This document shows, one piece after another, positions 1 through 64,000 of a DNA stretch of 64,000 nt. The notes under the pieces are model-generated. The model worked only from the letters and a program-made list of their open reading frames with translations, did not search any database and was not told the origin of the DNA. The translations under genes and the position numbers were made by a program. Position 1 is the first letter of the stretch, and each line of letters opens with the position of its first letter. The stretch comes from Candidatus Babeliales bacterium (lineage in GTDB: Bacteria > Babelota > Babeliae > Babelales > JANWKD01), in the NCBI GenBank assembly GCA_963762115.1, contig CAVXJH010000003.1, forward strand, positions 512,001-576,000, written 5' to 3'.

Positions 1-1
1 C

Positions 2-631
2 AATAATGCCATCAAAATAGCCAAAAAGTAGTTTAAAATTTTTATCATTCTTAATTATTTCAAATGTTTTTTCATCAAAATTCGTCAAAAGAAAGATTTT
101 ATGTAGCCGTTGACCAGAATAATTTTTTTGACTATGACATTTTTTTAGAATTTTTATTACTGAATGCTTAGGAATAGTTACCGCCGCCAAACGCGCAGGA
201 GTAAACATGAAATTAGTAATGGCTGTCCACAATTTAGCTTTTCTTTTACCAATTGAAGATCTAACCTCTTTTATTTTTGCCAAGATGATTGCTTTTACTT
301 CCTCGGGTGTTTTTAACCCTTGTAGCCAATCGCACATAATTTTAGGCAAAATTCTATCTTCATTAGAGGCCACTATTTGACCAGATCTATATGGTTCAAT
401 CGTACAGAGAAAATCCATATATTCTTCTTCAATGCGCAAAGGATTAGAAAAAATATTGGCAAATATATTACCGATTCCTATTTCTGATAAAACACTTCTG
501 GTTTGTTGTTCACCAAGAACACTGCCAAAGTCAAAAATTATATTTGTTGGCACGACAGCTAAAGAAGTTGCTTGAAAAAAAAGACATAACCCCATGAATA
601 CAACTTTTGTTATTTTGAATCTAATAATCAT
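2..631 (-). CDS. HAD-family hydrolase, runs off the left edge of the window (partial), with N-terminal signal-like segment
   Basis: Manual translation from ATG at 631: MIIRFKITKVVFMGLCLFFQATSLAVVPTNIIFDFGSVLG...LLTNFDEKTF...FGYFDGII; motif I-like IIFDFGSV; paralogue of the adjacent 727-1491 gene. Confidence 0.75.
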   Translation of the reverse strand, partial: MIIRFKITKVVFMGLCLFFQATSLAVVPTNIIFDFGSVLGEQQTRSVLSEIGIGNIFANIFSNPLRIEEEYMDFLCTIEPYRSGQIVASNEDRILPKIMCDWLQGLKTPEEVKAIILAKIKEVRSSIGKRKAKLWTAITNFMFTPARLAAVTIPKHSVIKILKKCHSQKNYSGQRLHKIFLLTNFDEKTFEIIKNDKNFKLLFGYFDGII

Positions 632-726
632 TGATAATCCCTCTAAAAAAAATCCTACTTATAAGATCTACATGCTTACTCTTGAAAAATTATATCATAG
701 TCAACCAAAAAAATCTTATCTCCATT

Positions 727-1491
727 TTATGCCATTAACCCATATTTCCGTAACAGCGATCCTAATTTTGAAGCTTTTAAACATAAAAGAGTCATCATAC
801 CAAATTCTTCTGCCGTAGCCAGATTTTCTCTTTGATCATCAATATAACAACATTCTTGAGGGTCAAGTTCAAAGGCATCAATAAGATAATTAAAAATTTC
901 AGGATCAGGTTTCAATAATTGCGTTTCATATGAGGTGACAATACCATCAAAAAGGTCAAAAAAGCTCTTATATTTTGGCTGAATTCCTTCATAGGTTTCC
1001 TGATCAATATTGGAAAGAATATATAATTTATAACTACTATTTTTCTTCAGTTTTTTTATCATATTTTCGACCGTAGAAACTGGCTTGAATATCTCAGCAC
1101 CTACAGCAGAATCTAACATTATATGGGCTAAACTAATCAAAGTTTTCTTTTGCCGTTTATCACTAAAAAAGTTTTGTCCGTCCAACATATCATAAAAAGC
1201 TAATACCCTGCCTAATGCTTCTTTGCTGGTGATTGTTCCTCGTTGCCACTCCAACATACACGATGGCAAGCGCACGCCTTTATAGGTAACTTTATCTTGA
1301 AACTCCCCTGGAATCTCTAAACGCATTTTATTCAATAAAGCCAAACTATCTTCAATAGGATCTTTACGATGTTTTAAATAATAAAAAATAATATTAACCA
1401 AACCTATTTTTCGTAATGCTTTTGCTTTATCAACAATAAATAAGACGCCAACTAAATCAAAGACAATCGTTTTAATAGGATTTTGCGACAT
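727..1491 (-). CDS. HAD-superfamily (IA, YihX-like) phosphatase
   Basis: IVFDLVGV, LSN, KPDPEIF and YIDD motifs. Confidence 0.85.
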   Translation of the reverse strand: MSQNPIKTIVFDLVGVLFIVDKAKALRKIGLVNIIFYYLKHRKDPIEDSLALLNKMRLEIPGEFQDKVTYKGVRLPSCMLEWQRGTITSKEALGRVLAFYDMLDGQNFFSDKRQKKTLISLAHIMLDSAVGAEIFKPVSTVENMIKKLKKNSSYKLYILSNIDQETYEGIQPKYKSFFDLFDGIVTSYETQLLKPDPEIFNYLIDAFELDPQECCYIDDQRENLATAEEFGMMTLLCLKASKLGSLLRKYGLMA

Positions 1492-1674
1492 GTATTCTTT
1501 CTTTTATGGAGAAATCGGTTGTTTTGCACAAATAAGCTTGACACCATATCTTCGAAAATACAATAGGTGCTTTTTTAAAAGCAAGAAAAAGACCTTAACT
1601 TTAAACTAAACGAATTATAAGATAAATTTTTCATTTTTAATTTGGCCTAAAGCAAAAAACTTATAAACAAGAAT

Positions 1675-1705
1675 TGTCATTGCGAGCGCATGCGTGGCAA
1701 CCCAG
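1675..1705 (+). repeat. TGTC/CGTC-type REP-like palindrome, solo copy
   Basis: tgtcattgcgagcgcatgcgtggcaacccag; same tag, stem and CCAG tail as the other copies. Confidence 0.85.
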
Positions 1706-1951
1706 TCTATAAAATAAATTCCATATATTATTGATACCATTTCCACATCTTTGTTTTTAGTATTTTTTAATATTATACGGCCCTATGCGGGCAGCACAAA
1801 GGTATTGCGTGCCCAATACCTTTGATACAAGGGCCTCCCCCTTCGCTTATCCACGCCTTCCGGCTTGGCAAGCTTGTATGTTAAATCAAAATGATTTTAA
1901 AGCTAAATTTTGTTAATTTATGATCAGTTGTTTTGAAATTAATTGTTTGAG

Positions 1952-2092
1952 AAGCTGATAGATCTCGTGTCAAGCTTGGTCTCAAAGGACCGTGTCATAG
2001 TTTGAGACTATCAGCTTATACAAAAATGACCTCGAACAATCACTAGAGACGTATCAAGTACATACGATCTCGCATGTCTACAAGCCAGAGGT
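1952..2092 (+). ncRNA. IS110 bridge RNA (target-binding and donor-binding loops)
   Basis: Stem aagctgatagatctc/gagactatcagctt encloses guides tgtcaagct (1968-1976) and gtcatag (1994-2000), which match the target. Stem acctc/gaggt encloses acaatcact (2036-2044) and tacaag (2079-2084), which match the donor junction. Confidence 0.85.
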
Positions 2093-2096
2093 ATTT

Positions 2097-3038
2097 ATGA
2101 AAAATATATCAAAAGTATTTATAGGTGTCGATATTTCAAAAAACACTTTAGATGTTTATATCCATCCAATAGGAAAATCTTTAAAAGTATCAAACTCAGA
2201 AGTTGGAATAACGGAGATCATTAAAGAATTAGTTAAATATGATATCGAACAAATTGCATGCGAAGCAACTGGTGGGTATGAAAAATTACTTGCTCGAATA
2301 TTAAAAAAAAATTGTTATTATCTTTGGATCATCGATCCAAGAAGAATAAAAGGCTATATTGTTGCTAGTGGCTGCAAAAGCAAAACGGATAAAATTGATG
2401 CTCGAAAAATTGCTGAATTTGCTTCTAAAAATTCTCCTGATTATGAGATAATGAACAAAAGCGAAAATCAAGAAAAATTACAAGCTTTGGTCAATCGTAA
2501 AAATGACTTGGTAAAATTTTTAGTTGCCGAAAAAACAAGATCTAAACATCCATCTCATGCATTATATGCATCAAGTATAAAGAAATTTATCAAAATCTTA
2601 GAGTGCGAAATCAAATCAATTGATTTAAAGATACAAGATTTAATTCAGCAAGATGAAAAATTAAATACAAAATCAAAAATTTTGGAGTCAATTCCAGGAA
2701 TAGGCAAAACTTCAGCTGCAACATTATTATCATTCGTTCCTGAACTTGGTCAAATAAGTAATAAAAAAGTATCAGCACTCATTGGTGTTTGTCCTTATGA
2801 GAATGAAAGTGGAAGTTATAAGGGTAAAAAATTCATCAGAGGTGGAAGAACTATTCCAAGAAATATGCTTTATATGTGTGCATTAACAACTATTAAATAT
2901 CATCTCCCATTAAAGGAACTTTACGATCGTTTAATAACTTCTAAAAAACCTTTTAAAATAGCTATCGTAGCTATTATGCATAAACTTATTGTGATTGCTA
3001 ATTCTTTACTAAAAAAAGGTGAATTATGTAAAGCTTAA
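2097..3038 (+). CDS. IS110-family transposase/recombinase
   Basis: GVDISK, EATG, KTDKIDA, SIPGIG, ESG (catalytic Ser), RGG motifs. Confidence 0.95.
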   Translation: MKNISKVFIGVDISKNTLDVYIHPIGKSLKVSNSEVGITEIIKELVKYDIEQIACEATGGYEKLLARILKKNCYYLWIIDPRRIKGYIVASGCKSKTDKIDARKIAEFASKNSPDYEIMNKSENQEKLQALVNRKNDLVKFLVAEKTRSKHPSHALYASSIKKFIKILECEIKSIDLKIQDLIQQDEKLNTKSKILESIPGIGKTSAATLLSFVPELGQISNKKVSALIGVCPYENESGSYKGKKFIRGGRTIPRNMLYMCALTTIKYHLPLKELYDRLITSKKPFKIAIVAIMHKLIVIANSLLKKGELCKA

Positions 3039-3064
3039 TATTGTTTAGCTTTATTAAAAAATAT

Positions 3065-3070
3065 TTGACT
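3065..3070 (+). promoter_or_regulatory. Outward-facing -35 box of the IS110 circle-junction promoter
   Basis: TTGACT; on circularisation it lies 17 bp from TATGTT (1877-1882). Confidence 0.75.
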
Positions 3071-3247
3071 TTTAACACAATCACTATGGCGGACAGGCCA
3101 ACCCTTCGAAGCGTTAGCGTAGTAGGGCCGCGCGAAAACGTGAATTCTAAATCTTGATGCAGAATGCATCAAGATTTAGAATTCACATCGCCACTACCGG
3201 ACTAACCTATATTTATAAATTTTCTTTAGAATTTCATTTATTTGGGC

Positions 3248-3292
3248 AATGAAAAAGGGCTTGCTCAATATTTGGACAGGCCCTTTTTCATT
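3248..3292. terminator. Intrinsic terminator-like hairpin
   Basis: aatgaaaaagggc...gccctttttcatt inverted repeat. Confidence 0.6.
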
Positions 3293-3306
3293 TTTAAAAA
3301 TCAATA

Positions 3307-3447
3307 TTATTTATTTTTGCTGCCAAAATAATAAACTACCGGGGCTACAACAGCAGCCGTAACAACCATAGCTCCTGCAATAATTTTTTTTGAATGTGTT
3401 TGGCAAAAGGTTTGATGAGAAATAGCAGCATCATATCCCTCCTTATG
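3307..3447 (-). pseudogene. 3' remnant of a C-terminally membrane-anchored protein gene
   Basis: Open frame HKEGYDAAISHQTFCQTHSKKIIAGAMVVTAAVVAPVVYYFGSKNK* followed by a terminator; 5' part replaced by the IS200 fragment. Confidence 0.45.
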
Positions 3448-3452
3448 ACCAG

Positions 3453-3590
3453 ATCAAAGGAAAAAGTGCTATTAAAGTTGCACGGCAATTTGAGGTAAAA
3501 CTAAAAACTTTAATGGCAAACGATTTTTGGGCTAGAGGTTATGTCATTTCGACCGTTGATTTTAAAATTGGGCAAATATACAATTTCTAA
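3453..3590 (+). pseudogene. IS200/IS605 TnpA (Y1 transposase) fragment
   Basis: IKGKSAIKVARQF ... FWARGYVISTV, typical of the TnpA C-terminal half; degenerate, with an early stop. Confidence 0.75.
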
Positions 3591-3705
3591 TTTTTTCTAT
3601 GTTAAATAAATTCCAGTTGTATTTTTTTTGATATGTGCTATTATTGAATTATATTCAAATTGATATTTTTACTATTTTTCAGGTTCAAAACAAAGGAGAA
3701 CCCCC

Positions 3706-6288
3706 GTGAAGAAACATATTATTTTCTTAACCATTTTTCTTATCATTGCCAATTCATTACCCATGTATTCAATGGAAACTGATGAGTTAGATATACGAGC
3801 AAAAGTTGAAAAATTAATAATCGAAGATGATCTTGATGCGCTCATTGATGATGTCACACCATTAATTTTTGCCGTTCAACAAAATGACCTTGATCTTATG
3901 CATCGACTTATTGCATTTGGTGCTAATGTTAATGCGCAAGCTTTAAATGGTTCAACGGCATTATTAGAAGCAGTAAAAATGTATGAGACAGCCAATAATT
4001 TCAATGTTATTAACTATTTGGTTAGTTGTGGTGCTCGAAATGATATTGAAGATGAAAAAGGGGAAACTGCTCTTTTTGTTGCTCGAGATTCTGGGTTTAA
4101 TGAAGTTGTAGAATTTTTGTTACCTCAAAACAATGTGAGTGTTCAAGGAAATGCAACACCATTGATACATGATGATTCGGAAGAAACAGAAAAACAATCT
4201 GATATAAAACAGACTGAAAAAGGAAAAGAAAAAGAGTCTCAAGAAGATAAAAAATCTAAAAAGACAAAAAAGCAAATTTTAGCAACTATGATTAAAAAAC
4301 CGATAAGGGTTATTGAATCAGGGGTAAAAGCTAGTTATTATGCTTCTCTTCATTATCTTCATCAAAAAAATGCTGATTATCAAAAAAGAGCATTAAGAAA
4401 ATATCTTAAAAATATAAAAAAACAATCGCAAATTAATGATAGATATTCACCATTGATAGCGGCAGTTAAAAATAATGATCTTGAAACGGTAATAACATTA
4501 CTTAGTGACCCAATGACAGATGTTAATATGAAAGATCATACAGAATGGACGGCCTTAGCAACTGCAATACATCAAGGTAATTTAAAAATTGTAGAAGTAT
4601 TGGTTAATCATAAAGGAATAATTCTTGATGCGCCAAGTTCTTCTAGATGCTGGACAGCATTAATGGAAGCTATTTTTACTCAAAATGTTGAAATTGTAAA
4701 ACTTTTAATAGAAAAAGGAGCCAATATCAATGCTGTAAACAATCTTGGAGTAACAGTTTTGATACTTGCTGTTTGGCATGGAACTCCTGAAATAATTGAC
4801 TTACTTTTAAGTTTTAATGCCGATGAAGATAAAAAATTAAATATTAATAATAAAAACACTTCAGGCTATACTGCTTTATTTTATGCAGCTCAAAGAAATA
4901 ATTTAGATTTGGTCAAGAAATTAATAAATCTTGGTGCAATTATTGAAAATGAATCTATGGAAACTAGCCCTCTAAATCCGATTCATAAAAGTAATAAAAA
5001 TACTAATCAAGAAATTAATAAAGAAATAGTAGAGTTTTTGAGAGAAGCATTTGAAGAAAGAAGTAAAAAAGAATCTGCTCAAAATATTTTTGAAGGAAAA
5101 ATTGAGGAAAAACAAGAAATTTCTCAAGCAAAACCTAAAAAAGTAATGCAATCTGAGCTTGCATCAAAGCTTTTACGTGCACTGAAAAATGGTGATCTTG
5201 CTACGATTCAAGATGCAATTGCAAAAGGTGTTGATATTAATCTTGCATTAAATGAATATGGTGACACTTTATTTATTCTTGCAATTGATAATAAAAAAAT
5301 TAATATTGCTCAATGGTTAATTGAAGCAGGTTCTGATATTAATAAAAGTAATAATGATGAGATAACACCATTGCTATTGGCTATGGCAAATGAAGAGCCT
5401 AAAATTATTCAATGGTTACTTGAAATTCCTGGTATTGATGCTAATAAACCTACTGATGAAGGAGTTACCCCATTGATAGCGGCTATAGCAAATAAAAAGT
5501 ATAAAATTGTTCAATGGTTACTTGAGACTCCTGGTATTGATGTTAATAAAGCCCATAGCAATGGAGTTACTCCATTGTTAAGGGCTATAGCAGATAAAGA
5601 GCATAAAATTGTTCAATGGTTACTTGAAACTCCTGGTATTGATGTTAATAAAGCCAATAATAATGGAGTAACTCCATTGCTATGGGCTATAGCAAATAAA
5701 GAGTTTAAAATTGTTCAGTGGTTACTTGAAACTCCTGGTATTGATGTTAATAAAGCCAATAATAATGGAGTAACTCCATTGCTATGGGCTATAGCAAATA
5801 AAGAGTTTAAAATTGTTCAGTGGTTACTTGAAACTCCTGGTATTGATGTTAATAAAGCTAATAATAATGGAGTAACTCCATTAATGAAAGCTATAGTTAT
5901 TGAAGAATTTGTGATTGCGCGCTTATTAATTACTAAGGGTGCAAATGTCAACGCTCTAAATAATTATGAAGCCTCAGCCCTAGTATGTGCTTTTTGTCAC
6001 ATAAACAATATTGGATTTTGCAATGACCATATATCTTTCATCTTCTTATTGATTGCACATGGGGCTGATGTAAACATTTCATGTATAATTAATGATAAAA
6101 AAACAACAATATTACAATGTGTGGTTGAAAATGGATGGATTAGCCTGCTCGAAAGTATTCTTAATTGCCAAACAGTTGATAAAATGAAAATTCGCGAATG
6201 GGCAATAGCAAGCAATAATAGAAAAGTAATCAATTTTTTAGATAAAAAAGAGGATTTAGATAAAAAAGAACGTTGTATAATAAGTTAA
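3706..6288 (+). CDS. Secreted ankyrin-repeat protein with C-terminal CaaX motif (putative effector)
   Basis: Signal peptide, many TPLxxA...GADVN repeats, ends KKERCIIS. Confidence 0.9.
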   Translation: MKKHIIFLTIFLIIANSLPMYSMETDELDIRAKVEKLIIEDDLDALIDDVTPLIFAVQQNDLDLMHRLIAFGANVNAQALNGSTALLEAVKMYETANNFNVINYLVSCGARNDIEDEKGETALFVARDSGFNEVVEFLLPQNNVSVQGNATPLIHDDSEETEKQSDIKQTEKGKEKESQEDKKSKKTKKQILATMIKKPIRVIESGVKASYYASLHYLHQKNADYQKRALRKYLKNIKKQSQINDRYSPLIAAVKNNDLETVITLLSDPMTDVNMKDHTEWTALATAIHQGNLKIVEVLVNHKGIILDAPSSSRCWTALMEAIFTQNVEIVKLLIEKGANINAVNNLGVTVLILAVWHGTPEIIDLLLSFNADEDKKLNINNKNTSGYTALFYAAQRNNLDLVKKLINLGAIIENESMETSPLNPIHKSNKNTNQEINKEIVEFLREAFEERSKKESAQNIFEGKIEEKQEISQAKPKKVMQSELASKLLRALKNGDLATIQDAIAKGVDINLALNEYGDTLFILAIDNKKINIAQWLIEAGSDINKSNNDEITPLLLAMANEEPKIIQWLLEIPGIDANKPTDEGVTPLIAAIANKKYKIVQWLLETPGIDVNKAHSNGVTPLLRAIADKEHKIVQWLLETPGIDVNKANNNGVTPLLWAIANKEFKIVQWLLETPGIDVNKANNNGVTPLLWAIANKEFKIVQWLLETPGIDVNKANNNGVTPLMKAIVIEEFVIARLLITKGANVNALNNYEASALVCAFCHINNIGFCNDHISFIFLLIAHGADVNISCIINDKKTTILQCVVENGWISLLESILNCQTVDKMKIREWAIASNNRKVINFLDKKEDLDKKERCIIS
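5401..5882 (+). repeat. Near-identical 102-bp tandem repeats (34-aa ankyrin units)
   Basis: Units start at 5401, 5503, 5605, 5707 and 5809 (aaaattgttca[ag]tggttacttgaaactcctggtattgatgttaataaagc...). Confidence 0.9.
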
Positions 6289-6448
6289 TTGGTTAATTTT
6301 AGATATTTTATTAAAGAGAGAAGTAATATTTTCTTGATTTCTCTCTTTAATAATTATAGAACCTATCTGAAAACTCAGGGCAGTTAAAAAAATAAAAATC
6401 TCTTTCTTGAGTTGAGCTTTATTATAAGCAACATTATACTAAAATATT

Positions 6449-6835
6449 ATGAATCTCTACCAAGCCCTCTTAATGGACCATTATCAAAACCCCCGCAACT
6501 ATGGAACCCTCGAAAACCCTGACTTCAGTTCAGGAGAACATAACCCTTCTTGTGGCGATATAATCACTATTCAAGGAAACATCGAAAACGATCGCCTCAC
6601 AAAAATATGTTTCACCGCACAAGGATGCGTCATTAGCGTTGCATCAGCATCACTCCTTACTGAATATGCCCACCAAAAAACCTTAGAAACCATCACCGCA
6701 ATTACCCCCCAACAGATGCAAGAAATTATAGGTATCACCTTAGGGCCTCTACGCATCAAATGCGCACTTCTTTCCCTTATCGCTTTACAAAAAGGCATTC
6801 AAAATTACACCCAAACTCATCTCAAAGGCTCCTAA
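6449..6835 (+). CDS. sufU: SufU/IscU-type Fe-S scaffold / sulfur-transfer protein
   Basis: DHYQNPRN, NPSCGD, GCVISVASAS, RIKCALL. Confidence 0.9.
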   Translation: MNLYQALLMDHYQNPRNYGTLENPDFSSGEHNPSCGDIITIQGNIENDRLTKICFTAQGCVISVASASLLTEYAHQKTLETITAITPQQMQEIIGITLGPLRIKCALLSLIALQKGIQNYTQTHLKGS

Positions 6836-7962
6836 TGCTTGATAAACCAAAAGTTTTACAAGCACTCCAAAATGTAGCCCAAACCCTTTTCCTTGATCTT
6901 TCTGATGAACTTGCTTTAGCACAAAAAGTATGGCTTGAAATTCAAAATGACAGCACCTTTGCTTATAAAGTTCAACAAGCTCACGCACCTTGGCTGATTC
7001 CTTCATGGTTCGATGCACTGGCAAATACCTATGCCATAGAACCTCAAACAGAAAATTATCATATTCTTTCCGTTGATGGTTCACAAATTTACCCTGATCG
7101 CCATCAAGGAACCTCTTGCTATTTAATCAATATTGGATCAGTGCACATTCATTATAATGGTGAACGTGCACGCATAAACTTAACATCACAACCGCATGTT
7201 TTTGTACCACAAAATGAACAAGAAGCTCTTGAAAGTTCACTTGATCATGTTAATTGTAAAAGACAAGATTTTGAACTTCGTGATAGTTTTCATTTAATAG
7301 AATCGCTCGCTCAAAACGCTGATAATGATCAAAAAGTGCTTCTTTTTGATGGATCACTCATTTTTTGGCATTTAGAAGGTAAAGAGCAAACTATGAAAGA
7401 AGAATATGTAAATAAATACATACTTTCACTGTATAAAATCTATCAAGCTAAAACGCTCATGGCCGGTTACATTAGCATGCCAAAAAGCAAAGAGCTCGTT
7501 AATCTCATTAAACTTTCGTTATCTGATTTTGATCCAATCAATAATGATACTCATAAAAAAGTTGAACATATTCTTGATGCACATATTGCACGATTTTTTC
7601 TTCCTCCTTTTCATCATTCAATCGTTTTCAAAAGTCATTCACTTATTACTGAACATTATCCTCATATATTAAAACCTTATTTTTTTTATATTAATACAGG
7701 ACACGAAATTGCACGTATCGAAATTCCTCAATGGATCGCCTTCAATCATGATCATATAAAAAAACTTGCAAGCATTATTCTTGATCAAACACAAAAAGGT
7801 CACGGTTATCCAGTGTGCTTAGCTGAAGCACATGAACAAGCGGTGGTAAAAGGACCTGATAGAGAATTCTTTTATCATCTCATTCAAAAGATTGGTTTTG
7901 ATCAACAACAACGATTAATTTTTTCTCAAAAAAGCATGAAAAAACGCGGCATTGGTATTTAA
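6835..7962 (+). CDS. nurA: NurA-family 5'-3' nuclease
   Basis: SVDGSQIYPDRH, LLFDGSL, GYPVCLAEAHEQAVV; start coupled to the sufU stop (TAATG). Confidence 0.85.
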   Translation: MLDKPKVLQALQNVAQTLFLDLSDELALAQKVWLEIQNDSTFAYKVQQAHAPWLIPSWFDALANTYAIEPQTENYHILSVDGSQIYPDRHQGTSCYLINIGSVHIHYNGERARINLTSQPHVFVPQNEQEALESSLDHVNCKRQDFELRDSFHLIESLAQNADNDQKVLLFDGSLIFWHLEGKEQTMKEEYVNKYILSLYKIYQAKTLMAGYISMPKSKELVNLIKLSLSDFDPINNDTHKKVEHILDAHIARFFLPPFHHSIVFKSHSLITEHYPHILKPYFFYINTGHEIARIEIPQWIAFNHDHIKKLASIILDQTQKGHGYPVCLAEAHEQAVVKGPDREFFYHLIQKIGFDQQQRLIFSQKSMKKRGIGI

Positions 7963-8059
7963 ATACTTACGCATCACCTCATGTATTATCATTGCTTTTT
8001 TACGGTGCTTGCTATAGAATTGGGTAAAAAATAATTTCATTCATATTGTAATAAGCAAA

Positions 8060-9031
8060 GTGAAAACGATGAAAAATAAAACATTATTATCAACAGTAAC
8101 ATTATTTTTGTTGTTACAGACACAATCAATAGTAGCGATGGATCTGAGAAATTATTTTAATCCATCTAACCTACTCACAAACAATTTGAATTTTTTAAAA
8201 TACAGCCCACTTGCAATTGTAGCTGTTTTATCAATCTCAATGCAAAATTATTTTGCATCAACAGCTTTGAAAGCTCTGCGCAAAGAAGAAAAAAAGGATC
8301 GCGAAGTTGAGATGGAAGTTACCATTCAATCAGAAGCTGCATTAGTTACATTGGTAACCGAAGAAGTCACTGTAATCTCTAATAACGTAAGTGATGGCAG
8401 ACAAGACTTAAAAGAATACCAACATCTCAGACAAATTAAAAACAAAAAAATGAAAAATATTTTTGAACAAAATCAAGCTGCTCAATTAGACTATTGTAAA
8501 AAAAGAACAAATAAAATAATTGCACGCCTTGAAACAGGGGAAAAGGAGCGCGAAATATCCACACAAAGAGCTTTACATAATTTATTTGAAATACAAGAAA
8601 AAGAATTCGGAGAAATAAGCTGCAAGGCTAAATTATTCGTTGAAAAAGAAGATAAACAACATGCAAAGTTACAAGCAGAATTTTTTGAGACTAATGAAAG
8701 AGCGCAAGAACAACTATATAATCAAACCGAACAAATGCAAAGTCAATTAACCCGTATTAAACAAGCAGTTCATCGTCTTAATAATGAATCACAAAAAAAC
8801 AATGCAAAGTTACAAAAAAAAGAAAGAAAAACTAAGGAACAGCATAAAAAACAAGAACAATTAAAAAGTATATGTAGCAATTTCAAGCAACAATTTGCAC
8901 ATCTCAAACAGAAATTAGAATCTCAACAATCTAGAAGACAAATAAATCAACAAAATTTATATCGTAGTAATAGACCTCAATTGTCTAGGGAAGATCTTAA
9001 AAACGCTATATTTGTTGTTTCCAATAATTAA
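8060..9031 (+). CDS. Secreted coiled-coil hypothetical protein
   Basis: Signal peptide (SIVA-MD), one hydrophobic segment, Q/K/E-rich helical body. Confidence 0.7.
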   Translation: MKTMKNKTLLSTVTLFLLLQTQSIVAMDLRNYFNPSNLLTNNLNFLKYSPLAIVAVLSISMQNYFASTALKALRKEEKKDREVEMEVTIQSEAALVTLVTEEVTVISNNVSDGRQDLKEYQHLRQIKNKKMKNIFEQNQAAQLDYCKKRTNKIIARLETGEKEREISTQRALHNLFEIQEKEFGEISCKAKLFVEKEDKQHAKLQAEFFETNERAQEQLYNQTEQMQSQLTRIKQAVHRLNNESQKNNAKLQKKERKTKEQHKKQEQLKSICSNFKQQFAHLKQKLESQQSRRQINQQNLYRSNRPQLSREDLKNAIFVVSNN

Positions 9032-9062
9032 TATTAATAACAATTTTGACGGGGAATTTATC

Positions 9063-10034
9063 ATGAGTAAGGGATGGTTTTATTTATCGGGAATTATATT
9101 TTTAATTACCAGTTCATTAAACGCAATGGATGTCAGTAAAAAAGCAATGATTAAAATAATCATAGATGGAAAAGAATCTTTAGTACCGCTCATTGATACA
9201 ATTCAAGAATATGCTGTTGATACACAACAAATACAAAAAAAATCATCGAGTTTATTAAGATCAACCTTTAATTTTATTTGTAGTCATCCAAAAGAAACAT
9301 TAGAGTTTTTTGGATGTGCCACAATTATTGGTGGAATAATTTTTTTTGCAAAAAATAAACATGATAAAGAATTTGCAAAACATAAAACTAAAATTTTTCG
9401 AATAAGACAAAAACATAATGAATTAAAAACTACTATACAACAACAATCTCAAGCACACATTTCGAAATTATTGAATGTTGCTTCAATACTAGTAACAGAA
9501 TTATGTGAGGATATAAAAGCTGATAATACACAATCTCTTTTAGAGATTGATCAAATAACTAAAGAAATCGAAGAACGTAATACAATATTGCATAAATTTC
9601 AAAAAAAACATTTTGCTAATGTTGATCAAGCAATAGAACAATTAGACCAACACGAAAAAGAACATCTTGCAAAAGTTATTTTTGAGGCTAGAAAACGCCT
9701 TGAAGGATCGTTTAATTCATTTAACAGCGAATTTGATACATTCGGAAATCATTTAAGTCACAACAGAGAAAAATTAAGAACACAAATCAATGAACAGTCA
9801 CAGCAAAATGCCAATCTTACTCAATATTGCGCAGCTCGAACGCAATCAAAAATTAGATCTATAACGCCTGTGCTTGAAGAAGCAGAAGAACTATCAAGAA
9901 ATTTTCAAGATTTATTAGATAATGATACATATGAACTACTAACTGAAGAAGCACTTAATGAAACACTTGAGCTAGCAAATTCTGGACAACAAATATTAAA
10001 CGAACTTGAAAGACTTTTAGATTCAAAAGATTAA
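9063..10034 (+). CDS. Secreted coiled-coil hypothetical protein with one TM segment
   Basis: Start after ggggaa RBS; SLNA-MD signal; same architecture as the upstream gene. Confidence 0.7.
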   Translation: MSKGWFYLSGIIFLITSSLNAMDVSKKAMIKIIIDGKESLVPLIDTIQEYAVDTQQIQKKSSSLLRSTFNFICSHPKETLEFFGCATIIGGIIFFAKNKHDKEFAKHKTKIFRIRQKHNELKTTIQQQSQAHISKLLNVASILVTELCEDIKADNTQSLLEIDQITKEIEERNTILHKFQKKHFANVDQAIEQLDQHEKEHLAKVIFEARKRLEGSFNSFNSEFDTFGNHLSHNREKLRTQINEQSQQNANLTQYCAARTQSKIRSITPVLEEAEELSRNFQDLLDNDTYELLTEEALNETLELANSGQQILNELERLLDSKD

Positions 10035-10115
10035 CGTTAACATTTCTTTATAATCACTATTAAGGGAGATCAAAAATGATCTCTCTATTTTTTAAATTCA
10101 AAACACAAGGCTTCC

Positions 10116-13001
10116 ATGAAAAAACATAGTATGCTCTTCACCATTTTATTCACCATCGCAAGTTCATTACCCCTATATTCAATGGAAATGAGTGTTAATG
10201 AAATAAAGAAAAACATCCAAACTCGTATAGCTAAAGGCGATGATGATCTTGATATGCCTGATACCGTTGGCGTTATACCTTTAATTTTTGCAGCACAACA
10301 AAATGATGCTGATCTTACTCATGAACTTGTTGCATTTCGTGCCACTGTTGATGTTCAAGATATGCAAGGATCAACGCCATTGTTATGGGCAATACGTAAG
10401 GGTAATGTTACTCTTGCACACCATTTAATTGATTATGGTGCACGTGGTGATATTCAAGATAAAAGTGGCAATACACCCTATTCACTTGCTTGTGATTATT
10501 CTCTCAGTGATATTGTAAACCGTATTAAACCCGAAAAAACAACTCCAGAAAAGGGTAAAGAAATAGAAGAATCTTTAGAGCAACCTCAAACAACCGGAAA
10601 ACAAAAAGAATATAAGAAAAAATCCCAAAAAGCTTTCACGGTATTATGTCTTACAAATGCTCGTAAAAACAGTGTGGAAACTCAAAAAAAATTATTGACA
10701 ATGTTCACTGAAGAAAAAGCCCAGTTAAAATCTTCAGCAAAAAAATCATCAACAGCACAAGATGATTGGTATCAATTATTCACGGCAGTTTCTGAAAATA
10801 ATCTTGAAAAGGTAACACGCCTCCTTGAAGATAAAAATACTGATATCAATGCACAAACACCATCAGATTGGACAGCACTTACCCGTGCTTGTGATCAACT
10901 CAATGTTGAAATGGTAGAAAAATTAATTGAACACAATTCTATCATTGTTGATCTTCCCCTTAAAAGAGGTACCACTCCTTTAATGATTGTAGCATCAAAA
11001 GTTGCACCCGCTTCACAAGATGATAAAACCGGAAAAAACGCTTTTAAGATTGTAAAATTATTGCTTGAACATGGTGCTCATATTGATGCCCAAGATAATG
11101 ATGGCGCAACCGCATTAATCAAGTCTCTTATGAGTGGCAACATTAAAACTGCCAAGCTTCTCATTAAGCTTGGAGCTGATACAACAATAAAAGATAAACA
11201 TGGGTTTAATGCTCTTTTTTATGCTGCAGGAAAAGGACATCTACCTATTGTTGAAAAATTAATCAAACGTGGCACACCTGTTGATGCAACAACAAAACAA
11301 TGGAATCCTGTTACTCAGACAATTTCAGAAAGTCATTATGAAATTGCACAATTGTTACAAGCAGAAGCAGCAAAATTATTAGATGAAGTAGAAGAATCTC
11401 TTAAAAATCAAGAAACAGAACAAACGGTTTCTAAAAAAAATAATAATCAAAACAATGTAAGCCTTTGGGAACGATTCAAAAAAAGTATTACAGATTCAAC
11501 AAAACCGGTAACAAAAGATTTTCTCTTTGCGAAAGATCAAAAAAACTTAAAAAAATGGTTAAAAAAGACTACATCAAAATTAAGATACATTCATGCTCAT
11601 GATATGCAAAATGCAATAGAAATAGGCAATGCATTATTATCTAGAAGTTATGAACAAACAAATGAATGGTATTGGGTGACCATTGGGATTTATGAAAAAA
11701 TTTGTAATGATCATATTGAAATAATACGTATCTTGACTCAATGGTTATGTGCAAAAAATAGAGGCCTTCCAATGACACCCTTGCACATCGCCATAATGAA
11801 AGGTTCAACAAGAGTAGCTCAATGGTTAATTGAAACAAGCAAAGACATTGAATCGGATTCTTATTATGATGGATCCACACCTTTACTATTAGCAATACAA
11901 AAAAACGAATCTAAAATTGTTCAATTATTAATCGAAGCCAGTGTTGATTTAAACAAAAGTAATAATGATGGAATAACACCATTAATGACAACAATTGCAA
12001 ACAAGCAACCAGAAATTGCACGATTATTAATCGAAGCTGGAGTTGATGTAAATAAAGAACAAGATAATAATCTCTCTTTATTAATGTTAGCAATTGCACA
12101 TAAACAAACAGAAATTGTTCAATTATTAATTAAAGCCTGTGCTGACGTTAATAAAAGTTGTAATGGAATGCAACCATTAACACTAGCAATAAGCAATAAT
12201 GAACCAGAAATTACTCAATTGCTCATACAAACTGGTGCAGATATTGATAAAGAGGATAATAATGGACTTACACCATTATTATTGGCAATACTAAAGAATC
12301 AACCAGAAATTGCTCGATTATTAATTGAAGCTGGTGCCGATGTAAATAAACCTGATAATGATGATTGCACACCATTAATAAGTGCAATTGTAAATAACCA
12401 ATTAGAGATTGCTCAATTATTAATTAAAGCCAGGGCAAATGTTAACGTTAATCTTCCCGATAGAACAGGAATTGCCCACAAAAGCTTAAGTCTCTTAGAA
12501 TATATAGCTAAGCAACCAAAATTACTAGAAATTTTTTCCTGTATTCTTGTTCATAATGCTGACCTGAGTGAAGCAACAAAACTAAAAATGCGAGTATGGG
12601 CAATTGAGGAAAACAATCAAAAAGCAATTGAAACATTAGACGCTTTTAATATTGATTATGATCTTGGTGGTTTTTATAAAATTTCTAAAGATGATCAACA
12701 AAACAAACAAACTGCCAATAATCCAAGAAGGACGATTGTTCATGCCATTGAAAAATCAACAGGGAAACCGACTGATTTAATAGAATTAATTGAAGTACTT
12801 GATAAATACAATATGCTTAATCAAGAAGCTATGGAAGATATTGAAGAAGCAGCCAATCAAAAAGCATCCATAGCAGCAAACCAAAGGGCATTTTTATTAT
12901 CCAGGGTACGTGATAATTTAACCCGTTTAAATACTATGCAAGAACATATACATCAACTGCAGCAGTCTAAACAAAATCCACCTTCTAAAGGAGATAAATA
13001 G
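10116..13001 (+). CDS. Secreted ankyrin-repeat protein
   Basis: Signal peptide and N-terminal region paralogous to 3706 and 32654; many ankyrin repeats. Confidence 0.9.
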   Translation: MKKHSMLFTILFTIASSLPLYSMEMSVNEIKKNIQTRIAKGDDDLDMPDTVGVIPLIFAAQQNDADLTHELVAFRATVDVQDMQGSTPLLWAIRKGNVTLAHHLIDYGARGDIQDKSGNTPYSLACDYSLSDIVNRIKPEKTTPEKGKEIEESLEQPQTTGKQKEYKKKSQKAFTVLCLTNARKNSVETQKKLLTMFTEEKAQLKSSAKKSSTAQDDWYQLFTAVSENNLEKVTRLLEDKNTDINAQTPSDWTALTRACDQLNVEMVEKLIEHNSIIVDLPLKRGTTPLMIVASKVAPASQDDKTGKNAFKIVKLLLEHGAHIDAQDNDGATALIKSLMSGNIKTAKLLIKLGADTTIKDKHGFNALFYAAGKGHLPIVEKLIKRGTPVDATTKQWNPVTQTISESHYEIAQLLQAEAAKLLDEVEESLKNQETEQTVSKKNNNQNNVSLWERFKKSITDSTKPVTKDFLFAKDQKNLKKWLKKTTSKLRYIHAHDMQNAIEIGNALLSRSYEQTNEWYWVTIGIYEKICNDHIEIIRILTQWLCAKNRGLPMTPLHIAIMKGSTRVAQWLIETSKDIESDSYYDGSTPLLLAIQKNESKIVQLLIEASVDLNKSNNDGITPLMTTIANKQPEIARLLIEAGVDVNKEQDNNLSLLMLAIAHKQTEIVQLLIKACADVNKSCNGMQPLTLAISNNEPEITQLLIQTGADIDKEDNNGLTPLLLAILKNQPEIARLLIEAGADVNKPDNDDCTPLISAIVNNQLEIAQLLIKARANVNVNLPDRTGIAHKSLSLLEYIAKQPKLLEIFSCILVHNADLSEATKLKMRVWAIEENNQKAIETLDAFNIDYDLGGFYKISKDDQQNKQTANNPRRTIVHAIEKSTGKPTDLIELIEVLDKYNMLNQEAMEDIEEAANQKASIAANQRAFLLSRVRDNLTRLNTMQEHIHQLQQSKQNPPSKGDK

Positions 13002-13045
13002 TTCCAAACAACTTTGATAAATTTCCAGGACATTAAAATTATTTA

Positions 13046-13087
13046 AGACGAGAGAGATCAATCATTTTTTTGATCTCCCTCGTCTTT
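13046..13087 (+). terminator. Intrinsic terminator of a gagagatca...tgatctc family
   Basis: aagacgagagagatca...tgatctccctcgtctt followed by T run; relatives near 6314, 10064 and 29626. Confidence 0.65.
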
Positions 13088-13183
13088 TTAGTATTGTCAT
13101 ATCAACTATAACCTTGCGCTTTATTCCCCCGTTATGTTTGTCTCATAAATGAATATCATCATTGTTAGTAATAAGGCTTTAAT

Positions 13184-13705
13184 ATGTTAAAAACAATAAT
13201 TTTTCGTACAATATTAGCAATTCATTCAGCGCTTGTATTTCACGAACTGAATGCTGTATGTCCCGTTTGTACTCTTGCCGTGGGAGCAGGAGTAAGTCTA
13301 TCAAAATGGTTAGGCATTGATGACACTATTACAGGCTTATGGATTGGCGCATTAACAGCATCAATGATAGCTTGGACCGTTACTCTTTTATCACGCTATA
13401 ACATTCGCTTTTATGGTAGAAAAATTTTAGTAACAACAAGCTACTTTGCTCTTACCCTTTGGCCCTTATATCACAAACATTTAATTGGCAATCCTTTAAA
13501 CACCTTATGGGGATTCGATAAACTTTTATTAGGCATAGTTATGGGTGTCATACTCTTTACTATAAGCTGCCTTTGGTATTATTACCTCAAATTAAAAAAC
13601 AAAGGGCATGCTTATTTTCCTTTCCAAAAAATTGCTATGCCTATCGGGTTTCTTTGTGTTGGCAGTATTATTTTTTACCTTATTGTGAGATGTAATGGAA
13701 AATAA
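13184..13705 (+). CDS. CxxC-containing multi-pass membrane protein
   Basis: AVCPVCT after the signal/TM segment, 4-5 hydrophobic helices. Confidence 0.75.
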   Translation: MLKTIIFRTILAIHSALVFHELNAVCPVCTLAVGAGVSLSKWLGIDDTITGLWIGALTASMIAWTVTLLSRYNIRFYGRKILVTTSYFALTLWPLYHKHLIGNPLNTLWGFDKLLLGIVMGVILFTISCLWYYYLKLKNKGHAYFPFQKIAMPIGFLCVGSIIFYLIVRCNGK

Positions 13706-14282
13706 AATTAAAGATTTAAATGAGTTAATTGCAAAAGTAGATCAGATGAAAAAAAAAGATAAAATGGATCTTTCATCTGATCAAGATCTCAGCATTGCCA
13801 TTATGAACCTCATCAGCATAGAAGAACATCTTTTCTTTTCCGGCGCAAAAACAGGCAAATCTGCCTATTACGATTTAATCTATGAAGTTCGCAACATGCG
13901 TAAGGAACTGTTAAAAAAAATGATTAAAGAGTATGAAGGCGAAGTTTGGTGTATATCAAAACATCTTTTGGCATCCTCAATGCGCCTCATGGAAGTAGGC
14001 ACAAAACAACTTGATATGGGCAATAAAAAAGAAGCCTATGATCTTTTTGGAAAAGCTTATGATCTTTATGCCCTTTTTTGGGGTCTTAATATGCAACTCA
14101 TTACTTCTGAAACCGTTAAAAAACATGCTATCGATCCAATTAATAACACTGCTGCCAATAATGATCCCCTTAAGAATGACCCCAATAACAATAGTTCATT
14201 GCATAACTCTGAAGAGAAAAAAGGGGTTATGAGATTGCTCGGAAAATTGGTAAAAATGGCGATTGATTGTTGTCTTGAATAA
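13695..14282 (+). CDS. Hypothetical helical protein with C-terminal CC
   Basis: Overlaps the upstream stop; IEEH, WCISKH, ends DCCLE. Confidence 0.75.
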   Translation: MENKIKDLNELIAKVDQMKKKDKMDLSSDQDLSIAIMNLISIEEHLFFSGAKTGKSAYYDLIYEVRNMRKELLKKMIKEYEGEVWCISKHLLASSMRLMEVGTKQLDMGNKKEAYDLFGKAYDLYALFWGLNMQLITSETVKKHAIDPINNTAANNDPLKNDPNNNSSLHNSEEKKGVMRLLGKLVKMAIDCCLE

Positions 14283-14403
14283 TGTATATAGTATGTTTTA
14301 CTTAATCATGCAATAAATACCTATCTTGCACAGACGCCATTAAAGTAACCCAATTTTAATATTGATCATTGTATGATACTATAAAAGCATAAGAAAGGCT
14401 TTT

Positions 14404-15612
14404 ATGGATCACTTACGCAAAGATTTTCCCATTTTCTCATCATCGCCACAGCCGTTTATTTATTTTGATAATGCTGCAACAACTCAGAAACCTGAATCGG
14501 TTATTGAAGCAATGAGCAATTTCTACCGCACAGACTATGCCACCGTGAATCGCAGTATGTATGCACGAGCAGAAAAAGCTACCGAAAAATATGAAGCCGT
14601 GCGAGCACAAGTAGCTTCTTTTATTGGTGCAGAACCATCAGAAATTGTTTTCACCAAAGGGGCAACTGAAAGCATTAATATGGTTGCAACTGCATGGGGT
14701 AGAGAAAATATAAAAACAGGCGATGAAATTGTACTCAGTGAGCTGGAACATCATGCCAACTTATTGCCTTGGCAACAGATTGCACAAAAAACGGGGGCAA
14801 TGCTGAAATTTATTCCCATAACTTCAGATGGCACTTTAGCTTTAGACAAACTTACCGAAATTATAACGCCAAAAACCAAATTAGTGAGCATTATTCATGT
14901 CTCCAATGCTCTAGGAACTCATAATGACTTAGAACCCATTATAAAAGCTGCTCATAAAGTCGGCGCTCGAGTTCTTGTTGATGCAGCACAATCAATTGCC
15001 CATCAAAAAATTAATGTAAGCCTAATGAATCCCGATTTCTTAGTGTTTTCAGGGCACAAAATGCTTGGCCCAACCGGCGTTGGTGTTCTCTATATAAAAA
15101 AAATAATACAACCTGAGATGCCTCCTGCACAGTTTGGAGGCAGTATGGTTTTCCAAGCAACCTACACCGATGCTCAATGGTTACCAGCGCCAGCTTGTTA
15201 TGAAGCAGGAACTCCTCCCATTGCTGAAGTTATTGGCCTTGGAGCAGCATTAGAGTATTATATCAAAAACATTGATTTTACAGCGTTAAAAGCTCATGAA
15301 ACGGCATTAACCGCTCATACTATTGCTGGGCTAGAAAAATTCCCGGAAATACGAATTTTGGGCCCTATAAAGCAACTTAAAGAAATGGGTCATATGGTAA
15401 GTTTCACCGTTGAAGGGTATCACCCTCATGATATTGGCGCCTACCTTGATGCGAAGGGCATTGCGGTGCGGACTGGTCATTATTGTGCTCAGCCACTTGC
15501 TCAACGATTGGGAATTACTGGTTCAATTAGGGTCAGTTTTTCTTGTTATAATACGATTGAAGAAGTTGATTATTTCCTTGAAATAATGAGAAAATTGTTG
15601 GGTAAGTCTTAA
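14404..15612 (+). CDS. sufS: Cysteine desulfurase, SufS family
   Basis: YFDNAATTQKP, FSGHKMLGPTG (PLP Lys), EAGTP, RTGHYCAQP. Confidence 0.95.
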   Translation: MDHLRKDFPIFSSSPQPFIYFDNAATTQKPESVIEAMSNFYRTDYATVNRSMYARAEKATEKYEAVRAQVASFIGAEPSEIVFTKGATESINMVATAWGRENIKTGDEIVLSELEHHANLLPWQQIAQKTGAMLKFIPITSDGTLALDKLTEIITPKTKLVSIIHVSNALGTHNDLEPIIKAAHKVGARVLVDAAQSIAHQKINVSLMNPDFLVFSGHKMLGPTGVGVLYIKKIIQPEMPPAQFGGSMVFQATYTDAQWLPAPACYEAGTPPIAEVIGLGAALEYYIKNIDFTALKAHETALTAHTIAGLEKFPEIRILGPIKQLKEMGHMVSFTVEGYHPHDIGAYLDAKGIAVRTGHYCAQPLAQRLGITGSIRVSFSCYNTIEEVDYFLEIMRKLLGKS

Positions 15613-15642
15613 AATTTTATAAACATAAATTTTATTATCTCT

Positions 15643-15891
15643 CGGCCCTATGCGGGCAGCACAAAGGTATTGCGTGCCTCCGCCTACGCTTATCCAGGCC
15701 TTCAGGCTTGGCAAGCTTCGTCGGACAGGCAATATACCTTTGATACAAGGGCATCCGCCTTCGCCAAGGCTTCGGCGGACAGGCCAACCCTTCGAAGCGT
15801 TAGCGTAGTAGGGCCGCGCGAATATACACCACTCACTCATTGATGCCTTCAGCATCAAAATTCCAGGTGCACGTCGCACTACCGGACTAAC
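15643..15891. repeat. Structured repeat element, copy 2, carrying nested GC-rich REP-like hairpins
   Basis: Colinear with 1778-3206; hairpin units at 15677-15729 and 15753-15783. Confidence 0.85.
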
Positions 15892-15980
15892 TTATTTATA
15901 AAAATTTCGCCATGCAACATCTATAAATATTCCGTTGAGCAAGACTGTTAGACGATCTGCAACATCTTTGCGAAGGTTTT

Positions 15981-16030
15981 CCTGTCCTTCGTAGCTTGCC
16001 AAGCCGGAAGGCGTGGATAAGCGTAGGAGG
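15981..16030 (-). repeat. GC-rich REP-like palindrome (second family; IS110 target family)
   Basis: Reverse complement cctcctacgcttatccacgccttccggcttggcaagctacgaaggacagg is nearly identical to the IS110-interrupted copy at 1834. Confidence 0.85.
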
Positions 16031-16136
16031 ATGCCTAGCCGGCACGAGGCTTATTTGACAAATTGACTAAAAGAGATTAATTTTAAAACATAATAGTTAT
16101 TAATAGTTATAATAATTACAATTCAGACTATCAGAT

Positions 16137-17303
16137 ATGGAGGTATCAATGATTTTCTTTTCACTACAAAAACGATTTTTTACCCTGCTTTTAGGTGTTT
16201 GCCTTGTGGCAATGCCAATACTTCAAGCAACTGAACCGGTTGCCACACCCCCAATCACACAAGACACTTGGGGAACTGCTTTGAGTAAAGCATGGAATAC
16301 AACACTTTTAGTTGCACCCACTCTTATTAATACCTGTACAGAAGTAAGTAAATTGTCATCAAACATTCAAAAATATCAAATTGGTGATACAGCAGTTAAA
16401 CCTGAGATACAAACAGAAATCCAAAAATTAATGCATGAACAAAATATTCCCAATGCATGCGATATTGAAATAATTGCAATGCGAGGAGCACTCTATCAAA
16501 TGTCCTTTGCTCATGACACCGCATTACCAACGCCACAATGTGTTCAAGTACAATCAACATTCAAGCATAATGTTCTTGGTGTTTATGTAACTAATGCATG
16601 CATCTTTATTGATGAAGATATTATTAACTTTGAAAAAAGTCCGTTACTTTCAACATTTTTGATAAAGCATGCTTTAAAAAAATTTAAAAATAATGAGTAT
16701 AGAAATACCATTTTTGCAAAAATAGGCTTGGGGTTGGCAAGTGGTGCAGCATTATATAAAACAATACCACTCGTAAACAGCGGTATGCAAAAACTTACCA
16801 ATGCGGTTGGTTGGACATCTTTTAGTGATTCACAAAAAAGTGGCATCTTATTAAATACAGCACGCGTTGCCCTTAATGGGATCGTTTGCCCCATGATTGC
16901 ACAATCAATCGTTCAAAAACTTTCATCTCAGGCTTTTGCATGGTATAAACAAAGCACCCATGAAGAAATCGATGAAACATTAGTTGCACAAGATGACATT
17001 CTTCCCCTTATTGTTGAATTAGCAAAAATTGTTGCTTTCTACCGAGTTGATCCAATCCTTGAACATATTGAAGGACAATTCGCCGGACAAAGACAAGAAG
17101 AAGCTCTTGCATGTGCTTATATGAATGAATTGTGCATATTGGCAAACAAATTGTTCACCACAACAAGTATTATTACCTGGCTTGACAATGAAATGAGTAA
17201 TCAAGATAATGCCAAAACAGCATTTATCTTGAAGCATTATAAAATGAATTTTTTTTCAAAACATCTCAGTGATACAGTCATTGATACGGATGCTAAAAAA
17301 TAG
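16137..17303 (+). CDS. Secreted/membrane hypothetical protein
   Basis: Signal peptide, 388-aa ORF. Confidence 0.7.
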   Translation: MEVSMIFFSLQKRFFTLLLGVCLVAMPILQATEPVATPPITQDTWGTALSKAWNTTLLVAPTLINTCTEVSKLSSNIQKYQIGDTAVKPEIQTEIQKLMHEQNIPNACDIEIIAMRGALYQMSFAHDTALPTPQCVQVQSTFKHNVLGVYVTNACIFIDEDIINFEKSPLLSTFLIKHALKKFKNNEYRNTIFAKIGLGLASGAALYKTIPLVNSGMQKLTNAVGWTSFSDSQKSGILLNTARVALNGIVCPMIAQSIVQKLSSQAFAWYKQSTHEEIDETLVAQDDILPLIVELAKIVAFYRVDPILEHIEGQFAGQRQEEALACAYMNELCILANKLFTTTSIITWLDNEMSNQDNAKTAFILKHYKMNFFSKHLSDTVIDTDAKK

Positions 17304-17347
17304 TTAATACTAATACTAGATAATGCTGATGGTTTGCTCCATCAGCA

Positions 17348-18352
17348 TTATTTTTTTGCATCAGAAGCATCTTCTTTCTGACTATTTTCTTCCCAATACT
17401 GTATTAAAAAATTCCCAGCATCACTATTTTTATTCTTTTGTGCATAAAACAAGGGAGTCATTTGATAATCATCAAGGCTCAAACTTTCTGCATCAAAATT
17501 CAATAATAATTGCACCGATTTAACATTACCCGCTCGCATTACCTTATGCAGTGCCGTTTGCCCACACTTATTTTTTTCATTAACCGTTGCTTTGTTTTTT
17601 TCAAGCAATAACAATAACCCTTTATAAAAACCCCAATCTGCCGCATTATGCAAAGGAATATTGCCATATCGTCCTACACAGGTTTCCTGAGCACCATGAG
17701 CAAGCAACCGCGTCATAATCTCCACATACTCCTTTTTTGTGCCTCTTTTTGGTGCTTTATTTGGCGTGAATGATACTGAATTTGGCAAAGGGTCTTCCAT
17801 AAAAAAAGCATAATCATAATGCATAAAACCATTTTCAATAGTACCCTTTATTTCATGACAATAACCTCGTAACGCTGCTAAATGCAAAGGTGTATCACCA
17901 TGAATACTAACACATTGCACATCAGCATTGCGCTCAAGAAGTAATTTTGTAACATCAGAAAATCCCCATGTTGCAGCCTTATGAAGTGCCGTTTCTTGCA
18001 GGCAATCACCTTTGTTTATATCCATGGAAGGATAATAATCCAATAACTTCTTAACTGTTGGCAAGCTTAACGGGTTAGGATATAGCAACACAAAATAATG
18101 TAAAATACTCAAACGGTTCCAAGTTTGAGCAACATAATGATGATCAAGATATGCATAGAGTTCATTTGGCATTCTAATACGACATATATCAATAATTGAT
18201 TCATCACCTTTTTTCAAAGAAGTAATGATGACGTCAGTTACCATCTTTTTTAATGACGGCATCACCGGCTTTTTTTGATTCTCCATACCAAGAAGATTAT
18301 CAACAAACGCAACGAGGAAAAATAATAATAGATAGAATTCTGTTCTTTTCAT
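17348..18352 (-). CDS. Secreted ankyrin-repeat protein with SOCS-box-like N-terminus
   Basis: ETALHKAA, DTPLHLAA, QTALHK; PSLKKMV...MPNELYAYL. Confidence 0.85.
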   Translation of the reverse strand: MKRTEFYLLLFFLVAFVDNLLGMENQKKPVMPSLKKMVTDVIITSLKKGDESIIDICRIRMPNELYAYLDHHYVAQTWNRLSILHYFVLLYPNPLSLPTVKKLLDYYPSMDINKGDCLQETALHKAATWGFSDVTKLLLERNADVQCVSIHGDTPLHLAALRGYCHEIKGTIENGFMHYDYAFFMEDPLPNSVSFTPNKAPKRGTKKEYVEIMTRLLAHGAQETCVGRYGNIPLHNAADWGFYKGLLLLLEKNKATVNEKNKCGQTALHKVMRAGNVKSVQLLLNFDAESLSLDDYQMTPLFYAQKNKNSDAGNFLIQYWEENSQKEDASDAKK

Positions 18353-18444
18353 TTCTTTAAAACAATAGTAAAATTAAAAAAAATAACCTAACAGTAATAA
18401 GTATAACAATCTCTTACTCTCACGTCATTAATTTCTAAACATTC

Positions 18445-18804
18445 ATGGGCACATATATGATAAAAAAAATACTCACTATACTCTTTTATATATGCTCTGC
18501 GACCTCACTATCATGCAGAACATTGCCTCAATTTACCAAAAATACCGAATTAACTTTTATTGATACGCTCACTATTTATTCAGAAGCAAAAGCACTTTTT
18601 GTTACCCGTTTAGCAGCAGTAAAATTATTTGAAATTAATGGTCACTGCTATGATTATGATACGATATTTACCGGTAAACCGCGGGAAATTCATTGGATAG
18701 ACAATACCCAACGTGGGTTTCCTCGTGGCTTTTTATATGATTTGGATAAAGATGATGCTCCTCTTATTGAACCGATAGGCTATAATAAAAACTTTATGCA
18801 ATAG
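18445..18804 (+). CDS. Small exported hypothetical protein
   Basis: Signal-like N-terminus, 119-aa ORF. Confidence 0.55.
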   Translation: MGTYMIKKILTILFYICSATSLSCRTLPQFTKNTELTFIDTLTIYSEAKALFVTRLAAVKLFEINGHCYDYDTIFTGKPREIHWIDNTQRGFPRGFLYDLDKDDAPLIEPIGYNKNFMQ

Positions 18805-18908
18805 TAAGACTTCTTATTTTTTCATAAAAAATCAAAGTGTTCTTGCTTTCTTCAAAAAATCTTCTTTATACTCAAATTTGTGAGCACAATAAGGGTGAGG
18901 GGGAAGAT

Positions 18909-19601
18909 GTGGAAAAAAATAAGTATATACGGATTTGTATTGCCGTATTTTTTTTCCTTTTAATTATTACCGCTTATATCTTTAGAATTGATAAAAAAAT
19001 TTCCCTTACTTTTTTGCAAGAACATCATCAACGCATACAAGAATTTATTACGCAGAACTATTTTCTTTCTCTTATGGGGTATATAATTTTATATATAGCA
19101 TTTATCATAGTAATGCTGCCGATAACCATTTTGTTCAATATTGCTTCAGGATATTTCTTTGGTGTGGTACTAGGAACGGTGTATAGCGTTATTGGTTGCG
19201 TGATAGGCTCATTAGCTTCATTCTTAATTTTCAGGTATATTTTACGTGACTGGGCAACTAAACGATATCATAAAAGGCTTATACATGTTGAGCAAGAGTT
19301 TGATAAGCATGGTGCTTGGTATATTCTTTCGCTACAATTGTTTCCGATAACACCTTTTGCCATTATTAATACTATTGCAGGATTATCGCACATCCCCGCT
19401 TGGAAATTTATGGGCATTTCGTGTATCGGCGTTACGCCCTATATCTTTTTGAATGCTTTTGCAGGGAGAAAATTAGTAGAAATTAGAACTCTTAAAGATG
19501 TGCTATCGCCTTGGTTTATTGGAATTTTTGTGGGACTTTCATTATGTGCTCTTGCACCCACGTTGATACAATACATAAAAACAAAGTTAAAAAAACAATG
19601 A
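18909..19601 (+). CDS. TVP38/TMEM64 (DedA/VTT-domain) membrane protein
   Basis: SGYFFG...GSLASFLIFRY, LFPITPF...IN motifs. Confidence 0.85.
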   Translation: MEKNKYIRICIAVFFFLLIITAYIFRIDKKISLTFLQEHHQRIQEFITQNYFLSLMGYIILYIAFIIVMLPITILFNIASGYFFGVVLGTVYSVIGCVIGSLASFLIFRYILRDWATKRYHKRLIHVEQEFDKHGAWYILSLQLFPITPFAIINTIAGLSHIPAWKFMGISCIGVTPYIFLNAFAGRKLVEIRTLKDVLSPWFIGIFVGLSLCALAPTLIQYIKTKLKKQ

Positions 19602-20347
19602 CTATGACCTTACAGCAAAAACTTCTTTTTATTGTTAATAATCACAAAAAACAACTCTTTGGCGCTCTTATTTTTCTCATAAGCATCATACTGCTTAAAA
19701 TTTTTGGCATAACCGATTATTTTACCCTCGACTATCTACACACGAATATTGCCCATTTACATATGCTCATCCAAAATAACTATTTCAATGCCATTGCCGT
19801 TTATTTATTGTGCTACATCAGCGCTTCGGCATTATCCATTCCCGGATCAACCTTTTTTTTAACCGCATCTGGATTTTTATTTGGCACCATCATCGGCTTT
19901 TTTTTGGCGGTTATTGGCGCAACTACGGGCGGACTTATGCTTTTTTTTACTTCACGCTATATGATTGGCTCATGGGTTCAACGTTATTTTGGCCCACAAT
20001 TAACAAGATTTAATATAGAAATTGGCCATCATGGTTTTTATTATTTACTCATGATTCGCCTCATTGGCATACTACCCTTTTTTATCGTTAATTTGTTATC
20101 GGGGATTACCCTTATCCGACCATTCACTTTTGTATGGACAACCTGCATTGGCATGATGCCCTTTGCTTTAACCTATGCATTTATTGGTGCACAATTAGCA
20201 CAACTCGACACAATAACCTATACAGGATCACCTGCCATTATTGCAGCACTAATACTATTTTTTATTTTTAAGATAGTTCTCGTTCCCTTGTTTTATAAAA
20301 AAATAAAACAACGACGAGCACGCGTAAGAGCGAAAAAAGAAAGTTAG
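19598..20347 (+). CDS. TVP38/TMEM64 (DedA/VTT-domain) membrane protein, tandem paralogue
   Basis: IPG, GFLFG, RLIGILPFFIVN, GMMP; ATGA overlap with upstream gene. Confidence 0.85.
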   Translation: MTMTLQQKLLFIVNNHKKQLFGALIFLISIILLKIFGITDYFTLDYLHTNIAHLHMLIQNNYFNAIAVYLLCYISASALSIPGSTFFLTASGFLFGTIIGFFLAVIGATTGGLMLFFTSRYMIGSWVQRYFGPQLTRFNIEIGHHGFYYLLMIRLIGILPFFIVNLLSGITLIRPFTFVWTTCIGMMPFALTYAFIGAQLAQLDTITYTGSPAIIAALILFFIFKIVLVPLFYKKIKQRRARVRAKKES

Positions 20348-20348
20348 A

Positions 20349-20675
20349 TTATCGCTGCACTGGTAATTTGCCATATTCATACAAAATACAAAATATAAAA
20401 CCAATGCCTAATAGAGCAATACTCGCGCTAATAAGGTGACCAGCAAATCTTATTCTTTTATCACAAAATTCGGCAATCTGAACATTAGTAATTTTACCGT
20501 CAGAATCTTTTGTTGTTATTTGAAAAGAAGGATATTCGGCACAAGGAATACCCAAAAAATAATCGGTTTGAACCGGAGCTAATTTAATAATTTTTGTCGA
20601 TGTTACACGTGGAACAGCCTCAAAAAAACTGCACATTAAAATCAGAATGGCCAATAATAGCCTATTTATTTTCAT
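20349..20675 (-). CDS. Small exported protein with C-terminal TM helix
   Basis: RBS ggag, signal peptide, C-terminal hydrophobic helix. Confidence 0.6.
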   Translation of the reverse strand: MKINRLLLAILILMCSFFEAVPRVTSTKIIKLAPVQTDYFLGIPCAEYPSFQITTKDSDGKITNVQIAEFCDKRIRFAGHLISASIALLGIGFIFCILYEYGKLPVQR

Positions 20676-20921
20676 AATAACTCCATTTTACTGATAAGAT
20701 AACCTCAATATAACTATTTTATCAAAAATGGAAAAAATGACAATCAATATATGCTTATTTGTAAATAATAGGCAGAAAATGGTCACTTAACCCTGGTTAT
20801 TCATAAAATACAGGGTGTTTTATGCCTTAACCTATAAATGTGCTGCAAAACATTGTAAACTTACTATTAAGGCAAATTCGATAAAAACGTGCTGATAGCA
20901 AAAAAACGTAAAAAACAGAGG

Positions 20922-21336
20922 TGTCATTGCGAGCCAACATTGTTGGCGTGGCAACTCAGCCAATAAAATTCTATTAATGAGATCCCTATGAAACAACCCG
21001 CAGTGTACATTATAACAAATAAAAAAAATGGAGCTCTTTATACAGGAGTAACTTCTAGTCTACTGCAAAGAATTCATCAACATAAAAACAATATAATTGA
21101 AGGATTTACAAAACAACATGGTTGTAAATTACTTGTCTATTATGAGCTTTATGACAACATGTTAAAAGCAATTGAGCGTGAAAAACAAATAAAATCAGGA
21201 TCAAGAATAAAAAAATTAAAACTAATTGAATCAGCAAATCCTTGTTGGTTTGATTTGTTTGAGCAAATCAATAAAGAAAATTAATAGAATTTTATTGGCT
21301 GGGTTGCCACGCCAACAATGTTGGCTCGCAATGACA
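20922..21336 (+). mobile_element. REP-bracketed GIY-YIG cassette 1 (56-bp inverted repeats)
   Basis: 20922-20977 and 21281-21336 are inverted repeats with 55/56 identity; each contains the REP hairpin gccaacattgttggc. Confidence 0.8.
20988..21284 (+). CDS. Stand-alone GIY-YIG nuclease
   Basis: AVYIITN...LYTGVT...QRIHQH...LVYYE...AIEREKQIK. Confidence 0.92.
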   Translation: MKQPAVYIITNKKNGALYTGVTSSLLQRIHQHKNNIIEGFTKQHGCKLLVYYELYDNMLKAIEREKQIKSGSRIKKLKLIESANPCWFDLFEQINKEN

Positions 21337-21427
21337 TTTCCGACTATCTAAGTTACCGTTAAAATTGTTTATCACCTACATCGAGTTCGCATTATAACGT
21401 TATACACCAAATTCATTAGGTAAATTC

Positions 21428-22390
21428 ATGCAAAAAGAAAACATTAATAATAAAAATACGAATTTCCAACTCCTCAACACAAAAACAATTCTCGAGGTTA
21501 TTGGCAACACACCGTTAGTAAAAGTAGATTTTGGCACACCACCCACCATTTTGGCAAAATTAGAATACCTCAACCCTGGTGGCAGCATAAAAGATCGCGC
21601 AGCACTCTTTATGGTTGAAGAAGCTGAAAAAAAAGGCTTATTAAAACCTGGCGGCACCATTATCGAAGCATCTTCAGGCAATCAGGGCATTGCTGCTGCA
21701 ATGATTGGCGCTGCTAAAGGATATAAAGTCATTATCACAACCAACAAAAAATTTAGCCAAGAAAAAATAAATACCATCACCGCCTATGGCGCTGAGATTA
21801 TTATGTGTCCTTGCACTGAATTTGTAGAAGATCCACAAAGTTACCACAGTCAAGCAGTCACTCTGCACAAAAACACCCCTAATTCGTTCATGCTTAATCA
21901 ATATTATAATCTCGCCAATTCCCAAGGGCATTATCATTCACTCGGACCTGAAATATGGCAACAAACCCAAGGCGCAATAACTCATTTTTTTGCAGCTTCA
22001 GGAACCTGCGGCACCATCACTGGCGTCGGCAGATATTTAAAAGAACAAAATAATGCGGTAAAAGTCATTGCCGTTGATGCGGTGAATTCATATCGCAGCA
22101 CGCAAGGACACCCAAAACCTTACTCTTTAGAAGGCATTGGTGTCGATTTCGATGCACCGATTTTGAATGCTTATCAATCATGTATTGATGAATTTTTTTG
22201 CGTTTCAGATGATCAAGGCCTTGCAATGTTAAAAAATATGGCCCGAAATCATGCCATTTTAGGTGGGCCAAGCAGTGGCGCCGTCGCCCACGCTGCTTAT
22301 GAATATTCAAAAACCCTTTCTCCCCATGATATTGTTGTGATGATTATTGGCGATTCAGGACGAGCCTATTTGAGCAAAAATTATTATTAA
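21428..22390 (+). CDS. cysK: PLP-dependent cysteine synthase / cystathionine beta-synthase family
   Basis: IGNTPLV, KLEYLNPGGSIKDR, EASSGNQG, GTCGT, GPSSG, DSGRAYL. Confidence 0.85.
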   Translation: MQKENINNKNTNFQLLNTKTILEVIGNTPLVKVDFGTPPTILAKLEYLNPGGSIKDRAALFMVEEAEKKGLLKPGGTIIEASSGNQGIAAAMIGAAKGYKVIITTNKKFSQEKINTITAYGAEIIMCPCTEFVEDPQSYHSQAVTLHKNTPNSFMLNQYYNLANSQGHYHSLGPEIWQQTQGAITHFFAASGTCGTITGVGRYLKEQNNAVKVIAVDAVNSYRSTQGHPKPYSLEGIGVDFDAPILNAYQSCIDEFFCVSDDQGLAMLKNMARNHAILGGPSSGAVAHAAYEYSKTLSPHDIVVMIIGDSGRAYLSKNYY

Positions 22391-22636
22391 AATATTCATA
22401 TTTTACTACATAATGATCTCATAAATGGAGGTCTTTCTTAAAAATATTCCCCTTCAAAAAAAGCCTGATTTCTATGGGTGTTATTCCCTTTTAATGTTAG
22501 TTTTTTATTTTATTTCTATATTTAATTTTTAAAAATATTATTAATAATATTGCAAATTGAATTTTATATATGCTATCTTATTAGTAACAATAGCGTTGAA
22601 GATAGAGTAAAAACCAAATACTAAAAGGGGAATCCT

Positions 22637-23071
22637 ATGAAAAAACAGTTATTATTTCTTGCACTTGTTGCCGGAATAGTTACTTCATCAGTTCAAGCAA
22701 TGAGCAGCGTCGAAAAAATTGATGCAGCAGAACAAAAATTTATGAGTCAATTTAGAGAACTACAACATGAAACCATAAATAAATTACAAAAGCTCTTTAA
22801 CGACAACAAGAATTATAAATTTAATATCGATAGAGAATGGAGCCAAATACAATCAAATCTTCAAACATACGCTGGTAAAGGTTCACTCGGTGTTCCTGCA
22901 AGGATGGGAATACTCGCAGAAAAAATTTATAACATTTTAAAAGAACCTTATAAGCAAATAATGAATGCACAAGCAACGGGAAATGTAGAACAAACAATGA
23001 GAAGCCAAAATGCTTATAATTTGACCGACCGCGCTTTAGTATTGGCTCACTTATACTATGATAAAAAATAA
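22637..23071 (+). CDS. Small secreted hypothetical protein
   Basis: RBS agggg, signal peptide SVQA-MS; terminator near 23097-23128. Confidence 0.75.
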   Translation: MKKQLLFLALVAGIVTSSVQAMSSVEKIDAAEQKFMSQFRELQHETINKLQKLFNDNKNYKFNIDREWSQIQSNLQTYAGKGSLGVPARMGILAEKIYNILKEPYKQIMNAQATGNVEQTMRSQNAYNLTDRALVLAHLYYDKK

Positions 23072-23181
23072 AACTAGATTTATACGCTAAAAATAAAAAA
23101 CCCATTGCCCTCAAAAGCAGTGGGTTTTTTTATAAAAAGGAACAGCGTACCTTGTGCACTTTAAAAAAACAACAGTAAAAA

Positions 23182-24225
23182 TTAAAGTTCTTTATAAGAA
23201 GATTCAAGAATACGCGCACTTTTGCTTGATGCAGAATCAAAAAAAAGCTTTTGTCCCAACGGCGGCACATGCAAATGAGCATGATTAAGTTTATCACTAT
23301 TCAACTGCCACCAAGCATGTAACTGTTCAATCGGTGTATGAACTGCATCAAGGCCAAAATGAAACGTACCCCAATGCATAGGAATAAAATGCTTTGCCCC
23401 TAACGTTAAAAACGCTTCTCCTGCCTCTTGAGCATTAATATGAGAATGCTGCATCCACTTTCTTGGTTCACAAGGACCAACGGGCAATAATGCGATATCA
23501 ATAGAAGGGAATACTTTTGCAATATGCTCAAAATGATGCCAATTGGCTGTATCACCGCCAAAATAAAGGCGATAGCCCTTATATTCTATGAGCCAACTAC
23601 CCCATAATGATCGATTTCTATCAAACAATGAACGTTGTGACCAATGGTAAGCGGGTAAAAAATAAAAACGAATTATTTCATCAGATTGCCCAACACCGGC
23701 AATTTCTTGCCACCATTCAGCTTCATGTACTTTGTCAAAAGCACGTTTTTGGAACCATTTTTTATCACCTTTTGGCACAAGCACGCGAGGCTGCTGAACA
23801 CGCATATGCAATAAACTCTTGCTATCCATATGATCGCGATGATTATGAGAAAGCAACACATAATCTATAACCCCAAGATCAGACAACGAAATGCCTGGAG
23901 GAGCAATACGACGAAACAAAAGAGAGGCATCACCAAAAATAGGATCCGTGATTAACGTTATTGTGCCAAGCTTTATTAAAAAAGTTGAATGCCCAATCCA
24001 CGTAATTTCTATGTCACCTGAAGAAAAAAGTGGCCCTTTTTGGGTTTGCGGCACTAAAAAACTGCTTTTTTGCGCAAAAAAACGCCTTTTGGCCCACGAT
24101 TTCGTAAACATCAACAATGAATGAAGAAATACGCCTCTTGATTTTTCATGTTCAAGATTATAATAACGATTATTTTTTTTATAGGGAGTAAGAAAATGAG
24201 CATGAGCTTTGGATGAAATTACCAT
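23182..24225 (-). CDS. MBL-fold hydrolase, NAPE-PLD/RomA-like
   Basis: WIGHST, TDP, SHNHRDHMD, HWSQR, GDT, PMHWGTF. Confidence 0.9.
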   Translation of the reverse strand: MVISSKAHAHFLTPYKKNNRYYNLEHEKSRGVFLHSLLMFTKSWAKRRFFAQKSSFLVPQTQKGPLFSSGDIEITWIGHSTFLIKLGTITLITDPIFGDASLLFRRIAPPGISLSDLGVIDYVLLSHNHRDHMDSKSLLHMRVQQPRVLVPKGDKKWFQKRAFDKVHEAEWWQEIAGVGQSDEIIRFYFLPAYHWSQRSLFDRNRSLWGSWLIEYKGYRLYFGGDTANWHHFEHIAKVFPSIDIALLPVGPCEPRKWMQHSHINAQEAGEAFLTLGAKHFIPMHWGTFHFGLDAVHTPIEQLHAWWQLNSDKLNHAHLHVPPLGQKLFFDSASSKSARILESSYKEL

Positions 24226-24439
24226 TGCCGTTTCCAAAAAGAAACCCCCATCCAGACGCGAAGTCAAGGACAGGGGAAATGGAGGTTATCTATTTAAAAT
24301 TGTGCTTAAAACACTTAGTTAATGTACACTGAGTTTTAATAAAAAGCAAATTATTTATTGATATTATTCTCTTTTTTTGAATTCATCAAGTCAATAACAT
24401 AGCTTACATATCTAATTTTAATTACAAATGGCTAATTTG

Positions 24440-25561
24440 TCAATAGATTTTGTCAGAATATTTAATATTTCTCAAATAAATATTTTCATACCCATTTTTC
24501 ATAGCTTCCAGGGAAAGATCATTTTTTACCGTTTTATAGGCATTTTTACCCAATAAAAGAGCATTTTGCCTATCAAACATGAGTGATTTTAGGGCATCTT
24601 TTAAAGCTTTTGCATCCCCGGAAGGCACCAATAAACCATTCACCCCCTGTTGTATCACCTCATGGGTCATTTTTTCATGGGTAGAAACACAAGGAAGAGA
24701 AAAACTCATTGCCTCTAAAAGAGCAACTGATATGCCCTCTTTATATGATGAAAGAGCAAAACAATCAAAAAGAGGATAATAACCATATGATTGTTGACCA
24801 ATAATAAAAATAATTTTATGAGCTACACCCAATCTTGAGGCCAAAGCGCGCAAATGCTGTTCTTCAGGGCCAGAACCAAGAAGAACAAGTCGTGCATGCT
24901 CACTCTCACGAGCAAGGAGCGCAAAAGCTTCTAGCAAAAGACCATAATTTTTTAAAGCCACAAAGCGCCCAACAGATCCAATGACAAAATGATTTTCTTC
25001 TAATCCCAGACTCTCACGACTTTTAACGCAAAGCATACCGCGCTCTTTAATGCCCTGAGCAGGTACGCCATTTTTTATGGTGGTAATGGTGCCAATAGGC
25101 ACGTTATGATGTTCAACTAATGAAGACGCAACGCCATTGGAAACAGCAACCAACTCAGTGGCCATCCATTGTGAATAACGATCAAGCATGCCACGCATCA
25201 TGCCATCTTGATCAACATTATTATGAAAACTATTCAAAACAGGAATGCCAAGTAATTTTCCGATAATTCGTCCTGCTATGTTGGCCGACCAAAGCCAGGT
25301 ATGCAGCAACGAAGGCTTTAATGTTTTTATGCATGTGTATAACCGAAAGAAAAAAATAGGATCATATAAACACAAAGCCCCTTTAATAGGAAACAAAGGA
25401 ATTTTTAACTGCCGTAATCGCTCAACATTGGGTCCTTCATGAAAATAGATCACGGTAACATCATACTTTTCACGATCAACAGATGCTAAAAAATCACACA
25501 GAAGCGATTCAGCGCCACCCATTTTTAAACTCGTAATAAGATGCACTATCAACATTTTCAT
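24440..25561 (-). CDS. GT4 glycosyltransferase
   Basis: GGAE, VGRFVALKN, EGISVALLEAM. Confidence 0.9.
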   Translation of the reverse strand: MKMLIVHLITSLKMGGAESLLCDFLASVDREKYDVTVIYFHEGPNVERLRQLKIPLFPIKGALCLYDPIFFFRLYTCIKTLKPSLLHTWLWSANIAGRIIGKLLGIPVLNSFHNNVDQDGMMRGMLDRYSQWMATELVAVSNGVASSLVEHHNVPIGTITTIKNGVPAQGIKERGMLCVKSRESLGLEENHFVIGSVGRFVALKNYGLLLEAFALLARESEHARLVLLGSGPEEQHLRALASRLGVAHKIIFIIGQQSYGYYPLFDCFALSSYKEGISVALLEAMSFSLPCVSTHEKMTHEVIQQGVNGLLVPSGDAKALKDALKSLMFDRQNALLLGKNAYKTVKNDLSLEAMKNGYENIYLRNIKYSDKIY

Positions 25562-27138
25562 TATGCATGCCCTTTAAGCAACGCTTCCTGTTCTTTTTTT
25601 AATCTTTTTTTATCAACTTTGCCAAGTGCGGTCATAGGCAAATCAGGAAGACAAATAATATGACGGGGAATTTTATACGGTGCTAAATGTTGCTTGCATA
25701 ATGCCTTGAGTGCTTTTTCACAATCAGGGTTATTCTCTCGAACGGCAACAAAAGCAATAGGGATTTCTCCTGTTAATTCATCTTCTTTGCCAATCACACC
25801 AGCCTTAAAAACTGCCGGATGTGACATCAATACGTTCTCAATTTCAGGTGGATAAATATTAAATCCTTTATGAATAATAAGATCTTTAAAGCGACCTGAA
25901 ATAACCAAATTTCCACGTGTATCAAAATAAGCAAAATCGCCGGTATCCAACCAACCATCAACAAGCACTTGAGCGGTATGTTCTGGCGCATTATAATAGC
26001 CAAGCATAACATTATCACCCTTCACCCATAAGATGCCTATCTTTCCCTTTTGGACTTCTTTTCCCGTTGTTTCATCGCGCAAAGAAATGTGAACACCAAT
26101 TGCAGGCTTACCAATAGTATTGGTTGCTTGTACAATATCATCAACATCGCCGGCAATAAACGGTGAGCTTTCAGTCAATCCGTACCCATTACACATTTTT
26201 CGACGATAAATAAGTTCAAAACCAGCACGAATTTTATCAGGAAGTGCATCACCACCACAAATAACATACCGCACCGTTGAAAAATCTAAATGTTTCATCA
26301 TGCACAATAAACCATATAATGTTGGCACGCCCAGCATAATCGTTGGCGCATGACGAAATCCATCAAGAATCCATTTACGCTCAATTTTAGGCACAACAAT
26401 AACACTCGCACCAAGAAACATACTACTCCACACACATGAATTTTGTGCAAAACTATGGAATAACGGCAATATGCCAAATATGCGATCTTCATGACTTATT
26501 TCAATCGTCGCAGTAATTTGCGCAACATTCGTGAGCAGATTTCTTGAACTCAACATAACCCCTTTAGGCAATCCTGTGGTGCCAGAAGTGTATAATAATG
26601 CCGCCATCAGATCAGGATCAATCAGCGGTATTTCATATTCTTTTAATGGCGCTTCAGAAAACTCTTCAACATTTTTTAATACCGGTTCAATAAACACGAG
26701 CGGCAGCACCATACCATTGTGCTCCAATGCCGAAAGCTTATGAGAAAATTCTTCTGAAACCACGAGTGCAACAGGTTGTGAATCATTAATAACATGTGCC
26801 AATTCTTTTTCAGTAATAAAAGTATTCAATGGCGCTACAACAGCACCAGTCTGCCAAATACCAAAATACGCACTATAATATTCAATTGAATTTTCAAAAA
26901 GCAAACATACTCTATCATGCGGCTTAATTCCTTTTTCAAGCAAATCACGCGTTACTCGCAATGAATGATGATACAATTGTAAAAAAGTAATGCTCACATC
27001 CTTGCAAATTAATGCTGTTGCATGCGGAAATCGCTTTGCAGCACGTTGTAATAAGCACCCTGCAAAAATCATACGGTTATTTTCATGCATTGCTTTATAA
27101 TAATTATTAAAGCGTTCTTCCCGTGTTATTGTCGCCAT
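25561..27138 (-). CDS. fadD: Long-chain fatty acid-CoA ligase (AMP-binding enzyme)
   Basis: YTSGTTGLPKG, GYGLTE, TGD, GRFKD, GK. Confidence 0.88.
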   Translation of the reverse strand: MATITREERFNNYYKAMHENNRMIFAGCLLQRAAKRFPHATALICKDVSITFLQLYHHSLRVTRDLLEKGIKPHDRVCLLFENSIEYYSAYFGIWQTGAVVAPLNTFITEKELAHVINDSQPVALVVSEEFSHKLSALEHNGMVLPLVFIEPVLKNVEEFSEAPLKEYEIPLIDPDLMAALLYTSGTTGLPKGVMLSSRNLLTNVAQITATIEISHEDRIFGILPLFHSFAQNSCVWSSMFLGASVIVVPKIERKWILDGFRHAPTIMLGVPTLYGLLCMMKHLDFSTVRYVICGGDALPDKIRAGFELIYRRKMCNGYGLTESSPFIAGDVDDIVQATNTIGKPAIGVHISLRDETTGKEVQKGKIGILWVKGDNVMLGYYNAPEHTAQVLVDGWLDTGDFAYFDTRGNLVISGRFKDLIIHKGFNIYPPEIENVLMSHPAVFKAGVIGKEDELTGEIPIAFVAVRENNPDCEKALKALCKQHLAPYKIPRHIICLPDLPMTALGKVDKKRLKKEQEALLKGHA

Positions 27139-27222
27139 ACAAATACCTTTTTTTATATCTATAAAAACCTGAATTTTCTCAAAAATATAATAATATTGTG
27201 CAATGTAAATGATAGACTAGAA

Positions 27223-27334
27223 CGTCATTCTGAGGCAACTTGTTGCCGTAGGAATCCAGTCAATAAAGTTACTTCCTTAAGTAATTACATAATAAATTCT
27301 GGATTACTACGTCGCTACGCTCCTCATAATGACA
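27223..27334. repeat. Gene-less inverted doublet of CGTC/TGTC REPs (REPIN-like)
   Basis: cgtcattctgaggcaacttgttgccgtaggaatccag (27223-27259) faces the minus-strand copy tgtcattatgaggagcgtagcgacgtagtaatccag (27299-27334). Confidence 0.8.
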
Positions 27335-27464
27335 CTAAGGCATGCACACGCCACTTTTGCTAATGTATATTCATTTACATGCATCTATATCTTGCTATAC
27401 TAATACATACTAAAAATAATAGTTATATTTTTATTTTCTTAGCATACAATCAAAATAAATAATT

Positions 27465-28121
27465 ATGAAATTAACAAAAAGCGGCATGCTCATTGCGTGC
27501 GAAGGCATTGATGGATCTGGCAAATCAACGCTCGCAAAGGCATTATTCGCCCATTTTTCTGCTCAGCATATTCCCGTACTTTTAACAAAAGAACCGGGAG
27601 GAACTTTATTTGGCATGCAATTACGCAGTATCTTACAAGATCCTATGGTGAAACGATGCTCAAAAGCAGAATTTTTATTATTCGCCGCTGATCGCGCACA
27701 ACATTTTCAAGAAGTTATTATGCCGGCACTTGCTAGCGGAACACTCATTATTTCTGATAGACTTGCCGATTCTTCTTTGGTGTATCAAGGATTTGGTCGT
27801 GGACTTGATCATGCAATGATTGAACAGATCAACATGTGGGCAATGAATAATCATAAAGCTGATATCACCATCTATCTTCGCGTTACTGCGCAAACAGCTT
27901 TTGATCGTATTACGCAAAGAAATGAAAAAGCAACAGCGTTCGAACAAGAAAGCAAAGATTTTTTTAATCGACTCATTAACGGATTTGATACACTCTATGC
28001 AAATCGTTCTGATGTTCTTATTATCGATGGCGCCACAACACAAGAAGAAATTGCTCAAGAAACGAGTATGAAACTTACACACATGATAGCAAAAAAGCTC
28101 AAGGAACATGCACATGATTAA
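27465..28121 (+). CDS. tmk: Thymidylate kinase
   Basis: EGIDGSGKST, KEPGG, LFAADRAQH, DR...SSLVYQG. Confidence 0.95.
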   Translation: MKLTKSGMLIACEGIDGSGKSTLAKALFAHFSAQHIPVLLTKEPGGTLFGMQLRSILQDPMVKRCSKAEFLLFAADRAQHFQEVIMPALASGTLIISDRLADSSLVYQGFGRGLDHAMIEQINMWAMNNHKADITIYLRVTAQTAFDRITQRNEKATAFEQESKDFFNRLINGFDTLYANRSDVLIIDGATTQEEIAQETSMKLTHMIAKKLKEHAHD

Positions 28122-28839
28122 TGCTATCCCTCCTGCTCAACTATGGATTGGCAACGCAAGCACCTTACAAAAACAGGCAAAACAGTATTTGCAACAGCAC
28201 TTGTGTACCTTACATGCCTGCACCATATGCGCTCACTGTAAAAACATAGAACAAAAGCAACATGCATCATTGTTATGGCTAACACCAGAAAAAAACTACA
28301 CGCTTGAATTACTTGAACCAATAAAACGCGTTGTTGCTTTTTGCTTAGAAGATGATCAAAAGTATTTTATCATTATTGAACATGCTCACCTTTTGTCTCC
28401 CGCGTGTGCCAATAGTTTATTAAAAGTGCTTGAAGAACCGCCGCGCGGCTATCATTTTATTTTGCTCTCGCAGTCGCTTGATGCGCTATTACCCACAATT
28501 CAATCACGCTGTTTTATTGCAACTATTGCAACACACAGCAGTGACACTTTTACCCATGATATTGTTTATGCACTTACGGCACAAAAATTACCAACTGCTT
28601 TTGATTTTTTACAAATACTCGAAAAAACAGCACCAGATGACGTGACTTCGATAACGCTTGTTGAACAAATTTTGGCATATTGGCTCGAACAGTATAAAAT
28701 GAGTGTTGTAGAGAATAATAATGAGCAACAAAAAAAAGCTTCTTTAATGATTGGTGTTTTGCAAAAAGGATTGTTGCAACCACCCATGCCGGGAAGCAGT
28801 AAGATATTTTGGAAAAATGTTTTTTTACACTGTGTATAA
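28114..28839 (+). CDS. holB: DNA polymerase III delta' subunit
   Basis: Cys cluster, ANSLLKVLEEPP, LLPTIQSRC; follows tmk. Confidence 0.88.
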   Translation: MINAIPPAQLWIGNASTLQKQAKQYLQQHLCTLHACTICAHCKNIEQKQHASLLWLTPEKNYTLELLEPIKRVVAFCLEDDQKYFIIIEHAHLLSPACANSLLKVLEEPPRGYHFILLSQSLDALLPTIQSRCFIATIATHSSDTFTHDIVYALTAQKLPTAFDFLQILEKTAPDDVTSITLVEQILAYWLEQYKMSVVENNNEQQKKASLMIGVLQKGLLQPPMPGSSKIFWKNVFLHCV

Positions 28840-28862
28840 ACTTTTTATGTTAGGGAATTTTC

Positions 28863-29600
28863 ATGAATAAAAAATATTTTGTTTTAACTTTTGTGATGAT
28901 CTGTTCTACTGGAATTGTGCAAACAAGTTTTGGCATGGAGGGCGAAAGGGAAAAAAAAGACGCTACCATGCATGAGAATGGAACATTTTACACAGATAAT
29001 GATGACGATACAACGCCAATAGAAAAACCAATGACATCGTTTGATAAAATAAGTTTGCGTATGCATGTATTAAATAATAATTTTGAAGAAATCTTTAAAA
29101 GACAAGATCAAGAAAAAACTACTCTTGGTATAATTCAAGCATCTGCTCTACGTGGAGTTTCAAATGGTATAGCAACTGTTGTTTCTCATTATTTTGTAAA
29201 GACAATTGATAAGGGCGTTGGTTATCTTTTTCCCTCAAAAGAAGATCTTCTGGTTCAAGAACATACTAAAAATGCAGAGAAAGCTAATTTACTTTTTGAA
29301 AAAATGCAATTGCATGCGGGATTGCTACAATTAAAAAAACAACAATTGGATGCTACAAATGATCCGAGAAAGAAAGCAATATTACAAGAAGAATATCTTC
29401 GATTCAAAAAAGCAGAAAAAATATTAAAAAAAGAACTCAAAAATTGGGAAGAAGCTTATCTTAATTCAATTTTGCAACACAAAAAACATAAAGCAAAACA
29501 ATCAAAAACAATTTTCAACAATCAAAATGGTGAACTCACAAAAGTCCAAGAGCAAAATAATAATTTTGATTCTGAATTAACAATTCATGAACAAGAATAA
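28863..29600 (+). CDS. Secreted hypothetical protein
   Basis: Signal peptide TSFG-ME. Confidence 0.7.
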   Translation: MNKKYFVLTFVMICSTGIVQTSFGMEGEREKKDATMHENGTFYTDNDDDTTPIEKPMTSFDKISLRMHVLNNNFEEIFKRQDQEKTTLGIIQASALRGVSNGIATVVSHYFVKTIDKGVGYLFPSKEDLLVQEHTKNAEKANLLFEKMQLHAGLLQLKKQQLDATNDPRKKAILQEEYLRFKKAEKILKKELKNWEEAYLNSILQHKKHKAKQSKTIFNNQNGELTKVQEQNNNFDSELTIHEQE

Positions 29601-29625
29601 AATAGAAGTATAAAAAATAATAAAA

Positions 29626-29665
29626 AACCAGAGAGATCATCAAATAAACAGTGATCTCTCTGGTT
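29626..29665. terminator. Bidirectional terminator between convergent genes
   Basis: aaaccagagagatca...tgatctctctggttt. Confidence 0.7.
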
Positions 29666-29693
29666 TAAAGATTATAAAAAAATATCCGCCATA

Positions 29694-32654
29694 TTATTTT
29701 TTTCTATGCTGCAAACTATCAAGAACTATATTTATTTCATTATTTAATTTTTCATGATTACTCTGTACTTGTTGTGCTGAAATAGATTGCGATATTTGTT
29801 CAGAAACAGGTGGTAATCCTGATAAAGAATTTTGTATCCCTAAACTGCTTACACTTCTAGTATGCTCAGAAAACAGCCCTACAAAAAGAGGTTCTATTTC
29901 TATTATCTTATTCTGACTATTGGTTATACTTTCTTTTTTTTGAGCAAAAGTACTTTTATCTTTTTGCTCGTCAATCACAGGTAATACAGGTGCAGTATTT
30001 GATTTCAAGTTAGAATAATTTTGACTGTCATTATCACTTATCTTAGTATTAAACATATCCTTAAAATTCCAAGGTTTTTGATCGGTAAACAAAATATGTC
30101 GATTATTTAATTCTTTAACAAAATATTTTTTTCCATTAACTTCTATGGGCTTTTTCTTTGCATTATTAAGATATTCTAATATTGTCATTTTATTACCAAT
30201 CTTATAAGGAACATTTAAATCTGCTCCTTGTTCAATCAGGAGTTTTACAATGTCAGGATCAAAATCAATAAATGCATATTGCAATGGGGACATCTTACCA
30301 TCACTTACATTAACGTCAGCCCAATACTTTAATAAAAGTACTATTGCAGGTATGGATTTAGCCTTAATTGCATTTATTAATGCTGTACCTCCTTTATTAC
30401 ATGCATTTTGATTTATTCCCAAATCAAGAAAAATTTTAAGGAGTTGCAAATCTTCAGTACGAGCAGCGATCATAAATGTTGCAGCACAACTAACATCATT
30501 AATATCAGCACCATTAACAATTAAAAATTTTGCCGCCAAATCATTATACTTTTCAATTGCATATACTAAAGGTGTTTTATTGTAACGATCGCAAGCATTA
30601 ATCAATGCTCCTTTACTAATCAAATAATCGATTATTTCAAGGCAACCAAAATTTGCCGCATACATTAACGGCGTTATTTTATCATTATTAGTTGCATTTG
30701 GATTAGCACCATAATCAAGCAATAATTTAACAAACTCAAAATTCTTAAAGGTAATTGCATGCATTAGCAATGTTGAACTATCTTTATAACGTGTATCAAT
30801 ACTATTAGTTTTGGTTAATAAAAATTTAATAGCTCTTTCCAAATCAATATTCTCTTTGCACAGAACATCATGTGCTGTTTTAAAGTTCCCATTTATTAAT
30901 GCAATAACAAATTTTTTAAGATGAATATTATTTTCATTTGGTTGTTGATTTTCAACAGGAGCAGAAGCTTGTTCTTCTAAAATAGGTTGCACATCCACTG
31001 CAAGAGCACCATCAAGCACTTCAAGCTGTTGATTTGATTGGTCTCCGGCTGTGAAAACATCGTCATCTTTTTTTTCTAATTCTTCTTCATCAGAAATTTT
31101 TAACTCTGCGTCTTCATGATAACTATCTTCATCTGAAAATTCTAAGGTAGGCATTTCTTCCTGAGCTAGTTGCTCAATTTCCTTTAATTTTGCTCGCAAG
31201 AAATTTTCAACCTCACGATCCAAGAAATTTTCAACCTCATTATCTATGGTTTTTTTTTTATTTGCATGTAAGGGACTTGTTATTACCGTTTCATCTTCAA
31301 TTATAGCTCCCTGACTTACCAAATATTCAACTATCATAAGCGCACCTTTTTTGGCAGCAGAAAAGAGTAACCCATAATTTCTATAATCTTTGACGTTAAC
31401 ATCTGCACCAAGCTCCACCAATTTTTTAACTATATTCAAAATATTAACATTTTCAGGGGCATTTTTATCTAATATTGAAACATAATTTTCTATAACATAA
31501 AATAATGCACTTTTTCCCCATTTATCTTGAAAATTAACATCCAATTCTTCATCATTAAGAAGCAAATCAACAATTTCTTTCGTGCTATAACAAAGGGCAG
31601 TTATTAAGGGCACCGTGCCTTCTTTAGTCGTAGCATTAATATTCGCACCTTTTTCTAACAAAAGTTTTACAATCTCAAAATGCTTGCTTGATATAGCGAT
31701 CATGAGTGGCGTAACACGTCCTAAAATCCATAAATCAATAGCTATATTTTTATGATTAATTAATGCTTTTACAATCTCAATATGACCATAACCAACTGCC
31801 TTTGCTAAAATGGTGTAACCAGCAACATCTCGCGCATTAACATCAACTTTTGGATCATTAATTAATGCAACGAAGGTTTCAAGGTCATTATTAAAAACTG
31901 CCATCATTAAAGATGACCATTCCTTACCAATTTGAGCTCGTTTTTTCCCTGCTGCTTTTTCTTGTAATTCTTTTTTTACTATTTCATCTAATATTCTTTT
32001 TTGTGTTTCAATCATCACTTTTTTTGGATGACTTACCGCTCTTTTAGTGTATCGCATTGGATGTTTGGCAGCTTTAAAACCTTCTTTTATACCCAGTTTT
32101 GCCATATTCATACCAGATCTTGCAGCCCGCGCCAATTTATTTTTTGTGGTTACTTTTTCTACTTTTTCTGGCTCTTTTTCTTTTTTTTCTTCTGATGGTG
32201 TTAAAGATAGATTATATTCATCTGCTATTAGATGCTTTACAATTAGAATATAAGAAAACCCATAAGCAAGAGTAAGAGCAGTATCGCCATTCATATCTTG
32301 TATATCACCACGAGCGCCTTTATCTATTAAACGATGTGCAAAATCCTTATTTCCTTTTAGAATTGCCCATGATAATGGTGTTAAACCCTGTTTATCTTGA
32401 ACATTAACATTGACTTGTAATCCGATAAGCTTAAAGAAAAGAGTAAAGTCATTGTGCTGAGCAGCAAAAATCAATGGTATTATGCCAAGGACATCAGGTT
32501 TATTAAGGTTTTCACCTTGGCTTATACGAGTTTGAATGCTTCCTCTTATGGTATCAATGTTATCGATGTCATCGATGTTCATTTCCATACCAAAAATTGG
32601 CGAAAAATTAGCGATGGTGAGAAAAATGGTTAATAAAATAATATGTTTCTTCAT
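29694..32654 (-). CDS. Secreted ankyrin-repeat protein (third paralogue)
   Basis: Same leader as 3706 and 10116; ankyrin blocks separated by an acidic linker. Confidence 0.9.
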   Translation of the reverse strand: MKKHIILLTIFLTIANFSPIFGMEMNIDDIDNIDTIRGSIQTRISQGENLNKPDVLGIIPLIFAAQHNDFTLFFKLIGLQVNVNVQDKQGLTPLSWAILKGNKDFAHRLIDKGARGDIQDMNGDTALTLAYGFSYILIVKHLIADEYNLSLTPSEEKKEKEPEKVEKVTTKNKLARAARSGMNMAKLGIKEGFKAAKHPMRYTKRAVSHPKKVMIETQKRILDEIVKKELQEKAAGKKRAQIGKEWSSLMMAVFNNDLETFVALINDPKVDVNARDVAGYTILAKAVGYGHIEIVKALINHKNIAIDLWILGRVTPLMIAISSKHFEIVKLLLEKGANINATTKEGTVPLITALCYSTKEIVDLLLNDEELDVNFQDKWGKSALFYVIENYVSILDKNAPENVNILNIVKKLVELGADVNVKDYRNYGLLFSAAKKGALMIVEYLVSQGAIIEDETVITSPLHANKKKTIDNEVENFLDREVENFLRAKLKEIEQLAQEEMPTLEFSDEDSYHEDAELKISDEEELEKKDDDVFTAGDQSNQQLEVLDGALAVDVQPILEEQASAPVENQQPNENNIHLKKFVIALINGNFKTAHDVLCKENIDLERAIKFLLTKTNSIDTRYKDSSTLLMHAITFKNFEFVKLLLDYGANPNATNNDKITPLMYAANFGCLEIIDYLISKGALINACDRYNKTPLVYAIEKYNDLAAKFLIVNGADINDVSCAATFMIAARTEDLQLLKIFLDLGINQNACNKGGTALINAIKAKSIPAIVLLLKYWADVNVSDGKMSPLQYAFIDFDPDIVKLLIEQGADLNVPYKIGNKMTILEYLNNAKKKPIEVNGKKYFVKELNNRHILFTDQKPWNFKDMFNTKISDNDSQNYSNLKSNTAPVLPVIDEQKDKSTFAQKKESITNSQNKIIEIEPLFVGLFSEHTRSVSSLGIQNSLSGLPPVSEQISQSISAQQVQSNHEKLNNEINIVLDSLQHRKK

Positions 32655-32823
32655 TGGTTATCCTTTATTTTGAACCTAAAAAACAGTAAAACATCAATTT
32701 GAGTATAATTTAATATTAGCATAATATAAATATACGTCAACAATCATGCATTCTATTTGAAAATAAAAACAATCATAAAAGAAGCCCCCGATAATTTTGG
32801 GGGCTTCTTTATTTTAAAAACAA

Positions 32824-33075
32824 TTATTGTCGATGGGGAAATATTTCTCGTTCTTCATCTTTGGCATAAACAACAGGACCAACCTCATCAAAAGGATTAC
32901 GTGAATGAGGGAATGAATACGATTCCAAGAACCCATATTCATGCACATAGGCGATAACAGTAGCTTTAACAGAAGGTTGTTCTTCTATCCCTTCTTCCTT
33001 GGTCTGTTGCATACCAAAGCTCATAGTAATGAATGAAATGCTCAAGGCAAGCATGGTTATGTTTGTATGATTCAT
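32824..33075 (-). CDS. Small secreted protein
   Basis: Signal MSFG-MQ; terminator hairpin at 32778-32810. Confidence 0.55.
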   Translation of the reverse strand: MNHTNITMLALSISFITMSFGMQQTKEEGIEEQPSVKATVIAYVHEYGFLESYSFPHSRNPFDEVGPVVYAKDEEREIFPHRQ

Positions 33076-33173
33076 AAGATGTCCAATCGTAAAAAAAGTT
33101 ACTAAAAAAATATTTAAAACAAAAATCTCTGCTTAATAAGTATTTAAAAAAATAACGTTTCCGAGAATAATCG

Positions 33174-35726
33174 TCAAAATCTTTTTGCACCATTCATAGT
33201 ATTAGAACGCCCATTCAATAACCAATAATAAAATAACTTAACTAATTCAGTACCAATGAAACAAATCAAAACAATCAACGCAATTTTAACATACATATCA
33301 AACGTTGGTGGTACAAAGTGAAAGAGTTCTTGGCCAATTGTTGTCAATGGTATACCCAACGTTACAAATGCCGCAAGCACCGATAGGCCAACTAAAATAA
33401 AAGATGGTCGCTTTGCTTTAAAAAAAACTAATCTCGTTCGTATTGAATATATCGAAGCAAGTGCGGTTAAAATATTTTCGATAAACCAATTTGTTTGTAA
33501 TACTTCAGGAGAAATGCGATAAAATAATGAAACAACAATCACATCACAACAAGAATTAACAACAGCAAGCATAGTCGAAATAAGCAACAAATCCTTGAAT
33601 GCATAGGTTTTTGGTTTGCGTAATTCTTGCATATCAACGGTATCCGTTGATATGGCAATCAAAGGAAAATCTGAAAGAAGATTCACCAAAAGAATTTGTA
33701 AGGGCAACATGGGCAAAAAATCAAGAAATAAAGAAGCAAGAGCAACAGAATAAAAATTACCAAAAATTGAAGAAAAACTTGTTTTTAAATATTTAATAGT
33801 ATTGGCAAAAACAATACGTCCTTCATAAATACCATCAATGATGACATTCAAACTTTTTTTGAGCAAAATAATATCAGCAGCATCACGCGCAATATCAGCG
33901 GCCCCTTGCACCACCAAGGCAACATGCGCAACCTTTAGCGCCGGAGCATCATTAATGCCGTCACCCATATACCCAACTTGATTTTTTTCTTGTAGCAACT
34001 GCACAATTTCATATTTTTGTTGCGGCTCAACACGAGCAAAAATAGTATAATCGTAAACAGCTTTTCTTTTTTCTTCCGTATCCAATCGCGCAAACTGCGC
34101 ACCGGTAATTACTTCTTTTCCCGATTTGATAAGCCCTATTTCTATGCCAACAGCTTGAGCAACATCAGACGAATCACCGGTCAAAATTTTTAGAACAACG
34201 CCCAATTGTTTTGCTTTGATAACTGCTTGATGCACATCCTTTTTTATCGGATCAGCGAGCGCAAGCAACCCAACACATTCGCACTTATTTTCATCTTTTG
34301 CTTCTTGAGGCATCTGATCATCATGTACAATAGTTTTTCTAGCAATAACAAGAACACGTCTCCCCTGTAATTCTTGTTGTTTGGTCCATGAACTCATGTC
34401 CTTTTTTTGATCTTCACTCAAATTACAACGATCCAACATCGTTTCAATAACACCGCGAGCAACAACTTCATAGACGCCATTACGTTCCACAACAACCGTA
34501 TTGCGCAAACGAAGAGGATCAAAAGGAACTTCATACATCAATGAGTAAGAAGCAAGATCAGCCTGTTGTTCCGGTTTTAACGCAACCCAACATGCCTCAT
34601 CAATAGGATTAAATCGATGCTTTAAATGATCTTTGGTCAGCAAAGAGGCTGCAATGTTAGCATATTTTAAAACAGCTGGTGTATCAGCACCATACATATC
34701 TGCAACAGCGAGAATGTTTTCCGTTAACGTGCCCGTTTTATCAGAACAAAGAATATCAATACTTCCCAGATCTTCAATTGCTGTAAGTCGTTTCACCACT
34801 ACTTTGTTACGTGCCAGTTTTAAAGCGCCGCGCGATAAACAAAACGTAATAACAATAGGTAACGCTTCTGGTGTTATCGTTACCGCCAATGCTATGGCAA
34901 AAATAAGCAATTGACTAAAAGAAACATATAACCCTTTGAAAAGCAAATTAAGCACCAGCACTAACACAAGCGTGCTTATGACAAGCAAGATAACAAAGCG
35001 ACTAAATGATGCCATTTCTTTTGCAAAAATAGTCTCCCGTTCAGCTTGCTGCGTTAATTGTGCAATTGATCCCATTACGGTTTTTTGTGCCGTTGCAAAC
35101 ACAACACCAATACCTTTTCCACCGACAACGGTGGTCCCCATTACGCCAATGTTTGTGGCTTGAAATAACTGTTCAGGTTCAACTTTTAAAGGTTCACTTA
35201 TTTTTTGTATGGGCACCGATTCACCCGTGATTGTTGATTCATCAATAATCAAACCCTTTTGATCAATAAAACGAACATCAGCTGCAATAACATCGCCAGG
35301 TTCAATAATAATAACATCACCGGGCACTAACGAGGTACTTGGCACTACAGCATCTTTACCATCACGACGGACCTTGACCATCGAAAGAATATATTTTTTG
35401 AGCAATAAAATTGTCTGCTCTGCTTTATATTCTTGATAAAAACCAAGAAGAGTATTGACCATAACAAAAAAAAGAATCATACCTCCTTCAATATATTCGC
35501 CAAATACAACTGCTAGAATTGCCGCACCAAAAAGTAAATAAATAAATGGTGAATGAAGTTGTCGTAAGAATATAAACATTCCATGCACCGTTTCCTCGTG
35601 CAATTGATTGAATCCATATTCTTTTTGACGATTTTTCACTTCAGATTCAGATAACCCTTCTTTTTTGGTTTTTAAATCAGCAAGAATCTGTTCAATTGAT
35701 AACGTCGTATAGGAAAGGTTATCCAT
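33174..35726 (-). CDS. mgtA: P-type ATPase, MgtA-like (Mg2+ importer)
   Basis: TGES, PEALP, DKTGT, PFD, TGD, GDGINDAPAL, QTNWFIE. Confidence 0.8.
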   Translation of the reverse strand: MDNLSYTTLSIEQILADLKTKKEGLSESEVKNRQKEYGFNQLHEETVHGMFIFLRQLHSPFIYLLFGAAILAVVFGEYIEGGMILFFVMVNTLLGFYQEYKAEQTILLLKKYILSMVKVRRDGKDAVVPSTSLVPGDVIIIEPGDVIAADVRFIDQKGLIIDESTITGESVPIQKISEPLKVEPEQLFQATNIGVMGTTVVGGKGIGVVFATAQKTVMGSIAQLTQQAERETIFAKEMASFSRFVILLVISTLVLVLVLNLLFKGLYVSFSQLLIFAIALAVTITPEALPIVITFCLSRGALKLARNKVVVKRLTAIEDLGSIDILCSDKTGTLTENILAVADMYGADTPAVLKYANIAASLLTKDHLKHRFNPIDEACWVALKPEQQADLASYSLMYEVPFDPLRLRNTVVVERNGVYEVVARGVIETMLDRCNLSEDQKKDMSSWTKQQELQGRRVLVIARKTIVHDDQMPQEAKDENKCECVGLLALADPIKKDVHQAVIKAKQLGVVLKILTGDSSDVAQAVGIEIGLIKSGKEVITGAQFARLDTEEKRKAVYDYTIFARVEPQQKYEIVQLLQEKNQVGYMGDGINDAPALKVAHVALVVQGAADIARDAADIILLKKSLNVIIDGIYEGRIVFANTIKYLKTSFSSIFGNFYSVALASLFLDFLPMLPLQILLVNLLSDFPLIAISTDTVDMQELRKPKTYAFKDLLLISTMLAVVNSCCDVIVVSLFYRISPEVLQTNWFIENILTALASIYSIRTRLVFFKAKRPSFILVGLSVLAAFVTLGIPLTTIGQELFHFVPPTFDMYVKIALIVLICFIGTELVKLFYYWLLNGRSNTMNGAKRF

Positions 35727-35831
35727 AAATCTCCCTTTTATTTTTTTTATAAAATTATTAAAACACTCAACTTTTCTTAAAAGAATACCTAAACTAATAA
35801 CTATCTTTCAACGCATTATGAGTTAACGATT

Positions 35832-36269
35832 ATGACAAGACATGTTAGAGAATTTTTACCTACGATTCTTCCAACACAAAAAACGTGGCAATTATATATT
35901 ATCCAAAATTGGGAAACGATTGTTGGTGATCTGAAACAATATGTGCGTCTTGAAAAAATTCAAGATGACAACACACTTTTGTTAGGCGTTACTCACACAG
36001 CATGGATGCAAGAATTATATTATTTATCAGATGTTATCATCCAAAAAATTAATACAAAATTAGAACATCCCCATGTAAAACATCTTCGTTTTAAATATAC
36101 ACCACGCAAAAAAAAAATAGTTGAGCACAGCTTACCCATAAAAAATAAACCAATCTGCAAAACAATTACCTTAACACCACGCCAAAAAAAAGCTCTCGAA
36201 TATATCGATGATCAACAATTGCAAGAAGCTTTAACCAATTTTCTTATCCGTTGTACTAAAGAATACTAA
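35832..36269 (+). CDS. dciA: DUF721/DciA family protein
   Basis: WETIVG...LLLGV...AWMQEL...IIQKIN pattern. Confidence 0.75.
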   Translation: MTRHVREFLPTILPTQKTWQLYIIQNWETIVGDLKQYVRLEKIQDDNTLLLGVTHTAWMQELYYLSDVIIQKINTKLEHPHVKHLRFKYTPRKKKIVEHSLPIKNKPICKTITLTPRQKKALEYIDDQQLQEALTNFLIRCTKEY

Positions 36270-36280
36270 GGGAGATTATA

Positions 36281-37927
36281 ATGAAGCGTATTGTCCAAAA
36301 TGTAGTACTAATACTACCGCTCATTCTTTCAATGGTGACCAGTTACTCAAGGCCATCTTCACAAAATTATCAAACATATCTTTGGGCACATTTTAACCAT
36401 TTAAATAAACATGATGATGTTGCAGAAAAAAGCTATCAACTTCTTTTGCGTGAAAAGCCACACAGCATCGTGTATGAAGGATACGCTCATCATCTTTTTC
36501 AAACAGAGCATTATGCACAATTAGTACAACTCATACCAGAACTTGAAAAAAGTGTACCCAACAATCTTGATACACAACTCTTATGCGCACAAGCATTAGA
36601 CCTTGTTGGCAAACGAGATGAGGCCACAAAAAAATTAGTCACCTTAAGCAATCAATTTCCCACAAATCCTGAAGTTGTTTATTATGCTGCAGCAGCACAA
36701 GCGCAAAGCAACCAGAATGATGCGGCCCTAAAAATCATTGATGCATATCTTGCTAATACGCCAGAACACATGAAGCAATTCATTTTTTATTTTTTAAAAG
36801 CACAAATTTATTCTGCTATCGGCAACAAAGAAGCCGCTTTAGAAAATGTAAAAAAGTCACTTGAACTTAATACACAATTTGATCAAGGATGGCTCCTATT
36901 AGGACTTATCCATGAATTATCAGGAGAACTTGATCATGCTCTTAAGGGATATCATCAATGCCTGAATATCATGGGCAGCAATGAACTTCTTGAAAGACAA
37001 ATCATACAATTACAACTGCGCAAACAGCAACAGCAGTTCACGAACACGTCACAAGCACAGTATACAAAAGCCCTTGAACTATTTAATAAAAATAACTACC
37101 AAGAAGCACTCGTTTTTGTTGATGCAACACTCAAAAAAGGCACCCATACCCCAAGTCGAATATTGAAAATAGAAATTTTTTGTCGCACCGGCCATGTTTC
37201 CCAAGCAATTGCACTTTTACAAGAATGGGCGCTCATTGATGACCGTAATGAAACTTGGTATCGCGCTCTTCATATTTTACAACAGGCAGGAGCTCCAACC
37301 AACGCTATTTTACACACCTATAACGTTCTTGAAAAAAAGAATGCTAAAAACTGGCTACCTTGCGCTTATCAAGCAGATCTTTATCTCAAAACACAACAAA
37401 TACAACAAGCACAAAATTACTTAAGAAAAACATTAGAGCTTTGTACCGATCCAAAAATTCGTACACGAACATCATTTCAATTAGCACTCATCGCTTATCA
37501 AGCACAACAATGGCAAGCATTGGAAAAAATCCTTAAAAGTGCCTATGAACTTAATCATGATTTCCCTCCATTACTCAATTTATTTGCTTATTATCATGCA
37601 ACACAAACCAAACAATTTGATATGGCACAAAAACTCATCGAAAAAGCATTAGCAAAAGATCCTCGCAATCCTCATTTCTTAGATACACAAGCAATTATTT
37701 GGCATAAAAAGAAAGAATTCAAAAAGGCTTATGATACTCTTGTTGTTGTCGCACAACAGGTTCCTCACGATAGTTTGATACACTATCATTTAGCAAAAGC
37801 TGCACATCACCTAGGTGAAAATTCACTTGCACAATCAAGTGTAGAAAAAGCAATTGCACTCAGCTCAAACCAAAAAGATAAAGAACGCTATAAAAACTAT
37901 TTACATGCATGGAATTCTCGAAAATAA
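36281..37927 (+). CDS. Exported TPR-repeat protein
   Basis: Multiple TPR units, LLNLFAY...KAL..DP.NPHFLDT. Confidence 0.85.
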   Translation: MKRIVQNVVLILPLILSMVTSYSRPSSQNYQTYLWAHFNHLNKHDDVAEKSYQLLLREKPHSIVYEGYAHHLFQTEHYAQLVQLIPELEKSVPNNLDTQLLCAQALDLVGKRDEATKKLVTLSNQFPTNPEVVYYAAAAQAQSNQNDAALKIIDAYLANTPEHMKQFIFYFLKAQIYSAIGNKEAALENVKKSLELNTQFDQGWLLLGLIHELSGELDHALKGYHQCLNIMGSNELLERQIIQLQLRKQQQQFTNTSQAQYTKALELFNKNNYQEALVFVDATLKKGTHTPSRILKIEIFCRTGHVSQAIALLQEWALIDDRNETWYRALHILQQAGAPTNAILHTYNVLEKKNAKNWLPCAYQADLYLKTQQIQQAQNYLRKTLELCTDPKIRTRTSFQLALIAYQAQQWQALEKILKSAYELNHDFPPLLNLFAYYHATQTKQFDMAQKLIEKALAKDPRNPHFLDTQAIIWHKKKEFKKAYDTLVVVAQQVPHDSLIHYHLAKAAHHLGENSLAQSSVEKAIALSSNQKDKERYKNYLHAWNSRK

Positions 37928-37931
37928 TGAT

Positions 37932-38966
37932 ATGAAAAAATCGTATATTTGCTTTGTTGCAGGAAAATCAGGCGGACATCTCTTGCCCTGTATTGCCAAA
38001 GCACAACAAATTATAGCCCAACAACCTGAAACAGAAATTTTATTTTTCACCACAAAAAATATTCTTGATAAAAAAATTATAGAACAATATCCATGTATCA
38101 AACACATCGTTTTTTTGCCCATTCGCCCTTTTGCACAAAAACATTTTTGGCGTTATCCATCATTTTTTTGGCATCTTATATACTCTTTTTTTATGAGTTT
38201 ATTTTTTTTATATCGCTATAAACCAACAATCATTATAAGCATGGGCGGCCTCATCTCAATTCCTGTTTGTTTGGCAGGAAAAGCACTTTCATTACCTATC
38301 ACCTTATACGAACTCAATGTTATTCCCGGCAAAGCAATTCAAGCACTTGCGCCTTTGGCTGATTCTCTTTTTATTTGTTTTCAAAAAACACAGGACTATT
38401 TTAAAAAAAAATGTACCATTGCCGAATATCCACTCCGTTTTACTCAACACCATAAAGCAATAACTAAAGAAGAAGCCCGTGAAAAATTAGGTTTAAAAAA
38501 AAATATACCCACCATAGTTATTTTTGGTGGATCACAAGGATCATTATTTTTAAACAATATTATTAAATCATGGGTGGCAACTATTCATAGTCATGAAGCG
38601 GTTCAAATTATTCATCAAATTGGTAATCATGATATACAAGAGTGGCACAATTTTTACAACACCTTAGAGGTCACCGCTATTGTATTCTCATTTCAGCATG
38701 AAATTGAACAATATTATGCCGCCGCTGATATCATAGTGTGCAGAGCAGGAGCTGGAACCTTGTTTGAAATTCTTTTTTTTCAAAAACCAACTATTGTTGT
38801 TCCCCTTGAAACCAACACCAACAACCATCAACTTACCAACGCATTAGTTTGCGCGGAAGAAAATCCAAATCTTATCACGGTCATTCGACAACGCGACATA
38901 CAACACAATGCCAATGTATTTTCATCACTGATGAATCAGAAACTTACTTTGCTGGCCAATCCTTAG
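37932..38966 (+). CDS. murG: Lipid II GlcNAc transferase MurG
   Basis: GKSGGHLLP, GG..S.P, ELN..PG, GGSQGS, RAGAGT.E, HQ..NA. Confidence 0.92.
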   Translation: MKKSYICFVAGKSGGHLLPCIAKAQQIIAQQPETEILFFTTKNILDKKIIEQYPCIKHIVFLPIRPFAQKHFWRYPSFFWHLIYSFFMSLFFLYRYKPTIIISMGGLISIPVCLAGKALSLPITLYELNVIPGKAIQALAPLADSLFICFQKTQDYFKKKCTIAEYPLRFTQHHKAITKEEAREKLGLKKNIPTIVIFGGSQGSLFLNNIIKSWVATIHSHEAVQIIHQIGNHDIQEWHNFYNTLEVTAIVFSFQHEIEQYYAAADIIVCRAGAGTLFEILFFQKPTIVVPLETNTNNHQLTNALVCAEENPNLITVIRQRDIQHNANVFSSLMNQKLTLLANP

Positions 38967-40830
38967 GCTTATCGCCTGCCAATAAAATAAATTCATTGCT
39001 GCCCGCTTGATAAATAAGTGGATAATTTTCAAAGCTCACTGGACCAGATAAAAGCATATCCAATCCATGTTTCCCCAACGCATTTAACGTTTTGCTTCCA
39101 CCCTTTGTCTCAAAAAAACCATCAGCGCCATACTGTTGTATGAACTGAGTAATCTCTTGTGTTATTCCTGACTTATTAGTTTGATAGGCAACAATCCAAG
39201 CAATTATTTTTTTATCCAAATCATCAGAAAATTTTTGCAATTTTTCTTTATCACTACTAATTTTTTTTGCATCCAAGAATGTAGCAAATAATCCACTTAA
39301 TTGATCAATGCGTAACAATGCTGGAGGAATTTGATAATAATAAGGCCCATACCCAAGTCCTCGTGGGCTAAAACGATCAACTAATAACACAAGACCTTTT
39401 ACGCCAGAATTTCCATTACCCTTGGTATCATCAATAATTCCTTTGAGATTAGGTTTTACGGCAGAAAGAACCGTGGCAGCATCAAACGTCGACACCTTCA
39501 CAACCGGCTCAAGAGCATCTTGTCCTATCACCCCATCTGTAAGTCTTTTTAGAAATGCTTTTGCCTTTACATCATCTTGAGTCGCGACAAAAACAACCAA
39601 AAGAGAAGATTTTTTTTCAGAAATTTGTGGCCGCAACAATGAAAAGTCAACAACATCCCCCGCTTTAATTTTTTTCTGAAATAATGAGTCTTTGGTTGTA
39701 TATGAAATCCACACTTGTCCATTCGGCTCAAAAGGCATATCAGTATCTTTTGGATCCATCTTTTTTTTATAATCATCAGGAGATTGATACCACACATGAC
39801 ATTCCAGGGGATTTATATCACGCACAACATTTTTTTTTGCATCTGCACCAAGTGTTTGCGGATAATGTCCAAGCGCTAATCCTTGCATGCCAACATCAAA
39901 ATTTTGACCATTTTGAAAAACCTCATAGGTATATAACATAGGCTCACTGGGGATAAATTCTTTTGGTTTTACCGGATTAGGTTGCATGCCGCAAATTGCT
40001 TCCGGCATAAGTGGCAATGAAGCAAACACCGTTGACCCATCTTTCAAGAACGTTAAAAAACGTTTTTCAGTGCCCTCTTTTGCTGGACGTATTGAATCTT
40101 TCACAAGACTATCTGAACTGAGCAAACTAAAAGAACCTGGTTCTAACGTTGCTTGATATGTTTGGCCATTTTTCATAAATTTCAAGATAGCTGATTGCGC
40201 TGCAGAATTAGTAAACACGCCATTAAATTCATTTGTTGTAGTTTTAATGCCCAAATATTCAGCCTTTGGCACTGTTTTATCGGTGTATACGCGGTAATAA
40301 TACACATTATTAGTCATATCAGGATACGCAATATTTTTTCGAAATATCGTATTCCAATTTGTTGGATTGGCAGGTTTTTTGGTGGCACTATATGATTCAT
40401 ATAAACCAGGATTATTCACATCAATTTGAAGAGCAACTTTAAAATAAAGATCCATGTGCCAAAAAAGACCATTTTGCACACCACCAACATATTGGTATGG
40501 CTGCACAACTTCTGCACGAATAGTATCACCATCAAAATCAATACCCATCACTTTTTTGACATCTTCTATAACAGCATTTATAGGCCCTGGCGAATCATTC
40601 CAAACCATCACCGAATAACTACAACCACCCGCCATGATACATTTACCTGAAAATGTTGCAGCAATACCAGTACCGAAATTCTCACCATAATCTTTTACTG
40701 AATTCCACGCACCATTGAATGCGCCTGTCAATTGATCAACACCATCATCAGCGTTAGTAATTATTATTTGCATGCAAATAATAATTACTAAACCAAGCTT
40801 AATAAGTATATTACTTCTACTACCAATCAT
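38944..40830 (-). CDS. Large secreted hypothetical protein
   Basis: Signal peptide, 628-aa ORF. Confidence 0.75.
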   Translation of the reverse strand: MIGSRSNILIKLGLVIIICMQIIITNADDGVDQLTGAFNGAWNSVKDYGENFGTGIAATFSGKCIMAGGCSYSVMVWNDSPGPINAVIEDVKKVMGIDFDGDTIRAEVVQPYQYVGGVQNGLFWHMDLYFKVALQIDVNNPGLYESYSATKKPANPTNWNTIFRKNIAYPDMTNNVYYYRVYTDKTVPKAEYLGIKTTTNEFNGVFTNSAAQSAILKFMKNGQTYQATLEPGSFSLLSSDSLVKDSIRPAKEGTEKRFLTFLKDGSTVFASLPLMPEAICGMQPNPVKPKEFIPSEPMLYTYEVFQNGQNFDVGMQGLALGHYPQTLGADAKKNVVRDINPLECHVWYQSPDDYKKKMDPKDTDMPFEPNGQVWISYTTKDSLFQKKIKAGDVVDFSLLRPQISEKKSSLLVVFVATQDDVKAKAFLKRLTDGVIGQDALEPVVKVSTFDAATVLSAVKPNLKGIIDDTKGNGNSGVKGLVLLVDRFSPRGLGYGPYYYQIPPALLRIDQLSGLFATFLDAKKISSDKEKLQKFSDDLDKKIIAWIVAYQTNKSGITQEITQFIQQYGADGFFETKGGSKTLNALGKHGLDMLLSGPVSFENYPLIYQAGSNEFILLAGDKPKDWPAK

Positions 40831-41010
40831 ATCAAACTCCTTGTATTCTTTTTTTATTTTCTAAAAAAAGCATACAGAAATCGTTTATGTTCATGCAATT
40901 ACTTTGAAAAGATTCCATAAAGTTTTGTACATGAATAAAACTATTGCCAATTTTTAAACCAATTTATTAAATTAAATAAAATTAAAAAATTATAAAAAAG
41001 GAACTTAAAA

Positions 41011-42443
41011 ATGAATTTTAAAAAATTATTTTTTATTTTGTTTTATTTTGTACTACTACAAAATTTTAACCTCAATGGCATGGAAAGAACATCACTCTAT
41101 GAAATTTTAGAAGTAAACAAAAATGCAACACCCGCAGAAATTAAAAAAGCATATTTCAAGTTAGCTAGACAATGGCATCCCGACAAATGGGAAGATAAAG
41201 CAAAGGAAGAAAGAGATGTCGCGGAAGAAAAATTCAAAGAAATTTCTAGCGCCTACGAAATATTAAGTGATGAACAAAAAAGAAAACACTATGACAAATT
41301 TGGTGGTAAAGCCAAGGAAGAAGGGTCTTCACAAGAAAAAGCAAACCAACTAAATGAACAACTTGATGCCCTGAAAAATATACTCGACTACCAACAACAA
41401 TTTGTGCTACTCGATGTAATACTTAATAATCTCGCTAACATATATGATGAAAATCTTGATAACAGAGCTTTGAATGCAACATATGATTTAGCAAATGACT
41501 ATTTCAGAAAACAAGAATATGATAAGGCGTATCAACTGTTACAATTGGGTATCGACAATGCCATTTACTTGCATTATCCAGCTCAATATGACCGATTCAT
41601 GCAAGCATATTCTTATCTTGAAGAAACTGCAAAGCGAACACCACAAAGACAATTTATACCCAAACCTCAAAAAGGTGAACACTATGCAAATATACATTTA
41701 ACTGACTTTAAACATGCAAATAAAGATACGCCTGAAAGCAAAGAATATTTTCTCAAACAGGCCCTCGATGCCACTGAAGGTATTTTTATTTCTAAAGAAT
41801 TGATGCAACGTTTTATTGAAGCATTCAAAGAACTTATTCAAATCTATCAAAAAAAAATAATACTGAAAAAGTAAACCAATACACAGAAATAATGTCTACA
41901 AAAATAGAAGAATGGAAAGATCTACAAGCTGAAGAATTGGAACAAAATAAATCACACAAAGAAAAGATGATAAAAGAATATGGAGAACAAGTTCGAAAAA
42001 TGAATGAACAAGAAGCAAACACTTCAGTTAAGCGAAAATTATTTGATTTTTTTGAATCACCGGTAACAGAAACCAAAGAATGGTATATTGACCACGTTCT
42101 CATTGCACTCAACCATTTCAAACCTTCTAGTCCAACCATAAAAAAAAGCATTCTGGATGCCCTCAAAGGGCTTATTCAAATCTATCAAAAAGAAAATAAT
42201 TCTGAAAAAACAAAGCAATATGCAAAAATAGGATTAGCAAAAGCACAAGAATGGAGTTTTGAATCATTTGAAAAAGAATTTGAAACTATTTTACAAGAGA
42301 AAAAACCTGCCGCAAAACCCCATCGCGAAGAAAAAAAACCGCAACAACCAAAACAAGAACCATTAAAAACAGAGTTAACAAAAAAATTGCAGGAATTATA
42401 CACTACGTTAAAACAATTAGAAATGGCTTTAAACAACAAATAA
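41011..42443 (+). pseudogene. Secreted J-domain protein split by a 1-nt frameshift in an A9 tract (ORFs 41011-41874 and 41892-42443)
   Basis: LYEILEV...WHPDK...[13 protein letters not shown]; adding one A at 41849-41857 gives [12 protein letters not shown], matching the internal repeat QKENNSEKTKQY. Confidence 0.75.
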
Positions 42444-42754
42444 TTAACCTAAAGATTATTAAATAGTCGCACATCAACAAGAAAAAATAGTTGATTAAAG
42501 CCACGAAAATTCTCGAAGTGGTATATTTTCTATAAAAGTGGCACGGCCTGTGCTACTTTTTCACTTGTAGAAGATTATTATATAGGTTTGCCCTGAAAAA
42601 ACCCTTTAGAACCCTTGCTTTTTTGAAGGCAAATCTGTTACGCTTAAAATAATAATATTCTATAAATTACTCTCGAACTCCAATAATCATTATGTTAATT
42701 TTTTACCACTTGCATACAATTGCAAATATTTTTTAATAATCAAGGAGAAATCTC

Positions 42755-43234
42755 ATGAAAAAACTTATTATTGCAGCGATGCTGCTTTTAATCAATGGCG
42801 TATCAGTAAATCTTATTAATGCACAAACCGTTATACCAAAAACTCCAGCAATACCTGCCATTCCAGAAACTGCGAAAGAGTATTGCGTGGTTTTACAAGA
42901 AGTGCAACAAGCATTTGATAATAAAAAAGCCAAAGAATATATAAACCAACTTGCTAAAGAGCAAAAAGAAAACGAAGCTAAAACAAAAGAAGCAACAACA
43001 AAGAAAGAAAAAGAAGAAGCAGCAAAAAAAGCTCTCGATCTCGAAACAAAGGCACAATTAGTTAATGCAATTGCGAAAAATATCTCAGACCAAATAGCAC
43101 TCGATGTAGTTGGACGCAAAAAAACTCAAGCAGAACAATCAAAAGCAAAAGAAGAACATCAAGAAGCCCAAGACCTTGCTGATGCTGCAAAAGTTACTGC
43201 TAGAACTGCTGTAAAAGCTGTTATTGTGCAATAA
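42755..43234 (+). CDS. Secreted Ala/Lys/Glu-rich protein
   Basis: aaggag RBS, signal peptide. Confidence 0.75.
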   Translation: MKKLIIAAMLLLINGVSVNLINAQTVIPKTPAIPAIPETAKEYCVVLQEVQQAFDNKKAKEYINQLAKEQKENEAKTKEATTKKEKEEAAKKALDLETKAQLVNAIAKNISDQIALDVVGRKKTQAEQSKAKEEHQEAQDLADAAKVTARTAVKAVIVQ

Positions 43235-43305
43235 ACATCAGAAAATATTAATACAAGGGCTCTTGTTCTATACTTGAGCCCTTGATTCCATAAAAAGGAG
43301 CTCTC

Positions 43306-43722
43306 ATGTTTAAACAAAAAATTATGGTAGTTTTATGCCTATTCACTCTTATTCCATTTAACTTAAAAACAGCAATGGTCACCAAACAAGAATGTGTCGA
43401 CAGAATTGAACAATTTAAAAAAAGTGAAAATACATTAAATGCATATCTTACAGACATTCGCAATGATTTTAACAACTTTGAAAATGAAGTTAAAAATATA
43501 GTAACCCGTGCAAAAACAACCGTTGAAAAAATTGGTGGCAACGCGCAAGCAAAATCTTATAAAGAATTCGCTACGCTAAAAAAGAAATTGAAAAACAAAA
43601 TTCGTGCATTCGAAACAATACTAAATGACCATGTTTTTATGATATTAATGATCGAAGATTGCTACTTTAATCGATTAATAAGTCGTGAAAAATATGAAAA
43701 CCTATTTCAATTAAACCAATAA
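43306..43722 (+). CDS. Secreted helical hypothetical protein
   Basis: aaggag RBS, signal LKTA-MV. Confidence 0.7.
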   Translation: MFKQKIMVVLCLFTLIPFNLKTAMVTKQECVDRIEQFKKSENTLNAYLTDIRNDFNNFENEVKNIVTRAKTTVEKIGGNAQAKSYKEFATLKKKLKNKIRAFETILNDHVFMILMIEDCYFNRLISREKYENLFQLNQ

Positions 43723-43735
43723 AGGAGATAATCTA

Positions 43736-44356
43736 ATGAAAAAACTTATTATTGCAGCGATGCTGCTTGTATTAAATATAATACCGTTAAATTTCATTAA
43801 TGCTGTTGAAACAATAAGCCCTAAAGCTAAGGCGGCATTTGATCAGATAACTAAAGTTTGGAACTCCAATGAAAAAAACTTAAGAGACTTTGATAGAAAT
43901 GTCATTAATAATGGCATAAACAATATCAGTGAAACAATAAATAAATCATTACAAAACATCAATACTCAAATTTCACTAGCAGAAATTCTTAATTTAATAA
44001 AAACCCTAAAGGATCAAAAAACAACTCTTAAACCTATTTCAACAACATTATCAAATGAAACATCGCAGGCTCTCAAAAATATTTTTAATGCAACAAAAGA
44101 TTTCTATAAAAAACTTATTGAAACACAAAAAATTGTCGTAAAGGCACAGGCTGAACCAGAGCTGATTGGCAATATGACAAGTTTTGATAAACTGGCACAA
44201 GGTATTTTGGTTATTATCAAAAGTGCCGTTGAAGATCATAATGCCAATCCTGCATTGTTACCTTTAAAGCTTACTAATAAAGAAAAGGAGCAAGAAAAAA
44301 AGGCTTTTGATGAGTTAAAAAATACAAAATTATATGAAGTAATTATCAAAAAATAA
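43736..44356 (+). CDS. Secreted helical hypothetical protein
   Basis: First 11 codons identical to those of 42755. Confidence 0.75.
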   Translation: MKKLIIAAMLLVLNIIPLNFINAVETISPKAKAAFDQITKVWNSNEKNLRDFDRNVINNGINNISETINKSLQNINTQISLAEILNLIKTLKDQKTTLKPISTTLSNETSQALKNIFNATKDFYKKLIETQKIVVKAQAEPELIGNMTSFDKLAQGILVIIKSAVEDHNANPALLPLKLTNKEKEQEKKAFDELKNTKLYEVIIKK

Positions 44357-44455
44357 ATCAAGTCAAAATACATCTTTTAAAAGTAGCACAGGTTGTGCTA
44401 CTTTTTTTGCATTCTAAAAAAATATATTAAAGCTTATGCAGTTACTTTGAAAAGA

Positions 44456-46339
44456 TTAGCTCAAAATCACCAACGCATTCGGATCATAGCGATTATCAAG
44501 AATCTCACCAGTTTTGGCATGCACACAATATTCTTTAAGCGAAGGATCATAGGAAAATTTTTTCTTGCCAAAAGGTATCGACATATACAATTTCTTCCAA
44601 ATAGGAAATGCCGTTCGTATAGCATACACATTATTGCCCAGTGACTCATTTTCATCACAACCAATATAAACACCGGTGATCAATTCTGGCGTCGCACCAA
44701 TAAACAAACATGTTCTTGAATCATTATTTGTTCCTGTTTTACCGATTGCCTCTGAATCGATCCACTGAGACCCATTACGTTTTTGTGCACGATCCATACC
44801 AATACTTAATACCTTTACCACCTGACCATTCACGCGAGAATTCAAAGCGGTTTCTTGATGCGGATGCACGGTAAAAATCTTGTGACCCCATTCATCTTTT
44901 ATCCAACGAATATAATGTGGTTCTATATAAATACCGTTATTGGCATATACATTAAACATACCAACAGCATCTTTAAGAGTACCATCAACACACCCAAGTG
45001 CTAATGATGGATATGGGTGCAAGGTCGCTTTTATGCCAAAACGAGGAACCATATTCATCACTTTTTCATAACCAACTGATAATAACGTTTTTATTGCAAT
45101 AATATTGTTTGAATATGCAAGCGCACGAGCTAATGTCATTTCACCTTCAAATTTACGATTATGATTTCTAGGATTCCATGTGTTAAGGTGAATAGGTTCA
45201 TCAATTTCTGTTTGTGCAAAATGCGCTCCTTCTTCAATTGCTGCAGCATAAATAAGAGGTTTAAAAGTAGAACCCATTTGTCGGCGAGCTTGCAAAGCTC
45301 GACTAAATTTAGAAACAGAAAAATCAAAACCGCCGATAAGAGCTTTGATATAACCCGTTTTCACCTCCATTGAAATTAAAGCACCATCAACTACAGGATT
45401 TTTTTTACGCAAGAGGATAATTTGTTCTTTGAACGCATTTTCTGCTACCTGCTGAATAGCACGATTCAACGTGGTTTGTACAACATAACCGCCGGTATAT
45501 ATTTTTTTCTTGCCAACAATTTCTTCTAATGCCATGCGAACTGCTTCTTTTAAATGCGGTGCGCACAAATCAGTTTCATGCACCACAAGATGAACCTCAT
45601 TCAATTTTGCTTGTGCGTATTCTTCTTGTGTTATAAACTTCTGCTGCAGCATTGAATGTAAAACAACATTTCTTCGCTTTTGTGCCGATAAAGGATATTT
45701 GAGAGGACAATAGTGAGAAGGATTTTTAACAATACCCGCCAATAATGCAGCTTGATCAAGCGAAATTCCAGCGGCTGATTTACCCCAAAACCGTTGGCTC
45801 GCGGCTTCAACGCCATAAATACCAAAACCAAAAAAAACATGATTAAGATATGTTTGCAAAATATGCTCTTTGCTAAATTGCTGCTCAACAACTAATGCAA
45901 ACAATTGATCTTTTATTTTGCGCATAAAAGTACGTTTTGAATCAGTAAAAAGTAATTTTACCAATTGCTGCGTTATAGTGCTTGCGCCCTGCACAATTCT
46001 TCCGTGATACATGTTAATACATAATGACCGAAGAATACCTTTCCAAGAAATACCGTGATGTTGGAAAAATGCATGATCTTCAGCAGCAACAAATGCTTGA
46101 ATAAGATGTGGGGACATTTGCTGCAATGATATTGGCAAACGGCGATCCAAAGCAAATCGCGCCCATTCATTACCTTGATCATCGAGCAACACCGTTGGCT
46201 TTCCAGGATTATATTGTTCCAAAACACTCAAATCAATAACGGTGTTTTGCACAAAAAAGAAGAATGAGCCCATCAAACAGGAGAACAATAAACTATTTAT
46301 AATAAGAAAAGTTCTAATAATTGACATAACGTTTAACAT
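44456..46339 (-). CDS. Class A penicillin-binding protein (PBP1A family)
   Basis: EDHAF..HHG, QGASTITQQL, STFK, SNN, KTGT. Confidence 0.93.
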   Translation of the reverse strand: MLNVMSIIRTFLIINSLLFSCLMGSFFFFVQNTVIDLSVLEQYNPGKPTVLLDDQGNEWARFALDRRLPISLQQMSPHLIQAFVAAEDHAFFQHHGISWKGILRSLCINMYHGRIVQGASTITQQLVKLLFTDSKRTFMRKIKDQLFALVVEQQFSKEHILQTYLNHVFFGFGIYGVEAASQRFWGKSAAGISLDQAALLAGIVKNPSHYCPLKYPLSAQKRRNVVLHSMLQQKFITQEEYAQAKLNEVHLVVHETDLCAPHLKEAVRMALEEIVGKKKIYTGGYVVQTTLNRAIQQVAENAFKEQIILLRKKNPVVDGALISMEVKTGYIKALIGGFDFSVSKFSRALQARRQMGSTFKPLIYAAAIEEGAHFAQTEIDEPIHLNTWNPRNHNRKFEGEMTLARALAYSNNIIAIKTLLSVGYEKVMNMVPRFGIKATLHPYPSLALGCVDGTLKDAVGMFNVYANNGIYIEPHYIRWIKDEWGHKIFTVHPHQETALNSRVNGQVVKVLSIGMDRAQKRNGSQWIDSEAIGKTGTNNDSRTCLFIGATPELITGVYIGCDENESLGNNVYAIRTAFPIWKKLYMSIPFGKKKFSYDPSLKEYCVHAKTGEILDNRYDPNALVILS

Positions 46340-46384
46340 TAATTTTATAGTGATAAATAATTAGTAAAATAACCAAAATAATCA

Positions 46385-46801
46385 AAATGTCATTGCGAGG
46401 CACATTGTGCCGTGGCAACCCAGCTTATAAAATTCTATTTATTTTTCCTTATTAAGTTGTTCATATAAATCAAACCAACAAGGGTTTATTGATTCAATAA
46501 GCTTCAATTTTTTTGTTCTTGATCCAGACTTTATTTGTTTCTCTCGTTCAATTGCTTTTAACATATCTTCATAAAGCTCATAATATACAAGTAATTTACA
46601 ACTGTATTGCTTTGTAAAGCCGTCAATCATATTATTCTTGTGCTGAAAGACTCTTTGAAAAAGATTAGAAGTTACACCCGTATAAAGTGCACCATTTCTT
46701 TCATTTGTCATAATATATACAGCTGCTTGTTTCATATGAATCTCATAGTAGAATTTTATAAGCTGGGTTGCCACGGCACAATGTGCCTCGCAATGACATT
46801 T
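46385..46801 (-). mobile_element. REP-bracketed GIY-YIG cassette 2 (53-bp perfect inverted repeats)
   Basis: 46385-46437 and 46749-46801 are exact reverse complements; hairpin ggcacattgtgcc. Confidence 0.8.
46439..46735 (-). CDS. Stand-alone GIY-YIG nuclease, 98 aa (79/98 identical to 20988)
   Basis: MKQAAVYIMTN...LYTGVT...AIEREKQIK; the longer ORF call merely reads through the repeat. Confidence 0.92.
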   Translation of the reverse strand: MKQAAVYIMTNERNGALYTGVTSNLFQRVFQHKNNMIDGFTKQYSCKLLVYYELYEDMLKAIEREKQIKSGSRTKKLKLIESINPCWFDLYEQLNKEK

Positions 46802-46931
46802 CGATTTCAATATTTTTGTTGTTAGCGTAAACATGATTGTTAACATGACAAAGGGTCGCCTAAGCGACCCTTATAATAATTATTTTATTAATTGTTGTTA
46901 AGCGTGACAGTCATTTACTGCCTACAATTAA

Positions 46932-47357
46932 TTAATATACAAACTTTGTTTCTTCTTGCTCATCTTCAACACCAAAGAAAGCTCTGAATGCTGGGCAAGT
47001 TTTCCAAAGAACCGCAAAACCAACTACTGCAGATACACCAACTACAACAAGTTTATGATCTGTGCACCATTGTTTTGCTTGAGCAAATGTTGGAACGTAT
47101 GATTTTTTTGCAACAACTGGTTTAACTTCTTCTGCAGGTTGTGCAGCACCTGTTGTTACCACAGGGGTTTCTGCTGGAGCTGCTGGTGTTGCTACTGAAG
47201 CGTCAACAACAGGAGCTTCTGGAAGTTGAACTGCTGGAGCTACTACTTCTACTGAAGTTGGAACAACGGGGGTAACTGCTGTTGTTACTTCTTCTGCGCG
47301 AAGATATGTACCAGCAAACAACATAGCACTTAATGCTAGAGTAATTTGTTTTTTCAT
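46932..47357 (-). CDS. Exported Pro/Ala/Val-rich protein with C-terminal TM helix
   Basis: aggag RBS, signal peptide, low-complexity linker; terminator at 46851-46872. Confidence 0.75.
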   Translation of the reverse strand: MKKQITLALSAMLFAGTYLRAEEVTTAVTPVVPTSVEVVAPAVQLPEAPVVDASVATPAAPAETPVVTTGAAQPAEEVKPVVAKKSYVPTFAQAKQWCTDHKLVVVGVSAVVGFAVLWKTCPAFRAFFGVEDEQEETKFVY

Positions 47358-47482
47358 TGAATGTGAACTCCTAAAAATAAAGATGAATCAAACTTAACAA
47401 CTGGATAAAAATGTACTTGAATAATATTATTTGTCAATATAAGATTATTAAAATGGCAAAAAATGCAGAAGGAGTCGTCGCC

Positions 47483-47935
47483 ATGAATGCTATCATAACA
47501 CTATTCATTTTTTTATTTTTCTTTCTTGATGTAACACTTGCAGGTTTTTTTAATTACCATTTTTTCTATTTAATTGGTTGTTTATATTATGCAACATTAT
47601 TTTTTTCGCAAAATTATCTATCTTTGATGATAGCTCTTATGCCAATGCTTTTGCTGGAAGAATTTCTTATTGATGGTCGTTTTGGCATACATCTTTTATA
47701 TATTTTACCAATAACACTCATTGTGTGTTATATAAGACCATTTTTTCGCCAAGATTCAATCCTTATGCCATGCCTCTCATTAACGTTCTTTCTCATTATT
47801 AAGACTTTCTTTAAAAGAGGGTCTTTATTCTCGGGCACCTATATTTTTTTTGAAATTTGTGTTAATATCATAGTGTTAATTATTTTCTTGAAATATATAG
47901 TTAAAGGTAGACTAGGCAATCGCTTGTATGCATAA
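47483..47935 (+). CDS. Multi-pass membrane protein (possibly MreD-like)
   Basis: About five TM helices; aggag RBS; family assignment uncertain. Confidence 0.55.
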   Translation: MNAIITLFIFLFFFLDVTLAGFFNYHFFYLIGCLYYATLFFSQNYLSLMIALMPMLLLEEFLIDGRFGIHLLYILPITLIVCYIRPFFRQDSILMPCLSLTFFLIIKTFFKRGSLFSGTYIFFEICVNIIVLIIFLKYIVKGRLGNRLYA

Positions 47936-48256
47936 TACAAGAGGAAAGTCCGGACTCCAAACGAACTAAGTACCTTAGGAGAACTTGTTTCAACTAAGGG
48001 GGATGTAAATCCATGGAAAGTGCCACAGAAAATAACCGCCACTCTTGAAAAAGAATGGTAAGGGTGAAAACGCGTGGTAAGAGCACACGAATTATTATAG
48101 CAATATAATAATGGGGTAAACCCTACTTGGAGCAAGACAAAATAGGCATGTTCGGTTGTTCGTTCCGGTTTAAACATGCGGGTATGTCGCCTAGATAAAT
48201 GATTGTCATTTTTAATGTTCGCATTAAAAAACAGAATCCGGCTTATTGTCTACCTT
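47904..48256 (+). ncRNA. rnpB: RNase P RNA
   Basis: gaggaaagtccggactc, gaaagtgccacagaaaa, agggtgaaa...ggtaagagc, gagcaagac, acagaatccggctta; P1 aaggtagac/gtctacctt. Confidence 0.97.
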
Positions 48257-48276
48257 ACCTATTTTTAGAAATACCT

Positions 48277-48975
48277 ATGACAAAAAAATTCTTCTGGCTC
48301 GTTCCTTTTCTCTGTTTTATATGCACCTATTTTATGTTACATAAAATTTTCAGCATAGCTCCTTTTACCACGCCCAGTGTTGTTGGTAAACCTATTCAAG
48401 AAGCGCTTACCATTCTTTCAGGACACACCCTCAATAGTCGCCTCATCTCCCAAACAGAAGATAATGATCTTCCTGCTGGCATTATTCTCAGCCAACAACC
48501 ACTTGCCAATCAACAAGTGCGTCCTTATCAAACGATTTTTTTGACCATTTCAAAGCGAAAAGATAGGATTCCTGCGCCAGATTTAGCGCATAAAACAATA
48601 AATACTCTTAAAACCATTCTTGAGAAAGACGGAATCAGCTTTAAATTCTACGGACTCATGAGCACAAATCCCCAAAATAGTTGTATTGCTCAAATACCAC
48701 AACCAGCAGAATTGTTAAGTGAAGATAAAAAAATGATTATCTACAGTTCACTTGGCATCAACAAACCCGTAATTTTACCATCATTCAAATCATGTGCAGC
48801 TGATGAAGTTGTACAATTTTTAACAAATAATACTATTAAAACAACAATCTTTCACGCTAAACCAGTTCCTGATGAGCATCGTTGTTTATTTTGCAAAGTT
48901 GTTGAACAAAAGCCCCTTGCCGGTTCTCTTATTGACCTAAAAAAACCACTTACCGTACAATTATATGTTCGATAA
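48277..48975 (+). CDS. Membrane-anchored PASTA-domain protein
   Basis: PSVVGK...A..IL...GIILSQQP, three PASTA-like repeats. Confidence 0.8.
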   Translation: MTKKFFWLVPFLCFICTYFMLHKIFSIAPFTTPSVVGKPIQEALTILSGHTLNSRLISQTEDNDLPAGIILSQQPLANQQVRPYQTIFLTISKRKDRIPAPDLAHKTINTLKTILEKDGISFKFYGLMSTNPQNSCIAQIPQPAELLSEDKKMIIYSSLGINKPVILPSFKSCAADEVVQFLTNNTIKTTIFHAKPVPDEHRCLFCKVVEQKPLAGSLIDLKKPLTVQLYVR

Positions 48976-48987
48976 ATTGCACAAAAG

Positions 48988-49686
48988 TTATTGAATATCT
49001 TCTAAAACATTGTGCAGTTGCACAAGTGCATGATTTAAATCGCGCAAATTTGATATAAGCGATGAAGAAGAAATACTCGCAATTGGCTGAGGAGCTAACA
49101 CACATGTTACAGGCTTTTCTTGTGGTAATGGTTTTGGCACTGATGGCTGAATTTGAATAACAGGTTTTTTTTGTGATGGATTTTTCAAGAGATTAACAAT
49201 ATCTGCATATCCTAATTTTTCTGCAAGCTGCAACGGTGTTAAATAAAAATTAGAAAGTTTCTTATTCATCTCAAAAAAAATTGATGGAACCTTAAAACCC
49301 CATAAATTCGTATAAATAGTTGGCATCTGTACATCTGTTTTTTTATTTATATCAACACCCTGATCTATCAAAAAACCAACTATTTCAAGATGATTACCAA
49401 TTATCGCAGCTGTTAATGCATTCCATATTGGAGGGTTTCTACCCGCGACATAAATCCCTTCATTAATATTCTTAACGTGTGGAAAATATTCCTTAACTCG
49501 CTCAAGATCACCCATTAAAGCCGCAACTATAAACCAACGATGAGCTTTATGCTCAGGAAGCATTGGCGTCGTAGGAACATCAGGCCAAAAATCTCCCCAC
49601 ATTGGTACAATGTTTTCTAAATGCGGATCCATTGTAAAAGAAATCATGACCTTACTTACTAAAATGCATAATATTATTTTTTTCAT
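48988..49686 (-). CDS. Secreted ankyrin-repeat protein
   Basis: NALTAAIIGNHLEIVGFLIDQGVDIN, TPLQLA. Confidence 0.8.
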   Translation of the reverse strand: MKKIILCILVSKVMISFTMDPHLENIVPMWGDFWPDVPTTPMLPEHKAHRWFIVAALMGDLERVKEYFPHVKNINEGIYVAGRNPPIWNALTAAIIGNHLEIVGFLIDQGVDINKKTDVQMPTIYTNLWGFKVPSIFFEMNKKLSNFYLTPLQLAEKLGYADIVNLLKNPSQKKPVIQIQPSVPKPLPQEKPVTCVLAPQPIASISSSSLISNLRDLNHALVQLHNVLEDIQ

Positions 49687-49759
49687 ACTTAATCCTCATA
49701 CTAAAAAAATATTTTTATGCATTCATCATAAATTTAATAATTTGTACAAATCAAGAGAA

Positions 49760-49929
49760 CTACAATTTGTACAAAACATCAGATAAATCTTTCTTTGCAA
49801 AAAGAACATCATAAACGTTAGAAAATAGCGGCACTGTTATTGCATGCGCAACAATAAGTTGCTGCACAATCTTTCATGCAAAATCAGTGCCTGATGAGCA
49901 TCGTTGTTTATTTTGCAAATTCGATAAAT
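49760..49929. pseudogene. Chimeric remnant: diverged gpsA 3' end (49760-49866) joined to PASTA-gene 3' end (49866-49929)
   Basis: Aligns to 50918-51024 and to 48844-48897 plus 48968-48977. Confidence 0.85.
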
Positions 49930-50008
49930 ATTTTTCAAAAATTATTGCTTAAGAACAAACAATGTTCATACAATAAATCCTGACGCGTATTTTTTTACGG
50001 GAGAATTA

Positions 50009-50905
50009 ATGAAAACAGCTCTTCAAAAATGTTGTATAGTGCTTTTGTTGTTGCACACATCACTTACAAGTTGCATGGAACAACCTGAACGAAAATTAAC
50101 CTATGAATTAGTACAATTAACTGAAATATTAGATGCACTAGAAAAAAAATTACAAAAAAATATCACGTCACCATTAGAATCATTACCTAACGAAATTATC
50201 GCTCAGATTATTGAAACTAAAATTCCTAAAAAATTCCAACATGCTAGTGAAATAATCAACGCCATTAGCATGCAATCATTGAGCAATACCAATAAAATGA
50301 TGAAGGAACAATTTGGTGATTATATAAAAACAAAATTAAGTGAAGCGCTAAAAGCAAGTAAAAATATCTATAAAGAACTTGATCCGGACCGTTTTGGTCT
50401 AATACAACCGCGTATCCCCGGCCGACTTCCCTATAAAAATAAGATAAGAATAGTAGATAAAGCATTATTAAAAGCATTCAAAAAAAATAACTTCACCGTT
50501 ATGAAATTTTTACTTGAAAATGGTGCAGACATCGAGGCTAGATATAAAACGCCAATTGATCCTCAAGATAAAAATCCTTTTTTTGAATACTTTACTTTAC
50601 TTATGCTTGCGCTGCACCAAAAAGATATACGCAAAGTAAACTTTTTACTTTCTTTTATTAAAAACAGAGATGAAAGCTCTCTTTTAAATGATTCAAGCAA
50701 CAATAAAACACCACTTTATATAGCAATACAAGCTAACTTTAAGGAAGGCATTGAAGCACTATTTAAAGCAGCTCAAAAAAATAACATCAGTGAATTAAAT
50801 GTAGGAATATTGCCTCAAGAAAAATTCATACAAGCTCGTAATACTTTAGAGCCCTTCATTAAAAAATATAAGGTAGGAATAGGAAAACATCTTAGGTATG
50901 ATTAA
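50009..50905 (+). CDS. Secreted F-box-like plus ankyrin protein
   Basis: LESLPNEIIAQII; KFLLENGADI; KTPLYIAI. Confidence 0.75.
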   Translation: MKTALQKCCIVLLLLHTSLTSCMEQPERKLTYELVQLTEILDALEKKLQKNITSPLESLPNEIIAQIIETKIPKKFQHASEIINAISMQSLSNTNKMMKEQFGDYIKTKLSEALKASKNIYKELDPDRFGLIQPRIPGRLPYKNKIRIVDKALLKAFKKNNFTVMKFLLENGADIEARYKTPIDPQDKNPFFEYFTLLMLALHQKDIRKVNFLLSFIKNRDESSLLNDSSNNKTPLYIAIQANFKEGIEALFKAAQKNNISELNVGILPQEKFIQARNTLEPFIKKYKVGIGKHLRYD

Positions 50906-50917
50906 TGATAGTTGTTA

Positions 50918-51886
50918 CTAAATTTCATCTAAAAAATCAGCTAATTTTTTCTTTTCAAAAAGAACATCATAAAGAGCGGAAAATAGAGGCACTGTTATTG
51001 CGTGCGCAATAATAAGTTGCTGCAATGAAGCAAGAGTATTAATGCTCTCAGGAACGGCATGCATTGTTGCTAAAATTGCTTCCAACGATTCCCCAGCACC
51101 CAAGCGTCGGCCAACTTCTCTGTTGCGACTCTTCTGACCATACGAAGTTAATACAATATCACCAATGCCAGCCAACCCAAAAACTGTTTCTTTGTTACCA
51201 CCAAGCGCAATAACCAACTGCATTAACTCATGTAACAACTTAGTAAGTGTCGATGCTTTTGTTGATTCAGAATAACCAGCGCCATCAAGCATGCCAAGTA
51301 ATAAAGCAATACAATTTTTTAGAGCACCACAAAATTGTACACCAATCACATCCGCCGTTAAAGACAAGCGAAAATAGGCATTAGAAAGTAATTGTTCTAC
51401 TTGAGTAAGGAGTATATGATCTGATGATGCACAACTCACTGCAACGACCTGCTTCTTGGCAATATCATGCGCAAAACTTGGACCAGAAATAACTGCTTTT
51501 TTTACTGCATACCCAAAAACATCATCAAGAATTTGTGAAGGTAGTAACAAAGTATTTTGTTCAATGCCTTTACTCAAGAATATCCATGTTTGATCGCGAT
51601 GTGCATAATTTTTTGCTTGAATAAGAACGGAACGCAAAAATTGCGTTGGAATAGCTTCGAAAATATATGAACTTTCTTTAAGTGCTTGTTGAATATCATG
51701 CGTCGGCATAATACGCTCATCAAGAATAACGCCTGGCAAATATTTTTTATTTTCTCTTGTTGTTAGAATTTGTGCAGGAATATCAGCATTATGACACCAC
51801 AAATGCACCATATGCCCGTTATTGGCAAGCAGTGTTGCAAATGCTGTACCAAAAGCACCTTCTCCTAAAACAGTAACGTTGCTCAT
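50918..51886 (-). CDS. gpsA: NAD(P)H-dependent glycerol-3-phosphate dehydrogenase
   Basis: GEGAFGTA, SKGIE, SGPSFA, GALKN, GLAGIGD, SRN. Confidence 0.95.
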   Translation of the reverse strand: MSNVTVLGEGAFGTAFATLLANNGHMVHLWCHNADIPAQILTTRENKKYLPGVILDERIMPTHDIQQALKESSYIFEAIPTQFLRSVLIQAKNYAHRDQTWIFLSKGIEQNTLLLPSQILDDVFGYAVKKAVISGPSFAHDIAKKQVVAVSCASSDHILLTQVEQLLSNAYFRLSLTADVIGVQFCGALKNCIALLLGMLDGAGYSESTKASTLTKLLHELMQLVIALGGNKETVFGLAGIGDIVLTSYGQKSRNREVGRRLGAGESLEAILATMHAVPESINTLASLQQLIIAHAITVPLFSALYDVLFEKKKLADFLDEI

Positions 51887-52572
51887 CCGCCAAGATTCCT
51901 CTGTATTCTATTAAATTCAGTTAAAGCTCCTTGCAAATCTTGCTCAGTGATATCGGGCCATAAACAATCTAAAAAATAAAGTTCACTATAAGCAGCTTGA
52001 TACAACAAAAAATTACTTAATCGTTTTGTGCCGCCTGTGCGAATGATTAATTCTGGTTCGGGAATATTGCCCATCCACAAATACTTTTTAAAAAGATCTT
52101 CAGTAAAATCTTCCAAGACAAGAAGACCATTCTTTATATGAGAAAGAACTTTTTTCACCGCGCCAAAAATTTCCTGTTGACCGCCATAACAAAACAAAAG
52201 ATTGAGATGTAACCGTGAACAATCTTTTGTTTTATCTTGCATAAAAAAAATAGTTTCTTTTACTGCTTCGGGAAATAATGTTTCATCACCAATAAAATGA
52301 ATGCGTACTCCTTGTTCAATATACTGCACAACATTATCACGCAAAACTCGTACCAACAATGAAAAAAGATGAGAAATTTCTTGCTCAGATCGCTTAAAAT
52401 TTTCAATGGAGAAGGTATATAATGAAACATATTTAATGTCTTGATCTAAGGCAAATTGAATAACGCGTTTTACCGACTCAGCCCCTTGATTATGACCAAG
52501 CCATGGCCGCAATCCTTGCTTTTTTGCCCACCGTCGATTGCCATCCATTATGCATGCTAAATGCTGTATCAT
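51883..52572 (-). CDS. uppS: Undecaprenyl diphosphate synthase
   Basis: HLACIMDGNRRWA, FSIENFKR, IRTGG..RLSNFLL. Confidence 0.95.
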   Translation of the reverse strand: MIQHLACIMDGNRRWAKKQGLRPWLGHNQGAESVKRVIQFALDQDIKYVSLYTFSIENFKRSEQEISHLFSLLVRVLRDNVVQYIEQGVRIHFIGDETLFPEAVKETIFFMQDKTKDCSRLHLNLLFCYGGQQEIFGAVKKVLSHIKNGLLVLEDFTEDLFKKYLWMGNIPEPELIIRTGGTKRLSNFLLYQAAYSELYFLDCLWPDITEQDLQGALTEFNRIQRNLGG

Positions 52573-52604
52573 AACACTTCGAGTCCTTCATCTTTGCCCG
52601 TTAA

Positions 52605-53255
52605 TTAGATGTTTGAACTGGCAGGCACTCTTGCAAATCCATGAACGAATTTTTCTAGATGTTTCACTGCATACCCGCCAACTGCATGCAGTATAATCAT
52701 ACCACTACACAAGAGCAAGCGCTCAACAGCAACAACTGGCATGAGAGCATACCAATATGCCGGAACTGTTGGCAAAGTATAAATCCACAGAACTGAACCC
52801 ACAGCATGAGCAACAAAAGTGCTACCAAGAGCTTGAACAATAATGCTTTTATGTGAAAAAAAATAGAGCACAATAGGAATTAACCAATACAACGTATAAA
52901 AAGGCACCTGATAACCGATTGGATGCATAATAAAGAGTATCATGCAGAGTAACGGCACAAAAAGACGAATTAAGGCACTGGAAGAAGCCCAATAAGCAGA
53001 TGCAAAAATGGTGGGAATGTGATATGATAAAGGAGTAAAGAATCCTACTCCTGTGATTAATCGACGAAGTAAAAATAACGCCAAACCTAAAAATGAAAAG
53101 CTCTGAATTCCTGTTAGCGGCCCTATTAAATTAATACCGGAAAAATAAAAAGAATGCGCTCCAAACAAGTAGCTAATGCGAATAAAACGGGACAATTCAC
53201 AGAGAATATACACCGAGAATACCTGCGCAACACTACGGAATGATTTATTAATCAT
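52605..53255 (-). CDS. Multi-pass membrane protein
   Basis: About six hydrophobic helices. Confidence 0.7.
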   Translation of the reverse strand: MINKSFRSVAQVFSVYILCELSRFIRISYLFGAHSFYFSGINLIGPLTGIQSFSFLGLALFLLRRLITGVGFFTPLSYHIPTIFASAYWASSSALIRLFVPLLCMILFIMHPIGYQVPFYTLYWLIPIVLYFFSHKSIIVQALGSTFVAHAVGSVLWIYTLPTVPAYWYALMPVVAVERLLLCSGMIILHAVGGYAVKHLEKFVHGFARVPASSNI

Positions 53256-53355
53256 AGCGATAACCTTTACCTTAATACATTAATAACATTGGAAATTTTT
53301 ATCTTTAGCTTATCATCAATAGTCATATTCAACAATAGTAAAAGAAAGGAATATA

Positions 53356-54030
53356 ATGCACTATAAAGCAATTATTTTCGATATGGATGGTACCATTATT
53401 GACACCACCCTTATTTGGAAACAAGCAACAAAAAATCTTGTTACCGCCCATGGTATTGATTTTGATCCTGAACAACATCGAGATTTAACGGCCAAACTGC
53501 ACGGACTTGGCATGAGAGAAAGTTGTTCACTTATTAAAAATCATTTTAATTTGACGGCTTCAGTAACCTCACTCATGGAAGAAAAATCACACTTAGCGGC
53601 TGACTTATATCAAAAAAATGTTTGTTTTATTGAAGGATTCCAACAATTTCATATGCAGGTCAAAGAAGCACAACTCAAAACAGGCATCGCAACAAACGCC
53701 GATGATGTCACCCTCAAAATTACCAATTCGATTTTGAATTTGGAGCAATTTTTTGGTGAACATATTTATAGCATTTCGCAAGTTAACTATATTTGTAAAC
53801 CCGATCCTGCTATTTATTTGCTTGCCGCAAAAAAACTTAATGTTGATCCAAAAGAATGCATTGCCATCGAAGATTCTGCTCACGGCGTTGAAGCTGCAAA
53901 AAAAGCGGGGATCTTTTGTATCGGTATTAATACCGGCAAAAATAGAGCCAATGTACAACATTCTGATTTAATTATTGATTCGTATGATGAATTGGAATTA
54001 GCAACGTTACTGAGTAAAAAAACAGAATAG
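53356..54030 (+). CDS. HAD-IA hydrolase (beta-phosphoglucomutase/CbbY-like)
   Basis: FDMDGT, KPDPAIY, IEDS..GV.AA. Confidence 0.9.
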   Translation: MHYKAIIFDMDGTIIDTTLIWKQATKNLVTAHGIDFDPEQHRDLTAKLHGLGMRESCSLIKNHFNLTASVTSLMEEKSHLAADLYQKNVCFIEGFQQFHMQVKEAQLKTGIATNADDVTLKITNSILNLEQFFGEHIYSISQVNYICKPDPAIYLLAAKKLNVDPKECIAIEDSAHGVEAAKKAGIFCIGINTGKNRANVQHSDLIIDSYDELELATLLSKKTE

Positions 54031-54116
54031 TATATAATTCTTACATTTCGTATTGTGCATACAGTACTCTTATTCTTAAGGGACAATACTCTTTTTGTAG
54101 GGGGGTACTTATAGCT

Positions 54117-54752
54117 ATGCAGTCAAATAAAAAATATTCTGCCATTGCTTTTGATTTACACGATGTGCTTTTTGCACGCGATTATAAAAAAATGCTCTAT
54201 TTAATGCTGACAACACCGGGTAAATTAAAAATAATCATCACCCTCTTTAATCCACGCTTTCTTTATGATGTACTATGTTTATATCGAAAAACGCGCGTAG
54301 CAGAAGAATATATTCTCACGTTGGGAGCAAAATATCCTTTATTGAAACCACATATTGATCGTGGCATCGCTATCACCAACTCCTTGTTACCATGCAATGA
54401 ACTTTTTCATATCACCCAGCAGCTCAAGGAACACGGCTATTCATTGTATATTTTCTCTAACATTGGCAAAAAAACCTACCATGAATTATTGAAAATACAT
54501 GCACCACTTTTTACCCTCTTTGACGGCATTCATTACACGCATGAAAATAATAATTGGCTCCAAAAGCCATTACCAAATGCATATCATCATTTTATAAAAC
54601 GTTTTAATCTTAAACCATCTGAAGTTGTATTTATCGATGACAGCAAAAAAAATAGTAATGCGGCACAATCATGCGGCATTACGGCAATACACTATAAATC
54701 AGTTGATCAACTACGCAACTCATTTTTGCATTTGGGCATTTTACCAACTTAA
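54117..54752 (+). CDS. HAD-family hydrolase
   Basis: FDLHDV, FSN, KP, FIDDS..N. Confidence 0.85.
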   Translation: MQSNKKYSAIAFDLHDVLFARDYKKMLYLMLTTPGKLKIIITLFNPRFLYDVLCLYRKTRVAEEYILTLGAKYPLLKPHIDRGIAITNSLLPCNELFHITQQLKEHGYSLYIFSNIGKKTYHELLKIHAPLFTLFDGIHYTHENNNWLQKPLPNAYHHFIKRFNLKPSEVVFIDDSKKNSNAAQSCGITAIHYKSVDQLRNSFLHLGILPT

Positions 54753-54798
54753 TAAATAGTCAATGCAAATGTGGCAAGTAAAATATCAAAAATCTAAA

Positions 54799-54936
54799 TG
54801 TCATTGCGAGGAGCATTGCGACGTGGCAACCCAGATTATAATGTTCTAATAAAAAAATCTTTGAAAAAGTTTAAGGAAAATCAGTAGGATTTTATATGCT
54901 GGGTTGCCACGCCAACAATGTTGGCTCGCAATGACA
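54799..54936. repeat. Gene-less inverted REP doublet (REPIN-like)
   Basis: 54799-54834 faces 54899-54936; the right unit is identical to the cassette-1 REP at 21299-21336. Confidence 0.85.
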
Positions 54937-55008
54937 CTCCTGTTATTAATATTTTTTTTGTTATAGCGCAAGCACTTTGTATTTCAAATTTTTTTCTTCA
55001 AACTCGCA

Positions 55009-55314
55009 TTAATCTTGCGTGAACCACTGCTCCACTCTAAAACAACAACCCACAAAAAAAGAAAAACCTTCATTCAGGACAACATCAATTTTTTCATCAA
55101 CACCCATTTCAGCACCTTCAAACAAACGCAAAACGGCTTGTGACGCTGATAATACTGGCATAAATTCATTAAACTCAACTTCATCTTCATCTTGATTATT
55201 GCGAAGATATTTTCCTACACCTGGTGGAGAATCATCAGAAGATAATTCCATCGGCAAAACATACATTTGAAAAGAAAGTATTAACACTAACGTTACAGAC
55301 ATATTTTTTTTCAT
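55009..55314 (-). CDS. Small secreted acidic protein
   Basis: MKKNMSVTLVLILSFQMYVLP-ME. Confidence 0.55.
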   Translation of the reverse strand: MKKNMSVTLVLILSFQMYVLPMELSSDDSPPGVGKYLRNNQDEDEVEFNEFMPVLSASQAVLRLFEGAEMGVDEKIDVVLNEGFSFFVGCCFRVEQWFTQD

Positions 55315-55408
55315 AGCAGGCATTCGTTTTTGTAAAAATATAAAAAACTTGTCTTTCTTAAGAGTTATTTTGTACATTTTTATTAAAATTACCCGTGAAA
55401 GGCAATCA

Positions 55409-56608
55409 ATGATATATAAAAATATAAAAAATATTCGGTTCTCATTTGTATTCTTTTTTTTCTTTTTTGTACAGAATAATATCTCGCATGCGTCAGAAAC
55501 TACTCAAAAAAATGATGTGCAATGGACTATTATTGGTGCAGGGCCAGCTGGTATTATCGTGGTTAGTTTATTGTTAGATTTAGGCATCCCCCCAAAAAGC
55601 ATTGCGTGGGTTGATCCAGAATTTAATGTTGGACGATTAGGAAAATATTATACAACAGTGCCAGGCAACAGCCAAACAAAAGTGTTTATTGAATTTATTA
55701 ACTCATGCAAAGTATTTCAATGTTGCAACCCATCGAGCATTTGTATAATAAATTCCTATGGCCCTGATGATGACTATCCCCTCAATATTATTGTTGAACC
55801 ACTTCAAACAATCACCAATTATATTTGTACGCAAGTAACAACCTATACCTCAGAACTCAAATCGCTAGAATTTAATGATGAATCATGGCATGTAGGAACA
55901 ACTCATGAACTCTTTACTTCACATAATGTTGTTCTGGCGACCGGTTCTCATCCAAAAACATTATCATATACATCTAATCAAGAAATCCCCTTAGATCTTG
56001 CCCTTGATAAAAATACCCTTGCCACTTTAGTTACCACTGAAGATTCAGTTGCTGTTGTTGGCGGTTCACATTCTGCAATTCTAATTTTAAAATATCTGAC
56101 CGAACTCAACGTAAAACGCATTATTAATTTTTATAAAAACCCTTTATGTTATTCCTATGAAGCTGATGGCATTTATTATAATGCAACCGATGGACTTAAA
56201 GGAACAGCGGCACGATGGGCACAACAAGTATTAGAAAAAAATTGTCCTGCACATTTGATGCGCATAAAAAATACCCCCGAAGCCTTAGAAGCATGGCTTC
56301 CCGTTTGCAATAAAATAATCTATGCAATAGGCTACGAACGCAATCAATTACCAACAATTAATGGAATGCCAAACACACTCTATGATGCATACAATGCCAC
56401 TTCCGGTGTTATTGGGCCTCGCTTATTTGGCATTGGCATTGCATTTCCTGAACAATTTATTGATCAAACAGGAACACCTCAACTTGGCATTGGATTAATT
56501 GATTTTATGCAGTATGCTCAATGTGTGTTGCCCGAATGGATGCAAACAAAACAAGGATTAGCGCAATTTGCCTACTTTGCGCAATTGTTCTCAATTGCAC
56601 AACTATAA
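55409..56608 (+). CDS. Exported FAD/NAD(P)-binding oxidoreductase
   Basis: IIGAGPAG, LATGS, VVGGSHSA, AIGY. Confidence 0.8.
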   Translation: MIYKNIKNIRFSFVFFFFFFVQNNISHASETTQKNDVQWTIIGAGPAGIIVVSLLLDLGIPPKSIAWVDPEFNVGRLGKYYTTVPGNSQTKVFIEFINSCKVFQCCNPSSICIINSYGPDDDYPLNIIVEPLQTITNYICTQVTTYTSELKSLEFNDESWHVGTTHELFTSHNVVLATGSHPKTLSYTSNQEIPLDLALDKNTLATLVTTEDSVAVVGGSHSAILILKYLTELNVKRIINFYKNPLCYSYEADGIYYNATDGLKGTAARWAQQVLEKNCPAHLMRIKNTPEALEAWLPVCNKIIYAIGYERNQLPTINGMPNTLYDAYNATSGVIGPRLFGIGIAFPEQFIDQTGTPQLGIGLIDFMQYAQCVLPEWMQTKQGLAQFAYFAQLFSIAQL

Positions 56609-56633
56609 GGGCGTAAATCATAGTAGGATATGC

Positions 56634-57518
56634 ATGCAAATCAAAAAAATAGTTTCTCTCTTAAGAGCATGTATCATACTAATCTTCTGGCAAATGCCCT
56701 ATGCTTATTGTCAAGATGTTGGTGATATATTAGAAGCACAAATGGGTGGACCCAATCCCTTATTTAGTATTGGTCATAACGTACAAAAAAAACATCATGG
56801 CATGCTACGCTCTACCTCATTCTATGAAGAACGAGACCAAAGCCAATCATTGTTTGTTTCATATAATGGTATTTTTTATGGCATTACCGACAACTTTACG
56901 ATGTATGCACGCTTACCCTGCGTCAGAGAACGTAAAACATCAAATTTAAAATCAACGGGGATTGGCAACTTACAAATACAAGGAGAATGGGCATTCTATA
57001 ATGAACGGGTTGACGATAGCTTTAATCAAGTTACCGTTCTAGCAGCTATTCGTTTACCAACCTCCACCGTTGAATTTCCTGGTCTTGATACCTTCAAAGC
57101 AACTAATTTCCTTTTTGGGCTTACAACCAGTAATTGGTCCGAAAAATGGCATCTCTATAGTGATTGTGGTTACTTAGTATTTACAACGCATCAACATTTC
57201 AAACTAGGAAATGCTTTTGTTTATAATTTAGGGCTAGGACGCATCATTGGGTCACGCCCTTTAAAAGATGACGGCATTCTTTATTTTGAATTAATCGCTG
57301 ATATGAACGGCCTCTATGAACAACCAAGCATCCTGGATAAAAAAGATGTTTTCAAAACGGGTGGCCATGTTCTTTTTGTCGGACCAACGTTTCGCTTCTC
57401 TGTCCCTTCGTTTGTTTTGCTCGGAGGATTACAATACCCAATTAGTCAACGAATAAAAAATCCACTTTTTACCAAAACAAATTATAAAATGGGAATTTCT
57501 CTCTCATGGCTTTTTTAA
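56634..57518 (+). CDS. Putative outer-membrane beta-barrel (transporter-like)
   Basis: Signal peptide, alternating beta strands, YGITD, G.GNL, C-terminal Phe. Confidence 0.65.
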   Translation: MQIKKIVSLLRACIILIFWQMPYAYCQDVGDILEAQMGGPNPLFSIGHNVQKKHHGMLRSTSFYEERDQSQSLFVSYNGIFYGITDNFTMYARLPCVRERKTSNLKSTGIGNLQIQGEWAFYNERVDDSFNQVTVLAAIRLPTSTVEFPGLDTFKATNFLFGLTTSNWSEKWHLYSDCGYLVFTTHQHFKLGNAFVYNLGLGRIIGSRPLKDDGILYFELIADMNGLYEQPSILDKKDVFKTGGHVLFVGPTFRFSVPSFVLLGGLQYPISQRIKNPLFTKTNYKMGISLSWLF

Positions 57519-58366
57519 TATCGCTCTCTACCCTTTTTTTTATTTTTATGCTTTCATGGGCACCAGTATCATGCACTGATACCAACAATAAAAATTCCTT
57601 ATTACAAGGGCCTGGGCCGATATTTAGTTTGGGTCACAATATTTTTCCCAAAAATCAACTTGTTGTAGAAGAAGAATTATTTTTTGTAAAAATAAAGCCA
57701 AACAACAACTCACTCTTGATTAACTTCAACAATATATATTACGGCATAACCAATCGATTAAGCATTCTTGTTACTATACCAGTTATTCTTAAAGAAATAA
57801 AAATCCCCCATAAACACTCGCGCGGCTTAGGCAATCTTATAGCACAAGCAGAATATGCATTTTACGAAAAAAAAGAAGTCGATGCACTGTTTCAATGGAC
57901 CGTACTTGGTAATGTTGTTATTCCCACCACACGTATTGTAGCTAACACCGATGTTATTACCACGCGAGCTCCAAGCTTTTTTTGCGGAATTACCACTAAT
58001 AATTTATCTTCAGTCTGGTATACCTACAGCGATATTGGTGTATTTTTTACTACAAAAAGACATCAATTCAAACTGGGCAATCAACTATGGTATGGATTAG
58101 GCGGTGGAAGAAAATTATATACCCACAATAAACTTACGCTAACGGGTCTGATTGAAATGAGCGGTATTTATGAAAGACCTGATAAAATTGGAAAAAAGAC
58201 TGATTTAAAAACAGGCGGCAACCGTTTATATTTAGGGCCAACATTACGAATATATTATGGCTCTTTAGTATTGATTGGCGGGTTTCAATATGCAATTGCT
58301 GATGTTTCTCGAGAAGATATTTCATTTAAATACCGAAGCGTTTTTTCAGCATCATATGTTTTCTAA
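57506..58366 (+). CDS. Putative outer-membrane beta-barrel, tandem paralogue
   Basis: Shares GP.P.FS.GHN, YGIT, FKLGN, TGG..L..GPT; C-terminal Phe. Confidence 0.65.
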   Translation: MAFLISLSTLFFIFMLSWAPVSCTDTNNKNSLLQGPGPIFSLGHNIFPKNQLVVEEELFFVKIKPNNNSLLINFNNIYYGITNRLSILVTIPVILKEIKIPHKHSRGLGNLIAQAEYAFYEKKEVDALFQWTVLGNVVIPTTRIVANTDVITTRAPSFFCGITTNNLSSVWYTYSDIGVFFTTKRHQFKLGNQLWYGLGGGRKLYTHNKLTLTGLIEMSGIYERPDKIGKKTDLKTGGNRLYLGPTLRIYYGSLVLIGGFQYAIADVSREDISFKYRSVFSASYVF

Positions 58367-59076
58367 CGATGTTTAATACATGATAAAATAACTTTTACTT
58401 AATGTAAGTTCGGTTAAATAGTAAGCATAAAACAAAAGATTTGAAACCTGTAATGTCATTCCGAGGCACATTGTGCCGTGGGAACCCAGATCATGATGTT
58501 CTATTAGAGCTTATCCGAAACTTAAGTATCATAAAGAAAACTATGCAAAAGAAAGAGGATGTCATTCAGAGTTCGCGTTTTGCGCGGACGTGGAATCCAG
58601 TTTAATTAGGTTTTTATATTGTCATTCGTTCCAATTCGTGACAAATTGTCAGGATCTGAGAGCAACTATATTATAAAAAATAAATTATTGAATCCAGTTT
58701 AAATTAAAATTTTATTTCATTATTTAAGACTTTTGTGTACAAAAAAACCTAATTAAAAACAACAAAAAACTCACTTTTTCTGGTGATTAAATTCATAGTT
58801 TTTTCTATTAATATAAAGATCTTGTAATGCATTATCCAATCAGTGTTTTCAGCGAGTTAACCTGTAAAATTATTTCTATTGATTTTTATAAAAATCTATA
58901 TAGAGTTACCATCTAATAATTCTAAAAGCTACGGTTAGTAATGAAGCAAGCAAGTTAAACACTATTACAATCGTAGGAGTATTCTATGTTTATTCATATA
59001 TAACGCATTTTTAATTAATTTTTTTTATTCAAAAATACATTTTTTATTTAAACAAAAAATCGAAAGTACATTCACT

Positions 59077-59655
59077 ATGAAGGTAACATCAAAAATATTA
59101 TTACTATCTTTATTCGCTATTCCTTTTGCACAAGCAATGGAAGAACTTTCTTCTGGTAAACTTACTCAGATAAAAAAATCGTCATTATTTGCTACACATG
59201 ATGTTGGTGAAATAGATCTTTTTCATAATGATAAAGGATTCCATGTTGTTCACAATGACGAAGTTCATTCCATAGATAAACTTTCCGTAGACCCTGTTTT
59301 AAGAACTCTTAAACATAAACAACTTAAAAAATTCCAAAAAATTGGTTATATTCAAGTAAAAAAGAATAACCATAATGAATTTTCTCTTGTATCAAAAGTA
59401 AGAGGAAATGGCGGTGGCGCTGGCGGAGCAACAGCAGGTTTCTGGGCAGGAAAATGGGTTACTCATGCGGTTGCTCAAACTGTTTATGCACTGGCAGCTA
59501 CAGGAACTACCATAGTAACTGGAGGAAATCTTGCGGCTGGCGCTGTTGTTTGGGCGTCATTACAATCTACATTTGCATTACCTGTAGAAGCAGCTAGTAA
59601 TGTAATAGGATGTGCCGCTGGTATTGCTGGTGGTGCCGCTACGGGTCTTATTTAA
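59077..59655 (+). CDS. Secreted protein with RGNGG junction and Gly-zipper hydrophobic C-terminus
   Basis: Signal FAQA-ME; LVSKVRGNGG followed by about 80 aa rich in Gly, Ala and Thr. Confidence 0.8.
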   Translation: MKVTSKILLLSLFAIPFAQAMEELSSGKLTQIKKSSLFATHDVGEIDLFHNDKGFHVVHNDEVHSIDKLSVDPVLRTLKHKQLKKFQKIGYIQVKKNNHNEFSLVSKVRGNGGGAGGATAGFWAGKWVTHAVAQTVYALAATGTTIVTGGNLAAGAVVWASLQSTFALPVEAASNVIGCAAGIAGGAATGLI

Positions 59656-59674
59656 ATAAGGAGATATAATATCT

Positions 59675-59767
59675 ATGTGGTATTGGTATGAATTAGTTAT
59701 GATTGGACTTTTATCAATGATAGTAGTTTATTATATAAAATTATATTTATGGGAATATAAAAAATGA
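59675..59767 (+). CDS. 30-aa hydrophobic peptide
   Basis: aggag upstream; MWYWYELVMIGLLSMIVVYYIKLYLWEYKK*. Confidence 0.5.
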   Translation: MWYWYELVMIGLLSMIVVYYIKLYLWEYKK

Positions 59768-59898
59768 CCCAAAATATGCATATCTTTATTGCATTCATTA
59801 TTTTATTTATTCTTTGGCATCTTCTTTTAAAGAAACATTTCTTTATACAAAAAGAAGCTGATTTTTGGCAAGAATATTTTAAAGATAAATTTTTTTAA
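59764..59898 (+). CDS. 44-aa single-TM peptide
   Basis: ATGA overlap; MTQNMHIFIAFIILFILWHLLLKKHFFIQKEADFWQEYFKDKFF*; hairpin at 59930-59966 follows. Confidence 0.45.
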   Translation: MTQNMHIFIAFIILFILWHLLLKKHFFIQKEADFWQEYFKDKFF

Positions 59899-60008
59899 TA
59901 TACAAATTAATCAATATCTACAATAAACGTTCCCTACTCTATCAATATCGTTTATAGAGTAGGGAATTTTGTGCTTAAACAACATCTTATGCGCCAAATA
60001 AAAATCAA

Positions 60009-60419
60009 GTGACTGGAATAATTCTTCATGATATTATAATTAAGAAAGATACAAAAACCCACATTAGGGAATTAATGATAACATTGTTTGAATCGTTCCT
60101 ATCGCAGATAGAAATATTAGCAATCGGCTTACTACTTTTTACCTTAAAGCATATTATTAGCGGCGATGAAAGAGCAATGCTTGATGCGTTGCCGGATAGT
60201 TTTAGAAGAGATCTCAAAAACAAATATTACCAGACATTTTTTATAGTGTTATGGTTTGGTTTTTTTACCTGGCTTGGCTATTACATTCAAAAGCCGCGCT
60301 ATGGTATTTGGAGCTATTTATTTGCTTATGATAATAAGTTGTTTTGGTTAATACTATTTTTAACGATTGTAACACGTGTCGGAATGTGGTTATATGATCG
60401 CTTTTATCCTACTGATTGA
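60009..60419 (+). CDS. Small 3-TM membrane protein (true start may be later, at MITLF)
   Basis: Three hydrophobic helices; terminator at 60447-60485. Confidence 0.65.
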   Translation: MTGIILHDIIIKKDTKTHIRELMITLFESFLSQIEILAIGLLLFTLKHIISGDERAMLDALPDSFRRDLKNKYYQTFFIVLWFGFFTWLGYYIQKPRYGIWSYLFAYDNKLFWLILFLTIVTRVGMWLYDRFYPTD

Positions 60420-60764
60420 AACGATCAATCTCCTTCTTAAATAAAGACTCCTCACTCTATGGATATCATTTATAGAGTGAGGAGTTTTTTTGTTGATAAG
60501 TAATGCACATTTTGAAACAAAATCAAACAGATGCTATCAAAAATCTAAAAAATTTATATCTCACACACGAATTTAATAAACACAATGCTCTAAAATTGTT
60601 TGACAGGAAAAATAGTTTGTTTTTTATAAGTATTTAATTTATTAGAACATTATAATCTGGGTTCCCACGGCACAATGTGCCTCGGAATGACATTTCTGTT
60701 ATTAACGTTCTTTTTTTAGCGCAAACAAGCCTTATCTTAAATACTTTTACTTCTTGAATTTACG

Positions 60765-63488
60765 TTAAATAAGATCATATTCCTTGCATCGTCGATTAAT
60801 TGAAGAACGATTTACGCCCAAGAATGCCGCAATCTTATTCTGGTTTTTGAATTTATTCCACAAGATGTTCATAATCTTTGGATCTTTTAATGCTTTTTTG
60901 CCCAATCGAGCTGCTTGCGCCAATGCCGGATCAGTTATTGAATAGGTCTGATCAAACTCCATCGAATCCTCAACATTGTTCTTTTTTGATTTGTGCATTA
61001 AAAGTTGCTGAATTTTTGTTTTAAATTGGAACAAACTCATTGGGCGATCATCAATCAATATATTCTTTTCTCGCTCAGTGAGCTCTAAGAGAGTTTTGAA
61101 CGTTGACGAACGTAATGCTTGTTTGGTGAAACCATCAACAAGATCATGCATTTCTTCACTGGCAAGATTGGCAATAGAAGGCATGCTCAACGTTGTTTTT
61201 TGCAATTCTTTAAAGAGGCATGGCGAAAATCTTCCCTCTTGCACCAAAGCCTCAATATTCAAATGTGATGAAGCAATAATACGCACATCGCTTACAATCC
61301 GTTGATCACCTTTATACACAGTGTAATAACCATATTTTATGAACTCAGCTAACTTTTCCTGTAATTCAATATCAAGCAAATGAATATTCTGAATAAACAA
61401 GGTGCCCACATTATGTAACTGTTCCAACATTGAAGGCTTTTGAGCAAACCCTAATAACGGATTAATACCAAAAAGCTGTATGGCAATATCAGTGTTTTTG
61501 AGCGCCTGTAAGCTCACCACCTGCAATTTTTCACGCAAACTAATATGATGAATAATCTCAACCGTTGGCAATAAATCGGCTTCTGGCATTTGCAGCAATA
61601 ATGCTTTTCTGCTTAAAGCAATTTTAAGCAACCCAATTTTGAAATTAAGCAACTGACTTCCTGAACCGGGAATCAACTGATTAATCAATTGACCAGATTT
61701 GGTTGTTTCTAAATATAACAAATAATCCCACTCAGATGGATTTTGCAATAAATCAATTTGCTTTTTAATAACATCAGCAATTTCAGGGTAGTACACGGTA
61801 ATGATAATAGTATTATGCTCAAGACTGGGAATACCAACCAAAATCAGCTTATTTCCTTGCGCATCGAGCCCAAAACTATGTTGCGTTGCTTTATAATTTT
61901 CAACCTGCTCAACAAGCTGCTTACAAACTTTTGCCAATGAATGGCCCATATGAGCATTCAAATCAACATTGATAAGCTCTTTTGCTGCCTGATTACCAAA
62001 AGTAAATCGTCTATTTTTATAAAATAAGATGCCAATTTTTCGTTGACGGCTTGAACGCAAGAAAGTACGAATACTTTCTTTATATTGATTAATTTCCTGA
62101 TGTTTTTGGAACAACTCTTCACGCAGCTCTTTTTCTTGAGCAATAAGCAAGGTAAGATTCCTGTTTTGGAGCAAGTGGATGATATTTCCCAAATAACTGG
62201 CAAAAACGAGCATTTCATCACGTTCAACGTTACTGAAAAATTCATTAGATCGCCCATCACGCTCAACAATGATATAGGCAATTAATGTTGCATGTTCATA
62301 GATTGGCAAAAAGATGGCTGCATTTATGCGCTCAAGAAATTGAATTAACTCACGATTAATTTTGTTTTCTTGATAAAAGTTATTAAAAACAATTTCATCA
62401 TAAATTAATATTTTATGCTGTTTAATTGCTTGTACAATATCATGAGTAATTTCATTATTACCATTAATACACCGCTCAACAGTCACTTCTCGCGATGATA
62501 ACTCATTTTTTTGTTCATTTGATTTTGTGTGATTTGCCAGGGAACGAATATATAAATTGGTACAATTTGCCTGTAACCCAAAAGCATCCTTAAAGAATAG
62601 TTGGGTGAGAATACTCAACTCGGGGACAGAGTTGGTGTAACTTAATTTTTCAAGCACATTTTTAAAATCATCAATAAAATTAAACGTTTTTGCAGCTTGC
62701 ACATGATTTTGGAAATTCAAAAATCTAAGCCCCATCACTTTACGCATTGCATGGTAAATAGCAAACGTGAGAAGTAATGTTGAAACACTAGTTATACAAT
62801 ATAAATAATTATTAGCCGTTACATTTAAATACATTTTTGTAACGATTATTAAAGTTTGTATTGATTCTGTTAATAAATAAGGACATAAAAGAAAGGTAAC
62901 TAAAATCGTAAGTTGTTTTTTTAATATCTTCGGAAAATTAACTTGATAAAGATTTTTTAATGTTAAAAAAATACTAGGCAAAATTAAAAAAAATAACACA
63001 TAAAAGACGATGACATTCATCATAGTGAACTCAAATTCAGAACGCCCATGAACAATATCAAAATGAAAAAATGCAGAATAAAAAAAATACATTGAAAATA
63101 TAAAACTAAATACTAACAACGTTTTTTGACGTAAGTTAATTTTGTATTTTTTATCAACAAGGCTTTCAACAAACAAACTTAATGATTGAAATTGCAAAAC
63201 ATTAAATGCCCAGCCTAATCTAATAAAAAAAACTATATAACTATAATCCAACAAAGGATACCATAATTCCCTAAATAATTTTATTATCCAAACAAAATCA
63301 CCAAAGGCGCCATTAAATAATAAAGCTAATAACAAATAAAGAGGCGTAGAAAGATTTTTGCTTCTTAATGCTTTAGTAATTAAAAAAAACAAAAAATATA
63401 ACTTTGCAAAAAAAGCAATAGTTTCAACAAAAAATAGAAATTCCAATCCCTTAACAAGTGACCAAAAAAACTCTAATAAAATTATCAT
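60765..63488 (-). CDS. Membrane-bound regulator: multi-TM N-terminus, GAF-like region, degenerate sigma54-interaction AAA+ domain, Fis-type HTH
   Basis: GTLFIQNI..L...LQEKL, DVRIIASS, GRF...LF..L, NQNKIAAFLGVNRSSINRR. Confidence 0.8.
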   Translation of the reverse strand: MIILLEFFWSLVKGLEFLFFVETIAFFAKLYFLFFLITKALRSKNLSTPLYLLLALLFNGAFGDFVWIIKLFRELWYPLLDYSYIVFFIRLGWAFNVLQFQSLSLFVESLVDKKYKINLRQKTLLVFSFIFSMYFFYSAFFHFDIVHGRSEFEFTMMNVIVFYVLFFLILPSIFLTLKNLYQVNFPKILKKQLTILVTFLLCPYLLTESIQTLIIVTKMYLNVTANNYLYCITSVSTLLLTFAIYHAMRKVMGLRFLNFQNHVQAAKTFNFIDDFKNVLEKLSYTNSVPELSILTQLFFKDAFGLQANCTNLYIRSLANHTKSNEQKNELSSREVTVERCINGNNEITHDIVQAIKQHKILIYDEIVFNNFYQENKINRELIQFLERINAAIFLPIYEHATLIAYIIVERDGRSNEFFSNVERDEMLVFASYLGNIIHLLQNRNLTLLIAQEKELREELFQKHQEINQYKESIRTFLRSSRQRKIGILFYKNRRFTFGNQAAKELINVDLNAHMGHSLAKVCKQLVEQVENYKATQHSFGLDAQGNKLILVGIPSLEHNTIIITVYYPEIADVIKKQIDLLQNPSEWDYLLYLETTKSGQLINQLIPGSGSQLLNFKIGLLKIALSRKALLLQMPEADLLPTVEIIHHISLREKLQVVSLQALKNTDIAIQLFGINPLLGFAQKPSMLEQLHNVGTLFIQNIHLLDIELQEKLAEFIKYGYYTVYKGDQRIVSDVRIIASSHLNIEALVQEGRFSPCLFKELQKTTLSMPSIANLASEEMHDLVDGFTKQALRSSTFKTLLELTEREKNILIDDRPMSLFQFKTKIQQLLMHKSKKNNVEDSMEFDQTYSITDPALAQAARLGKKALKDPKIMNILWNKFKNQNKIAAFLGVNRSSINRRCKEYDLI

Positions 63489-64000
63489 AAAACCTTGCTA
63501 TGAATTAAAGTAGTAATTATACTATTCTTAGTTTTCAACATAATGTTCAACTTCAAAGGTAATAAATCATGTTAAAAAGTAAACCATTTATATCACTTTT
63601 ATATTATATAAGTAAAGTGGGCTGTAGCGTGTTATTTACTCTCGTACTATTCCGATGGCCACCTGCAACATAAACAAGAATATCAAAAAATAACGATTGC
63701 GACAAATTGCTTGTGTTTTGACTACATCGGACTTGTGATAATGATGCAAAAAAATTAGCTAGTATGATTTGTCGTACTAGCTATTTCGATGAATTAAATC
63801 CTATTATTAATCAATATTATTTTACTTCTAACTAATATTTCACAGTTTTAAATCTGCAATCGCAGTAAAACTTCCTTCTTGCCAGGACCAAACATCATGA
63901 AGCACACCCTCAACCAAGCGGCAATTCTGCTTATCCTACTTTCATTGCATTCTCTGCATGGCATGGAGCAACCAAATAATCATGAACAACCAACCTTTCA

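Follow-up and report, generated by a model that had tools for sequence, protein, structure and literature searches.

A predicted bridge RNA of an IS110-group insertion sequence matches the element's own ends and a host REP

Introduction

An IS110-group insertion sequence lies here against a repeated host hairpin (REP), and its long non-coding left end contains stretches that match both its own termini and that hairpin. The question raised by this locus is whether RNA from the left end steers the element's own insertion, as happens in IS621, and what occupied and unoccupied REPs indicate about target choice. The window is a stretch of 64,000 nt, with positions numbered from its first letter; the host genome is small, with 34% G+C. 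We put the probability at roughly 90% that the element is a canonical bridge-RNA insertion sequence of the IS110 group, present in five copies, whose left-end RNA is the predicted bridge RNA. The element type itself is already known, and the element is no surprise since its mechanism has been established for IS621.

An IS110-group element in five near-identical copies

The element, its cores and its arms are located in the window as follows.

1875..3085, + strand: IS110-group insertion sequence of 1,211 bp, right core copy included; five copies
1873..1874, + strand: left CT core copy (the empty site carries CT once)
3084..3085, + strand: right CT core copy (copy flanks and empty-site comparison)
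1866..1872, + strand: left target arm (LT), TGGCAAG (window sequence and copy flanks)
3086..3094, + strand: right target arm (RT), ATGGCGGAC, 3' part of the REP; T3087 marks occupied REPs
3077..3083, + strand: left donor arm (LD), ACAATCA, in the right end (copy ends)
1845..1873, + strand: host REP hairpin with 5' arm GCTTATCCACGCC, loop TTCC and 3' arm GGCTTGGCAAGC
2097..3038, + strand: recombinase gene, 313 aa (Pfam domains and IS621 alignment)

The body of the element begins at position 1875 with TGTATG, and the RT stretch adjoining the right core reads ATGGC (3086-3090). The genome holds five near-identical copies in total, differing by two SNPs across 5 x 1,211 bp, each with an intact recombinase ORF; a check for differing ends among them found the same ends in 5/5. 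The left non-coding end is 222 nt long and the right one 47 nt, a long-left pattern seen in all 14 mapped orthologues. One copy, the fifth, lies inside another, rve-type insertion sequence, and three intact paralogues of that interrupted element give the empty site as ..GCCTTTG-CT-ATGATGG.., with a single CT. This exact empty site demonstrates precise insertion at the CT core.

Judged by sequence, the recombinase is of the DEDD/Ser type and homologous to that of IS621. Pfam places an N-terminal RuvC-like DEDD domain (PF01548, E 5.2e-18) at residues 9-149 and a C-terminal Tnp domain (PF02371, E 3.9e-15) at residues 194-276. A phmmer comparison matches residues 8-308 to the solved IS621 structure (PDB 8wt6), a distant match at E 1.1e-32 in which DEDD and Ser-Gly are in place: D12, E56, D98, D101 and S238 align with the catalytic residues described in the available IS621 text, and the catalytic pair S238-G239 stands opposite S241-G242. 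The protein had been called compact, but 313 aa is not notably so beside the 326 aa that the same text gives for IS621.

A conserved RNA fold in the left end

The left end is predicted to fold into a 5' hairpin followed by two stem-loops with internal loops, with fold z-scores of -3.2 and -3.4. The predicted parts are the following.

1892..1941, + strand: 5' stem-loop of the bridge RNA (MFE fold only; layout as in the available descriptions of IS621 relatives)
1953..2016, + strand: target-binding stem-loop (folds and pair counts in orthologues)
1953-1961 with 2008-2016: target loop helix P1
1963-1966 with 2004-2007: target loop helix P2
1978-1981 with 1988-1991: target loop apical helix
2029..2092, + strand: donor-binding stem-loop (folds and pair counts in orthologues)
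2029-2033 with 2088-2092: donor loop closing helix
2046-2054 with 2062-2071: donor loop apical helix

Evidence for this fold came from orthologues collected in a phylum-wide genome search; a related-locus search of contigs gave one relative. RNAalifold, applied to the first MAFFT alignment, recovered 10 pairs only; every one belonged to the donor stem-loop, and the target stem-loop went undetected. The structure was therefore written from the single-sequence fold and tested by pair counts against slid and shuffled controls. In a structure-blind MAFFT alignment of 17 same-phylum orthologues, paired cells made up 89.6%, compared with at most 40.9% when partners were slid, and both-side changes occurred in 25/31 pairs, a level reached by 0/500 shuffles. 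Compensatory changes are present in all four helices across the 17 orthologues: helix 1 is 94.5% paired, with both-side changes in 10 of its 13 pairs, and such changes affect 5/5 pairs of helix 3 and 7/9 of helix 4. A wider alignment gave 83.2% paired and both-side changes in 19/31. The MFE fold also pairs positions 1942-1952 with the region of the left donor guide, and such pairing would compete with the donor loop.

An Rfam scan of positions 1500-3500 (E up to 10) returned no relevant family and no match of any kind in the left end; its matches were chance-level miRNA and leader models on the flanking palindrome. A covariance model, R1, matches only the five copies in its own genome, each in the left end. 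This model also detects RNA at four loci (three elements) outside its building set, and gave no match at loci L035, L028 and L026 (E up to 1). On plasmids from Nostoc, Sphingobium and Vibrio, representing three other phyla or classes, R1 matches lie directly upstream of IS110 genes in 3/3 tested. By Pfam, the recombinase family is shared with the IS1111 group, in which a seekRNA or bridge RNA lies in the right end and for which available descriptions give extended right ends together with long subterminal inverted repeats. An RNA in the right end, as in IS1111, was ruled out here, with a right end of 47 nt and R1 matches in the left end of 5/5 copies.

Guides that match the donor and the target

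Four guides are predicted within the internal loops.

1968..1976, + strand: left target guide (LTG), UGUCAAGCU; 8/9 identical to LT plus core
1994..2000, + strand: right target guide (RTG), GUCAUAG; pairs with CTATGGC through 6 Watson-Crick pairs and 1 U:G
2036..2044, + strand: left donor guide (LDG), ACAAUCACU; 9/9 to positions 3077-3085
2079..2084, + strand: right donor guide (RDG), UACAAG; exact complement of CTTGTA, 6/6

When checked on the window letters, all four were found where the original prediction had put them and with the matches it gave. The single true mismatch of the LTG to the REP is a U facing the target's G at position 3. Pairing by the native RTG covers 7 positions in this element and, on our reading, 7-9 in several orthologues. 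Chance matches were gauged with 20,000 dinucleotide shuffles of the 222-nt left end, which reached the observed match 213 times for LT, 2,384 times for RT, 27 times for LD and 1,506 times for the right donor arm (RD); all four at once were reached by 0/20,000.

Target analyses used 14 of the 17 orthologues; G030, G013 and G026 were left out because the motif rules could not place both ends. Among these 14, the mean LTG-LT match was 5.00/7 for cognate pairs versus 2.12 for non-cognate pairs, and the mean RTG-RT match was 3.93 versus 2.29; each difference was reached by 0/20,000 permutations, counts that overstate independence because the orthologues are kin. For RDG-RD the observed value was reached by 1,512/20,000 permutations; RD is so nearly invariant that covariation cannot be demonstrated. 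Automated LDG scoring fails in three of the 14, with loops that lack CT in G119 and G118 and a mis-registered loop in G029.

A further link between guides and DNA comes from the two predicted handshake bases. U2001 follows the RTG and is expected to pair with A at donor position 7; C2085 follows the RDG, and its expected partner is G at target position 7. Across the 14 orthologues, the base next to the RDG can pair with target position 7 in 13/14 and with its own donor in 1/14, and the base next to the RTG can pair with donor position 7 in 13/14; this level of pairing was reached by 0/20,000 permutations. As predicted from sequence, the handshake bases obey the published IS621 rule. Since the left-end loops match the element's own ends and a host repeat, the RNA likely steers the element's own insertion, as in IS621. 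The original prediction of an IS621-like bridge system is thus supported by covariation, the handshake rule, compensatory changes, the recombinase alignment and the R1 matches.

A predicted split junction promoter and a Shine-Dalgarno-like sequence within the donor loop

Three further features concern expression of the element.

3065..3070, + strand: -35 half (TTGACT) of the predicted junction promoter
1877..1882, + strand: -10 half (TATGTT) of the predicted junction promoter
2088..2091, + strand: Shine-Dalgarno-like GAGG (sequence), within the 3' strand of the helix that closes the donor loop

The predicted promoter is split between the two ends, as is characteristic of the IS110 group. Recomputing the TTGACT/TATGTT spacer gave the 17 bp claimed earlier, made up of 15 nt to the core end and 2 nt of the left end. 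Automated picking in 14 orthologues gave spacers of 17 bp in 11 and 16 bp in one, with two mis-picked. The placement of the ribosome binding site in the closing stem of the donor loop likewise stood: GAGGU (2088-2092) is the 3' strand of the helix, pairs with ACCUC (2029-2033), and precedes the ATG at 2097 by 5 nt. Read by eye, the alignment has GAGG at matching columns in 14/17 orthologues. Among the papers listed by a literature search, none was, judged by title, on occlusion of a Shine-Dalgarno sequence by the donor loop.

Occupied REPs differ from unoccupied REPs at one base

[quoted passage not shown] The REP flank is repeated both in the element's own genome and in a sister genome, G110, in which the flanking genes have 67% identity and the intergenic region is not conserved; 14 REP copies of G110 were sampled in place of orthologous empty sites. 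The common form of the REP reads CT-ACG or CT-TCG, and CT-ATG occurs in occupied copies only. CT-ATGG is found at the base of the hairpin in 4/4 REP-borne copies, but in 0/9 unoccupied REPs of the same genome and 0/14 of those sampled in G110, so that a single base, right-target position 2, tells the 4 occupied REPs (T) from the 23 unoccupied ones (C). T is the base that pairs with the guide A. The claim that the guide is programmed against the host REP is borne out for the occupied form, CT-ATG, but not for the common form. That the other genomic copies sit in the same REP is true of four of the five, which occupy a guide-matched site, while the fifth lies outside any REP. A search of the genome found no unoccupied site within one mismatch of the guide-coded 14-mer, and no site at which both arms have at most one mismatch.

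Left flanks vary between copies at 1-3 of ~32 positions and the insertion sequence at no more than 1 of 1,211, and this greater divergence of the flanks means that the REPs predate the insertions. Creation of the T by insertion itself was considered less likely, given that the donor arm has G at this position, that the published mechanism confines exchange to the core, and that T was already present at the only site whose sequence before insertion is known.

A fifth copy at a half-matching site

The fifth copy occupies a coding-sequence site with no REP. Its CT-ATGAT pairs with the RTG through 6 Watson-Crick pairs and one G:T (RT arm ATGAT, compared with the guide-coded ATGAC), and its left arm matches the LTG at 1/7 positions only. 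Either insertion does not strictly depend on pairing by both arms, or this event took another route. The copy fits the half-match behavior reported for IS621 in the available text of a preprint (10.64898/2026.08.31.748434), sharing with it a site that has the CT core and one arm only. As far as that text goes, its genome re-analysis scored donor-arm half matches only, and RT-only half matches were excluded because the IS621 RTG is 4 bp. By contrast, it is the right target arm that matches here, and the case is a fixed natural insertion rather than an assay read.

Alternative explanations

The T shared by occupied REPs could be a hitch-hiking marker of a single founder insertion if duplication or gene conversion between REPs, rather than RNA-guided choice, had carried the four REP-borne copies along with their REP flanks. 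One founder fits neatly with the distribution of T described above, and copy C6b shares more than 45 nt of additional right flank with the unoccupied REP C3:69064. However, left flanks that differ at 1-3 of ~32 positions become fully divergent beyond the REP, and three copies share just 7-12 nt of right flank past the T, a length insufficient for ordinary homologous recombination. The fifth copy represents true transposition, at a site where T pre-existed in three unoccupied paralogues. Moreover, orthologue G149, with the RTG GCCAUAG as a perfect complement, is likewise inserted at CT-ATGGCGGAC. Founder spread is thus very improbable. A milder possibility accepts a canonical bridge-RNA element and holds that it is now immobile in this genome, with cognate sites exhausted and copies static. 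While the absence of unoccupied sites within one mismatch of the guide-coded target is consistent with this idea, five intact ORFs with so few SNPs argue against it, and the half-match copy in another insertion sequence indicates movement beyond cognate sites; we regard immobility as unlikely, though less so than founder spread.

The location of the Shine-Dalgarno sequence in the donor-loop closing helix (P4) led to the proposal that the left-end RNA mainly controls recombinase translation in cis, the guide matches being by-products of terminal sequence conservation. This proposal draws on the position of GAGG in the 3' strand of P4, so close to the ATG in most orthologues, on the compensatory changes in 5/5 pairs that maintain P4, and on a regulatory role of IS110 small RNAs proposed earlier for ISPpu9, as cited in the available text of Durrant 2024 (PMC11208160). 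It offers no account of why LTG and RTG change along with flanking host DNA outside the element, or of why the handshake base varies in step with target position 7, and regulation may coexist with guiding. As a replacement for guiding, we consider cis control the least probable of these explanations.

Comparison with other IS110-family elements

The closest parallels to this bridge-RNA element are with IS621 (PMC11208160; PMC11208158; PDB 8wt6). Both have a CT core and a long left and short right end, and both have a REP hairpin as their natural target. The available text also describes for IS621 a 5' hairpin and two loops, whose guides LTG, RTG, LDG and RDG agree in order and strand sense with those found here, a right donor arm identical to TGTAT here, the same handshake rule and a split sigma-70-type junction promoter. 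The element differs from IS621 in its target, its left donor arm and the phylum of its host. A further difference is the native RTG, given as 4 bp for IS621 in the available preprint text (10.64898/2026.08.31.748434) and covering 7 positions here, although some orthologues with longer RTGs were already noted in Durrant 2024 (PMC11208160).

Similarities also extend to ISPpu10 and ISPpu9 of Pseudomonas putida (10.64898/2026.03.19.712850; PMC12288879). According to the accessible portions of these reports, all copies lie in one repeated intergenic sequence with a GC-rich stem-loop on the 5' side of the insertion point; in the present element, LT forms part of the 3' arm of the REP hairpin. Unlike ISPpu10 and ISPpu9 as described there, the present element has an off-target copy in a non-REP coding sequence.

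Proposed mechanism and implications

If the element behaves like IS621, its excision would produce a circle in which the right end meets the left end, and the circle junction would assemble the TTGACT-17-TATGTT promoter, which may drive transcription of both bridge RNA and recombinase. The RNA would be held by a recombinase tetramer, with the target loop pairing to both strands of the REP site TGGCAAG-CT-ATGGC and the donor loop pairing to ACAATCA-CT-TGTA at the circle junction. Ser238 would then cleave beside CT, and the circle would enter the site by strand exchange. After top-strand exchange, U2001 and C2085 may pair with the partner DNA, favoring insertion.

If the Shine-Dalgarno sequence is indeed hidden in the closing helix, bridge-RNA folding and recombinase translation would be mutually exclusive for each transcript, and a single transcript would act as a switch between enzyme production and guide production. 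It is a tentative and rather doubtful proposition that the locus jointly holds such a built-in switch and a natural record of specificity, consisting of the single T/C base and one half-match escape. As fixed natural examples, the insertions would illustrate behaviors mostly shown in assays, namely low mismatch tolerance beside the core and half-match off-target insertion.

A literature search found no paper on an IS110 element in the host phylum, for which the name 'Dependentiae' was guessed. The predicted anatomy would extend bridge RNAs to a phylum of small, AT-rich genomes. In a clade of at least 14 orthologues, the donor is nearly constant and the target loops have been rewritten to differing host repeats. 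Native RTGs over 7-9 positions exceed the 4 bp that the available text gives for IS621, and RTG extension has been reported to improve specificity. This natural reprogramming series could serve to check published rules on guide length, wobble tolerance and handshake bases.

Recombinase, copies and element ends

On sequence evidence, the insertion sequence at w1875-3085 (w, window position) belongs to the canonical bridge-RNA elements of the IS110 group. The single ORF of the w1866-3090 region (w2097-3038, 313 aa) carries both IS110-family recombinase Pfam domains, PF01548 (E 5.2e-18) and PF02371 (E 3.9e-15). Searches with phmmer against PDB sequences matched it to IS621 (8wt6, E 1.1e-32, residues 8-308 to 9-315) and ISCro4 (9t56, E 1.7e-32). 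Residues D12, E56, D98, D101 and S238-G239 align opposite IS621 D11, E60, D102, D105 and S241-G242, whose roles are stated in Hiraizumi 2024 (PMC11208158).

The 1.2-kb element is present five times in its own genome (1.53 Mb, seven contigs), with identical ends and just two internal SNPs (w2878 in one copy, w2169 in another). Four copies share the flank ..CTTCGCTTATCCACGCCTTCnGGCTTGGCAAG-CT-(element)-ATGGCGGA... The fifth (contig 6, ~253962-255186) has flanks unrelated to these and sits inside a second insertion sequence, whose 331-aa ORF has rve-type integrase domains. In all three intact copies of this second insertion sequence elsewhere, the left flank runs straight into the right flank with no base between them; the empty site was therefore ..GCCTTTG-CT-ATGATGG.., with CT once, and the element, with one core copy, thus measures 1,211 bp. 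The target, TGGCAAG-CT-ATGGC, and the circle donor, ACAATCA-CT-TGTA, were reconstructed correctly in the original prediction.

The second insertion sequence (PF13683, PF00665) has four copies, at C5:85127-86340 (L037), C3:347806-348878 and C3:197761-198823 and split on C6 at ~253367-255777; the IS110 element breaks one copy within the codons for ..AFA/MMD... Directly downstream of the element in the window, w3706-6288 encodes an 860-aa ORF of mostly ankyrin-like repeats with near-identical internal units.

The predicted bridge RNA and its guides

Single-sequence folds of the left end (z -3.2 and -3.4) gave three structural elements, the same 5' hairpin, target and donor stem-loops as in the architecture described for IS621 relatives. 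By the rule in Durrant 2024 (PMC11208160), every guide takes in the core.

Features of the left end
w1873-1874, second CT core copy, in the left flank (empty-site comparison)
w1892-1941, 5' hairpin (single-sequence fold)
w1953-2016, target stem-loop, LTG and RTG on opposite sides of its internal loop (single-sequence fold)
w1968-1976, left target guide (LTG), match 8/9
w1994-2000, right target guide (RTG), to CTATGGC with 6 Watson-Crick pairs and 1 U:G
w2029-2092, donor stem-loop, LDG and RDG on opposite sides of its internal loop (single-sequence fold)
w2036-2044, left donor guide (LDG), match 9/9
w2079-2084, right donor guide (RDG), match 6/6

The guides lie where they had originally been placed. 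When matches were counted anywhere in dinucleotide-shuffled left ends (n=20,000), without demanding the correct loops, the observed match was reached 213 times for LTG, 2,384 for RTG, 27 for LDG and 1,506 for RDG, and never for all four together.

A phylum-wide protein search across 261 genomes detected relatives at 30-76% identity in 22 of them, the element's own genome included. Left ends of 17 distinct orthologues were aligned by MAFFT without structural information, and pairs were counted for the element-derived structure. In this alignment (A2), 89.6% of cells pair (slid controls, at most 40.9%), and both partners have changed in 25 of the 31 pairs, a count reached by none of 500 shuffles; compensatory changes occur in all four helices. 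A wider alignment, A1, gave 83.2% paired and both-side changes in 19/31 pairs; RNAalifold on A1 recovered the donor stem-loop alone and did not predict the target stem-loop.

In the element's own genome, R1, a covariance model derived from A2, matched the five copies and nothing else (127.7 bits each). It also found four loci, representing three elements, outside its training set (L025 and L036, L024, L027; 82, 57 and 40 bits), and gave no match at L035, L028 or L026. Three plasmids were tested, and on each R1 matched immediately 5' of a gene annotated as an IS110 transposase (44 bits in Nostoc, 36 in Sphingobium, 35 in Vibrio); among plasmid-borne proteins, even the nearest do not exceed 40% identity. 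Judged by these matches, the RNA family extends beyond the host phylum.

In the MFE fold, AUUGUUUGAG (w1942-1952, upstream of the target stem-loop) pairs with CUCGAACAAU (w2031-2041), which covers the 5' side of the helix closing the donor loop and the first bases of LDG; the donor guide would be hidden by this pairing. Eight close orthologues keep ATTGTT, and LDG is invariant in them, so that covariation is no test of the pairing.

Covariation with host DNA

Both ends could be placed from conserved terminal motifs in 14 of the 17 orthologues (G030, G013 and G026 were dropped), and every loop was scored against the arms of each orthologue, taking the best register.

Guide-arm matches (of 7; cognate mean, non-cognate mean, permutations reaching the observed value; independence is overstated by these counts, the orthologues being related)
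LTG with left target arm: 5.00, 2.12, 0/20,000
RTG with right target arm: 3.93, 2.29, 0/20,000
LDG with left donor arm: 5.36, 4.24, 1/20,000
RDG with right donor arm: 4.29, 3.99, 1,512/20,000

The LDG signal stands despite failure of the automated scoring in three orthologues; the RDG comparison carries no information, given a right donor arm with almost no variation. The scores indicate that the target guides covary with their targets, which are host sequence outside the element, and kinship of the elements does not explain this.

Hiraizumi 2024 (PMC11208158) describes bases just 3' of RTG and RDG that base-pair to the non-cognate DNA at its position 7. Complementarity between the base after RDG and target position 7 is seen in 13 of 14 orthologues, and between this base and its own donor in one; the miss, G064, is due to the automated register, and the homologous register fits. 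In 13/14 the base after RTG complements donor position 7. No permutation (0/20,000) reached this complementarity, a result that likewise overstates independence. In the element, the predicted pairs are C2085 with target G7 and U2001 with donor A7.

In the G064 orthologue (L010), the left terminus including the core is tandemly duplicated (18 bp, CT-TGTATGTTAAAAATAG, twice), as in no other orthologue.

Predicted expression signals

Joining the ends would set TTGACT (w3065-3070) 17 bp from TATGTT (w1877-1882), as originally claimed, and this predicted promoter agrees with the one reported at the IS621 junction. The automated pick gave a 17-bp spacer in 11/14 orthologues and 16 bp in one; in G119 and G118 the script took a later TTGACT, and the earlier one gives 17. 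The proposed transposase ribosome-binding site in the donor-loop closing stem was also located: the 3' strand of that helix (P4) contains GAGG (w2088-2091), 5 nt upstream of the ATG. Read by eye, GAGG occupies the same alignment columns in 14/17 orthologues, and P4 has compensatory changes in 5/5 pairs. A Shine-Dalgarno sequence in P4 might couple RNA folding to translation; a literature search for such coupling to the donor loop gave nothing on topic.

Target choice

The left flank folds as a hairpin, GCTTATCCACGCC / TTCC / GGCTTGGCAAGC, whose 3' arm is the left target arm, with the core at its base. This host hairpin repeat (REP) has nine unoccupied copies in the genome (at most 4 mismatches to the 20-mer around the core), seven with the same predicted hairpin, and many copies in the sister genome. 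Use of a REP resembles that of E. coli REPs by IS621 and the repeat-borne insertion of ISPpu10 in P. putida (10.64898/2026.03.19.712850). In the sister genome (G110, loci L048-L061), which belongs to the same genus, the REP left arm w1841-1874 recurs at 100% identity in no fewer than six places, and the IS110 orthologue resident there (76% aa identity) targets another repeat, TATGCTC-CT-CAGGATG. A near-perfect long palindrome (w3139-3189, GTGAATTCTAAATCTTGATGCA..TGCATCAAGATTTAGAATTCAC) lies within a ~135-nt module (~w3088-3222) that recurs at 77-79% identity beside other REP copies (C3:527774-527907, C6:430282-430414); Rfam gave only chance miRNA-like matches to the palindrome.

All four occupied REPs read CT-ATGG, and CT-ACG, CT-ACA or CT-TCG stands in all nine unoccupied copies and in 14/14 sampled from the sister genome. 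The T is predicted to pair with an A of RTG, and every unoccupied site in the genome differs from the guide-coded 14-mer at more than one position. Our reading is that the element uses rare T variants only and appears to have saturated them, in line with reports that IS621 tolerates mismatches poorly. The same pattern could come from a founder insertion spread by gene conversion, which we consider very improbable: the flanks are far more diverged than the elements, the G149 orthologue, whose RTG matches perfectly, sits at the same CT-ATGGCGGAC, and the T was already in place at the one site with a known pre-insertion sequence, that of the fifth copy. These data favor the use of pre-existing T variants.

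The expectation that other copies would sit in the same REP held for four of the five and failed for the fifth, in the second insertion sequence. Its site, GCCTTTG-CT-ATGAT, makes 6 Watson-Crick pairs and one G:T with RTG, and its left arm matches LTG at 1/7 positions only. Among 148,942 CT sites in the genome, the right arm is within one mismatch of the guide-coded arm in 1,865 (1.25%; 338 under a stricter form of the match), so a random CT insertion would rarely look like the fifth copy. A 2026 preprint (10.64898/2026.08.31.748434) states that the core plus one matching arm is enough for IS621 insertion, and by analogy the fifth copy appears to be a natural instance of this half-match behavior, with the right target arm as the matching one. 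A single-copy orthologue in G029 (L015) matches LTG at 5/7 positions in its left arm and the right guide at 2/7, and may be a left-arm-only half-match insertion.

Both the observation and the interpretation in the original prediction hold, as judged from guides, ends, structure, covariation and handshake bases. The added interest is modest and lies in a natural record of specificity.
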